Below the pieces are notes generated by a model. It was not told the DNA's origin, searched no databases, and saw nothing but the letters and a program-made list of their open reading frames with translations. The position numbers and the translations under genes were made by a program. A stretch of DNA of 63,994 nucleotides, the filler included, from Choristocarpus tenellus KU-1152 (lineage: Eukaryota > Protista > Phaeophyceae): assembly GCA_964200185.2 (NCBI GenBank). It is 12 parts of 12 records of this genome, joined end to end, with 100 filler letters (N's around TTAATTAATTAA, not from the genome) between each part and the next. Parts side by side here need not be neighbours in the genome. Positions count along the whole stretch, not along the records: positions 38,099 to 43,493 come from CAXNAD020010930.1; 11 more parts are not named here. One strand, 5' to 3'. Positions 1 to 63,994 of this stretch are shown piece by piece (the stretch's first letter is position 1; each line of letters begins with the position of its first letter).

Positions 1-934
1 CTCCTTCGTGTTCTGTGGTGAGTGTGCAACATGATTTTGACCCTGTACCTGTTCGTGTACATAAACAGTAGAACATACCAGCTGGTCATGAAATCATCGA
101 ACGTTGCACCACTGATACTAGTCCGTCATTGGATACTGTCGTAGTAGTGGAGCCAGTCATACACTCCATGCCTGCTGTAGATCAAACCACTGAACCTACA
201 CATCCTTGGAACCGTATCGTAGCTGCTCGCACTCTCAGTATTTGGTCAACCAATAATAGATCAGTATTGGTTCAAATGGCAAATCCAACTACACGGAAAG
301 TGCGTATCAGGAAGCGTCTTGTGATAGGTCACTTAACCCCTATTTCAGATCAGGTACCGATTACTGTTAGTACTATAAATACTGATTCTTCTCCATTCAG
401 TAAAGTTAGAGAGTAATTACATCAAGCCTTCACTAAGTCAAACTCATTTAAAGATACCACGTTCAGTCAGTCACAAATGTCTCAACTTTTAGACCTCTGT
501 GCTTGTTATAGATCGGTATTTTTGTTGAATGCAGCAGAACCAGGCTGATGTACCCTAGCTGAAGCAAAATTCCTATAGAGCCTGGTATCAAACCTGTTGA
601 CAGGAACCCTTACAGAACAACCCCCGTGCTCAACAAGTAATTGACTCGTGTGTTAATACTATGGAAGAGCAAGGCATTATTGGAAAACGTGCCAGCCCTT
701 GGGGTAGTCCTGTTACTATTGTGGTCAAATCTGATGGCTCCCCACGATTCTGTGTAGACTATAGGTCAACTATTAACAAACACTTTGTTCGACAGTCTTG
801 GCCTATGCCTGATATAGAGTCTCATATTGATACTGTTGGGGGTGCCAAATTTATCCCCGTTTGTGATATTCAGAGTGCATATCGGCAGATTCCTGTTGCT
901 GAGGATGACATTGATAAAACTGCTTTTGTCACTG
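1..934 (+). pseudogene. Degenerate Ty3/Gypsy LTR-retrotransposon pol fragment (protease-RT linker and N-terminal RT)
   Basis: 661-934 reads MEEQGIIGKRASPWGSPVTIVVKSDGSPRFCVDYR...DIQSAYRQIPVAEDDIDKTAFVT, which are the classic Gypsy RT motifs. Upstream, PVDRNPYR and LLDLC.YRSVF are broken by stops (e.g. 414-416) and frameshifts. The RT ends abruptly after KTAFVT. Confidence 0.92.
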
Positions 935-990
935 TGATTTAGTTGCATGTGTCGGATTTGAAATGTCAGCGAAAAGAAGAAGACTGTTGC
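934..990. mobile_element. Internal fragment of MITE family A at the point where the Gypsy RT is truncated
   Basis: gtgatttagttgcatgtgtcggatttgaaatgtcagcgaaaagaag matches the interior of the full copy at 23637-23814 (gatttggtcgcatgtgtcggatttgaaatgtcaacaaaaa). Confidence 0.7.
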
Positions 991-2112
991 TTGGGTTCAT
1001 TTCTGTCCTTGCGTACGCAAGAGGAACGGGAATATAGGCCACCATTTAAATGGGTTTGGTTTTGAGTTTGGATGTTTGAATGTGTCGGATTTGGAGTCTG
1101 CTCAAACAGGTTTATTGGTTTATATGTATGTTGGTCGCGTGGTTACAATGGAGAAGAAGAGATACGTGTTAGGCTGTTCCAGGGCTGGATTTTGTTGTTG
1201 TTGTTGTTATTGTTGTTGTTGTTGTATGACTGGGATTTGGTTAGCACACAAAGAGGGTTGTGGGTTAGGGTATGTTTTCCCACTGTTGGATGAGGAATTG
1301 AAAAAAATAATATGGGCAGTTGGGAGGGGTTTTTTTTCGTTTAGTTGCTTACGTGAGTCATATCCAAACCGACACAAAGAGGACTGTCAATTTGGGCCTG
1401 TTCTCCCGGCGTGTGCACGTGTTGCTGATGATGTTAGGGTTGAAGGTGTTGGTGGGAAGTACGGGAAAAGATGTGTACAGAATGTGGATGTGTATACGAG
1501 TGGTTATTGGTCAAGGTCTATTGCCGTACTTTTCTCTGAAAGTAGTTCAAGGTACAATTCCAGAGGTCCCGGGTTGGTGCTGTGCTGAGGAGCATCGTGT
1601 GTGAACTTGGGTATATAATCCTCCAAGATTCGAAGGAGAACGAGATCGAATCTGTAATGTCGACACTAGGACAAAGCGAGAGGTGGTACATAGAGTATTG
1701 AGAAGAAGGGTGGAGGTGCGTTATGGTGTACAAGGAATAAATAGCGGCTCACAGAATGGACAGGGTATTCATCGCATCCCCTGGCGATTTGTTTTGAAAG
1801 GTTAGCTGAGCAGATGGAGAAGAATTGTTTGATTGATGTATTATATTTTAGTTGTCTAAAATGTGTAGCGGACACGCTTTTTTAAACAAAAAATAACACA
1901 CAGGTCTAATCCTCAACGTGAGTATGATGTATATGATACACACAGACTCTGACTGGTATCAATGTACATCGAAACCACTATCCAAATGTATGACTCGTCG
2001 AATGGAAAGTGTGTGAACATGGTAGTCTGACACCAAGGCAATACTAATGTATAAATCACCATGACCTGCTACTCTACCCGTACTTAAACCAAAAAACGAA
2101 ACGACTTAAGCC

Positions 2113-3275
2113 CTATTTCAATTGGTGGGCGGACTCGAAATTGCATTCGTCCCCCTTTTCCCACCACTCCGTGAGCTTAGGGTATGCCTCGACAAGACGG
2201 TGCCATAGATTTAGACGTGTGGAGTACCTGGCATTCCAAGGTTTGGGCTTCACGAGGCTCAAGAAGATAGCCTTCCTCGCCTGGAGTGCTTCCACATATT
2301 CGGGACGCAATGTGTTGCCTGACTTCCCTCCAAGATCGTGGAGATTAACCTATGTGGGCTCGTGGACGTAGCATTTATCCCTGAAAACAAAACAAGCGGC
2401 CCCTTTGCCGGCCTTGATGAGCCTGAACCCATGGTCATATATGACTTGGGTGATGATTTGAGTCTGCACTCGATACAGTAAAGAAGCAGGTTTCGTCGTT
2501 GATCGTAGGAGCTCGGTAACGCACGGCTCCATGAAGGCTTCGGTGATCCCCACTTCGGATCTATTACCAGAGTCGGTTGCATCCTGTGTGACGCATCCGC
2601 CATCACAACGAGATGATCTTGCGTCGTCATCATTGTACCTCGATGTAGATGAACACGAATTTACCGTGTACCCGCCCATTTTGGCAGAAGCAAAGATGTC
2701 GTCGAAGAGGCCAGGGTCTAAAGCGCTGCCATCAGGACCGCGAGGCTGTTTGAATGGTTTCATCCGTCCAGCATCTTCTCTCGCCCTATTCTTCCTAAAT
2801 AGCGTCCTTTTCCCCTTTCCTTTGCCCTTCTCGGAAGCCTTGTCCCTTGGGGTTGGGGTAGGATCAGCATCGACGCGGTTCTCCTTCCGCCTCACACTAT
2901 GGTGGGGGGTGTACCCTCCCCCTTGTGACTCATGGCCGCCGCTGCGCATCGAATACACGTTCAGGGACATACATGTGTCACTCTTCACAGGCATGGACTG
3001 TGAGTCCTTGTCTAGCCACCCCCTCCCATCCTCCTGTACAAGTCACGCTGGATCTGACAAAGAGTCACAATCATATCGGTCCACATCATCATCAGAGTCT
3101 TCTCTCACTCTCTTCTTCCAAATTAGCGTCCTTTTACCCCTTCCTTTGCCCTTCTCGGAAGGCTTGTTCCTTGGGGTTGGGGTAGGATGAGCATCAACGC
3201 GGTTCTCCTTCCACCTCACACTATGGTAGGGGGTGTTCCTCCCCTCTTGTGACTCGTGGCCGCCGCTGCGCATCA

Positions 3276-3326
<51 letters not shown>

Positions 3327-4292
3327 CGGGGACATACATGTGTCACTCTTCACAGGTGTGGAGACTCTGAATCCTTGTCTAGCCGCCCCCTCCCATCCTC
3401 TTGTACAAGTTCCTCTGGACCTAACAAAGTGTCACAATCATATCGGTCCACATCGTCTTCAGAGTCTTCTCTCACCCTCTTCTTCCTAATTAGCGTCCTT
3501 TTCCCCTTTCCTTTGTCCTTATCGGAAGGCTTGTCCCTGGGGCTTGGGGTAGGGTCAGCATCGACACGGTTCTTCTTCTGCCTCACACTATGGTGGGGGG
3601 TGTACCCTCCTTCTTGTGACTCATGGCCGCCGCTGCGGATCGAATACACGCGTTCGGCGACATACATGTGTCACTCTTCACAAGCGTGGACTGTGAGTCC
3701 TTGTCTAGCCGCCCCCTCCCATCCTCCTGTACAAGTCCCTCTGGACCTGACAAAGTGTCACAATCATATCGGTCCACATTGTCTTCAGAGTCTTCTCTTA
3801 CCCTCCTCTTCCTAAGTAGCATCCTTTCCCCCTTTCCTTTGCCCTTATCGGAAGGCTTGTCCCTCGGGGTTGGGGTAGGGTCAGCATCGACACGGTTCTC
3901 CTTCCGCCTCACACTATGGTGGGGGGTGTACCCTCCTTCTTGCGACTCATGGCCGCCGTTGCGCATCGAATGAGTGTTTCGTTACATACATGTGTCACTC
4001 CTCAAAGGCGTGGATTCTGAGTCCTTGTCTAGCCGCCCCCTCCCATTCTCCCGTACAAGTCCCTCTGGACCTGACAAAGAGTCACAATCATATCGATCCA
4101 CATCGTCTTTAGAGTCTTCTCTCACCCTCTTCTTCCTAAATAGCGTCCTTTTACCCCTTCCTTTGCCCTTCTCGGAAGGCTTGTTCCTTGGGGTTGGGAT
4201 AGGATCAGCATCGACGCGGTTCTCACTCCGCCTCACACTATGGTGGGGGGTGTTCCTCCCCTCTTGTGACTCGTGGCCGCCGCTGCGCATCA

Positions 4293-4323
<31 letters not shown>

Positions 4324-5326
4324 TTCGGGGATATACATGTGTCACTCCTAACGGGTGTGGAGACTCTGAGTCCTTGTCTAGCCGCCCCCTCCCATCCTCC
4401 TGTACAAGTTCCTCTGGACCTGACAAAGTGTCACAATCATATCGGTCCACATCGTCTTCAGAGTCTTCTCTCACCCTCTTCTTCCTAAGTAGCATCCTTT
4501 CCCCCCTCTCCTTTGCCCTTCTAGGAAGGCTTGTCCCTGGGGGTTGGGGTAGGATCAGCATCGACGCGGTTCTCACTCCGCCGCACACTATGGTGGGGGG
4601 TGTACCCTCCTTCTTGCGACTCATGGCCGCCGCTGCGCATCGAATGAGCGTTCGGCGACATACATGTGTCACTCTTCACAGGCATGGATTCTGAGTCCTT
4701 GTCTAGCCGCCCCCTCCCATCCTCCTGTACAAGTCCCTCTGGACCTGACAAAGCGTTACAATCATATCGATCCACATCGTCTTTAGAGTCTTCTCTCACC
4801 CTCTTCTTCCTAATTAGCGTCCTCTTCCCCTTTCCTTTGCCCTTATCGGAAGGCTTGTCCCTCAGGGTTGGGGTAGGGTCAGCATCGACACGGTTCTCCT
4901 TCCGCCTCACACTATGGTGGGGGGTGTACCCTCCTTCTTGTGACTCGTGTCCGCTGCTGCGGATCGAATACACGCGTTCGGGGACATACATGTGTCACTC
5001 TTCACAAGCGTGGACTGTGAGTCCTTATCTAGCCACCCCCACGCATCCTCCTGTACAAGTCCCTCTGGACCTGACAAGTCCTTACGAACGGGTCGGCCCT
5101 CATCGCCTTCGGAGTCGTGTTCCGATGGTGTGATTGTATGCCTCCTCCCTCGTAGAGTCCTGCTTCCTATACTTACTGCAGGGCTAGGTAATGGGGTATA
5201 TTTTTCCTCTTCATCATATGGCGGGTGGGGTCTTCCACAAGGCATAGGTGTGGACACGCCACCAGTCAACATTTTCTTCACCACTGTAAAATTGGTGAAG
5301 GTGGATAGTTCGTCTACGAGGACTCT
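2113..5326 (-). pseudogene. Disrupted intronless ORF of unknown function containing an array of 108-aa repeats
   Basis: A unique N-terminal part (RVLVDELSTF...PPYDEEEKYTPLPSP) leads into about seven 108-codon repeats and then a unique C-terminal part. ORFs 2350-2994 and 2113-2310 share a frame and are separated by a single TAG. Frameshifts occur in the 326-, 350- and 367-bp units. The 5' end is cut by a MITE at 5327. Confidence 0.5.
2773..5077. repeat. Tandem array of about 7 copies of a 324-bp unit
   Basis: The marker c(t/g)cacactatgg recurs at 2891, 3215, 3582, 3908, 4232, 4582 and 4906, giving spacings of 324, 367, 326, 324, 350 and 324. The longer units contain (TA)n/(TG)n expansions at ~3275-3324 and ~4292-4320. 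Confidence 0.97.
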
Positions 5327-5500
5327 GAGCGAAAGTATCTTAGAGGGTACGAGTTTTTCCTTGTTTGTCCGCTTGGGGCTTGACTTCCCTCGGGGTTCTT
5401 AGGACATTTCCCTACTCCAAAATGTTTCGGAGTAGGTAAAATGTATACATTATCAAAAGATGCGTCTGGAACAAGGATATTGACACTTCCTAACAAACAT
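5327..5500. mobile_element. MITE family B, truncated by the contig end
   Basis: Starts gagcgaaagtatcttagagggt and is colinear with the full copy at 58543-58809. Confidence 0.88.
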
Positions 5501-5600
5501 NNNNNNNNNNNNNNNNNNNNNNNNNNNNNNNNNNNNNNNNNNNNTTAATTAATTAANNNNNNNNNNNNNNNNNNNNNNNNNNNNNNNNNNNNNNNNNNNN
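5501..5600. other. Artificial contig-joining linker (N44-TTAATTAATTAA-N44)
   Basis: Six-frame stop spacer. Identical linkers lie at 10254-10353, 20733-20832, 25327-25426, 30454-30553, 37999-38098, 43494-43593, 48422-48521, 53366-53465, 56562-56661 and 61073-61172. Confidence 0.99.
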
Positions 5601-5740
5601 GGTATCCATTTGGACCAAAATCAGGTAAAGTACATTTACATTATCCATCCGACGTATTCAACCAAACCACACAAAAATCGCGACATAAAAAAATTGTCCC
5701 CAAATGGACAACCACCACCCCCCCCCAGATACTTTGAACC
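5601..5740. mobile_element. MITE family A, truncated by the contig start
   Basis: Ends in a C-tract followed by agatactttgaacc. The interior matches 20136-20312 and is the reverse complement of the 28690-28850 copy. Confidence 0.85.
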
Positions 5741-6637
5741 TTGTGTGTCAAGTACACTTAGCACAGAGAGAACTTGAGGTCTGAATGGAGGCAAAAGCCA
5801 ACAATAATCAACATGTGAGATACAACCAGTGGATTTCATATCAAGACCAAAAACAAAGAAGCAGACTTGAATCAATGTCTGGGACAACTCATATGGCACA
5901 TACTATACTTGTATGTTTGATAGATGTCAACTGTTCCATACTTGCTATGCACCATGGGGTTGTAACGGCAATTGGCAACGGAAATCTGAGTAACGACCTG
6001 TACCAATATGTTAATCAACAGTCAGTATGAATTGGTAATACTGTATTGTATCAATGACACAAAAGATGAATAGGTATGTTTTAACATAGAGTGTCTGCAT
6101 CACATCCCCTTCCGCCTGACAAGGACTAGTCCTCATATGGAAACACTTCACCAGGGGGACTTGCAAGGACATGATAGTCCTCCTTTACCTAGGAGTCATG
6201 GTTGGATTAGCATAGACCATTGAGACAATGAGTTCTAACTGTTCACTCTTGTACAAAGCCCCGCATTTGATGCGATGGTTTTGGACGTGGCTAACATGCA
6301 CAGGCACTGCTTTCTACCTGCCCCAATCAGGATCCGTGGAACTGACCGAGCAGTGTAGACAAATTAACGCCCGAAGTACACTGTTGCATACTGCAGGCAC
6401 AAACGATAGTCGAGTCCAATTGGTGCTAGGATCAAAAGCCCTTCAAGGCAACAAGGACAAATCAATTGGTTGATATGTTTCTGGAACAAAGAAAGTTTCA
6501 TGCTTGAATTGATGGCATTGTATTTAATGTACTCACTCACACTTTGCAGGTGCTGTCAGGGGGAGGTAAGACGTATCAAATTGCTGTGTTTTGTGGTCAT
6601 CTATCGATAAACTCTCGTTGTAAGTCTCCACCCTCAC

Positions 6638-7518
6638 CAGGCGCTTATCAGAACTGGTGAAAATGCCGTAGCCATCACGGAGCCCATTGCAGACTCTGCC
6701 TTCATATGAACTGCCATTGCTCCAGTTGTATTGTCCGGCACCTGTTATCTCGTTGTTCCTGTGAGCCAATTGGCCAAGATCGACATCAAATATATGGCTA
6801 ATGCGTTGACTCAAACCTGTTTACAGGACTCAGTGGGTATGAGCAGGATGGTTGCAGCAGTAGCCTCTACCTTGCTTCCAATTACAGTTGTGCTACGGAT
6901 GAGCAACCGTGAATGTGAACAGTGACGATTCCTAGGAAACAACCCCACAACTGAACACCTGTTCGACATAGGTGTCCTATGCGATATTATACATCATCCA
7001 AAAAGTGTAAGAGCAAAGGGGTGAAAGAAATAGCATACATGACAACACACAATTATAGGTTGATGTTGTTTGTTGTTCCCATGTGCACAATACACAGAAG
7101 GACATAATTAGGGATCTTCCTTGCTTCTTCCTTAGACTCCGTCATGTCTTTACCCTCTTCATCACCCGCAACCACGACCTGCTGTGGGTTGTACTCACCG
7201 CCACTCTCCCTCGTACACTGTCCCATCAGATGACCATGTGTACTTTCCTTTACCGTTCATCATCCCTCCGCGGAAATTGCCGTCGTATGTGTTGCCACTG
7301 TGGAAAATCGTCTCGGCAGGTCCGCTGTAGCTGTACAGGAGGTAGAGCAAAGAGATTTTCGTTAGTTGATGAGGTTTGGACTTCGATATTTTCTGTACTT
7401 TTCTCCACTTTCATTTCCGGAGAGTATTTCCAGCGCGATACCCAGCAACTTACCAGCCCTCACTGTCGGTTCCTCCATTATATTTGCTGATTATCAAGGC
7501 CCCGATCTCTGGTCCCAT
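6638..7518 (-). CDS. MORN-repeat protein, radial spoke head 10 (RSPH10B)-like; first three exons, 3' partial
   Basis: Exons 7518-7454, 7330-7199 and 6758-6638 have GT-AG borders and consistent phases. They translate to MGPEIGALIISKYNGGTDSEGCYSGPAETIFHSGNTYDGNFRGGMMNGKGKYTWSSDGTVYEGEWRNNEITGAGQYNWSNGSSYEGRVCNGLRDGYGIFTSSDKRL, i.e. tandem MORN repeats (YEGEW..G..hG.G.Y.W). Confidence 0.88.
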
Positions 7519-7746
7519 ATTGATCCTAACCTTCGCAGGACTGCGGACACAACGATATAATGCAGGTTTTCGTGAAGAAGACTGGGTGTTTGTGGCGCTG
7601 ACCGTTTCATCTCGCAAGAACGAAGGCGCGCGGTTCCTCCCACAGAGCGCGAACTATTCTCACTTAAGTATCATTTTACCTTGTTTTGGAATATATTGCT
7701 ATGACTTCTATCGCTCGGTGCGTTCTGTGCTCATTGTGCATGTTAT

Positions 7747-8009
7747 GAGCCAAAGTACCTTAGAGGGTAGGCCTGCGTCAATTTGAGGACCAAATTCCAA
7801 TGTTAAGATTTTGATGTGACTTTGGCAATCGTGTTTGTTAGTAAGTGTGAATTCCCTTCGTCCAGGCACACCTCTTCATAACATAATAAACATTTTACCT
7901 ACTCCGAAACACTTTGGAGTAGGAAAATGTAATTTAAAAAAAACATCGGAAGCCAAGCCCCAAATGGACAAACAGGGCAAAACTCGTACCCTCTAAGATA
8001 CTTTCACTC
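7747..8009. mobile_element. MITE family B, complete (263 bp), 4-bp TSD TTAT
   Basis: TIRs gagccaaagtaccttagagggta / taccctctaagatactttcactc. TTAT at 7743-7746 and 8010-8013. Opposite orientation to the copy at 58543-58809. Confidence 0.92.
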
Positions 8010-10353
8010 TTATTATGTGACTTCTATCAGGTGAGTTGTTGCCAGTAGGTATTGGTCACGAAAACCTTTCACAACTACAAATAAGGTACTACCACACGAA
8101 CATAAAACATAAGAGTGACGGTCGCACACAAAAGAGTAGATATAACTATGTACCATTAATTTTGTACTTGGTATACAGTATATTATGAGCTCTACTTGTA
8201 TACAGGCTCTATTTAGCTCTATCCTCAGGCACTCCTGGCTTAACACCTCGCGCACTCAAAGCACATGCATTCTACTCAGTTCTTTCCACTACTTGCCATG
8301 GATACTGTTGGAGGTCTATTGATAGGGATTCGTGAAACCCAAAACCCGCTGGTATGGGCAGTAATAGTGAGCAATTGGGTAATTCCTGCGAGGAAATGCT
8401 GACCAAGGAGGAGACCCAAGCCCACTGGACAATCTATTTGGCTCACCACTTCAATAACCGTGTTATGTAGTTCGAAGTAGTACTTAAAGAATACTGTATT
8501 TGGTATCTATATTGAGTAGTGATACACACACAATATATATATATATATATATATATCCTCATCCCTTGCAAGAAAGAACACAACCAAGTCAGGGGTCCAT
8601 CAGATACTACTTGCAAGAAGAGTTGTGGCGCATTTGAAGACAAGAAATCAAGAGAGCTAATACTGGTGGATGGAAGATGCAGCCATCATATTCAGAATAT
8701 CAAGTATATTTCATGTTGAAGATAGATCAAAGTACCCCAATGCATAAAATATATTTCAGAGTTACTCCCACCCAATATTACTACATGGTGTGAAATATAA
8801 AAAAGTTTGAGGTGAGGGCATCTAATGCTATTTTCATTGATAAAGCACTAACAATTCATCACGCTCAACTATCTGCCTGCGTGTTGTTGCAACACAGGAA
8901 AAACCAATCCAAACTTTAAATGTTCACAACTTCGGAAACTGTACAAAAACAACTATCAACGTTTTTATTTGACGTCTGTAATACACATCAAATAAGTGTC
9001 TGGATAATGACGTTCTAGAAGAAATAAGAATGACGAGCGTTATCATGTACATCGGAAGTTCTAGACCAAATTAACACCAGAGTCTCCAGAAATAACAAAT
9101 GTTACAAACCAAATGGAGTCGACTCTTTGTTCATTTAGAAGTATGACTGAGTACAATAATAGAGATATATTTGGTGTTCACCAACGAAATAGTTTATGGA
9201 AGGCCTCTCCATTTTGACCCGTACTAGGGTTGTGCTTGATGGATTCTCTTTTTGTCGTCCTGTTAGAGGAAAGGTTTTTTAAGCGTGTACACATCCTTAC
9301 ACTTCAAACAAGAATAAATCAGAGATCAAATTGTTATGGTTGGTAGTACATTTCTTAGCGAGTTTACAAAATCATCACGGTTGTTCTGAATTGTGATGAT
9401 GGAGCACTACTGATAAACGACTCCTATTACTACGTAGAATCGACATTTGTCTTGTTGATAGTGCACCTTTTGTGGCGCACGTGTAAGTTGGAGATTGCAC
9501 TTGCTCTGTTGGAACACTATAGTGTATTGACAGAGTCGTAGTCTAACAGATGATTTCGAAGTCATCTCCAAGACAGGTGGTGACGAGGAACGATAGACAA
9601 AACTATAATTCAAGGACTAACATGCTTATCATTTTATTATGGCTGCAATAATACCTTCTGATGAAAAACAAGACATGGTTGGACCATACCCCCCACATAC
9701 TACTTACCATGTCTTGTCGTTCGTGAGAAATACTGTCACCTTTGGGTCGCCCTACATCTCTTTTCCTCAAGCTTGGACACGTTCAGATTCAAAGAGTTGA
9801 GATATTGTTTTTCACTAAAATGATACTTGAAACTATAGCAGTATACCACGCCATCAATACCTACAAAGTAGTAATCGATTTGCAAGCACTGTATAGGCTA
9901 AGGCGTAGCAAAACGTCAGAAATATATCTCCCTACAACTTTACAAAAAAATACGCCCACGAAGGCAACAACAAAATACATGCGAAAAAAATATTGGTCAG
10001 CAGATGATAAACAACGCATTCGTTCTCAGATCCTGACATGTCCATCCATACACCTGCCTTTCCCCCTCACCTAATCATATATATATAAACACCCCAAAAA
10101 ACGTTACCACAAGCCTCGTTGTCCTTAGAGCAGGATGAGGGGTGAACACTCTCACACAAGGCCGATAGTACTACTAGAAATTTTCAAACATAAATATACA
10201 AGACACGAAAAAATCCAACCTCAGCAGCCCATACAACCCCAGACAACCTCCCTNNNNNNNNNNNNNNNNNNNNNNNNNNNNNNNNNNNNNNNNNNNNTTA
10301 ATTAATTAANNNNNNNNNNNNNNNNNNNNNNNNNNNNNNNNNNNNNNNNNNNN

Positions 10354-10658
10354 CCATTTCCGGCACTCAACGAGGAAATGTGATAGTAAAGGCTCTAACA
10401 CCTCGAATCCTGTGCCCGTGTATGAACGATGGGAAAGACTGTCAAACAGCGCTCGAGATGGTAGCAGGATATGCGATGTTGAGGTCGGAAACTGTGAGTA
10501 AATGGGAGAGAGACTTCCTAACTAAGGGCCATATCAAGGTGTCGGAGCAAGGGCGCGATGAGAGGCGTTTCGTTCTAGGCCTCGACGAGGACATCCTTGC
10601 CGAGGTCAAAGAGTGGGTGCACAGGAAGAAAGGGTCAGGAGGCTTTTTTCTTCTCTAA
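10354..10658 (+). mobile_element. Possible DNA-transposase N-terminal (HTH-like) fragment
   Basis: ETVSKWERDFLTKGHIKVSEQGR...LDEDILAEVKEWV resembles, from memory, the N-terminal region of IS630/Tc1-like eukaryotic transposases. No DDE core is visible. Confidence 0.35.
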
Positions 10659-10978
10659 ACCCTATACTTTAATCAAGTAATAGTATATCTGTTGCCACTC
10701 TTGATGACCTTCAATCCTTGGTTCGAACCCTAATATGACCAGTCTTTCTTCAAAAAAAGAAAAAAATGGAGAAAACAACGAAGCCCGTACTCTGGAGGGC
10801 ATTGTGACGGGCATCACGAATATGCTTTTAGTTCTTAAATCCGATGTCTAAATCAAACGTTATGACCGGACAACCCCAGAGGGCGAACCTTCTGCCACCA
10901 CTATATGGAGAAATAGATGTCAAGGTATACCTTCTAAAATAATGGCCCTTTAAAGGTATACCAAAGTTAGGAGTTGGT

Positions 10979-11186
10979 TATATTATCATTATGCCCTTGA
11001 CATTTTGCAGATGTGTCGGGGGAAAACAAATGAAAACTATACATATGTCAGTATAAGCCCTAAAGAAATGAAATAGGAGTTGGTTATCACAGACACTAGG
11101 GGTAGTAGTAGTCGTACAGATTGAAACAATGCTTTTTTGGTTTCTTCCTGACACATCTGAAAATATCAGAGATGATGATAATATAT
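10979..11186. repeat. Imperfect foldback with ~57-bp arms; one arm recurs at 53466-53535
   Basis: The left arm (tatattatcattatgcccttgacattttgcagatgtgtcgggggaaaacaaatg) is the imperfect reverse complement of 11131-11186. It is a close reverse complement of 53466-53535. Confidence 0.7.
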
Positions 11187-11661
11187 ATAGAAAACTAATA
11201 CAAGAATGAACAACATTATGTTCTACTTCAATGATTAAATCATCAGAAATTTAGTTACTATTTTTCATACAGTACTTCAATTTCTGCTTCATCTCACTAA
11301 TAAATCTACAATAAAAAACAAAAAATAATATATTGTAGAAAAAGTGGTAAGAGTTGAGAGTAAACGTGATATATCCAAGGACCTTCCCACAACTTACAAG
11401 GTCATCTTTGCTGGTTGTTAGTCGATTGGGAATCGCAGAGCGAGACAAATAGGGAGGCCTAAGACACACCAATCTTCTCAACCCATAGGATTGCGCGTTT
11501 TGTACCGCTGGTTAGGCTTAAGGGCGCCAAACCTCCCATTCATTTGGAGGCAGATTCGTTTCCTCTATCTTCAACAATCGAAACATCACAAACTGAACGC
11601 ACGACCTCAAGGTTGACCGCCCATCGCCTACGCAAAAGGGACGTAGATCACTAAGAAAAAC

Positions 11662-14600
11662 ATGTGGAGCCTACTCAGGAAAGATCTTGGGGAGTTCGTG
11701 AATACCATCAAAGATGACACTGCTGGGACCATTAAGTCCGCCATTGCCATGGCTGAGGAAGTCAAGGTGCGACCAGTTCACTACCCTCTGCATCTCTATT
11801 TTTTGCTCTTATTGATATTTGATCTCACCCCTCTAGCAACCTCTCGATCTCTCTCGAATGAAAATTTTGTTTTAGGTGGTTGAACCTTGTACCCCTTCCA
11901 GAATTAGAGGTATTATTTTGTTCTCAGCGTGTGAAGGGTCGATTTCGGTAAGAACACATACTCGTATGACACCACAGACTCACTTGCCCACCCCAATCTA
12001 TGCTCCCCTTAAAAATTAGTTCTCACCATTGGAGGGTTGGGGTGAAGAACAGGAAGGGTGTGGTGAACGACGGGTGGAAAGCGCCGGGTCAACACCTTCA
12101 GGGAAGCCTAGTGCGGCCCTGCTTGCGTTGAGAGCGGATGTGAAGACTTACACCGAGGTTTGGATGTCTGTAACAGCGGTTCTACTACCACACGCTCAAT
12201 ATATATCCTCGGGCTGTAGAAATTGGGTCAGAGAGGAGGAGTGCATTAACTGTCTTGCGATGAACCTTCCGAGGTTGTACTATGCAAATTCACCTGGCTG
12301 AGATTATCAGAAGAGAGGAAGATGCTTGAAAGACGTCAGATCAAAGGAAATATTTGTTCATGTACAGAGAGCATGTACGTCTGCAGGCCGTTTTTTTGTG
12401 TATGTGGGTAATGCAACGATGCACCCCCACTCCACCTCCCATCGTATTTGGACCTTGCACTACTTGGAAGAACACAGCATGGAGAAAGGTGCAGTTTGGT
12501 GGGGTTGCAGTCTCAACTACTACCTCACACTCTCTCCTTTCTTCCTATTATAAAACTTATACTTTGAAAAGCATCACAAGGAAGGAATATGTAAGTTGCA
12601 CCAAGACAGGCGCATTCAAATCGGTAGGGAGCTCAAACCACAACATTAAAATCTCCGCAAATGTTTGATGTAATGGAACGCTTTAAAACCTTTTCCGGGG
12701 GGGAGAGGAAGGACTTCCAGTCGTTTGACATTAGATATAGAGCATACGGTAAAGGGGACTATCCGTAACCTACCTCGTATCTCTTCCATGTAAACTTGTT
12801 GATTTTGTTTGACCAGGATATCCCTGATGGGGAGGAGGGAGAACACCGTCTTTTCCTACAGGATTTCGATCTCAGGGCAAAGACCAGTGAAATATCTTCC
12901 CTATTGCAAGGAGATGCTGTCATCACACGAATACATACGGAGCTGGTGGGTATTTCTGATGAGGTTGAGTAATGCCACAGGAAACAATAAGAGGTAGAGG
13001 AGCAAGGGATTTTTGGCGCAAGGGATTGACATAGGTTCAGGCTGGTTTGTCACACATCTATGGCTGTGTCAATTGCCCCAGTTGATCGGGGTGCAGGCAA
13101 CATTTCATCTTTTGTGTGTTAGGTCATGTCTTGATAAATCCGATGTTTTCTTGTGCAGAGTAATCTTGGATCTTTTCAAACTGTGGTTTGTGTGCTGCAT
13201 CCCCATAACTCCAGGGCGTTTCTTCGTTTTCTGGTGTGCATCGATGTGCAGTGTACCTTTTTGGGTCAAAATTTGACTGTACCTTGCTGCACTGTTTTGT
13301 TGTGTGGCATGTGCTTTTGGAGGTTCAGTCAAAACGAAACCTTGCACTACTTCCCTAAAAGTTCTCGTCTACACATCTTCCCTCCCCACATCTCGTTTCC
13401 TCGGCCTACACCGCGGCCCATCTTGTTCCACAGTCCTGTCCTCCTATGTTCCTTCTCCTGATCATGGCTGAAAGTCTTTGCCACGGAATCCCCCCTGCCC
13501 TAGTTACATGCATGCTGGTGGTGTCCACAATATCTGCAACTATGATGTTTATACTGATAACTTGTCTCCTGCCTTGCCAGGTTCCAGAAAAGGTTTCCTA
13601 TGATGCGTTCTGGACGAGGTACTTTTACCGAGCTGCACGACTAGACAAACCCCGTGCCCCTGCCATGTCCTTCCCAGATGAGGGTGATCAGTCATGCCAT
13701 AAATAAAGCTTTCCTTCTTTTAGTGCCTCTTGTCTGCATGTGTGTGAAGTATAATACTATACCCAACCTCTGTGAGCCCACTTTGCCCTGAAAGAGCATG
13801 TTCCCAGAGGTGGAGCATGCCTTTTTATTTTCAACTTGTGACCAGTTCCTAGCACCGAAGTTAGTTTTATCAAGCTTCCTTTTGGTTGAAATTGATCCAG
13901 ATAAATTCAAGTATTGTATTTTATTGCCCAGTCTCCCAACCCAAGCTCACCACCATGTCTACCCCCACCTCTTTAAAACCTCTGTCCTTAGCACACTACT
14001 ATAATGTGGAAGCACTATATGAAGTTTTTTGTCCTATTTGCCTGTGGTAAGTCTTGCTAGTTGTGCCATGCATAAGTGGAGATCCCAATGTCAATTTTGA
14101 CCCCAAATCCCATTACGTTTTGTCGGATCTCTCAGAGGAGGACGATGACTTTGGCTGGGGCGAGGATGAGCATGATGAAGGGGTTGATCCCTCAAGAGCG
14201 GTTGGGGGAGGGGGGGGTAAGGGATGTGAACGACGTTCAGAAGAAAAAGGCGTTGGTGGCAGTCACTTCGAAGGGAGAGAGGGTGTTGTGGGGATTACAA
14301 TGGAAAGACAGGCTATTTCGAATGAAGCAGCAGGGGAGGTGACAAATGGGGATAACACAGGGGTGGCAACATTTGCAAAGGCTGATGCAACATGCGTGCA
14401 GCTACGCGCTGCTCTGAGGGTGTCTGAGCTGAGCAGGGAGGCCACTGAGACTGAGTTAAAGCAATTGCAGGAAGAATTGAGGCTTCAAGCTGAGTTGAAG
14501 GCGCCTCAGGCTGGCGAGAGTGAGGGATCAGGTGGACATTGCGGAAGGGAAGAGAGGGCCTCTAAGGTCAGTGGTAGAGCAGGGTTGCTAAATGCCATGC

Positions 14601-17600
14601 TTCGTTTGTTTGTTTTTTGTTGGTCAAGTCATGGCTTGTAATGGTTTAGGTCTGTTGGCCTCAAGAAAGTACTGCTGGTCTATCTTGATGTAATTATATT
14701 CATTAAGATCTTGGCGTGGTTTTGTTGTCCCCCATTGGCCTGATCACATCACTACTGGATGAGGGCAGGCGTACATGTGTTTGAAACACACAGAGGGTGT
14801 GCTCTCAGGGAAAGGAAAGGTCTTGATACGCAAGTCCTGACTCTGTCCACAACTGTGACAGGAACTTTTTTTTTTCTGCCTAAAGTGTCGAAAGGCGGGG
14901 GGGATTTCCTGAAGCAACTGCAGGATTGCTTGACCTGTCAGGTAGAACAACAGAATAGATCACTTGTTGCAAGTGTCCGTCTGGTCTTCTCCTTGTGTGC
15001 ATTTTTCAGCTGTGTGTGTGGGGAAGTGGTCCTTTCCCTCCCCCCTCTCTTAAGGATGTCTTTCTGCACCCCATTCTTAGCTCAAGGCATGCATGTATAT
15101 TCCAAACGACCTCCTTAAGGTTGAGGAGACACTTCGTGCACAGCTTGTCGATACCACATCAGAGCTTGTGAAGCTCAAGATGGAAATGGACACAGCTGTG
15201 GTATCGGGGCTGCAAGGAGAAGCCGTTGAGGAGGTAGATGTTGAAGATGCCTGTGTAGCTACGGGAGAGCAAAGTGCTGTGCACAAGGAGGTGCGTGCTG
15301 CTTGCGTGGCGGCTGCAGAGAGGGAGGCTGAGTCCAAGGTAGCGTTAACAGTGGCAGAGGCACAGGGGAGGGGGGCAGCAGCGGAGGTCACCCGCCTCCA
15401 AAAGTTGCTGAGTGAGGAAAGGACCAAGCAGATCGCAATCATTCGGGCCTCAAGGTGGGTGGGGGGTGGTGTGGTGTGGTGTGGTGTGGTGGATAATGAG
15501 GTTGCAGGGGAAGTGGGGGAGGTGGAGAGCAGGAATGGGGAGTGCATTGGAGGTGAGATTCATGCTCGGGAAGACTGTAATTGAGTTTGTGCTGTCTTTC
15601 CCTTTTTGTGTCCATCCCCTTGTACAGATGCTAGTGTTATACAGCTAACTCCGTTGCCATCACCTTCCCTCTCAATCCTTCCATGTAGAAGGTGCACTCT
15701 GATCATCACCATGACCCCCACCTTTCCTTATCCCCTCTCCCCCTTCTGGAACCCACACGTGTGTACTGGATCTGTGTTGCAATCAAGACACCTTACTAGT
15801 GTGAAAATACCATCGCCTTCGCACTATTCACCTCTCCCTCTTGTTTTTTGAGACCTTTGATCCTTTCCCCTATCCTATGAATGTTGCGTCGGACTCGCAG
15901 GGAAGCAGCAAAGGAAGCGGTGGAGGCCGCCCTGAACCTGGCTGAAGTGGAGAGGGAGGAGGAATCAAGGGCGAACAATGCTAAGATCAATGCAGAGGTG
16001 GGCTTCAGATATAGAAACAACTGTGACATCTTTGATGAATGTTGACTTCTGCACTATGCAATAGGTGTACAGGTAATGTGATCCTACAGCGTGTGAGTTC
16101 TTTTGTATTTTTTGAAATATGTAACATGTTTTTGTTATAGTACGAAAATGTTTGTAATGTTTGATGGTTGGGTTAGGTGAACCTTGCATGCTTAGCACCT
16201 ATTAGTGTCAGGATTCTTTGCTGACGCCATCCAACCTGCTATCCACCCTCGGTCACCCATTGTTTCGCCACTTGTATGTTCCCACCCCTCCCCTCTCTCA
16301 TAGCTAAGTGCTGCTTTGTCACCCTTGATTTTAGTACTTAGTACTCCTTATCTTATTTTGGTGTTGATGTACATACATATGTGTGTATATGGTATCACTT
16401 GATAGGTGGAGGAGAGGATAGCCGCCCTCAATGCAGAGCACTGCAGAGAGATTCTGGAGGTGGAGATGAAGGTGGGGTATTGATTTGAGGAGGGTTTTTT
16501 TTATTGGGCTTGGGAAGGTGACTGAAGTCGTAGATATATTTTTTGGTGTGAGTCACTAGAGCTCTACATTTTTGCATGGATCGATGGTGTTTAGGAGGAT
16601 TGAGAGTATGCTTGCACAATAGAGTCAAGAAGAGCTAATTAGAACGTGTTCAGTCTTGTACATTGTTTCTATCCAGTGAAACAACTGGAAGGACTATTGC
16701 CCCCCTCTTCCGTCTTGTTGATGTGTGCCATCCAGGCTCGTGAGGCTATGGAGGCAACAGATGCCAAGGTTTTGGTAGAGAGAAAGTCTTTGCTTGAAAA
16801 CCACCAGGCAGAGAAGAAGGCATTAATTGATGCAGTGAATACAGAGGTAGCAGCAAAGCTCAAAGCTATGGCAGAGGTGACACAGCTCAGGGATGATTTG
16901 GAGGAGGAGAGGATCGCTGCGGCAGTGGCTGTAGATTCGCTAGCTGCAGCAGAGGTAGAAATGGAAGGACTGCGTGCAAAGATAGAGGAGCTACATGGGG
17001 CCAGGTGCATACAATCTTTTTCATTGTGATATCTGCAGATGTGGATGAGTATTTGTACTTTGCAGAAGCTTCAAATGTTCTTGGACAGGCAGTCAGAGAG
17101 ACCTATCGAGAGGGAAGAGGCAGGGGAAGGATTGACTTAGATCATGTCGTGTTTGACTGTGGCGCGTTGGGGCATAGTATTTGTCGGTTATTGCCCCAAA
17201 TCCTATGTTCAACCTTACCTACCTTGAATGTGCCGATTGAGTAACAAGAAGATGTAGTTGTTTTAACATTATTAAACTCTGCCGGAGATACCATGTTGAG
17301 AGGATCTCTTTGAGGTTTGTCTCTTCTGACTTGTGCTTGCTGGTCTCTCCTGTTTTGCACACAGGGATGGTTTGGACGTGGTGCAAGCTGCAGCCTCGGG
17401 GAGTGCACAACAGGCAGTGGTGGGGGAGAGGGAGGGGGTAGCGATGGATGGACTGACTAGGAGGTCAACCATTCCTGGAAGTAAGATAATCTCATCTGTC
17501 ATGAAACATGCACTATGCAGGGGGTGTTTCGTAAATGCTATGCAGTGTATTTCTGTATTCCTTGTCATACCCTTCTTATGTAGTTGTGTCTAATGCAGAC

Positions 17601-18066
17601 TGTACACTGACCCATGCGAAGGGTCTACCCTACACTATCAATGTACATCCCAACTCCTTGCATCTCACACTCACAACGTGCACCCCAGGCTGAAATGAAA
17701 AGCCTCCACCCCAGCAATCAATCTCATTGCCAGCATCTAATCCTGCCTCTTAACACATTCAAAACACCGACATTGTTTCCCCTAGCTGGAAGTGAGGACA
17801 CAGATGGTTGGGGCGAGGATGAAGAGGATGGCGATCGCAGCAGCGGGAATAGCTCTGGTGTGGTGGTTGAACATCCCCGAGTTCCACCCGTCAACTCGAG
17901 CCCCCACTCCCCTGCCAACACTGCCCATGTCGATGGCAATGCGCAGGCACCCTCTGGCCTTTCTGAGGATGTAGTACATGCTGCTTCCCCCTCACCAATG
18001 GTCTCCACAGGGAGAAGGACTGGTAGAGATGGGGAAGGGGATGAGGAATGGAGCGGGTGGGACTAG
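11662..18066 (+). CDS. BSD domain-containing protein (BSDC1/DOS2-like N-terminus) with a long coiled-coil C-terminus; 10 exons, ~667 aa
   Basis: Exons 11662-11766, 12020-12157, 12817-12945, 13581-13683, 14136-14566, 15120-15454, 15901-15997, 16736-17004, 17365-17480 and 17786-18066 are all GT-AG with matching phases and total 2004 nt. Motifs: RKDLGEFVNTIKDDT, LLALRADVKTYTE, BSD core EISSLLQGDAVITRIHTELVPEKVSYDAFWTRYFY, acidic DFGWGED and EEWSGWD-stop. Confidence 0.92.
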
Positions 18067-20135
18067 GGCAATAGGCATGGAGAGTTATGTGGGTTGTTTG
18101 GTGGGAGGTTGTTACAGAGGCAACTCTATTGTACTAAGTATGACGTAAATTTGGAGGTCCTGATTGTATTTTTCCCAGGTAGGGTGTGTTGACTTGAATT
18201 GACTGTTATCAAGAGATGCATGATGGTTCAGAGAGTAACTATAGTGTAGACAAGGTCTCAGAAAGAAGGTAACATCAGAGTCTTGGTTGCAATGCCATTT
18301 ATATATATTCTCGCACACTTGGCCAAAGAACGAAAATGTGGTTGACCGGTTTTAGCTGAAAGAGAATAATACCTCTCATAGAGCTCTAGCATAGATCGAG
18401 ATCTGAAGTCCAGTACACCTCGACTATTTGGGTGCACTTGTATTGACATAGAACTTCACTGATCCAGTTCACAACATGGAGTAAGATGCAATGGAGCTGC
18501 TGCGAATATGCTGCACAATGTGAACTGTTTCATTTTCTCACATGCAAAGAGTATCAACCAAACACAGCAATAGTGCAGAAAATATCTTCCACATACTACA
18601 CTCCTGTGACGTCTACACTCCCATAGTAGCGTTGTAAATACGTTACCTATGGTGATCTGATTTTATTGGTTGGTTGAAATTTGTGATGTGGAACTAGAAT
18701 TTTGTTAAGTGATAGCAGGTAAGTAGCTTTGCAATTCGAAAAATACACAGGAGCTCAAACTTGATAGTTTTCAACTCTTTGCCTGCTCTCCAAAATGGTG
18801 CATGGTACGCATTACTTTTTTCTCCACTTTTTTTTTCTGAAATCGTATGCCACAAGAGGTGCTTCTAAGGCAGTATATCTATCTTTTCATGGAATTCTGA
18901 TGCCCTCCTGGAGTCAGTCCACAATCCTGGTATTTGCAAGGCATGTCGTGTACTGCAGTAATCAGCACCATGTCGTTCATCAGAGGGTGCTATTTGTTCC
19001 TTTCGTTAAAGTAGGTGGGCTATGCGGTAGAGGTAAAGTTGAGAAGGCAAGATATACATTTGATATGAAACCTTGCTCTCGCTATTTGTGGGTTTGAAGC
19101 ATGGCAAGTCTGGCCTTACAAGGACAGACACCAATTACGTGCGTACCATGAGAAACCCAGTGATTCCCACCTGTTTATCTGACGGTCTGTAAGTTTCCAG
19201 TAATGACTCTCATACTCATGCAATTGCTGGCACTTGTTCCAATATGAGACTTCTTCAAGAAGGAATGGCATGGTCTCATTTGCTGTGTATCAATATTGCT
19301 CTTGGATTTATCCACTTGCTATAATATATACTACTCCGTGTATGTCTCCCGGATATGGGATGTGGAAGTGATATTTTTGGAAAGCGTTATGTGCAAAACA
19401 CAAGGTACTTGAAGTAGATTCAGTTATTACTTCAAACTAGGTATTAAAGTACATTATTGTTATACATGTGGATTCTGTGACACCCGCAAGCTTGACCATT
19501 GACTCAGAAGACAATGCGAAAACCGAAGGTTCAGTAGTAGTAATAATAATTCCTTGTTTCCCTATATTCTACTTGTCTTCTAGGCAAAATGATACACATT
19601 GAGTGGTGCAAACCAAAAATACCATTAGGAGAATCTGTATGAATAATATGGTATAGATAATTCTTTTCCGACCACTGTTGTAACAGGAGTTATGTAATAT
19701 AATATGTACTCTTATGATGATGCTGATCGCAGGTAAGTCAACATCAAGGTCTGAGTCAAGTCGTTTCTTGGATAGGAGCCATTTGCAGTTGGAGGAGTAG
19801 TATTAGTGAAGAGTGAGCCAGACAATTTTGTACATATGTAGAACATGCCGGTGTTCTGCTTTGCCTGGAATTGATTGGTGGTGCATACACATAACCAGGA
19901 ATCCTTTGGATGTAAAACATGACATCATATCGATTATCTGCTGCTGCTGCTACTACTACAATATTTATCACAGAAGATTGAGACTGGTAGGCATGAAATG
20001 TCGATTTCTACGCCGCTTATAAATTTTTTTGCAAGGCAAAATTTCAGTTTATTGTGTCTCCTCTTCATTACATCTCTATCAAAGCCCCCACAACCTATGT
20101 CACTGAGAGTGGAGTGTTGAAAAGATCAGGGATCT

Positions 20136-20312
20136 GACCCAAAGTATTTGGGGGGGGGGGGTCTACACCAGACAGAGTGTCCATTATTTGGACCAAAACC
20201 AGGAAAGTGCACTTTAATTATCATCCAATGTATGGAACCAAATCATCCAAAAATCGCGATATGAAAAATTTGGTCCCAAATGGACAGTCGCCACCCCCCC
20301 AGATACTTTGAG
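20136..20312. mobile_element. MITE family A, diverged copy
   Basis: gacccaaagtatttggggg...cccccccagatactttgag. The interior matches 5601-5740. No clean TSD. Confidence 0.8.
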
Positions 20313-20653
20313 ATATGCTTTTCATTCATAGGGTAGTCTTTTAGATGGTTACACAGTGGTGCTCAGAAGATGAACCGCCTGTTCTAGGGTTGAAAAATCG
20401 GGGGCACTACAATCTCGACCTGACAACATCCAATGAAGAAATGGATTCTTGCGTGTCGTAGCTAGGGACCTATACATCCAGGCTACAAGTTTTTTTTCAC
20501 TACTATTCAAAGTAGCTACCAGATGCAATCCAGTACTGGGGTGACACTGTTGGGGTTTTGAGGAATTCGTGACAGGATGGAGTGCACTATGGCAAAGCTC
20601 AAGTCTGTCCTCGCAATCTCTCTACGGTGAGTGGTGAATTGGAAAGTTTAGGA

Positions 20654-20732
20654 GGGTCAAAGTATCTGGGGGGGGGGGGGGTGCCGGCATCCATTTTTGA
20701 CCAGGATCCTAGTGTTCCATGGGTAGATTTTG
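20654..20732. mobile_element. MITE family A left end at a contig end
   Basis: gggtcaaagtatctg followed by a G-tract. Confidence 0.7.
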
Positions 20733-20832
20733 NNNNNNNNNNNNNNNNNNNNNNNNNNNNNNNNNNNNNNNNNNNNTTAATTAATTAANNNNNNNNNNNN
20801 NNNNNNNNNNNNNNNNNNNNNNNNNNNNNNNN

Positions 20833-21430
20833 GAGTCCCTATGTTGGAGAAAACTGGCGGAGTCTGAACTGATGCCCCTATGTTACCAAATGGCAATTAT
20901 CATGCCGCCGCAGCATGATCTAAGGCGATGAATATTTTTTATACTTGTATCAGACCAGACAATAACTTTCATAGGATGCTTTTATTTTACGTTATTTTCC
21001 TCTTTTTTGTTTTCATTTTTACTTCTTTGCTATTTTCATTTTTATTTCATTTTTTATTTCTCCCTTTCTGTCAGACCAGGTACCCCCTTGCGCCCTTACT
21101 ATGCTCCACCTTCAATTCTTTCTTTTCTGTCCCTTGTATCCTCTATTTGATTTTATTATTTATTTTGGGCGTTGATGTTGATGTTATTGCCTGTTTTACA
21201 CACTAGCAGTCGTCAGAATGCTTCGTGCTGGGGGGCATGAGGCAGGCAATAATCAGATGATACTCAGCACTTTAAGGAAGCTGTGTTTTAGAAAGAGCAA
21301 AGGTATACTCATATTAGGCTAGACGCGGACAGATTCCCCCAAGTAAGATAGGGATATATGTTTAGGCCTAGTAGGAGTTAGGCATATTTTCGGCAATAAC
21401 CAGATGATACTTGGCACTCTAGGAAAGCTG
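20833..21430. repeat. Dispersed repeat shared with 47030-47545
   Basis: tccctatgttggagaaaactggc...ggcaattat and gtcgtcag.atgcttcgtgctggggg.atgaggcaggcaataatcagatgatactc...ggcctagtaggagttagg are near-identical at both loci. Confidence 0.9.
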
Positions 21431-23636
21431 TACCTTAGAGAGAATGAATTTAACGCCGACCGAAAGTAAGTTCAAATATGGTTATGTCCATTGCTGACTC
21501 TGATCAATATGACAGGGGCCGCCAGCCCACCCTGAAAACCAAATTCAAACGTGGCCAAGTCCATGGCTATCAACTGTTTCAATAAGCCCAGACCATGGGG
21601 TCGATATGATCGATGGCAGATGAGCTATCTGCACGGCCAGGTGAAATGTCCCGGTTTCTTGTATTCCCCCTGTATATATTATTATTTTCCTTTTCTACTG
21701 CACAAAATCTAGGACGACATCAATGTGCCAACCTAATATAGCATGCCTTACTGACTGACATTCCTTATATTAGTATACCTTCAAACAGCACCCCTTCAGA
21801 ACCTTCATTAGGTAGGCACAGGAGTCAGAGTTGGCTAGGGACCAACACCTCGGCAACCATTAAACTACTTGAACCAGAAAGGTGGATCCTTTCCCTGGAT
21901 TTTTTTCTCACAGTGAATCGCTCTTTATGGGTAGAGGAGCCACTATCCAACTGCTGCTCGGTAGTTTGATGTAGACTACAGGGTGTGGATACTAGTCGCT
22001 CAAACACATATCCCATAGCTCAAGGACAAGTGTTGTAGGCGATATGTCTTGATGGCGAATGCATAAACGCCATTATGATCTTGAAGTCCTAGATTTTATA
22101 TATTTGTACTTCTTGACTACTTTTTTATTATTATTTGGTCTCCATAATGCTCGATAGAGATGAGACAACGTTGACCAGTTTATTTTAATATGGATGATAT
22201 TGATACTTACGAAGGGAATAATCGAAGGGAGAGATCCGGCATACTTGACGGCTTGTGCCTCAGGAGTCCTGTACGTGCATCAGCACCATCTGTAGGCTTG
22301 TGCACTAGAGGTAAGCTATGGAGCGTGCTGTAATACAATTAGGGCAGTATCACCAATATGGTCAGCCAACTGGGAAGCATTTTGCGGATGGATGAGCGTC
22401 CCCTGCACCCTGGAGGATGAATTAGCCATATTCTTTGTTGTGTATGCCCACCTCACTTGCAACGATGCCCATGTGTCCTTATCCATACATATCCCTCCCC
22501 GAAAATGTGTCTACAGAAGTTTACCCACCCAAACCAAGATGCTGCAAATTATCGTCAATGCTTGACAAACGTATCTGTCCATTGATCCACTGATAGCAAG
22601 ATGCTAGCTTCACCAGACAGTAGTCAAGTGCTCCGGCAGGAAAGGAATAGTTTGTGTGTGTGTGTGTGTGCCTAGGTAAGCCAGGGAGACTGTACTGGGG
22701 GCAAAGAGAAAGGAGGAGGAAATGACCCGCCAGGCAGAGGAGTCACAGTGCTCCAGTAGCACTTGGGGGACAGGCACGGGGGAAAGGGTCTATACCTTGG
22801 GGGAAAGAGGAGGACAAGCTGCAGTCATTAATTAGGAGGACCTAGTTTTACAATTAATACGCAACCGTGGGATCCGTCCATGACTTCACCCTTCGAATCT
22901 CTATAACTAAATATTAAGCCAATGAAAGACATCACATTTCAGGGTCCTGCAAACAGTATGGAATCAAACAGATATACCTTTCTGGGTCAAGTATGCCTTC
23001 GATAATATTTGCCAACATGATTGGACTGGGGCTGGGGGTGTATATGGCTTTTGTTGCAAATATTTTCCGCTTCTTATCTTGCAGTTACCAACGCCGTATA
23101 CATAATCATAATGATGATATCTGCTATATAGTACATAGCATGCACCAAAAACGTTTTGCGTACCATTTTTTGCATTGGGTTGTTAGGTAAGAGAGCGAAA
23201 CCCAAGATATCAGGACGAACAACACAGGTATCCCCACATCACACCAAACAAATATACCGCAAAATCAAACAGAATCGTATTATACCGAATTTTTAACTGA
23301 GACACTATCAAGTCTTTATTATTCTACATTGGAAGGTTTTGTTGTTCATGCCCTTGCACAGTTCTACTCTCCATGCGAGTGAGTCAATTGCGACCTTTGA
23401 TGAGTAGTGATCATTATTTTGTTGCTGAAGAAGTAGTATTAGTATTCATTGCTATCCCATCACAACACTTTCACTGTATTGAAATGAGGTAGTGTTGAAA
23501 CTTGTTGGATCATCTCAATTCCTTTTGTGATACAATATCGTAACATTTGACATTAATGGTTTCATGCCGGCTTAGTTGTGTGCTCAGAGTCTATACTTTG
23601 GACTGGAGTGTTACGGGAAGATCTGACAACGGAATT

Positions 23637-23814
23637 GGGTCAAAGTATCTGAGGGGGTGTCGGTGTCCGTTTTTCACTCTTTTTTCGATTATCACTTTTT
23701 TGGTATGATTTGGTCGCATGTGTCGGATTTGAAATGTCAACAAAAAAAAAAGTTGTTTGACCGAAACGGACGCCCCCTCACAAACCACCCCCACCCCCCA
23801 AGATACTTTGACCC
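23637..23814. mobile_element. MITE family A, complete (178 bp), 4-bp TSD AATT
   Basis: TIRs gggtcaaagtatct / agatactttgaccc. AATT at 23633-23636 and 23815-23818. Confidence 0.93.
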
Positions 23815-24255
23815 AATTTATTGTATTAGGTTTGGAGAATAGGTGTCAGCAACATAGGAGACGTGTTACTAGACAGTAGTGTTGTGGGCACTGATGATTG
23901 ATAGCGCAAGTTAGATTGATGCATGATGCAACCGTTTGAGAGCATTATCGAGATGTTTTGATTCAAAACGGAAACAACATACAACATGCGCAGACCTGTG
24001 GTCAAAGTCTACAAATCAATGAGGATACACATAGATTGGAATTGAGCTTACAGCAACACCACCATCAGAAACTAACTTGGAGTATGGTACACCCGGTCCA
24101 GCGATTACCCTTGTATCTTCATCATCCAACTCGTCCCACCCGATATTCCATGGGTAAATGGACTGTAAGACACATATCCCCAAACTATATCTCTGCTACA
24201 ACATAATTATATATTATGTTTATATAAAACACCGTTCGGATATATTTCAAAAGTG

Positions 24256-24327
24256 TCCCTCGTAGTCCAACGGTTAGGATATCTGACTTTCACTCAGGAG
24301 ACCCGGGTTCGATTCCCGGCGAGGGAG
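24256..24327 (+). tRNA. trnE-UUC: tRNA-Glu (anticodon UUC), intronless, 72 nt
   Basis: Acceptor stem TCCCTCG/CGAGGGA plus G discriminator; D-arm GTCC..GGAT; anticodon arm TCTGA-CTTTCAC-TCAGG; T-arm CCGGG-TTCGATT-CCCGG. A TATA-like tatataaaa lies ~35 nt upstream. Confidence 0.96.
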
Positions 24328-24645
24328 GTAGCTGAAGATATACTTTATTCTATAGTGAGCATTTCTTTGAACACTGATATACCAATGTGAGAGTTTATGA
24401 AATTAACTGACTTTTGTGGGCGGGGGAATTCTGGTTGGCTGGGTTGGCTAGGGGCACAGGACAAGAATGTGGGGACAGAAAAGAAAGAAAGAAGAGAATG
24501 AATAGTTAAGGAAGGAACGAGAGAGTTAATGAAATTGAGTGGTAGGTAGGCAGAAACAGAGGATAGCAGTCAGGAAATTAAGGGGTACAAGATAAGGAGG
24601 GAAGGATAAGGCAACCTCCGAGCAAGCTTCTCGCCGGAGTGGATC

Positions 24646-25068
24646 AAGACGTAACCTGAACAATCTTTCCGAAATCTGGAAGGGAGAAAGGTCCGAGGGA
24701 AGGGGCGGGGGGGGATGCTTGAGAAACGGATACGGAAATGGTAAGAGAAGGTCGACAAGGTAAGGGGGTAGATGAGTGAGACGACGAACAACGGTGTGGA
24801 TAAGTGTTGGGTAGGTAGGGGGAATACGGGTAGTGAAGTAGGTAGAGTCAGATATAATACAAGGGGTATCGAAAAATAAATCCATAGGAGAAGGAAAGTA
24901 CGAAAGATAGAACTCGACGTAATGGTGGGGTGAAACAAGNNNNNNNNNNAAGACGTAACCTGAACAATCTTGCCGAAATCGGGAAGGGAGAAAGGTCCGA
25001 GGGAAGGGGCGGGGGGGGATGCTTGAGAAACGGATACGGAAATGGTAAGAGAAGGTCGACAAGGTAAG
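24646..25068. repeat. ~119-bp direct repeat pair (24646-24764 and 24950-25068) in purine-rich DNA
   Basis: aagacgtaacctgaacaatct...gtcgacaaggtaag occurs twice with a few substitutions. The second copy starts right after a 10-N gap. Confidence 0.75.
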
Positions 25069-25426
25069 TTAAGGGCCACGCTAGAGCCAAAAGGCCAAGA
25101 GGGTGACGAAAAGGAGAAGTAGAGTGCGCCGGTTATGCCACAAACATGGTTAGCCCATGGAGACCACGATAAAAAGGAGAAAGTTAATGGTTCGGGGACG
25201 GAGTAGCGTACCTGCGGTAATCTCGTGGATTAAGTGCATTTTTAGATATCGCTCGAACGATAGAACAGGGGAATCTCAAAATTGAGGAAGGCGCGGGACT
25301 ATGAGGATGGGTTTTTTGCGAAAACGNNNNNNNNNNNNNNNNNNNNNNNNNNNNNNNNNNNNNNNNNNNNTTAATTAATTAANNNNNNNNNNNNNNNNNN
25401 NNNNNNNNNNNNNNNNNNNNNNNNNN

Positions 25427-25566
25427 GGTGTTCGTTTTGGTCAAGCAATTCTTTTTTTTGCTGACATTTCAAATCCGACACGTGCGACCAAATCACACCA
25501 AAATAGTGAAAATAGAAAAAAGGGTGAAAAACGGACACCAACACCCTTCCCCGGATACTTTGAACC
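25427..25566. mobile_element. MITE family A, truncated by the contig start
   Basis: The interior matches 57771-57973. Ends ggatactttgaacc. Confidence 0.85.
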
Positions 25567-28500
25567 ATCTCTGCCTAGTACTCCTTCAGGTCTTGCAGCG
25601 TAAATCAGCAGGCACTATAGCGTCAGTGATCTCGCCCATTGTCGACCGTTTTCGGTTTCCAATTACTCCCGATAGCCTATTTTCGGTTGGTAGCTCACAT
25701 GCTGACCAAGTCTTCTTTGGGAGGAATAAGGTGGACGTTGGCTCCCAACTCAGGACATATCGATTTCTCAGTCACACAAGAAGATGAGCATCCTGCTCTA
25801 ATCCCAAACCTTTTCAACTGCTGTCACCTTCAATGTAGTGAAGAAGGTCACCTGATCCCTCACCCCTATTACTCCTGTCCCCCCACTGTAATAGCCCGAT
25901 GTTCCGTTCTTTGCAATACTTCATGCACAGTCAATACCCCATCCTGTACACCTTGGTCTGAAGGCGGGTAGTTCTACGTGGAAGCCTTCCTTTATGTCCT
26001 CTATGGAATCAGTCCAATTCCAACAATGCTCCCCCTGCCGTCCAGGTTGCCCTCATTCCGGTATCTTCCGCCACAAAGCCACCACTGACCCCTTCTTTGC
26101 TTGGATGAGGACAAACCACGCAAATTTATTCCGCTTGATTTACGTCTCATACACCACATGTTCAACTGCTTTATCGGGAATGTGACAATCGAAGCACGAC
26201 CTATTCATCTCGTGACACCCATTCAGAAACACAGTGCCACAAATCCATGGAGGTAGTGTCCCACCGACATCCATGCTCTAGTGAAGGTTGGTGGTCCAGG
26301 CATGATGGTAGGATTAAGTAGCGACATTTTGGTGCTCACGGCAAGGTCAAAGTATGCAAGAGGTATGCTGTTGTAGGTTCCTGATTGATTTATTGATTAC
26401 TACACATCAGTTCGGAGTATGTTGTTGTGATGCTTAAAAGGAATAAAAACAATTGGCAGACAATGTCAAGGAGAGAGAAGCAATATACCACATACTCGAT
26501 CCCACCCATAGTCAGAAAGGGAACGCAAAAGAGGGAAATATAAATATAGAACTTGTCTGACAAAAAAAAGAACAAATCAGATCGATCAGTGAAGTAAGTC
26601 CAGAGAGAGAGAAGAAAATATATAGAAATAGTAGCTCTAAGAAAACATATCAATACTATGTATGAGTCAATATCACAAACTTAAGAAAATACTTCATAGA
26701 AAGAAAACACAATTCAAGGATCACCTCCAGCATCAAGGACCGTAATTGGTTCAAGAGGAAGCGCATATCCATATGCACTTCAGAGGATCGGTCAAGTCCT
26801 TACAACCGCTAGATACAACCTACTACCATCAACACCAAGAAGAAGAGTATCTTAGATTATGCAAAGGAAGTCAGACCAGACCCCTTCCCCTCCAAAGAAG
26901 AGAAGAAGCTCTGCAGGAAATAACATCACACATGGGTTGTGGCCAAGGCGACTTTTGCGTGACAGGCTGTGGGTGCTTCAACCTCAGTGTTATGAATGCC
27001 AAGTATCCATGAATGAAGTATTTAACACCATCCTCTACACATCCATGCCACCTGTTCGAGGCCTGAAAGAGAAACCCACTGGTCAGGTGTGATGTTGAAT
27101 GCCATCAGGTCATCTTCGAGGTGCCACCATCAGATTTTCTTCGGACCTCCCTTCTCCCTTCTTGATTTCTGAGCTTGAGTTCTCTATGTGACCATGAATG
27201 GGATTCTAACTACCCTTGACACCCTGTCTGTCCCCTTCAAGACGTATCTGACTAATAAGCCCCAAAACACGTCTTATGGCACGAAATTCAATATAAAATT
27301 TGTGCCAAGCCAAAACGAGTCCCCTGTGTCTTGCTCACGAAAGTGGATTATTACCTAGCTCCAGTTGCCCCAACGAGAGACCCGGCATGCTGAAAATGGT
27401 TCGACCACTTGCTCATCAAAGTTGACCCCACCTTTGGAGAATAGCCACCACACGGTTGGATCCCCTTCTTGGGGAAAGTAACCTACCTATGCCCCTCTTC
27501 AAAAAAATGGGTAGGAGCTCCCTGCTAGTCCGACCTTCTCATATAATCTGCCCCTAACAGCTATTCCCCAAATTAAACCTCTTGCACCATGAAATGACCG
27601 TCGGTAACTCCCACCACCCTATCATTTTTGCAAGTAATTCAAAGTCGCTAATTCCTCCTTACTGTTGTATCTTTGTTTGCCCCTTCGCCAAGTGCTAAAA
27701 ACTCTGAAATCTCTCCTCAATTGCTTTATCCCCTCCTTCACTCTCTTCTTGAGCCAAGTCCCTCTACTCGCCTTTGTCGTAAATGTCTCCCCTGTCTCAG
27801 GTCTCTCCCACTTACTGCCAGGGTGCCGTCAGTAATCCCTCTTTCTAGTTGTTTGACTACAAGATCATAGTACATATTCTTCCTCCATTCTTTCCTAGAA
27901 GCACCTCCTACCAGGGTCTCAACGGGTTGGGTTGCATTTTTTTTTTTGTATTTCTTCATGTTTCCATGTTGAAATCCTGTCTGCTATGCACTTCAAATAT
28001 CTTTCAACATGCCAGCCTTGTGGTACCAACCCCCTTGTGTTTCTAGGGATCCTACAAATTTCATTATCGATCCTTCCTGTTATCTTTAACCCCCTCATAT
28101 TTATCAATCCATGGATCAAGAATCACTTTTTCTCCCGTCATTGGTACCAGTTCTCCTCGTTCTGTCATATCAACATATCTCTTAGACCCATTACCATGAC
28201 CTAACCTATTGTATTGTCATCCAAAATGATTCCAGAACATTCATTGAAAATTCTTCACATTCGACTTTTTGTCTGAAGACTCGTACCTCCACCAAGCACC
28301 CAACTCTGGAACAGTAATATCTCATGGCCTTTCAACACGCGTCAGACCCCCAGTGTCTCTTTGGATATCTCTCGATGTTTGATAAAACGGAAGCTGATAA
28401 CACCTTTCCTTTCTCCAATTATTCCAGATTGCCAAATGCAAACTGCCACCATTCTACGCATCCCAGGAATTTTTGGTAAATTTCACAGCCTTTCCCCTCC

Positions 28501-28689
28501 ACTTACTTTGTCCCTAAAATATTTTCCCTGTGTCCTGTTAACCTGAGGAGTCGCCATACAAAATACCTTCCCATCCGCACTACATTTGCTGCAAACCATA
28601 GGTTTCCTGCTAGCTCCAACACTTCTCTTCCTGCAACCTCTTTTGTCAAATCTGGGCAGTTTCGTATCAATGACCACTTTTAACGTTTT

Positions 28690-29007
28690 GGCTCACCTGG
28701 GGGTGTGTGCTGGCTGTCCATCTGGGGTCAATTTTTTCATGTTGCGATTGTTGTGTGATTTGGTTCTATACGTCGGATGGATAATGAAAGTGCACTTTTG
28801 CTGGTCATGACCCAAATGGACACCCTGGAGTAGACCCCCCCCCCCCCCCCCCCCCCCCCCTCTGCCTTTTGCCCGGGGGTTGTTTCTTTTTCTTCTTCTG
28901 CCCCCTCATAAAAAACCAAAAANNNNNNNNNNTGCACTTTTGCTGGTCATGACCCAAATGGACACCCTGGAGTAGACCCCCCCCCCCTCCCCCTGATACT
29001 TTGGGTC
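28690..29007. mobile_element. MITE family A spanning an assembly gap
   Basis: The interior is colinear with 29970-30144. The left TIR is partly deleted (ggctca-cctggggg) and the right end is gatactttgggtc. 28933-28990 re-reads sequence from before the N gap. Confidence 0.78.
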
Positions 29008-29969
29008 TTTGCAGGTGGAATTTCTACTCGCATATTACGCACATTCAGAAATGAGACCTAAAATTACCATCGTAATCACAGCATCTTTTGAATTCAGCAC
29101 AGCATGTTGAAACCCAAGGTGACATCTCCTAGAAAGTGAACGATTTGACCATCCAGTTCTGTGGGAGAAAACAAATTGGATTCTTCTCATGCGTGGCACA
29201 GTTTGACACTGGTGGGGAGGTTATTGAGATGAGACCCAAACTGGCACGATTTCATGTGTGTGAGCATGCTGTGTTAGGTTTTTCAAGTCGAGAAAGGGGA
29301 CCATATTATATTGTGCTTGTGCACCAGTCCCACTGTGTGGTGATTTTTATTTGTGTGCAGAGCAAATGTGTGGGATGTTTATGTACCACACCCTTTCCAC
29401 CCAATCCCAAGTTTGGGGATATCTTTTCTCAAATCATTGTTTGATGTGTGATACCTCCATGTTGTCTGTCTCTCTGTCTGCAATTGTATAGCGTTGTAGC
29501 AGAAAAGCCTCTATAACAAGCACTGCACAATGTCAGGGGCACGGACACCATGGAAGCTAACTTGGAAAGGGCCCACATTCACACAGAAAAGAATAAACTG
29601 GCCATGTAGGGCATACTCACAATTCTTAAAAACACAATTACTACCTGCGCTCAATCACCCTCCAATTTCATTGTGCTCTTTATCAACATACCACTCCTTG
29701 CCCTGTTGAAGGGCAAGACCTCCCCAATGGGTCACTACTGTTGAGTGATCCCACAGACTGGATTTCCTCCCCACTCACCTTCCAAGGAAGGCATTAGAGT
29801 TTCATTTTGCGCAACATCCAGATGATTTTACACAATCAATTTTGCCTGCAAAGCATGTCAATGATTTATCCTACCTCTTGGCCCCTGCCACAAGTATCTG
29901 GACAAGTTGCTCGCATCTTTTACAAAAAAATAAGAAACAAGGAAGGCAAGAAAAGAACACTTCCAACGA

Positions 29970-30144
29970 GGCTCAAAGTATCTGGGGGGAATGCCGGCTG
30001 TCCATTTGGGGCCCATTATTCCATGTTGCCATTTTGGGGTGAATTTGGTTGCATGCGCCAGATGGATAATGTAAGCACACTTCTCCTGGTCAGTGCCCGA
30101 ATGGACACCCTGGTATAGACACCCCCCCCCAGATACTTTGAGCC
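29970..30144. mobile_element. MITE family A, complete (175 bp), 4-bp TSD ACGA
   Basis: Perfect TIRs ggctcaaagtatctggggg / cccccagatactttgagcc. ACGA at 29966-29969 and 30145-30148. Confidence 0.94.
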
Positions 30145-31699
30145 ACGACCACACACAAAGCATGGTGATCTATCAGTTTTGGACACCATGTGTGTCAAGA
30201 ATATGCTTTTTATTCTTGTGTATAAGTATATTCTGCAAGAAATCATCAGATGATGGAATAGCACATATTCTTATTCTGAAGAATAGAAGATAGGTATGCA
30301 CCAGTGAACTAGAATATAGAAGAGCTCAGGAATAGGAGACATTGTAGCAACTAATCTGTGGACCACTAACCACAGAATATGGCTAATTTGGCGGCAAGGA
30401 CCCCCCCCCCCCCTTCAGGCTTGAAGGCTCACTCCTCGTTTCTTTTTCCTCACNNNNNNNNNNNNNNNNNNNNNNNNNNNNNNNNNNNNNNNNNNNNTTA
30501 ATTAATTAANNNNNNNNNNNNNNNNNNNNNNNNNNNNNNNNNNNNNNNNNNNNTGAGGAACATAGTTATAAAGTTGAAAAATGGATTTTGTTGGAAGGGG
30601 GGGTGGGGGTGGTGACACCTGGAGTTCAGATTCGAAGGGGGGAGGGGGGCGCCTGTCGAGAGACTATTGTCCATTTTTCCTTTGAAGTGAAGTTTGGGTA
30701 TTGCAAACTCTCTGCTTGTTGTGCTCTTGATCAGTGTTGACACAAGCAAGCAGCATTCATGGTAATCGATAGGCTTGGAGTTGAAGGGGGGTATTGAGCG
30801 GGAGGAGGCACCCTATTGGTCCCCACAGTGGTTGCCACATCAAGCCTTTGTTCCCCTGGGAATGCCAACATACCCCTTTGGCTACCTTAACCGTACCAGC
30901 ACCTTCTCGTTCCTAACCTATGGAACCCCGAAAAATTATAAGAATACTTGTTTTGTAGTGAAGTTTTGCCAGCAACCCCCTAAATTATTGAGTTGAGAAT
31001 AGACACATTGTGTTCTGCTCATTTGTGGATTAACCCAGTAAGGGGGGACGTTACCCCTGGGAGTGCAGCATTGTGTCGAGTGTATACCTGCTAACGGCTT
31101 CAGTATTGTTCGTTGGGGTGATACAGAGATTTTATTTGTACCTATGATAGCTTTTCTCTCATAATTCAGGGATACTATGCCACAATGTCCCATGAGAGTT
31201 AGTGTAGGGGCGTAGCAACATATGTCGTCACTGAAGAAGGCAGAATTTTGTGTCTCCGGAAATGCAGAGAAGTGGAATGTGCCACTTTGTTGATGGGCGA
31301 TGGGAGGAGGGTGTTTTAGCTGTATAATAGTTGCTCTTGGTTTTGTGATAGAATGGTGTTCATTGTATGTCATCTCTGTTGTTGTGTTGCGTATATGCGC
31401 CAATGAGCTTGCATGTGGCTCTTGTTGAAGTAAGTTCCATTCTATGTACTTGTCTGGTTGTCCTTGGTGTGTGCGATTCTGTGATGCGGTTCCGTCAAGA
31501 ACCAAGACCCTCTAGACACAGGACTGTCAGTTCTTCTTCTAGCCTATATGACTTTTGGCGGTGAATTTCCAGAGCAGATACAGTGGTAACTGCTAAGCCC
31601 TTCCTTGTTAATCATACTCTCTGTACGTGTGTCTTCCGACAGGATTGGGTCTATTGGTCTGATAGTAAGAGGTGCCTTGCAGATGGATGCGGGGTAACA

Positions 31700-32295
31700 C
31701 CTCAGTCCACCGCACATTGAGATCAGATAAATACGGAGCAACTACAACTATGCTAGATAATAGTTGCTCAGAGGTGATGCTGAAATTTTGTACAAGCTCT
31801 AAGTATATTACTTCATTATATGCAGGGTACTGTACTATAATAGGATGTACTGTACGGAATACTTGAATACATTCAAGAAGGGGGGACGACTTGTAGGCAT
31901 TGTGTTTTGCATGAGACGCTGGGGTGATCAACGAAGAGTTCAGAGGACAATGTGGTGGTCCCAATCGTTCCCATCTCTGGGATGACTCTGCTGTGTACGA
32001 AGCTTTTGCCAAGGGCAAGTTTAAGCTCTTTGTAAGCGCTTCTGGGTCTACAACCCTAGGGAACCATCACTTGAAGCAAGTCTTGAGGGAAGCAGCGACA
32101 CCTATTATTGCAAGGAGGTGAAATGTTCGAGACTGATGGAGGATTACTTTCGCAATGCCCCAGCTATTGATGTTCATAATCATCACAGGCAGTCAGTCCT
32201 TCCTTCGTCCGGAGGAGGCATGGTGGGAAAAGTCCTGGAGCCACCGTGTATTTGCCAGTGTTGGGGATGACTAGTATAGATGCATATCTGTCTTA
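31700..32295 (+). pseudogene. Degenerate piggyBac-like (DDE_Tnp_1_7-type) transposase relic
   Basis: Allowing frameshifts, 32141-32290 reads DYFRNAPAIDVHNHHRQS...EEAWWEKSWSHRVFAS...GMTSIDAYL. This resembles the piggyBac third-Asp region (Y...VD..n..RQ...E..W....W..RvF.....vdAyl). KYGATTT lies upstream. Confidence 0.55.
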
Positions 32296-35107
32296 GAACA
32301 GGTGGAAAGAGGATACATCATCACACTAGACTTTCACCAAGCATGTTGCATATTCATTGCTCGTATTAGGGAACAATGGCAGGTACAACCCTAATCCTAG
32401 GTGTGAACACCACCTTATAGCCATATCTGACTATCCATAGTACCAGAATATTACTGCAAGTAGGGATAATAACACAATTTGTTGTAAGTACACACGCACC
32501 CTTCCATTCTGTCTAAAGAACGTCTCAACGAAAAAAGGTATGGCGTCGAAAGGGTTCGAACTTGAGAAATGCTTGCTGGAATTAGTGAAATGGTTATATT
32601 CTACCACCATATATATAGATAATTTGGATGGTTGTGAAGGGTGGGTAGTAAAGGGATTGAAAATGTTGCGAGTATATTATGGGAGGTCCGAAATGCAAAA
32701 AAGCACAAAGAGCTGCATTTTTACCATTTAATACGGTGGAATAGAAGAAACACAAAACCACACCAAAACTCCCCTAATTCCATGTGATTCCTTCAATCCT
32801 CTGGTAGAACCAAACCATCGGAGAGGTAGGCAGGTTTGGACCCCTTTGCATTCTAAGTCATTTTTCTTTCATCGCGTAAGACACTCTATTCCATCATTTT
32901 ATGTGCACAATAATAGCGTACGCAAAATTGATATTCCCCCCTCTTTCCAAACACAAATCGACACCACGATTCTGAATGAAGACTCTTCCTGCAATTATTG
33001 TACATAATAGGGCATTTTCGCCCTTTCTCGGGATCCTTAAAATGCAACCCTGCTTGCCCCTCAATTGTTTTGATTCAGACTATGTTGTTGCCGTGTTGTA
33101 TCCTTTGCCTTACGTGTTTCTTCTTGTTCCCTCCACGACAGCACCTCCAAAATGCCAGGAGGCACAATTATAATAAAATGTGCTGAGAATTTTGGACCGA
33201 ACATATTTTGAAGTATTCAAATTGAGAACAGTCCACTCCGAGAATTCTTTTCAATAGTGTGAACCACATACTTGGAGAAACAAAATTATGTGATTATTTG
33301 TCTGTTAAGCCCTCCAATCGAGAATGCTTTGATAGGGAAGTCATTGAGCCTATCCAGGTTTGATGTAAAGAACAGAGATACACTAAAATACCAATCAGAA
33401 GCCCGTTTGGCATGATCGGTTTTTGTTCTTGATTAACTGATCCCATGTCACATCATGGAGTCAGTGCCTGTGTTTTATTTGACGCCCCTTTCAGAGGAGA
33501 CGTGGAAGGATGGTGCACATGATCGATAAAGTTATCAGAGCTGAACTTATCTCTTGTGTAATCATGTCATACCCCTGACAACACAACCTTAACCCTACAG
33601 TAAATTCAAACACTGCTCTAAGACAGCGTTTCATCATATGAAGCAGTGCAATGAAAGAATACTCTTTGAATCCTATTATCTAAGAGAAAATTGATGGTGA
33701 CATTGCTTCACAACGCCCAACACAATCTTTCCTCCGGAACAGTTGACACTGCAGCCTACTATCTACTTCATGGTTGAAGCGATTTCTGGCAATGTTGTTT
33801 TTCATCCAGATGTTTCCTTCCTTGAATCTGAGACTTGATTAGAGATCTGTAAGTCAAGACGATAGCTCAAAATTTATTGCCTTGCAGATGAATTAATCGC
33901 AGGAGCACTTTTCATCCTCTCATTGAATCCAACACAGTGTGCACTGTCTGATACTACTCCAAAGTAAATAATTACTGACATTAATTTTGATGTGTACCCC
34001 GATGATCAAAGATGGCAAATGATCGCTATTGAAACCCTCTTCACAGTGTGGTCTGTCCACTATATCGTCGATATTGAACCAAAAACATCAATGCCAATGA
34101 AGTATGGGGTGGAGGATATACTATGAAAAAAAAAAGGAAGCAAATTACTTTCTGCCAAACATTCAAAATTGTGTTGTCAGGAAACTCTTTTCACGATATG
34201 GAGAAAACATCCTCCCCATTCAAACATATTTTGTTGACCCATGGATAACAGTCAACCGAACCTGCAATCGCTGTGATTCTTCAACAAAAAAGCAAAGACT
34301 TTACTAGTGGACATATAGTATATTTTCCTGGGAATACTCTCATCTTTGTGGCAAGAAGACATCAAATATTCAGAATGTCCATCAACTGCCATCTTTGGCA
34401 AATGTAGCTTCTTGGAGGACAGACCCAGAAAGTGTGCCATATCTTTTATCAGTCCTCTGCTTGTGCAGGCACCACCTACCGAGCAGTCAGCCTTGTTTGA
34501 TCCACCGAATCAATTCCACCTACTCGATTCTTAGAGGCTCTGACACACTCACTCACTACAGAATACGATTTGTATATTCAGCAGCACACGATTTTGGTGC
34601 TTTCAATAGGGCAAACAAAAATGTGTGACTGCAGTGTTTAAGCGTGCACGTTGTCAGGCAAAATGCTGCTTGAACCAATAATAATAATCATACACTTTAG
34701 TTGAATATTTGTGGTACATAGCAGAGCACTCTGACACCCCCTGGAGACACCCAGATGGTCAGTCATCCCACCCCCCTATTGTAAAATCGCTAGGTCTTGA
34801 TTTGTCGTTCAATACAGGTGGGGTTCATTCCAATTTCTTCCTGGATGAATTTAAACACAAAATCAGGCATGATGACTGGAAGCGTCTTGAGGATCACGTT
34901 ATAGAACAATATTTACAATTAAATCCCGTCCAAACACATTCAACCACTACAGCTCTCCACACCTACTACTAAGGAAAGTCTCCACTAGACTTTCCATTGG
35001 TAAATAATAAAGTATAACCCTTTAGGTTGTAAATCGGAAGGTGGAAGTAGAAAGAGGATCTTTCACTTTCTTGGTAGGCTACATGCAACCAACGCACTTG
35101 ACAAATA

Positions 35108-36977
35108 CTAGTCACTATCTGAAAATAGCATGTCCAGTACCATGACCCCCAAGGTCATCATAGTCAGAACAGCCAGTAGAAACGTGGCATGTCTCACAGC
35201 ACTATTGACAAGAAGTTCCGGTTTCTTTTTCGTGTCTTGTACTATGAGCTGTGCAGCATCTTCAAACCTGTTCAGGCATGATGGTTACCAATGAGAACAG
35301 GTGAGGAACCAAATATGGGAAAAGAACTGATCAGTAAAGTATACGTTTCAGTTTAATAAGCTATCGCAGTAGCATGGTGCAGATAAGTAACCATATCATG
35401 GAAAAGGGACTGATCAGTGAAGTATACATTTCATTTCAGTAAGCTATCGCAGTAGCATGGTGTACCACTATGACCACGTGTTGGGTTACACAAGGTACTT
35501 TACGGACTCAATCTCGCAACTTAGCAATGCATGGGAATAATTGTTGTCATGTGGCACATAGTCACAGGGGAACTTGACTATGGCATGGTACAGAGCAGAA
35601 CTGCAGTGCGGGGACTATTCCATGACATGCTCTGGTAAGGAATAACATGCATCCATCTTCTATGGTATGGTAACATCAGCCATGTTGGCCTCCTTCATGG
35701 CGGATCTACCATTTGAACTACATTCTGGGTATCCCGGGGCATATTCCAGGTACCCCCTTCAAAAATCAGTGGTCAGCAGGGTGGTATGGTGGAACAAGGA
35801 AAACTATGATAGCGTGGAGCCTGGCCACCACACCATCAATTTCCAAAGCACCTTCTGCAAACCAGTCACAACCTTGCACTTTTCGGAAAGAATCACATTT
35901 GAGAATGGATTTTAAACATACACGACCGTAAAACATCAGACTTTCACATTACAGCGGTAGATGAAGAACAAAAAATTTTCCATGGTATCATTCAGCAGTG
36001 GCTACCATATTTGGTCGTTCCAATGTGAACACTGATTGAGCAATACTGACGATTGGAGGGAAAAGATAGGGCATTTACAGAGGTCTGACGTACCGAGAAA
36101 CATCAAAGGGCACGACATTACAAGTTCCACATACCACTACCTGATTTCACTTCACCATCATCATGGACCACTTGGTTATGTAATGAAATGCTGTACTAAA
36201 GGCAGTATACAACTAAAGCACATAGTCAGGAACATGCTTGGCAACTCTCCTAGGAGATAAATAAGGACATTAAACCCCTATGAAAATCCCCAAGTTGCAA
36301 TACTGGGATTCACACACACCGTAGGTGCAAACTATACAAATGATGCAGAGGAGGAAAAATGCCACAACCCGCAAGCAATCGAGAAAAAACACCGCCAGCA
36401 CACAACGAGGTGCAATCCTCTCCTGAACTCTCGCATGACAAGAAACAACTAACTAGGCTGGGTTATCTTACCTTTTCAGTCCAAGGAAGATAACGAAGGG
36501 ACAAAGTATGATATAAAGCATTCCTAGCGAAAAGAACAGCTCCGCTGGAGTTCTCGAGGCCTTGGACGCAAACCCGACGCCATTCAACCCGAGGGAAAAC
36601 ATCTTAGACCCCACTCGAACCCACGCCAGGTACGTACGCTCATTTGCAAGATGTGACAGAATCCGCTTGAGGTCTACCCACTCTGAACGTGTGGATTTCG
36701 GATCCGGCACCCCTTCCCATTCCCACGGCGCATCTCTCCGCCCTTCTAGCACCCGATCCAATGCGAGGAGGGGCCGGGACTCGTCGTTCTCAGGGTATGG
36801 CGGATCTTCGACAGGCTCTGATCTTCGGTGCAACCCCATATTGCTCTCTCTCATGGAAGATTCTTCTTCCCTTGAACTATTTGGAGAAGAAATCTCCAAG
36901 TGAACTATCATCCCATCGACTTCATCTCCTCCAGCATATAGATCGAAAGGAGTGCCCATTGGGGAAGACATGGACAT
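35108..36977 (-). CDS. DUF202 (YidH/VTC1-type) 3-TM membrane protein with a long disordered N-terminus; 2 exons, ~221 aa
   Basis: Exon 1 (36977-36472) carries the motif SHLANERTYLAWVR and two hydrophobic helices, and ends at a GTAAG donor. Exon 2 (35267-35108) follows a CAG acceptor and gives RFEDAAQLIVQDTKKKPELLVNSAVRHATFLLAVLTMMTLGVMVLDMLFSDSD-stop, the third TM helix. Total 666 nt. Confidence 0.9.
35313..35462. repeat. Intronic tandem duplication, ~80-bp period
   Basis: actgatcagt.aagtatac.tttca.tt.a.taagctatcgcagtagcatggtg is present twice. Confidence 0.85.
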
Positions 36978-37477
36978 TATGGCCTCGGGAGGCACGCCAA
37001 AAGCGAGTCGGATGCATGATCTAACGGAATCGCTACTCGCACCTTCGTACCTTTGAGGGTGGAGGAATAGTTTAGGAGGATAAGAGCAAGTTCGGGGCGT
37101 TCAGAGTAACGTAAGTTAGAGTCACTGAATTTCTTGTAGAAGTTCCCAAGGTAGTGAGTGCAGCAGGGTTGGTAGGTAGAGTTGAGGTTCAGCTCACCAA
37201 CACACATCTTGTTGCACACCATAGGTAGAAACCACTGTCACGTTTCTTCTCCTCATAGATGTGCTATCATCCAACAGGCTGTGTCAAGTCACAAAGTCAA
37301 GCGTCGGGTTTGTTGTTGGATATATCACTGTAACAACATCAAACACGCCTTTCCATGCTTCCAATTATGAGGGGATGGAATTCAATTTAACTAGACCCGT
37401 TCTCCCCAGAGGTCGATTGAGGGGGGTCAAAAGAGTCGAGACCAGCACTGCTATTTCTACTTGTCCCAAGAATAAGT

Positions 37478-37998
37478 ATGAATGATTGGACTGTAGACTT
37501 TACAGCAGGCTGGTGCTCGGGTGCCGTCAGTATCTTGGTCACTCAGGTATATTGTGATTGATCTCTTCTTCCCTGAGAGTTTCATGTTCTTCGCTGTGGC
37601 AAAGTTGCTTGGTTGGGTTGGAAATCAGACTGTTACTTTGTTTTGGCCATATGCCTCCTCTCTTAACCGCAATATCACACTCTCTGACTACCAGTACCTC
37701 TCCCCAAAGCCTCTCGACAGCGTGTTGGTCCGACTACAAACCCAGCCCAAGGTCGCTGGCATTTCGACAGGTGGGGTACGTTCTGCCGTCCGCGCCCTCG
37801 TGGCAGCAGGGGGGAGCAAGGCATTCTGGAGCGGATCCAGTCCCATGCTATGGAGTGTGCCAGTTCAAAATGCCCTCCTTTTTTCAGGTTATGGGGCTGG
37901 GCTTGGCTGGTGTGGACGACGTGAAGGGGGAGAGGGTGCTTCTGACCCCTCCCTGTGCCATGTGTTCGTGGGCGGTTGTGCAGGTGGATTGTCCCAAA
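37478..37998 (+). CDS. Mitochondrial carrier (SLC25; carnitine/basic amino acid carrier-like), 3' partial
   Basis: Exon 1 (37478-37546) MNDWTVDFTAGWCSGAVSILVTQ splices to exon 2 from 37710, PLDSVLVRLQTQ...KAFWSGSSPML...NALLFSGY...VFVGGCAGGLSQ. This matches the Px[DE]xx[KR]x[RK] signature, with L at the first K/R position. Confidence 0.9.
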
Positions 37999-40364
37999 NN
38001 NNNNNNNNNNNNNNNNNNNNNNNNNNNNNNNNNNNNNNNNNNTTAATTAATTAANNNNNNNNNNNNNNNNNNNNNNNNNNNNNNNNNNNNNNNNNNNNAT
38101 ACTCGCTCTATTCGCCTGGAACACCACTAGGGTTCAGGAATGGTTCCAAGTTGAAGAGTCAGAAGGTGTGGTTGAGGCCTTGACCCAGGACCTCAAGGAT
38201 GAGCTAGTGTAGCTATTACAAACACTGCAATTAAGGCTTACGTGTTTGAATAGTTTGTAGACCAGAGCATCACACAGGATGACAGTCTAAAATGGATCTC
38301 ATACTAAGTCACCCGCCATATTATGGAGAGCTCGCTTTAACACAAATTTGATGTTCATGTGTGACACGCTTCAAAGTATAAAGTTTGGTAAGTTATGATG
38401 TAAAAAATATTATAAACTCGAGTCTAACATACATAGGTAAAACTTGGTTTTCTACTCAGGAATGACATTGCGTCCACGCAACACTTTGTTCGCAGAACAG
38501 AACCACATTGTACAAGACTCATCAAACAACTTCTGTCTGCATCGAATGTCTCACAGGAAAACCACTCAAGTACTATATTTATCCCTCTCGTAGCAATGTG
38601 CAGGATCGATCTAATCTGCTCTCTTTCGCCTTTATTTCTTAAGAAAAAATGGTGCCTATTCAAAAAAAGGAATGGAGGAAGACTCACCCGTCCACTGCCA
38701 TCGTCATCATCACCATCATGAAACGTTCTACCCTTCATATGGGTACCAATTGTCTTATCATCTCCAACTTTATAACATACAATATTAGAAAAATAGAGGA
38801 CAGAATAATAAAAATATTTGAAAAATGTTTGAGGGATAATAATAAAAATAATATATATATATATTAGAACCTCCGTACTAGGAACTATGTGAGTTATATT
38901 GTTTGGGGTCATTTGTGACGGTCTCTTGTTTTTGCATGTTGGATATTCTCTATTATTATACTATTGTTGTATTGAGTATCCCATCTTCACAACTCTCAAG
39001 AATTCGCAGAAAAATTATCCCGAAATGTTCCTCAACCACATCTATAATTTTTCTCGAAGAATCTCATTGCAATGTATTTTCCTGCCTTTGGGGGTCTAGA
39101 ATAGAGGATCATGCACGACTCTTCGAATATAGTTTGGTTGTGTGGGAAAGCTGTGAAGATAGAGTGTTCTTGCGTATCAGGTGTAGTTTAGTGAAAAGCA
39201 AATCTAACGGAGACCGGAGGAATTCAACGCGATTGCTTGGAATTGAGACTGATTGGGAGGAAGGGTGAGATTTCTCCTATTTCCGCCCCATGTTACGGCA
39301 TGAGTAAATCGGCGAATGCAACGATGCTTCCACGAAGACGACTGAATGGTGAGAGACAGGATTTTTAGTCAAGCTAAAAGCTTTGTGTGAACTATGTATG
39401 CTGCGTTGTTTAATCAAGTTTATGAAATGTGAACCTTCCTCGTCACGTCTCTAGCATATACCACCTGTTGACTTTGTTTGAGGAGAGCGTTGTTGGCCTC
39501 GCATACTATGGTCATCCGATGTTGTCAAGCGTATTGTCAACATAGCCGTGATGTCCCGTTGTATACAACGGTGTAGAATCTCGATTCAAAGTCTTTGATA
39601 ATCTCGAAAATTATGATCTCGATTGAGATGCATTTAACTCCTTAGTTTTTTTCTGGTATCTAAGTCTGAAATGTTACGAGCTGGTTGTTCTACGTAGCTT
39701 GAAGAGATAGGGAAGACTATCACCTGCTAAGCCCATAGATAGGAATTACACTTTGTAGTTTATTTCTGCGATGATGAGAGAAAAAAGGATTTCGCTGTGC
39801 TGCTTCTGGAAGCAAAGTATGCCACATGTATATATCGAAATAAGCATAAGATATTTGCTGTGATGTTTCGCTGTGTGAGGCAAGGACGGGCGCTAAACAA
39901 ATTAGTGTTTGGGAGAAATTGATGTTTCTTTAGAATATCTCGTAATATACCCTCCACTCCTTAGACGACGGGGGCGAGAGGGCATTAATCGTTTCATTTC
40001 CAACTGCATTACACCCAGGCAACGTTGCACTCTTGATCACCAAATCATGCTTGCTACATACTTGAAGTAGTACGTCCTTCTCTTGCACCTCCACCTCATG
40101 CTTTTTGCTCCTTCTGACGTGCTTTCTCGCGTAACCTGTTAGATCGACTCGTGTAGTTCCGCCAAACCCTCTTCGGATCGCCTGGACATAGTGTTGCCAA
40201 TTTAGGATTCCGAGTTTCCTTCCCCGTCACCATGCTGAGTGTATATCTTAATTTATTTATCCCACGACCCCATCTGCATTTCCCGCCATCACCCAGCTGG
40301 GCCTCATGGACAGTCAGCCCCAAGCTTGAGCGCCAAACGTACTATCTGTTGGAGAAAGGGAGAG

Positions 40365-43203
40365 ATGGGAGTGGTCTGGGCTATTACAGCAACACTTGCA
40401 ACCATTTCTTGTGCTACTGCATCGCCAAATGAGTTGTGGTATTGGCAGGTTGGTACTGAGGCGACCGAGTGGATTTTTGCAACTGCCTTGGACTCTGCAG
40501 GGGATCTATTTGTTGGAGGTTACACAGAAGGTATTTTCAATGTGACCACCTCCGTACATGATGATGATGGTGTTGTGGATGAAGATTTTGTTGCCGTCAA
40601 GATCAATGGAACTACTGGAGAGACTCTTTGGCAGTGGCAAGATGGCACGATTGAAGCAGATATCGGTCAGGCTGCCGCTGTGGATTCTACAGGAAACTTC
40701 TTTCTTGCAGGAGACACCTACGATGATTGGGACGGGATCAATGCCGGAAAAATGGACTTTGCTGCTGTCAAACTTAACGGTCAGACTGGGAAGGAGATTT
40801 GGCGCTGGCAAGACGGCACCCTCTGGTATGATAGCATTTGGGGTGCTGGAATAGATCCAGAAGATGACCTGCTGTTAGGCGGTCACTCTTCATCATCGTT
40901 CAGTGGCACAAGCAAGGGGGATTTCGACTTCGTGTCAATCAAACTGAATGGAGAGACGGGGCTGGAGATGTGGAGATGGCAGAATGGTACTGAAGATGAG
41001 GACTGGATTAATGATGCTGCTGTAGACCAAGAAGGAAACATTTTCTTGACAGGATATACCTACGGTAGTTTAGGTGGTGTAAACAATGTTGGAAAATCCG
41101 ACTTTGTAGCCATGAAGCTTGACGGAGCATTAGGTATTGAACTATGGAACTGGCAGGCAGGGACAGTGTGGGAGGATAATATATTAAGTTGTGCTATAGA
41201 TCCTTATGGTGATGTCATCCTGGGTGGGCACACAACAGGAGTGTATAGCACCCTGCATGCTGGCGACCTCTACGACCTGGTGGCTATAAAGATTAATGGG
41301 GTGATGGGGAACGAAATCTGGCGCTGGCAACATGGTACTCTCACCATTGATTCAGTATTCACTGTTGATGTGGATCCTGCAGGGAATGTGTTACTTGGGG
41401 GGGATACATTTGGCGATTTTGGTGGCTCAAATGTTGGTTCTTACGATTTCTTGGCTGTGAAGCTAGATGGGAAGACAGGAGAGGAGATAGGAAGGTGGCA
41501 GGGAGGTACCCCGATGAACGATACGATACGTGCTGGTGTTGTTAACTCTGCAGGAGACTATCTCATGTCGGGTTACACAGAAGGAAGTTACGGAGGTAAA
41601 AATTCTGGATCCTGGGACATAATGGCAGTTAAGCTAGAGACTTCACGTCTTGGGTTAGATCCCACCCCTGCTCCCGTCATCATCACCACAGCTCCTGGAG
41701 CTGCCACTCCTAGTGAGGGTTTGGTTGTCACCTCTAGCCCCAGGACAGAGCCTGCATGGCCAACTACCATGCCTGCACAGACCTTGGGAAGCAAAGGTAG
41801 CAGCAGTTTTGAGTTGGATGCGGTAACGAAAGGTGTGGTGGTAGCAGCATGCCTGGCGTTTCTGTGCACTCTGGTTGGCTGGATAATGTGGCAGCGGGAT
41901 CGAAACAGGAGTCATGAGAGCAATAAGATAGAGGGCAACACAAGTGAGGAGACTGTGAGTAGTCCCAAAACGAAAGGGAATGGTACACTGCAACAGGGGA
42001 ATATGGATTCAGAAGAGGGCCAATGGACAAGCACAAATCCAGCCACAAATCCTCGAACACCAAACGCAGTTGCAGTGAGCGAGGATATTTATAGGCTTGA
42101 CGACAATCCTATAGTGAAGGATGTTGTAAACCCTATGGTGGTGACTGTTCAAGATCGGCAAGCTACTGCAGCTATGGTGGTGGAAGAAGGTAGAAGGGAT
42201 ACTGAGAGGACCCGCATGCAGATTGTCAGATTGGCCTCTAATGGACCTGGGATTGCTCTCTCTGCTCCACAATGCACTCCATTACCACATCAAAAGTTGC
42301 GTCCTTCATCTCTGAAGAGTAAAACTTCAGGCAGTGCAAGACCAAATCCTCCATGTCCGAAGGGCATACTTAAGAGCGACTCAAGCACTGGGTTACCCCC
42401 ACTGTCCAGGAGTGTCACAGACCCTGACAAGTTTGATTCCCAGTATGATTCAAAGTTTGACGAACATACCAGCAGCAAGGAAAGGCCTAAATCCCTTCGA
42501 AACACCCCCTTTGAAACAGCGGGAGCAGTGGCGGCAGCAGCAGTCACTGTCGCTGCGCATTCCAATATTCCTGGGGTTGCTGAGGCTGCTACTCTTGTGT
42601 CTGTGTTGGTGGGACTGGTGAGTGACTATCGTGGCAATGAGGAAAGCACCCAAGACACATATCGCTGGTGCAGATCAATTGTGGGCATGCTAGACTGTGC
42701 ACAAGGTTTCTTAGCGAAGGTGAGTGGAAACTGTTTGGGCTTCCCAGCCCTTGCACTCTTCTACGATCTCATTACAGCACAATGATAGTACGTGTGCCAT
42801 TTTACATTTTGATTTTTTTGCGTGTGCCTCATATTTAGTTTATTTCATTGCTCTAGGATGGCATTTATTGTATATTTCTGCTTGTCTTTGTGCATTAATG
42901 TATCAGTTGAGTCAACAATGTTTTAATCTCAGTTTCATATACTTCACCAGGAGAAAACCTCTATTGCTTAGTTCTTTGAAGAGATTTGTCACTTGAATTT
43001 TTGAAGTCCCCTTCAATATTATTATTTGATGTTTTAGCATGCCCTTGGAAAGAGATGACCGTCGAACAGCTGAAACTGATTTTGTGCAACCAAACTAATA
43101 GAAAAGTTTAATTCTTGATGCTGCTTTCTTCCTGCAGAACGATTGCCCGCACGCTCTGGCGCTTCTGGATGATGTACGTTTCTCCATAGCATCGTTGGTG
43201 TCG
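40365..43203 (+). CDS. Single-pass receptor-like protein: signal peptide, 7 SBBP-like beta-propeller repeats, P/T stalk, TM helix, cytoplasmic tail ending in an MLKL-N/STAND-N-like helical domain; 3' partial
   Basis: Exon 1 is 40365-42719 (ATG of MGVVWAITATLATISCATA to donor AAG|GTGAGT). Exon 2 is 43138-43203 (cctgcag|...|GTAAGT), encoding NDCPHALALLDDVRFSIASLVS. There are seven ~57-aa repeats E.WrWQ.GT...D.....avD..G...l.G.T.g.......G..Df.avKl.G.tG. TM helix GVVVAACLAFLCTLVGWIMW at ~41832-41891. Confidence 0.9.
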
Positions 43204-43443
43204 GTAAGTTAGACCTTTTCAATGCCCTACTCTGTCATCAAGTATGTATTTCACATCTGTGGCATTTATTGATTTGTTGCTACAAGTATTCTTTTCGATC
43301 TGTTTCAAGGGTCACTGCATGATGGATCAGATCAACACACACACACACAAAATATATTGTCATTTTGATAGTTGTTGCAAAACCCTGCTGAATCTGGAGC
43401 ATTTTTCTCTTTTTCTTAGGAAAGGGTCACATCTTTCTGTTGT

Positions 43444-43493
43444 CTGGATCAAAGTATCTCGGGGGGGGGGTCGGCGTCCGTTTTTCACCCTTT
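43444..43493. mobile_element. MITE family A left end (intronic), cut by the contig end
   Basis: ggatcaaagtatctcggggggggggtcggcgtccgtttttcaccc matches the left end of 23637-23814. Confidence 0.82.
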
Positions 43494-46359
43494 NNNNNNN
43501 NNNNNNNNNNNNNNNNNNNNNNNNNNNNNNNNNNNNNTTAATTAATTAANNNNNNNNNNNNNNNNNNNNNNNNNNNNNNNNNNNNNNNNNNNNACGGTAT
43601 AACGGTATATGGCATACCGCAATAATGGTATAATAACAGACAAACATGCTTTCCACATCACCCCCCCCTCTGATCGGCCTTGAAGCCATGTAAACATGAT
43701 CTAAGGTCAACCAAAAGGTGAGCTCTGAGAGCGAAATGGGAAACATGTATGATTGTTAGTATACATTGCACCATTGTATTACACGACTCCATTAACACAA
43801 TATGAAGTATACAATATAAACGAGGCTAACGATGTATATCTGATCAGGATAACATAGCCTAAAGGTTGATGTTGTGTGATCAGCACACCAATCAAGCTTA
43901 CGAACGAGGTCTGAGCGTATGGGATCAGCATATCAGTCAGCCTAAAGACGAGGCGAGAGTTATATCTGGCCAGCATATAGGTCTCTAGTATCTTGTACAA
44001 AACAAAGGATATACTCAGAATGGGGATACGAGGAGCAAACACTATACACGATATCAACAACACGATTTGACTAGTGTTTGTGATTCAACATTGCTGTAAG
44101 TGTTATACGATGATTTGATCACCACTCCGATGTGTGAAAACAACATCGCGTGTTACGCAATCAAATCAAATCAGCAAACGAAGAGATCAAATGTGTGCAC
44201 CCATTCTCCTTCCTCAATTCTGACTTCGATTGGAAATATTGCTCACGACAACAATATTCCAAGTGGACAACTCGGACAAACGTAACGAGGTTGGTGGCTC
44301 GACTCTCCTAAAACGATACGAGGTGGCTGTACGGTCATTACATCATGTCGGGGGTTCATGCCACACCTAAAAAATATATTTATGACTCACCTTAAGTCTC
44401 CATCTCTTACCTGGTGGTAGATTTGAGTCTTCTTTTTTTTCTGTGTGAGGATGGGGTTAGTCATTTCACGATGATCAATAAATCAATTTCATGAAAGCGT
44501 GACATGGTGTAATGAACAGCCACCTTTAGCATACACGAGCTAATATAATGTGCCCAGTGATAACGGTCTCTTCACCACCGCATGTGTCCACTCATATTAT
44601 TAGTGGACGAACGACGACGTTAGCTCCCAGAGGAATCCTCTCGTACCTTTTCGGGAACCCACCAAGGACCTCTTGGTACTCAATCTACTGCAGTGTCGCG
44701 TACAATGGTATCCTTAATAGATAAACGTCTCCAGTACGTAGCAGCGATGCAAGATTCGAAACTCACTCCACTATCCGCGAGAATCCCAACCGTTTCGGAC
44801 GCTGCAGAGTCGTCTTGAAGTTCCTCCATGGAGTCTGAAGCCCAGCGATCCATGTCATTCCAACTATAGACATAAGACATTCATTCCCAGCTCGATAATA
44901 TTCGCCATGACACCGACCATTCTACTAGTCAAATATCGACATATGCCCTGATATGCCACCCATGCAGAGTCCACACGAGAATGCTTGTCCAGGTACTCCT
45001 TGACACAGGTGTAGGTCTCATCTATTTTTGTGAAAATTGCTTACCACAGCTCAACATGGCAGGTAAAGGTACCTTAAGTGCAGCAAACTCCAGAGGGTGT
45101 AATATTCTACCAGTGCTGGTACTGAGGTCATGCAAACTTGTAATAGCGTTATCCCAGAGGAAAAAGTGCGCAATATGACTTTTAGGATAATGGTGGGGTT
45201 GCCATACGAAATTATTTTTTGGAGCACCATTTTGTAGACAACACTAGAGGGAACTGTCATTTAGAGAAGATCAATGCTCCCAACCATCACCACTGCCACC
45301 ATGGGTACCTTTTGTCAACGCTCCAACACCAAGATCGAGCAGTAACGATGTACCCTTGTAAGACCTTAGCAAATGGCATTGTAGTACAAAGGAAACTTCT
45401 AAGATGGATAGTTGTCAGACTAGGTAACTAAACAGAAGGAATGGGCAGCTTTACCTTACTACAGTTGGATGTTTATCATGCCTTCTAGGACCTTCACAAC
45501 CCTAACACAAGACAATGCCCAACTAGTGTTCCAACCCAAGAAATCTTGCCTCGATAGGATGTGTTACGTCTCTTCCCTATATGTACTAGTGTCAAACATT
45601 GTGAAAGGATGAAAGCGGAAGAGACCGTAGGACAGGGTCCAGTTTTGAGTTCAAGTCACCCCACTGGAGGGTATGGTTGAAGGATGGAGGTAAGGAGGAA
45701 TTCAGCAGGAGAGAGACGAGTGCCTTCTCCAGAAAACCTCCCAGCAGGTAACAACTGTATGCCTGAAGGACAAGGTGAAGTTCAGCCGGTACATGCTAGA
45801 ACAAGAGATTAAAGCAATGATAATCATAGTCACTGAAAGGAACAGCAAAAGTTGGAATGAAGAAGCTGCCCACATTTTACCACACAGTAATATACATCGG
45901 TTCTATGGGCTGAAGTCCTTAGAAAAGACAAACACTGAACTCACTACTTTTATTTTTATTTATTTATTTTCCTCTCTTCTATGTTGTAAAAACTCTCTGT
46001 GATCTTGATATATATATTTTTTATCTTCTATATCTCACTTCTGTTTTTCTAATGTTACTTATTTTTAGTTCTCATCCCATCACCCCCTGATATTAATTTT
46101 TCATTTTCTTTTCATAGTTGTTACTCTCCTTATTTACTGATTTTTTGTCTTCCATTTTTTTCCTTTTTACTTTTTGTGCTTTTATTTTATTTTATTTACT
46201 GTTCAGTTTCCACTTTGTTACCCTCATCATCTACACATTTTTTTTAATTTTCTATTTATTGCCCATTTTATTTTTATTTCTTCTCTTTATTCATTATTTG
46301 TACTGTTTGTTGCTCTCATTGACCCTTCTTTATTTTACTTTTATTTTTTCATGGCCTGT

Positions 46360-48335
46360 TTTGTACACTAGCAGCCTTGGGTATGCTTTGTGTTTGGGGG
46401 GCATAGGACAGGCAATAATCAGATGCTGTGTAGGTCATGAATAATATAAGTCTAATCCTTGATAGCACTTGCATTAATAAAACCGGGAAGATTGGAACGG
46501 AAGACGCATGAGTTGTATGCCCAATCAGAGCTATGTATTTGTAACTTTTGAAGGTCCAGTTCAAAAGAAACAAGTGTATACTTGGATTAGGGCATACAAT
46601 TTAATGGAGATTGCATTGTGTGACCTTAGGGGCACCTTGAAGGGAACGTGGATAAGTTAGTCACATTTGTAATTAGAGTGATTGGAACTGGGGACCCATT
46701 CATTTTTAGCCCATGTAAGAGATATATACTTTGTAAATTTTTGAGGTGTTTCAGAAAGAACAAATGTATACTGACTAGGCCAGGGGCAATCTGACTCTAA
46801 TGGTATTCTGTGACCCTTGGGAAAGTGTTTCCAGGTGAAACAAGGACATTTGCTGACCTGTTTTGAGGGTAGTTGGGGTTATATATATATTTTTAATAAA
46901 AGTATATACTCTTATCTATGTCAGGCATTTATTGATCTTGACTGTGCCTTACGACTTTTGAGGATCCGTTCTCAAAGGAAACAAGGGGATTGTTGATCAT
47001 TGTTAGAATCCATGGGTTAATTTGGAACTGGACTCCCTATGTTGGAGAAAACTGGCAGAGTCTGAACTGAAGCCCCTATGTTACCAAATGGCAATTATGC
47101 ATGCCACCGTAGCATGATCTAAGGTGATGGATATTTACTATCCAGATAATGATTATTGCCTGTGGAAAGCATGGAACAGGTAGTCCCTGCATGGAACATA
47201 GGATAGCAGAAGTCAGAAATATGAAGTAATCCACATAGGACCAGACAGTAATTTTCATAGGATGCTTTTTTTTTTTTCCTCATCTTCTTTATCTTTTATT
47301 TCATTTTGTTTTATTTATTATTTATTTTGGGCGCTGATGTTGATGTTATTGCCTATTTTGAGCACTAGCAGTCGTCAGTATGCTTCGTGCTGGGGGGTAT
47401 GAGGCAGGCAATAATCAGATGATACTCTGCACCTTAAGGAAGCTGTACTTTAGAAAGAGCAAAGGTATACTCAGATTAGGCTAGACGCAGACAGATTTCC
47501 CCAAGTAAGATAGCGATACATGCTTAGGCCTAGTAGGAGTTAGGAATACTTTTTGCTCTTCCTTCTCCCTGTTACAGGATGATCTGAGGCGATTGATGAT
47601 GTCTATTGTCTGCACCAGTGACAATCACTTGTAGTAAACGTTTCGATATAGGGTACATTCTTCTTTTATTTTATCGTTTTATATATTTTTTTCATTTTGT
47701 TATTCTGAAGTCCCAGCTCAAAAAGAACAGGTAAATTTAGGTTAGGCAGACACAATTTGAATAAGAGTACATCCTATGACCTTGTGGATGGACCCTTTTT
47801 AAAGAATTGTGGAGATGAATCACATTTATGACTAAGGTGATTGGAACTGGGGTCCCATTCATTCTAGGCCATGTCAGAGATGCATGTTTTGCAACTTTTG
47901 AAGATGTTTTAGAAAGAGCAAGTATATACTCAGACTAGCCGAGGTGCAAATTATATTCTGTGCCTCCTGGGATAATTATCCCAAGAAAAACATGGATATG
48001 TGCTGATCGATTCTGGACCTAGTCGAAGTTATATATTTTTTATATAGTATATACTCTGATAGCTCAGACATTTATTGATTCTGACTGTGTCTTAAGACTT
48101 TTGAAGAAATATTCTCAAAACGAAACTGGGAAATATGTCAATCATTTATTGGAAATATCTGGTTAATTTGGAACCGAGGTCCCTGTGTTGGAAACAACTG
48201 ACAAGTTTGGAACTGGAGCCCCTCTTTTTTTGCTTGATGGCAACCAACTCATGCTGCTACAGCGTGATCTGAGGTGATAGATGATATCTATTGTCTTAAC
48301 CGGTGACAATCGCCTGTGGTAAGCGTGAAACATGT
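46360..48335. repeat. Diverged tandem duplication with ~1.0-1.15 kb period
   Basis: 46549-47180 aligns with 47707-48335 (e.g. gtgattggaactggg..cccattcatt, ggttaatttggaac, gcatgatctaaggtgatg). 46365-46430 aligns with 47360-47425. Confidence 0.8.
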
Positions 48336-50199
48336 ATACCTAGTTCACGCTGGGGGGCATGTTACAGGCGAACAGCACGAGTATTCCTTCCCGCGCTTTA
48401 TCCGACGCGAGCAGTATACGCNNNNNNNNNNNNNNNNNNNNNNNNNNNNNNNNNNNNNNNNNNNNTTAATTAATTAANNNNNNNNNNNNNNNNNNNNNNN
48501 NNNNNNNNNNNNNNNNNNNNNCTTCCCGTAGCCTAAATCGACAAAGATCCGCCAGCAGTGGACCCCCAAGGGGCAGTGGGCACCATGCTTTTGCGGGGAG
48601 GGCCTCCCAGTCACCAGCTAGAGGGAAAGTACGACCTGAGGCAAGAGTGAAGGAGAGAGTGGGTGGGCACAACAGGAGCAATCGCTGGAGGGTTGCAATG
48701 GGGGCAGCCCAACGGAAAGCGGTAAATAAGCTAAGATTACTACAGGCATCCTACCCTCCTCCGAGTGGGCCTGATCATACGTGGCTAGGCGACCGTCAAC
48801 CCATACACAATAATTTGCAGTCTGGAACTATGTATAGCGGTGGAGATAAGTTAGGCAGACAAGTAGAAGAGGACGGAGAGGGGAAAGAAGAAGGGAGGGG
48901 ATGGAGATACGGGTTGGTCTTTGGGCTTAAGGATCTGGGCCTCCGCCTCAAGGTGTGTGAAGCTTTACCCCACCACCCTATGATAAATTGATTTGTCTGC
49001 CTGAGCGGCAATCCTGAAGAGTTTCGGAGGAGAGTTTTGGGGAAAGGACAACATAAATACTCTCTTGGCCCACGCTACATTGCTAGGTTATTCTCTCATT
49101 TCACCTGGAATGTTCAGTACAAGCCTTTTATGGGGTATTGATTTGTGCCGACCTAAACTGGGTGGTTCCTTCCATCTAGAGTTGCTAAGGGTTCTAATTA
49201 CAGCTTCTACAATAGATCATTCAGACTGGCGCCCTGCAATTTCCTATGAAGCATGCTATTGACTGATTACCCAGGATATACTTACGAAACTAGCATTAAC
49301 CTTCAAGTATCTTTATCTTCCTCCTGTCGCTTCTATGTCAAGCCTTAAATCTGCCACCTTCTCCTACGAGCTCCTCTACCTAAGCCTTCTCCGTACCCAT
49401 GTTCAGTCCTAACACCCAGCATGCTCTTCATCACCTCTTAACATAATCCTGAACGCCCCCCTTCTCCTAATGGTTGTCAATGACCACCAAGGTCTACTCT
49501 TTCCGATATGACTGCCACTATGAGTGTCAAGTTGTTGGGTACGATGAACGTCGGCGCATGCACCAGTGTCACTACGAAATCACAGGAGAAAGGCAATGGC
49601 ATGACCTATCCAGCAAGCAATACCAGGTGGTGGGGCAGAATGGGACAGTTCGAGAGACGGAGAGTGCACCAATAGCAGTGCGCCCCCTCCTTAATTCTCG
49701 CCCTCCACCTTATGACTCATTGGCATTGACGGAAATGACTTGAGATAGGGCCACTCCGATCATAAATAACAGCAGCTGTGAGAGTGCTAGCATGTGGACA
49801 GAGCTTGGTAGGACCTTAGAAGGACTTACTGTGGAGTAGATACTGTATTTTGTTGTTGTCTGGTTAGGAAATGCTGTGACACACTCTTGCCATTGTTAGT
49901 TGATAAATTGTGATGCAGTTAGCTCATTGTTCACGGTTGCCTTCCTTGATTTTCAGAATGTTGTGGGCATCCGTTGTCATATGAGGTTGGTGAAAGCCTT
50001 GTTGACACAAGCCCATGTACCGATGATTGAACAGCTATACACTCCTTTTTAGTTTTCTCAACTTTTGCAACACTGAGGCTTAGTCTTGGGTCTCTTCCAT
50101 GTCTTCCATTCTGAATCTCTGGGTGATGTAGAAATTGGGCGAAATAAAACACTTAATATATGTATCCCTGTGGTAGAAGTCTGTATGTACATCCTGGAC

Positions 50200-51095
50200 A
50201 CATTTTGCATATATTTCGCATCTATACTAGAAGAGCTCCTTTATAGGAGAACATGCTTTAAAAAGAAGGTACTGTGAGAGTTGTGAGCCATCCTATCTTA
50301 TAGGGGGGTCAATTTAGGACTTATTGAGGTCCAGTGGGGAGTACATTTTTTTCCCAATTTCTACTGCCAGTCCATCCTCATGTATGTTGCATCCTCACAA
50401 TTTCAATATTTTTGTCCATATCCTGATCGACACCACCTTTGCACAGATGTAGACTACCAAACATGTAGTTCCCCTTTCCTTCGCAGCACATCCCGCTTTG
50501 CATACTCCACCACATCGATGTCCCAGATACTACAGTCAAAAATTGGAACGAGGTCAACTAGGGTAGGGCAATGTTTGCAGGTTGAAACAATATGAGCATT
50601 GCGATCACCCATCCTGAGATTAGCGCTCATTGGTTGCAAAGACCACTTTTCATTGGAAAGCATATTGAAAAGGACGCAAGAAGAGGATGGTACAACAGGT
50701 GAACAAGTGCAGGGTATCTCCTCATTGCCATTCAAAAAAAGAGCTGGTGGGAGAGGAATAGTTATGCTGAGGTTTGTTTTTTTGGTGAGGCTCTTGAAAG
50801 GGGACTGAGTCGACAAGGCCTGCAACATGCTCTCATTAGAAACCAAGCAAATTTATTAACAAGAAAAAGAGCTAGTTTTGGACACTCTTTGAAGTGCACA
50901 TCAACTTGCCATCTAGAAGCATGCTATCAAAATACCACATTAAAGGAGAAATCATTCTATTCACACCATGTACAACATATGTACACATTTTACATATATA
51001 CTAGGAGAGCTCCTTCATAGGAGAATGTGCTTTAAAAAAAAGATACTGTGAGAGTTGTGACCCATCCTATCTTATAGGGGGGTCAAATTAAAACC
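50200..51095. repeat. ~120-bp direct repeat pair (~50200-50320 and ~50985-51095)
   Basis: tatacta.gagagctcctt.ataggagaa..tgctttaaaaa.aag.tactgtgagagttgtga.ccatcctatcttataggggggtcaa occurs twice. Confidence 0.85.
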
Positions 51096-51761
51096 CATTG
51101 AGCATCAAGGGCTTTTTGAGTGCCCTGACTGACACCCTATTTCCCAGCCCTAAATTGCAGTAAGCCACACCTAGGAGGCTGTGGCTGTGGAAGAGGAGCT
51201 GGATGTTTCTCCTCCCAAGCATGTAACCCCCAACTACAGTGAGTCAAAGTAAGCGAGAGGTAATCAGTTTTTAACTGTTTTGCATTTTAAGTCAGGTTTT
51301 CAACCTTACACAATTCACCCATATTTCTATGGATGAGGTGATAATTTTGATTTGAGAGCATTGATTTCTCTATAGTTTTGAGACTTTCCAACAGAATTCA
51401 GAAAACATCCTGTACATGCATTTGTACAAAAAAAGGGGCCAATTTCGAACATATTTATCATCTTCAAAATGCAGCTCTGGGCATCTCACGCTTACTTTGA
51501 CTCAGTACAGAAGTACAATCACCAGAAGGCAGCCTTAGCGGCCCCAAAAACTCACCATCACCCTCCTATTATGACAGGATAGCTCTTGTAAGGCAAGAGA
51601 AAATGAGATGATGTTGTTCCTCTTCACGAGATTTTTTTCAAGGCAGATGACCCTGAATTCAAGCACTTAAGTACTTTGCCAGCGAGGGATGTTCCCAAAT
51701 ACATTCAGTGCATACGGTCAGTTGGTAAAAAGGACTCAAGAATGGACCGTCCAGTACCGCG

Positions 51762-51866
51762 GTTGCTTTTACATTGTTCCCCTTCATCTCCTCAGTTGCT
51801 TTTACATTGTTCCCCTTCATCTCCTCAGTTGCTTTTACATTGTTCCTCTTCATCTCCTCAGTTGCT
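51762..51866. repeat. 33-bp minisatellite, 3.2 copies
   Basis: gttgcttttacattgttccccttcatctcctca x3. Confidence 0.95.
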
Positions 51867-52216
51867 GTCACCAGCGTACCGTAGTGATCATGAGAAGATA
51901 ATGTCACCTCAAGTGTTCACCAAGAGGTTGGGATCAATGAGGCGATCTTCCTAGACTTTTCCTTAAGAATCTTTCTTTTCAACTCTAGCACGTGGCTGCA
52001 CACTTGACCACGATCTCAAGACAATTGTGTACGCAGCCAAGGTGCATCCTGCCCACCTTCCATTGGGGAACGATTATCCTCCAGAGTTGACGGGGTGGTC
52101 TGTGCTTGCGGTGCGAAGATAGTCGTGCCAATGCAACCGGGTTTTTTTTCAAACGTCCCCATCCCTCCGAACAGAACAGAACAGAAAAGGGCAAAACCGC
52201 TTCACAATAAAAAAAC

Positions 52217-52250
<34 letters not shown>

Positions 52251-52711
52251 GAATACGAAGGGCCAAGTCAACCCAATGCGCTGCAAACCTTGAGATTCTG
52301 GAAAGGGCGGGCAAGAAGGGAGGACCAACGGCATAGGCGTAGGATGCAGCAAGTCAGTCAGCCACCTCACCTAGACAGGGGGGACACTGAAATTCTGGCA
52401 GCTACCCACCCTACGACCAGGAACACCGAAAACACTCCCGAAAATGCAATTGGCGCTCTGCCGTGGCAGGATTAGAAGCCCTGCTAGTGCTCTACAAACG
52501 TCCAGTATAGGGTGTTATCAATAACGTATCGGTTTTCAGCTAAAAAAATATTCCCCCCCTCCCCCCCCCAAGCCCCTCATTTATGCAAGCGTCGCGCCCG
52601 AGCATTGAGAACAAACATTTCCCCTGACCGTGCCCCCCCTCCCCCCCCTCCCCCAATCGACCAAATGCACCACTCTCAACCGGGAGGCGTCTGTGTCCGC
52701 CCATCTCTCAC

Positions 52712-53143
52712 CAACCCCTCCTCTATCCGTTTCAGCCGCTCCCTACAATACTCCGTCGGCACGCTTCGCCGCATAATGCGCCCTACCCGGCCTTCACCAA
52801 CACAATAGTGACCATAATAAAGGTCCTCATCACGGATTACTCTCGCTTCTGCTTCCGAAGCAGTCGCCGCGAGCCTCCACGTCTCATCCGTGGATCTTAG
52901 CCCCAACGTGCCGAACAGGTGATGGATCCCCTCCTCCGTAGAGAGCGAATTCATCTCGATTTCTACAAACTTGCAGCATCTGCCACCACGGCCTAGGTTT
53001 TCCTCCCCTCCGATTCCTGCCTCCGGCGGCGGTGGCGGCGGTTTGCACGTTGTGTGAGGCGTGATGCTCATGTCTGGTTCACCATTCTGCATCGCGTCGT
53101 TCCCGCTGGAGGAGTGCAGCTCAACAAAGGTCCTGTTTGGCAT
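52712..53143 (-). CDS. Probable first coding exon of an unidentified gene
   Basis: GC-rich ATG-initiated ORF (MPNRTFVELH...LFGTLGLRSTDETWRLAATASEAEARVIRDEDLYYGHYCVGEG...ERLKRIEEG) ending at candidate donors (GTTGGT/GTGAGA). Downstream exons are not resolved. Confidence 0.45.
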
Positions 53144-53465
53144 CGGGGGGCGTAGAGTGAAATGTTAATAGTAAGTAGGAGAGCGGTACGTCCGTGGAGA
53201 CAAACGATATACTTTTAAAATTATTATTACTAGTTTTTTTTTATAAAAAAAAAGCAAAAATATCAACAAAAAAGACCCTTTTGGTTTTTAGGGTTAGGGC
53301 CGGTGCAGGTCATAAACTTGCAGAGGAGATTGGGGTGCGGGTATTGACGGTAGTGGAAGCGAGAGNNNNNNNNNNNNNNNNNNNNNNNNNNNNNNNNNNN
53401 NNNNNNNNNTTAATTAATTAANNNNNNNNNNNNNNNNNNNNNNNNNNNNNNNNNNNNNNNNNNNN

Positions 53466-53535
53466 ATATGTATATAGTTTTCATTGGTTTCCCCCTGACA
53501 CATCTGCAAAATGTCAGAGGGCATAATAATATATA
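53466..53535. repeat. Copy of the 10979-11186 foldback arm
   Basis: atatgtatatagttttcattggtttccccctgacacatctgcaaaatgtcagagggcataat is the near reverse complement of 10981-11046. Confidence 0.8.
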
Positions 53536-56500
53536 ATAAAATATTTGTACATATATACCGAAAATATTTTATCCTATTCACATCATACCGATAGCTATAA
53601 TAAAATACGGAAGGTATAATAATAAAAATAAGTACTAGAAAAATATGTATGTATGAAAATAATAGTATAAACAGAACCATCCATCAAGAATAGGAAGACC
53701 GAAAAGAGTGTCATATATTTTCAAGTAACAGAATCAAGAGGATACCAAAGATGATCCTGTGTCACTAGTCATCAAGAATAAATTCCCAGACAGGTACGTT
53801 CTTCTTTCAGTTCAACCCACTAACCCGTACATTGCAGGTGTGTTGATATGTATTGAGAATGGGACTGGATTCGTCCACTTGAAGGATTGCGTACTGCTTT
53901 TCGAAGTAAACCGGTACTGTGTAAGATCTCAGGGGCCAGCTAAGGAGAGGAGGGTTGTTTGTTTCTCCAACCACTTTCCTCATTGTTGGTAATCAGTCGT
54001 AAGTTGGAGGTTTAGATCACTCTGATCGTTCGTCTTCTAGAATTCAGTTGTCGTTGTAAACCAACACGCGCTCCACGCGAAACATTGTAGAGACGACATA
54101 GGGGACAACGATCCCATTTGAAAGGTAAGATGGAGATGAGTTCGCGGTGTGTTACTGTAGGTCACTGTTGTCGAAATCGATCTCATCATTGTTGTGGTTG
54201 GGACTTTGGCGTGTCGTTGATTACCAAGGTCATGCCAAACACTCCTAGAGTCCAGAAAGGAGATATTACAGCGTCGAATGTTGTTCACTCTTTCACAATA
54301 GGGTTTGGCCACCTGGCTGTTGCGGAATTGACGCTTTGCTGAAAAAGGGTCAACCTGCCTGGCGCAACAGTTGGGTCATCGGACAAACTTGTTTTTCGAC
54401 TCCCAGGTCAGTTTTAGCTGCAGCGAGGGGGAGAAGGGAAAGGAGAGGAAAGGCTTGTGCGAGGTATCGAATTTTGGAAGTACACAGAGGTAATGCCGTC
54501 ATGGGTTAGGGAGAATGCTGAAGTGGTGATGAGTAGGGATGTGACAGGCAATGGAAATGTGTCAACACCATCAAGCTCAGCTGAGAGTCCGGTAACAACA
54601 GATAGGGGAATGGAGGGTATTGACCGCATCATTGAGCAGCTTCTGGCAGCCCAAGGTGAGCTGATTGTTCGCAAGTATAGGAGATAGCTGTATGTAATGT
54701 TTGACTTTGTTGCCTTAAGGGATGTGCATGCCATTGGAGACCTCTCTGAAAGCACCAACAGAAGTTTTCGTTGTTTTACTTCTTCGACCTTGAAAGATGG
54801 ATCGCGTTCCTACATCAATGCAACTAAGAAACTAGTCTGAAACCGCTTTGTGCGTTTGGAAGAGCGAATGTACCAAGCAAAGAGTGGTGGTCAAGAGTGG
54901 TACATTCACTTGATAGCGTAGGGGAAGGGAAGGGGGTGGTTGACTAAGAGTTGGGAGGAATTGATTGTGAAATTCTCTCCTGAAGGGTTGATAGCGAGCT
55001 GTTGGTGCCACCATAAGAAATTCTTCGGGGCTTAGTATCGACGGGGGATCGAGAGTTTAAGGTAATAGAGTGGGAAGAGGGAATGTTGGGGTGTAGGATT
55101 CTTGGAAGGTTACGTAATAATCTTTTGTAATCTCGGTGCGGCTGGGTCCAGGATGACGTTGTTGAGACAATACTAGATTGGTCGCTGCAGAGCGTATGTG
55201 CCACCCCGTCCTCCCTGCTACGCCATAACTCCCAGGCAAGATGTACGTATTAAGGCATACTCGTGAAGGTTTAGAGTTGGGGAGGAAATATGGTTCAAGC
55301 TCAGTTGTTTGTGGACATGGGATAAAGGGATCGAAGACGTGGGTACTGCAACTAAGGATTGGGAAGGAACATAAGTACTATGCATATACTCCTCAAATCT
55401 AGATGTCCTACTGCTTTGTACAGAGGTTATTGGTGCTGGTAAGGAAATAAAAAATACAAGCAGGATCCTGTATACTATTGATCATTTGTCGTGAGTGGAT
55501 CCACGCACATCACTCCAATAACTCATCTTCGTCTCCCCACCTCCCCTCCTGCAGTTGTGCAAGTAGAATCCCATTTGAAATTTGAATGGGCTATGGGGTT
55601 CAGATACCTACAATGCGAAAATATACTTGCATGTGTGGGAGGTGTTGATATTGGAATAATTTTTCAGGAGATGTTCCGCACCAACAAAAATTGAAAAGAA
55701 GGAAGCATTTTTCTCAGCAGAGAATCCTGCTTCTACTTCTTTGTTCCCTAGAGTTACCACTCTCTACAGATGAGTTACCATGTTGGTAAATGCTTCCTGC
55801 ACTACAAAGTCTCTATTTATTGTGTCCAAAGTCACTAGGACCAGTGTGAACCTCATCTGTTCTGTAGGAGGAGTGAAAATTGAGGTCATTTTGTCCACAC
55901 ACAATATTGTGTATATTAAAGAACCCAATGTTTGTAAGGCCAGGACGATAGCGTTCACAAACCTTGAATGTTGGGAAGCGCACTATTTTTTTGTTTGGGA
56001 CATTTACCCCGCCGTCGAAGCTGTTAAGACAGAAGTAGTGGATGATCACAATTATATTTTGGCCTGGTTTCTTGAAGCACGGATTCGTAGACTTGTATGA
56101 AGTTTGCGGATTGCATGTGCTGAGGATACAGTCGCAAGCCCAAGGTTCTTACTTGTAGGGCTAGTCGCATCGGGAAAAACATACTGGCGGAAACAATGTA
56201 CTGCGCCAAGACATTATTCAAATCGGAGAGGTGATGATTATAAGTGAACCCCTTCATTGGTCGGTTCTTTGTCACGGCCTCAAAAGACAGAAGAATTGGT
56301 TGACTGTTTCTGCTTGACTCTGGCCATGAGATCACCGAAGTGTTTTTTTCAAAAAGAGATGGCAAGGATTTTGAGTTCCTGAATATTCCCCCCCAACATT
56401 GTTCTGGAGTTTGGTTTGAGGTTTGCGGGCCGTTCAGCAACTGCTGTCCAATCCTGGGGTTGATTTGACGAGCTGTTGTCGAGAATCTCTGGTGTGAATT

Positions 56501-56661
56501 GTCGATGATGGCCAGGTGCCCGCCGTTCTCAGTAGTATACAGTTGCAGCTAACGGGGGGGGNNNNNNNNNNNNNNNNNNNNNNNNNNNNNNNNNNNNNNN
56601 NNNNNTTAATTAATTAANNNNNNNNNNNNNNNNNNNNNNNNNNNNNNNNNNNNNNNNNNNN

Positions 56662-56708
56662 TGGCCACCCTGGTGTAGACCCCCCCCCCCTCCCAGATAC
56701 TCTGGGTC
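56662..56708. mobile_element. MITE family A right end at a contig start
   Basis: caccctggtgtagac, C-tract, cagatactctgggtc. Confidence 0.75.
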
Positions 56709-56891
56709 AAATACTTCACCATGCTCCTTGTAACACGAAGTTGGTTGATCTCAACCGTCAACTGACTCTCTGCTCGGTAGCTCAGGGGTTTACTAATGTT
56801 TCAACACATTGCTGTGTAGATTTCAGCAGCATCTCATTGGTGGCACATGCTCTGATCGCCCTCCTCAAATCTGTAGCATGGCGACTGGGAG

Positions 56892-57060
56892 ATTTGTTAC
56901 AGGCGAATAGCTCGAGCATTTCTTCTCGTGTTCAAACAAATGCAAGCATTTGTTACACGCGAATAGCGTGAGCGTTTCTTCTCATATTTTAGCAAACACG
57001 AGCATTTGTGACAGGCGGATAGTGCTAGCATTGTTTCTCGCGTTCTAACAAGTGCGAACA
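56892..57060. repeat. Degenerate 56-bp tandem repeat x3
   Basis: atttgt.aca.gcg.atag starts at 56892, 56948 and 57004. Confidence 0.85.
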
Positions 57061-57599
57061 ATATACGAGATTAGTAATACATGGGTAGCCTTACAGAATA
57101 TAGCTGATTTCGTAGAAGATACAGAGTAAGATTCGTAATGCATACATAACATTACAGAAGAAACGTCAAAGTTGCTAAAAAGTTGCAGAATAAAGGTTTA
57201 AGATTGGAGTAAGTAGAGAGCAGTTGCATAGAAGACCAAAGAAATTGGGTGGATGATGAAAATAATAAGAGGGCTTTTGGTCAAAACCTTTACCCATCTT
57301 AAATCAATATTTTATCTTGAACGAAACATTGGATCCAGCATTGAGCTAAGCACTGACTGGAGTATCAAGAAAAGGATGCCTGACACCCAACAAACTGTTA
57401 CCAAGGGCAACGTCCCCATAGGGTCATTTTAAGGTCGTTGGATTTGAGTTATACATCCTGTGGACGTGAGTTCTGGGGCACGCTGTAACAGATTACCTGG
57501 AACGAGAGAACATACTTCTTGAAGAACAATGTGGTTTCTAGTCCCAATGCTTGACAGTGGGTTGACATGACATACACGGTACCTGCCCTCCAAGGGCTT

Positions 57600-58350
57600 A
57601 GACAGAAAAAGCATGCTCCACTATTCATCAGGTGTTTTTGTCGATCTACAAGAAGAACACAACACTGATGATCGTGATCTCTTGTGGGTTGTGCTGACCA
57701 GATTTAGTATACCTCTGAAGATTGCTTCTGTCATCTGCCAATTCCACAATGGTTTGAGGGCATGTGTTTGGGGTCAAAGTATCGGGGGGGGNNNNNNNNN
57801 GGGGGGGGGGGGTGGGGTTGTTTTGGGGGGGGGTGTCCATTTCGGTCAAACAAGTCTTTTTTTTGTTGACATTTCAAATCCGATACGTGCAGCCAAATCA
57901 CACCAAAAAAGTGAAACTCGAAAAAAGGGTAAAAAACGGACGCCGACACCCCCCCCCTCAGATACTTTGACCCTTTGCACAGATGTCGGCGAATACACAA
58001 ACTAGTTAGAGTTGGGACGGAGCCTTTAACAGGGGTATATTCTTGCTCCCATCCTCAATACCTTCACTGCAGCGCACGGTGTAAAATCCAAGGAGTTCAA
58101 CTCTCACCCGTCCATCTCCAAGGACTTCGGTTGTCATCAAGAGGGCAGCCACAAACAACCAGATCTGATGAGGAGCACCAGGGACCGGGATAATACTACA
58201 TGGGTGTCTCGTGGGATATGCTTTATGTTGATGATGTGGGCACCATCTCCAAGACCAAAGGAGGTTTGATCAGGATGATGGCAGTACTTTTAAAGGTTAC
58301 TAGATCAATAGGATTGACTGTGTCAGCATCAAAGACGGAGACCATCATGT
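57600..58350 (+). pseudogene. Degenerate non-LTR retrotransposon (RTE-like LINE) reverse transcriptase, interrupted by a MITE
   Basis: FVDLQEEHNTDDRDLLWVVLTRFSIPLKIASVICQFHNGLRACV, then the MITE, then CTDVGEY...QGYILAPIL and WDMLYVDDVGTISKTKGGLIRMMAVLLKVTRSIGLTVSASKTET (YxDD motif). Confidence 0.88.
57771..57973. mobile_element. MITE family A, complete, 4-bp TSD TTTG
   Basis: gggtcaaagtatc / gatactttgaccc. TTTG at 57767-57770 and 57974-57977. Confidence 0.93.
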
Positions 58351-58542
58351 GCCTTCTACATTGGAATTAGGCTCCTGATGTGATTGTTCATCAAGTAGTT
58401 TCTGAATGTAGAGTTCTTTACGCATCACTCTACTATTTCTCCATCTTGTGGTTGAACTCTCCCACTGTCGGGACAGGGGATTCTGGATGTACCACATTGG
58501 CAGTACAGACTTGAAAATAGCCACCCCAAAAGCAGCAGAGGT

Positions 58543-58809
58543 GAGTGAAAGTATCTTAGAGGGTGAGTTTTGCCCTGTTTGTCCATTTGGGGCTTGGCTT
58601 CCCACGGGTTTTTAATGGTATTTTACCTAATCCGAAATGGCTTGGAGTATCCTATTTTGCATACAATGTGAACGTTATGAAAGGGTGTGTGCGGAAGAAG
58701 GATATTGACACTTCCTAACAAACACGATAGCCAAAATTACATCAAAATATCAACATTGGATTTTGGCCCCCAAATGGACGTGGCTCTACGTTCTAAGGTA
58801 ATTTGACTC
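58543..58809. mobile_element. MITE family B, complete (267 bp), 4-bp TSD AGGT
   Basis: gagtgaaagtatcttaga / tctaaggtaatttgactc. AGGT at 58539-58542 and 58810-58813. Confidence 0.92.
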
Positions 58810-59721
58810 AGGTTCTTGAATGCACTGCATTGCCAGAAGTCTCTATTGTATATATGAGGCACCAGTACTATCATCCACGGTATGTATCATAACAGACTCT
58901 GCACTACCTATCACTCCTGACTCTTCAAACTTAGTATGCGCCATGGCTCCTACCCCTGAATCTTCTTATTGACATATCTCAGCAAGACTCATTGGGGCGA
59001 GGTCCAAACTCCTTGATCTCAGTTTTTCAGATTTTCAAAGTTCTCCTTTTTGCGGATGGTGACGTTTTGCTTAGGCAGGGTTAGTTCTCCGTTCATTGCA
59101 ATGATATGCCCCACGCTTGAGGTGTAAGCGTTGGGGTAATGATTATTTTCCTAGATAGCTTCTACACAAACGTTCCACAAAAACAAGCGCACCACTCGGG
59201 AAGTTTGCAACATATTTTGATTTCTACAGGGCAGTCTCAGAGTGACCCAACAAAATAGTCCAACTTGAATCGGTCCCTTTCATAGGTTTAGGTTCCTGGT
59301 GTAGATCTTCTGGGTTCTGACTTGGTTTCCATCTCAGACAAAGTTGTGAGCCCCCCACAGTTGAACCAAGAGCAATCTGCGATCGAAACAGAAAAGTATT
59401 CCAACCTAGTCGGAAAATATATGAAAACAGATTTTTCTGCTTCATACCACCTGTACATTATTAGTATGTGCCTTTGCTTGGACTACATAGTTTCTTAGTA
59501 GCAACGAACTGCAAGTGATTTGTCTTCAGTCCTTGGTCACTTATCTGTAGCTTTTTGTTTGGTGTTCGTCTACTGTCTCTATAATAATCTCGAATTGNNN
59601 NNNNNNNCTGTCACTATAATAACCTCGAATTGCATGTATCGTTGATTCTCACGAAGTGGTCTGCGTATAGGCTTCAAGTCCTGAAATGCAATGAGGCGAC
59701 CCAGTGCACTGAAGAACTGGT

Positions 59722-61072
59722 TGTTGAAACCTGGATCGAATGCAGAGCAGTGAGTGAGGTGGTAGATGGTATGGAGGGTAATGACAGTTTGGTGGATGGT
59801 GTAGGGATAGGTGTGATTAGTGGCCCCACCAGGCGTAGGGTCAATGGGAGAGGTGAGTGGGGTAGGGGTGGGAGTAGGTGGTACCGGGAGGGCAGGTGGA
59901 CTTTGGGTGTCAGTTGGTCGGTGGAGTGTGTAGGTAAAGACGTAAGGGCAGGTGTGGGAATGTTGTGGGTGAGAAGGTGGTGGGTTGGGGGGGGGGACAC
60001 GGGGAGAAAGTCCAAGGCGTACAAGGCATCCAAGCTCCGAAATCCGTGTCTGGCCATTGTAATTCAGTGTATGTGGGTGTGGGTAGTCACTGTAGCCCAG
60101 CCAGTAGTCACCATAGCACAGGTGCTGTACACAAATGACGGCTCGAACCAGGTACCAGCAGGACAATGAAGGACAATAAGACAGGTGATGATGAGTGTTG
60201 CTGCAACAGTCCAGTGAAGGTGGCTTGCCAATTTGAAGGGAGATGGAGGTTCCCAATGCCGGGTGCATTGATGGGGTGGGCAGGGGTAAAAAGGGTGTGA
60301 CAAGAGGTGGTGGGTGGTGTGTTTGACAGGAGGGATTAGCCAGGGGAGGAGCTGTGCAGCCAGGGTGAAGTGTGATTGTGGTGAGGTTGGTTGTGGGTGC
60401 GTCTTGTACTGTGAGTGTGTGCTTGGTCGTGATTGATGGTGGGGTGGGGGGATCGGGTGGTGGTGAGGTGGGGACAGGAGGACAGTTTGGAAAATGACGC
60501 AGGTGGTATCCAGGTTGGTGACAGCAGCTGCAGTGGAGAGCTTGATCAGTAAAAGTAAGCCTGAGGGGTCCCCGACTCAGCTTTTAGTCTTGCGGAGGCG
60601 CATGAGACACTGGTCGGGAGTATTGCCCAGCACTGGAGTCCGTGAAGGTCTTGCGCAGGTCCGTGGCAGGTAGCAATGAGACTTCGTAACAGCTAGTCGT
60701 CAACTTCTTCGTATGGGATAGTAGGTGGGGTAGCAGTGGTAAAAAGACGAGAAGCGCGCTGGATCAAAACTCACTGGGCCCAAAGGGTCCACACAGCTCC
60801 AGATGCTCGTGAAGCAGAGTTCGAACGCGGTTCAGGGGCAGTCATCGCCAGGGGAAATAGGTGGTGTTAGCTTCCATTCCATGGCGGTACAGTGGGTTTG
60901 TCTAGTGCGTATTTGGTGAACGTACAAGAAAAGGTTTGGCAAATGTGCTGTTGTAAATTTCGATCAAGTGTTGAGGCTCATAACCTGTTGAAACCTGAAT
61001 CGAATGCATCGTACATGTAAGCAAAATGCGTAGACTACTAGCGATGAGGAATCATGGTGTTGCGAAGCACCG
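59722..61072 (-). mobile_element. Degenerate Ty1/Copia-type LTR element (LTR end, PBS, decayed gag-like region)
   Basis: On the minus strand an LTR end ...tttcaaca (60986) is followed immediately by ggttatgagcc (60985-60975), the Copia-type half-tRNA-iMet PBS. An ATG-initiated decayed frame (MEWKLTPP...) follows. The same 23-bp LTR end recurs at 59722-59744. Confidence 0.65.
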
Positions 61073-61312
61073 NNNNNNNNNNNNNNNNNNNNNNNNNNNN
61101 NNNNNNNNNNNNNNNNTTAATTAATTAANNNNNNNNNNNNNNNNNNNNNNNNNNNNNNNNNNNNNNNNNNNNGAGAACTGTTGAGTCATTTGATATTCTG
61201 AGTCATTCAATATAAGGATTGGTGAGCCCCACCTAGTGACCGTATCTCACTCTCTTCTCAACTGTGATACAAGCTAACAAACAAAATAAATGGTTGTGTG
61301 GGAAAACAGATC

Positions 61313-61442
61313 TGTGCAATATAGGCTAGGAACATATGGAAACAAGCCCTTGACACTTACTCTACTGAGTCAATACTTCTGTTGTTTAGTGCTGGTCACT
61401 AAACACATAAGACTCTATAGACTACCTAGCCTATATTGCACA
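61313..61442. mobile_element. 130-bp element with perfect 18-bp TIRs (TGT...ACA) and 5-bp TSD AGATC
   Basis: tgtgcaatataggctagg (61313-61330) / cctagcctatattgcaca (61425-61442). AGATC at 61308-61312 and 61443-61447. Confidence 0.85.
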
Positions 61443-61734
61443 AGATCGTCAAGGACAGCTTAACATCACACTTGTCACATGTACCGTTGACACAAGCATT
61501 TTTGAAACTGCCCAAGGAACCGCCAGAGGACGGTTCACTGAGGGGCTCCAGCACGATCCTCTCGCATCTGTTTTGTTTCAATTAGTCCAAAAGTGTTTTT
61601 TGGTGTCAATGTAGAGGTCTGAGTATCGGATCGCACGTCACTAGTGAAGTCCGGCTGTAACTGCCACATATTTAGAGGACGAGGTGAAACGGTTTGAGAG
61701 CGAGTATGTAGTGTGTGTATCTACATTGGGTTGA

Positions 61735-63400
61735 TTATTTGGTTGTTGCTCCAGCTCGTTGTGCAGACACACTGGCCACGTTGTGGGTGTGGTTTTGCAC
61801 GGAAACATACAGCAAGAAGGCCATCATATCAGTAGCACTTTCGAGTGCGGCCTTCACTTTTTCAGAGCCGCATCCTTTGCCTTTGTCACAGAATGCGCAT
61901 GTGCATGCGCAAGCCCGTTGTCCATCGTCGCCAATGATCGTCCTCGCATGTACTTTCTTCAAGTTCTCTCTAGGTACTGAACCTGAAGGTCGGTGGTCAT
62001 NNNNNNNNNNGACGGTGGGTTAGCACCCCCTATTTGTGGAAACAGATGATGCAATATGTGCTGGGTAGCCTGTGGCGGTTAAAAACCATAGACTTACCCA
62101 AACATCACTGTAGCGTGTGTCCCCAAAACCGAAAGACTATTTCCGCACACACCTTGGCATGGCCTTTTTGATGTAGAACAGTCTCCACTTCACGAATGTT
62201 GACAGACAAGGTATTGGCCGTGACGTCCCCTCCAGTTCGAATCTCTCCCTGAAGTTGGCATAGACATCCTCATCTGTCCCAATCTGTGTCCTGTTGCCAC
62301 GTCGGTTGCACCATGTATATGATGTGTTATATTGAAGTTTCGTTGGTCGATGATAAACATGTATTGATGACTCATCCGTAGCGTGAATGGGGGATATGCG
62401 CAACGCTCGTAATGATGTGATTCGCTTGTTTGGAGTACCTCTGCGTGTGCTGTTGACACAGTGCATCCGAGCGGCAAATTCTCTTGTTCGTAGGTGGGTC
62501 TAAGTAGTGGATGCCCTGAGTGGAATCATGAGACGTGATCGGATCGTGGGGCATGGCGGTGCTATTGCTCTCCCATACGGTGATGCCAAGAACATGTGTA
62601 TCAGGATGCTGCAAGTCAAACTGTCGCAAGGAGCTGTCCCTTCCCCCATCGAATACCCGTGGTTTGTCATTTTGTCTGAGGTAACAATGGAACATGTGTG
62701 GGGCAGGTTTAAGTTGCGTACCATGATATAAAGGGATCATCCAAGCATCTGTTAATGATTAGATTGTTCTTGGACATACAGGGGACGTTCGCCCAGGGGC
62801 AAAGTTGTGTGTATCACACCTTTGATGGTTGGTGAGTAGGAAGCTCCATAACTCTGTGAAGAGCACAGAAGGGCATGAGTGTTGGATACGGGAGACGATC
62901 CTCCAGCGTCCTTGGCAGGCGCTGCAGAGGGACTCGTCTGTTGCCGCATGTCTCGTATGTATTCCGTGCGTTTCTTTGTGGATGAACTTAGTGTTTCGAC
63001 CTTGATGTATTTTCTTGCTGTGACGAACAGAAGGGGTTGAAGGTTGACGTCACCCCATCACCCAGTATTTCAACATCAGGAGTGATGCCCGTAAGGAGTT
63101 GTATACCTGCTAGGTGTGCTCGGTGCTAAGATATTTACACATTCTAGGAATAGCTTGACCTGAAGATCAGGTGTGGACTCCTTGCGTTGTTCCCGAGCCA
63201 GCACAACTCGCATCGCGCTCGTCCATGGTGCAAACCTGCTTTTCTCATCCAATAACCAAGAGGCAAGGTAGTTCCAAGTGCGGCCGCTTCTTTCTATCTC
63301 TTCTAGACCATCGTGGTTGACAAACATGGAGAGGAAGAGGTCCATGATCTGGTCCGTTTTGGATTTCTTCCACGAACGAGCGGTACTGGTCTTGGGCAGT
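61735..63400 (-). pseudogene. Degenerate DNA-transposase N-terminal region, probably Sola2-like
   Basis: VYANFRERFELEG...IPCLSTFVKWRLFYIKKA, then a GTAAGT donor (~62097) and a CAG acceptor (~61983), then LKKVH...CACTCAFC...C...SATDMMAFLL. This resembles the Y..F........S.F..lRP.yv plus Cys-rich region I recall from Sola2-type transposases. Stops are present. Confidence 0.45.
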
Positions 63401-63994
63401 CTCTTGAGTCCCCGTTCCCTGAGTGGGGTTTAAGTGAGGTTACGATGTGGGTTGGTGGGTTTGTTGCCCTTTGACACTCGAGTTCGATGTTGATGAGGCA
63501 ATCATCGGTAATGCTGCCATGTTGTTCGGTCGGACGAGGGGCGTGCACAATATTTAGTCATGAAGTGTTCGATGGAGTAGGGCTGTGTTGGGTGATACCT
63601 AACATTCAACATGTCGACAACAGGGTGTTGGATACATTGAGGACCGAAACCGCCTCGGTTAGAATATCTTGAAAAGGTGTGCATCGTGTATGTGGGCACA
63701 TGCAAGCCTTATCAAAAGGGTTATGGATACATCCCATAAAGCACGTAGGGTGAAGTGAATTGAGGTAGTTTCTCATATGGCAGAGTATATGCGTTGATCT
63801 GATTTTTGGAAAATAGTTGACAAATGTTTGGTGGGTGTTACCCCCGAACATATTGGCGTATGTATGTACAGTACCTACCCCGATTTTATGCCAACTATTA
63901 TGTACCGAATACTATTTTGTATCGCTTTTTTCGACATGTTCCAAAAATATACTTTTGTACCGGAATTCTCGTATTCGGGCCGTTTTGCACAAAA

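What the first reader, a model, noticed from the sequence alone, without database searches (positions are those of the whole stretch)
40365..43203. Candidate immune/cell-death receptor: extracellular beta-propeller fused through one TM helix to an MLKL-N-like helical domain
Seen: signal peptide, 7 propeller repeats, P/T stalk, TM helix, a ~200-aa disordered cytoplasmic linker, then amphipathic helices FETAGAVAAAAVTVAAHSNIPGVAEAATLVSVLVGLVSDYRGNEESTQDTYRWCRSIVGMLDCAQGFLAK. These splice to NDCPHALALLDDVRFSIASLVS, an exon the ORF track misses. Established: MLKL N-terminal four-helix bundles and related HeLo/fungal STAND N-terminal domains are membrane-disrupting effectors, normally at the N-terminus of cytosolic kinases or NLRs. 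Inference from pattern recall (helix-IPG-helix-N-helix-helix): this segment belongs to that class but sits on the cytoplasmic side of a surface receptor. That would couple ligand sensing directly to an effector or oligomerisation module, an arrangement I do not know to be characterised. The gene runs off the contig, so a kinase or other domain may follow.
Basis: partly seen in the sequence, partly recalled or inferred. Interest (0 to 1): 0.82.

Follow-up and report, generated by a model that had tools for sequence, protein, structure and literature searches.

The report
Seaweed receptor kinase with MLKL-like bundle
This is the front part of a brown-seaweed cell-surface receptor gene from a known family, and the receptors of this family carry inside the cell an apparently overlooked helical bundle related to the necroptosis protein MLKL, which makes them testable candidates for seaweed immune signalling or cell death.

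Summary
Observation confirmed. The piece holds a brown-algal gene cut off by the contig end: signal peptide, seven propeller blades, P/T stalk, one TM helix, a 204-aa linker, then conserved helices continued by a 66-nt exon. The splice is supported by GT-AG sites and by a Choristocarpus tenellus homologue with the same exon (62% identity); no RNA data exist.

The helices belong to a large family (140 clusters at 50% identity). In complete relatives the order is ectodomain (propeller, LRR or other), TM, linker, helical domain, non-RD TKL kinase. These are the published brown-algal receptor kinases (Denoeud et al.), annotated there only as 'ectodomain, TM, kinase'.

Three lines tie the domain to the MLKL-N/Cbl-N/CC four-helix-bundle group: sub-threshold Pfam MLKL_N hits (best E 2e-5), ESM features (0.92), and an AlphaFold model matching human MLKL 1-121 in register (Z 8.5-10, not specific). 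One extra helix precedes the bundle.

The receptor family is therefore known. What seems unreported is that its inside is an MLKL-like bundle plus kinase. Killing activity is untested. The tethered N-terminus favours an oligomerisation or docking role (0.55) over pore formation (about 0.2). The kinase of this copy is inferred.

The parts
40365..40424 (+). Start codon and predicted signal peptide
   Evidence: KD peak aa 1-19; P0001 has a hydrophobic N-terminus at the same place; no dedicated predictor run
40437..41640 (+). Seven-bladed SBBP/'QAD'-type beta-propeller ectodomain, without introns
   Evidence: 7 repeats; Pfam PF06739 E 1.1e-9; 45% identity to P0001, E 9e-93
41641..41831 (+). Pro/Thr/Ser-rich stalk
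   Evidence: sequence
41832..41894 (+). Single transmembrane helix followed by basic residues (type I topology)
   Evidence: KD 2.39; 79 of 140 relatives show TM plus basic patch upstream of the helical domain
41898..42509 (+). Unconserved, low-complexity cytoplasmic linker, 204 aa
   Evidence: family median linker 180 aa, range 19-350
42510..42575 (+). Extra helix H0 and the IPG turn, lying before the MLKL-equivalent bundle
   Evidence: AF2 model of P0001 domain H2-20; MLKL residue 1 aligns at model residue 22-23; P and G conserved in 47/48 and 43/48
42576..42719 (+). Helices equivalent to MLKL alpha1 and alpha2 (invariant Cys in RWCRS)
42720..43137 (+). Intron 1 (418 nt, GT-AG, phase 0), position shared across the family
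   Evidence: L001
43138..43203 (+). Exon 2 (22 codons), most of the helix equivalent to MLKL alpha3
   Evidence: 62% identity to P0001 625-645; same 66-nt exon in L001; profile match in the expected position
43204..43493 (+). Start of intron 2. Exon 3 (rest of the bundle), the brace and the presumed kinase lie beyond the contig end
   Evidence: donor GTAAGT; no further profile match in the piece; the piece is the whole 5,402-nt contig of run X1

Best explanation
The gene is a brown-algal beta-propeller receptor kinase. Its intracellular half is an MLKL-like unit (extra helix, four-helix bundle, brace helices, TKL kinase) hung on a flexible linker below one TM helix. Likely working: the propeller binds an extracellular ligand (cell-wall or microbial; inferred), receptors cluster, the non-RD kinase trans-phosphorylates, and the bundle with its brace acts as the switch that holds the kinase off at rest and then drives oligomerisation or partner docking, not as a pore. 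A defence or surveillance role is favoured. Shown here: architecture up to helix 3 in this copy, full architecture in relatives, predicted fold. Inferred: the kinase in this copy, the ligand, the switch role, the immune role.
For: 140 clusters carry the segment. Full-length ones have TM, bundle and PK_Tyr_Ser-Thr kinase (E about 1e-56) with LRR or other ectodomains. L005 shows seven propeller blades, the bundle and kinase exons in order on one strand, and Ascophyllum L006 shows blade, bundle and kinase. P0066 (E. siliculosus CBN73941) begins with the same residues as Ec-28_003330 of the published receptor-kinase table. Kinase motifs are intact and non-RD (HGDLKS), a feature linked to plant pattern receptors (PMC3411088). 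MLKL_N is the most frequent Pfam hit (6/17, best E 2.1e-5). ESM features point to MLKL_N clusters (0.92, 176-191 shared). The AF2 model (pLDDT 87.5) matches human MLKL 6zz1 at Z 10.0, rmsd 2.8, 112 residues. An N-terminal extension is thought to preclude the free-alpha1 death switch (PMC6944444). In AtMLKL the bundle and brace build an auto-repressed tetramer, and immunity can be separated from death (10.1101/681015).
Against: No expression, ligand or phenotype data. The kinase is off-contig here and also absent from the P0001 contig. MLKL_N scores stay under Pfam's cut-off of 27 bits (best tabulated 23.4), and neither the window's own piece nor P0001 hits it. HMM searches of PDB sequences found no MLKL. 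Z 8-10 is ordinary for helical bundles. The bundle-kinase packing in the second model is low-confidence (pTM 0.55). Non-RD is only a correlation, drawn from plants.
Confidence: 0.55

Rival explanations
1. Receptor-coupled executioner or channel: on ligand binding and phosphorylation the bundle (H0 and/or the alpha1-equivalent helix) is released on its long tether, or by proteolysis, oligomerises and inserts into the plasma membrane, giving Ca2+ influx or hypersensitive-like death without separate helper proteins.
For: Fold matches to the MLKL executioner domain, Rx-CC, MLA13-CC and NRG1 CC-R, and over all five helices to the CAMP-factor domain (Z 12.5). H0 and H1 are hydrophobic (mean Eisenberg 0.47 and 0.51; KD 1.79). 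ESM neighbours include MCAfunc clusters. Wheat kinase-fused MLKL R3AK kills through alpha1 (10.64898/2026.08.07.743466). Brown algae have hypersensitive-like death and lack known immune receptors (PMC12396294).
Against: No free N-terminus. Domain net charge is near zero or negative, so no overall basic character. Designed helical repeats score as high as CAMP factor, so the Z values are not specific. Cbl TKB (Z 9) and Sw-5b SD (Z 10.2) show the fold without lytic function. The domain is kept in all receptor subtypes seen, which fits a core signalling part.
Confidence: 0.2
2. The helices are a lineage-specific five-helix juxtakinase domain that resembles MLKL only by convergence.
For: Sub-threshold Pfam scores; no sequence hit to solved structures; Foldseek E above 0.09; top structural hits are unrelated bundles.
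Against: Sequence profile, language-model features and structure agree on the same family. Pfam profile positions 19-126 and the MLKL 1-121 superposition cover the same helices, and a brace-like helix and a TKL kinase follow, as in MLKL.
Confidence: 0.13
3. This copy is a kinase-less propeller-TM-bundle protein (decoy, co-receptor or adaptor).
For: The closest homologue P0001 is annotated without a kinase. The Phaeoexplorer tables list nine Ec32 QAD proteins that are not receptor kinases.
Against: The P0001 contig is only 6.5 kb, its exon 3 ends on RLQ|GT exactly where relatives continue LGLQV, and its last annotated exon matches nothing. In L006 the kinase exon lies about 4.8 kb after the bundle. 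Where sequence was long enough to tell (L002-L006, P0066 and kin), bundle-bearing genes had a kinase.
Confidence: 0.12

Closest known systems
Brown-algal receptor kinases, beta-propeller ('QAD') and LRR types (Denoeud et al., bioRxiv 10.1101/2024.02.19.579948; LRR type reported earlier)
   Same: Signal peptide, SBBP/QAD propeller, TM; the helical segment is homologous (46% identity) to that of a listed family member; shared intron position.
   Different: Published domain structures read 'SP, LRR, TM, kinase' or 'QAD, TM, kinase'. MLKL is not named in the text or in the held supplements, and no bundle is listed for these kinases in the rows seen. This copy and the Choristocarpus one have an intronless propeller, while others have one exon per blade.
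MLKL (animal) and plant MLKL or kinase-fusion proteins (AtMLKL1-3, wheat Pm13, R3AK)
   Same: Four-helix bundle, brace-like helices, then a TKL-type kinase; bundle superposes on human MLKL 1-121.
   Different: Membrane-anchored receptor rather than cytosolic protein; bundle is internal, with an extra helix before it; kinase looks catalytically intact (animal MLKL is a pseudokinase); no death activity shown.
Fungal HeLo-like/Goodbye-like STAND N-terminal domains, plant CC/RPW8, MCAfunc and PUB N-terminal domains, Cbl 4H (IPR036537 group)
   Same: Same bundle topology; ESM nearest clusters are Basidiomycota and Mucoromycota proteins, MLKL_N and MCAfunc.
   Different: No NTPase or U-box; position between TM linker and kinase.
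Plant non-RD pattern-recognition receptor kinases (FLS2, EFR, XA21)
   Same: Single-pass receptor, exchangeable ectodomains, non-RD kinase.
   Different: Evolved independently, and plant receptors have no such bundle in the juxtamembrane region (own knowledge).

Membership tests
Brown-algal beta-propeller receptor kinase | Signal peptide, extracellular QAD/SBBP propeller and one TM | tested here: met
   (signal peptide by hydropathy only)
Brown-algal beta-propeller receptor kinase | Homology of the intracellular part to listed family members | tested here: met
   P0066 hit at E 1.3e-7, 46% identity; P0066 shares its N-terminus with Ec-28_003330 of Table S10
Brown-algal beta-propeller receptor kinase | C-terminal kinase in this very gene | not testable with these tools
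   gene runs off the contig; kinase present in propeller-type relatives L005 and L006
MLKL_N (PF22215) / MLKL-like four-helix bundle | Profile score above the curated cut-off (27 bits) | tested here: not met
   best tabulated score 23.4 bits; best E 2.1e-5; 6/17 members hit below cut-off; window piece and P0001 no hit
MLKL_N (PF22215) / MLKL-like four-helix bundle | Four-helix bundle superposable on the MLKL N-terminal domain in register | tested here: met
   model of homologue P0001, residues 22-137 against 6zz1 0-121, Z 10.0, rmsd 2.8; also 6d74, 6zvo, 2msv, 4btf; Z not specific for homology
MLKL proteins | Bundle, brace, kinase or pseudokinase in that order | tested here: met
   in relatives only
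MLKL proteins | Cytosolic protein with the bundle at the free N-terminus | tested here: not met
   bundle follows TM, linker and H0
MLKL proteins | Oligomerisation-dependent membrane permeabilisation or cell death | not testable with these tools
   needs experiments
Non-RD pattern-recognition receptor kinases | Non-RD catalytic loop | tested here: inconclusive
   HGD in 10 of 12 relatives listed, HAD in one, HRD in P0157; the window's own kinase is missing
Non-RD pattern-recognition receptor kinases | Binds a microbial pattern and triggers defence | not testable with these tools
   no data

The most novel reading that the evidence does not exclude
Brown-algal receptor kinases arose by tethering a whole MLKL-like kinase to exchangeable ectodomains, and the bundle is still a membrane-permeabilising or Ca2+-conducting effector. 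That would be a one-protein sensor-kinase-executioner at the cell surface, and the missing trigger of hypersensitive-like death in brown algae.
Probability: 0.2. Interest if true: 0.9.

Novelty: new variant of a known kind. Interest (0 to 1): 0.62.

Why it matters
Brown algae evolved receptor kinases independently of plants and animals, and their function is unknown. They also show pathogen-triggered cell death with no known receptor or executioner. An MLKL-like bundle built into these receptors gives a concrete hypothesis for how the family originated (capture of a bundle-brace-kinase unit) and a small domain that can be tested directly for oligomerisation, channel or killing activity. Even the non-lytic outcome describes a receptor-kinase layout I could not find described in the searchable literature. 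Automatic annotations (CDD MLKL_NTD, IPR036537) may already flag it; I could not check them.

Tried and rejected
Word search with the helical region alone found nothing; the exhaustive search then found 140 clusters, so that blank meant nothing. Pfam and PDB sequence searches with the window's 74-aa piece were empty. Alignment HMMs against PDB sequences gave no MLKL. Foldseek against PDB and BFVD gave no significant match. The Atlas shape search gave only weak rows, including a SesA NACHT-N cluster at TM 0.54. The bundle-plus-kinase model matched kinases only. Scans of viral and metagenome contigs found no loci. No RNA run exists, so the splice could not be shown directly. I rejected the read-through ORF end at 42785 as the true C-terminus because the intron is conserved. 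I rejected an exon at the AG near 43420 because it has no profile match and runs into a high-copy repeat. I rejected the CAMP-factor match as evidence of pore function because designed repeats score equally. Short hits with the domain near their called start are not evidence of soluble versions: the one tested (P0054) has a propeller blade upstream in the same frame.

Full report
Observation. The piece is a whole 5.4-kb contig of run X1, and its 3' end runs into a very high-copy repeat. A GT-AG intron (42720-43137) leads to a 66-nt exon (43138-43203) and a second donor. Nothing further in the piece matches the family profile. No RNA run holds the locus.

Origin and splice. The best relative is P0001 from the brown alga Choristocarpus tenellus (E 9e-93). 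It has the same layout, 64% identity over the exon-1 helices and 62% over exon 2, while the linker is unalignable. Its gene has introns at the same two places and the same exon-2 length. Both genes have an intronless propeller and the extra intron after exon 2, which L005 and L006 lack. This suggests the window comes from a lineage close to Choristocarpus (inference).

Family. An exhaustive search with the 74-aa exon-1 piece returned 140 clusters at 50% identity. Most are single-exon fragments, and 123 read into an intron at the same site. Of the 140, 79 have a TM plus basic patch upstream and 29 have a propeller blade upstream. Named members are Ectocarpus, Scytosiphon, Ascophyllum, Pylaiella and Cladosiphon. 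Full-length members continue into a TKL-type kinase and carry LRR, PMP-repeat or unclassified ectodomains. Read exon by exon, L005 shows seven blades, the helical domain and the kinase in order, and L006 shows blade, domain and kinase. P0066 starts with the same residues as Ec-28_003330 in Table S10 of Denoeud et al. (10.1101/2024.02.19.579948), which describes LRR and newly found beta-propeller receptor kinases and lists their domains as ectodomain, TM, kinase. The receptor class is therefore known. [quoted passage not shown] Ten literature searches found no description of such a domain in algal receptors; the library lacks most subscription papers.

What the helices are. Pfam MLKL_N is the commonest hit among 17 aligned domains (6 members, best E 2.1e-5), with Rx_N and GIT1_C next (3 each); all are below the curated cut-offs, and P0001 and the window piece do not hit. 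ESM features place the P0001 domain next to fungal clusters, including MLKL_N clusters at 0.92, with MCAfunc clusters at 0.86-0.88; the window's own half-domain gave the same lead at 0.89. AlphaFold gives a confident bundle (pLDDT 87.5, pTM 0.83). Residues 22-137 superpose on human MLKL 0-121 (Z 10.0, rmsd 2.8, 112 residues) and on Rx-CC, MLA13-CC, NRG1 CC-R, Cbl TKB and Sw-5b SD (Z 8-10). The first helix H0 is extra, and the five-helix whole resembles CAMP factor and designed repeats (Z 11-13). These Z values alone would prove little. Homology to the MLKL-N/Cbl-N/CC group rests on three methods agreeing on family and register, plus the brace-like helices and kinase that follow. I put it at about 0.8-0.85. 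It fails Pfam membership and the free-N-terminus feature, so this is 'MLKL-like', not an MLKL.

How it probably works. Shown: type I topology, a conserved bundle on a long variable tether, and intact kinase motifs with a non-RD loop (HGDLKS) in brown-algal relatives. From the literature: characterised plant non-RD receptor kinases recognise microbial signatures (PMC3411088); AtMLKL bundles and braces form an auto-repressed tetramer, and its immunity can be death-independent (10.1101/681015); N-terminal extensions are thought to preclude the free-alpha1 death switch (PMC6944444); a wheat kinase-fused MLKL kills through alpha1 (10.64898/2026.08.07.743466); brown algae mount hypersensitive-like death against Eurychasma with no known receptor (PMC12396294). 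Inferred: ligand-induced clustering activates the kinase, and the bundle is the autoinhibition, oligomerisation or docking switch (0.55). The executioner or channel reading stays open (0.2) because H0 and H1 are hydrophobic and the tether is long, but the domain has no free N-terminus and no net positive charge. Convergence (0.13) and a kinase-less copy (0.12) are the other rivals.

Verdict. A real gene fragment, and most likely a member of a published receptor-kinase family. It reveals an apparently unreported MLKL-like bundle shared by the members examined. New variant of a known kind; interest 0.62.

Noticed in passing
L005 5882-10150; L007 5-2694; L008 914-3085: In other brown-algal propeller receptor genes each blade lies on its own exon-sized segment. 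This recalls the one-repeat-per-exon layout behind exon shuffling in Ectocarpus ROCO and NB-ARC genes (PMC3341825). The window gene and the Choristocarpus gene have an intronless propeller.
   Followed up: partly
L004 1648-4278 (P0187/P0084 cluster) and L002 240-2954 (P0087): Intronless receptor-bundle-kinase genes on short metagenome contigs (37% and 43% GC); L004 has a GIY-YIG/zinc-knuckle neighbour. Their kinases group with brown-algal ones. They could be giant-virus captures, retrocopies or transcripts; a scan of viral contigs found nothing.
   Followed up: partly
L003 349-3720 (-) and 10001-12736 (+): An intron-poor, unidentified eukaryote (55% GC) has two divergent bundle-kinase genes with HRD kinases and PMP/NosD-like repeats upstream, so the layout may extend beyond brown algae.
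   Followed up: partly
window 43440-43493 and 38099-38123: High-copy repeat at the 3' contig end (summed depth over 30,000 in X1); contig joints link it to the 5' end, so a repeat probably broke the assembly.
   Followed up: no
window 38813-38870 and 43330-43350: AT-rich stretch with a (TA)n microsatellite at raised depth, and a (CA)n run in intron 2.
   Followed up: no
L001 5225-5301: The last annotated exon of P0001 looks spurious: exon 3 ends RLQ|GT where relatives continue into brace and kinase, so the public model is probably truncated.
   Followed up: partly
alignment A2: The domain has an invariant cytosolic Cys (48/48, RWCRS motif) and near-invariant P, A, L positions, which the window copy keeps; role unexplained.
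   Followed up: no
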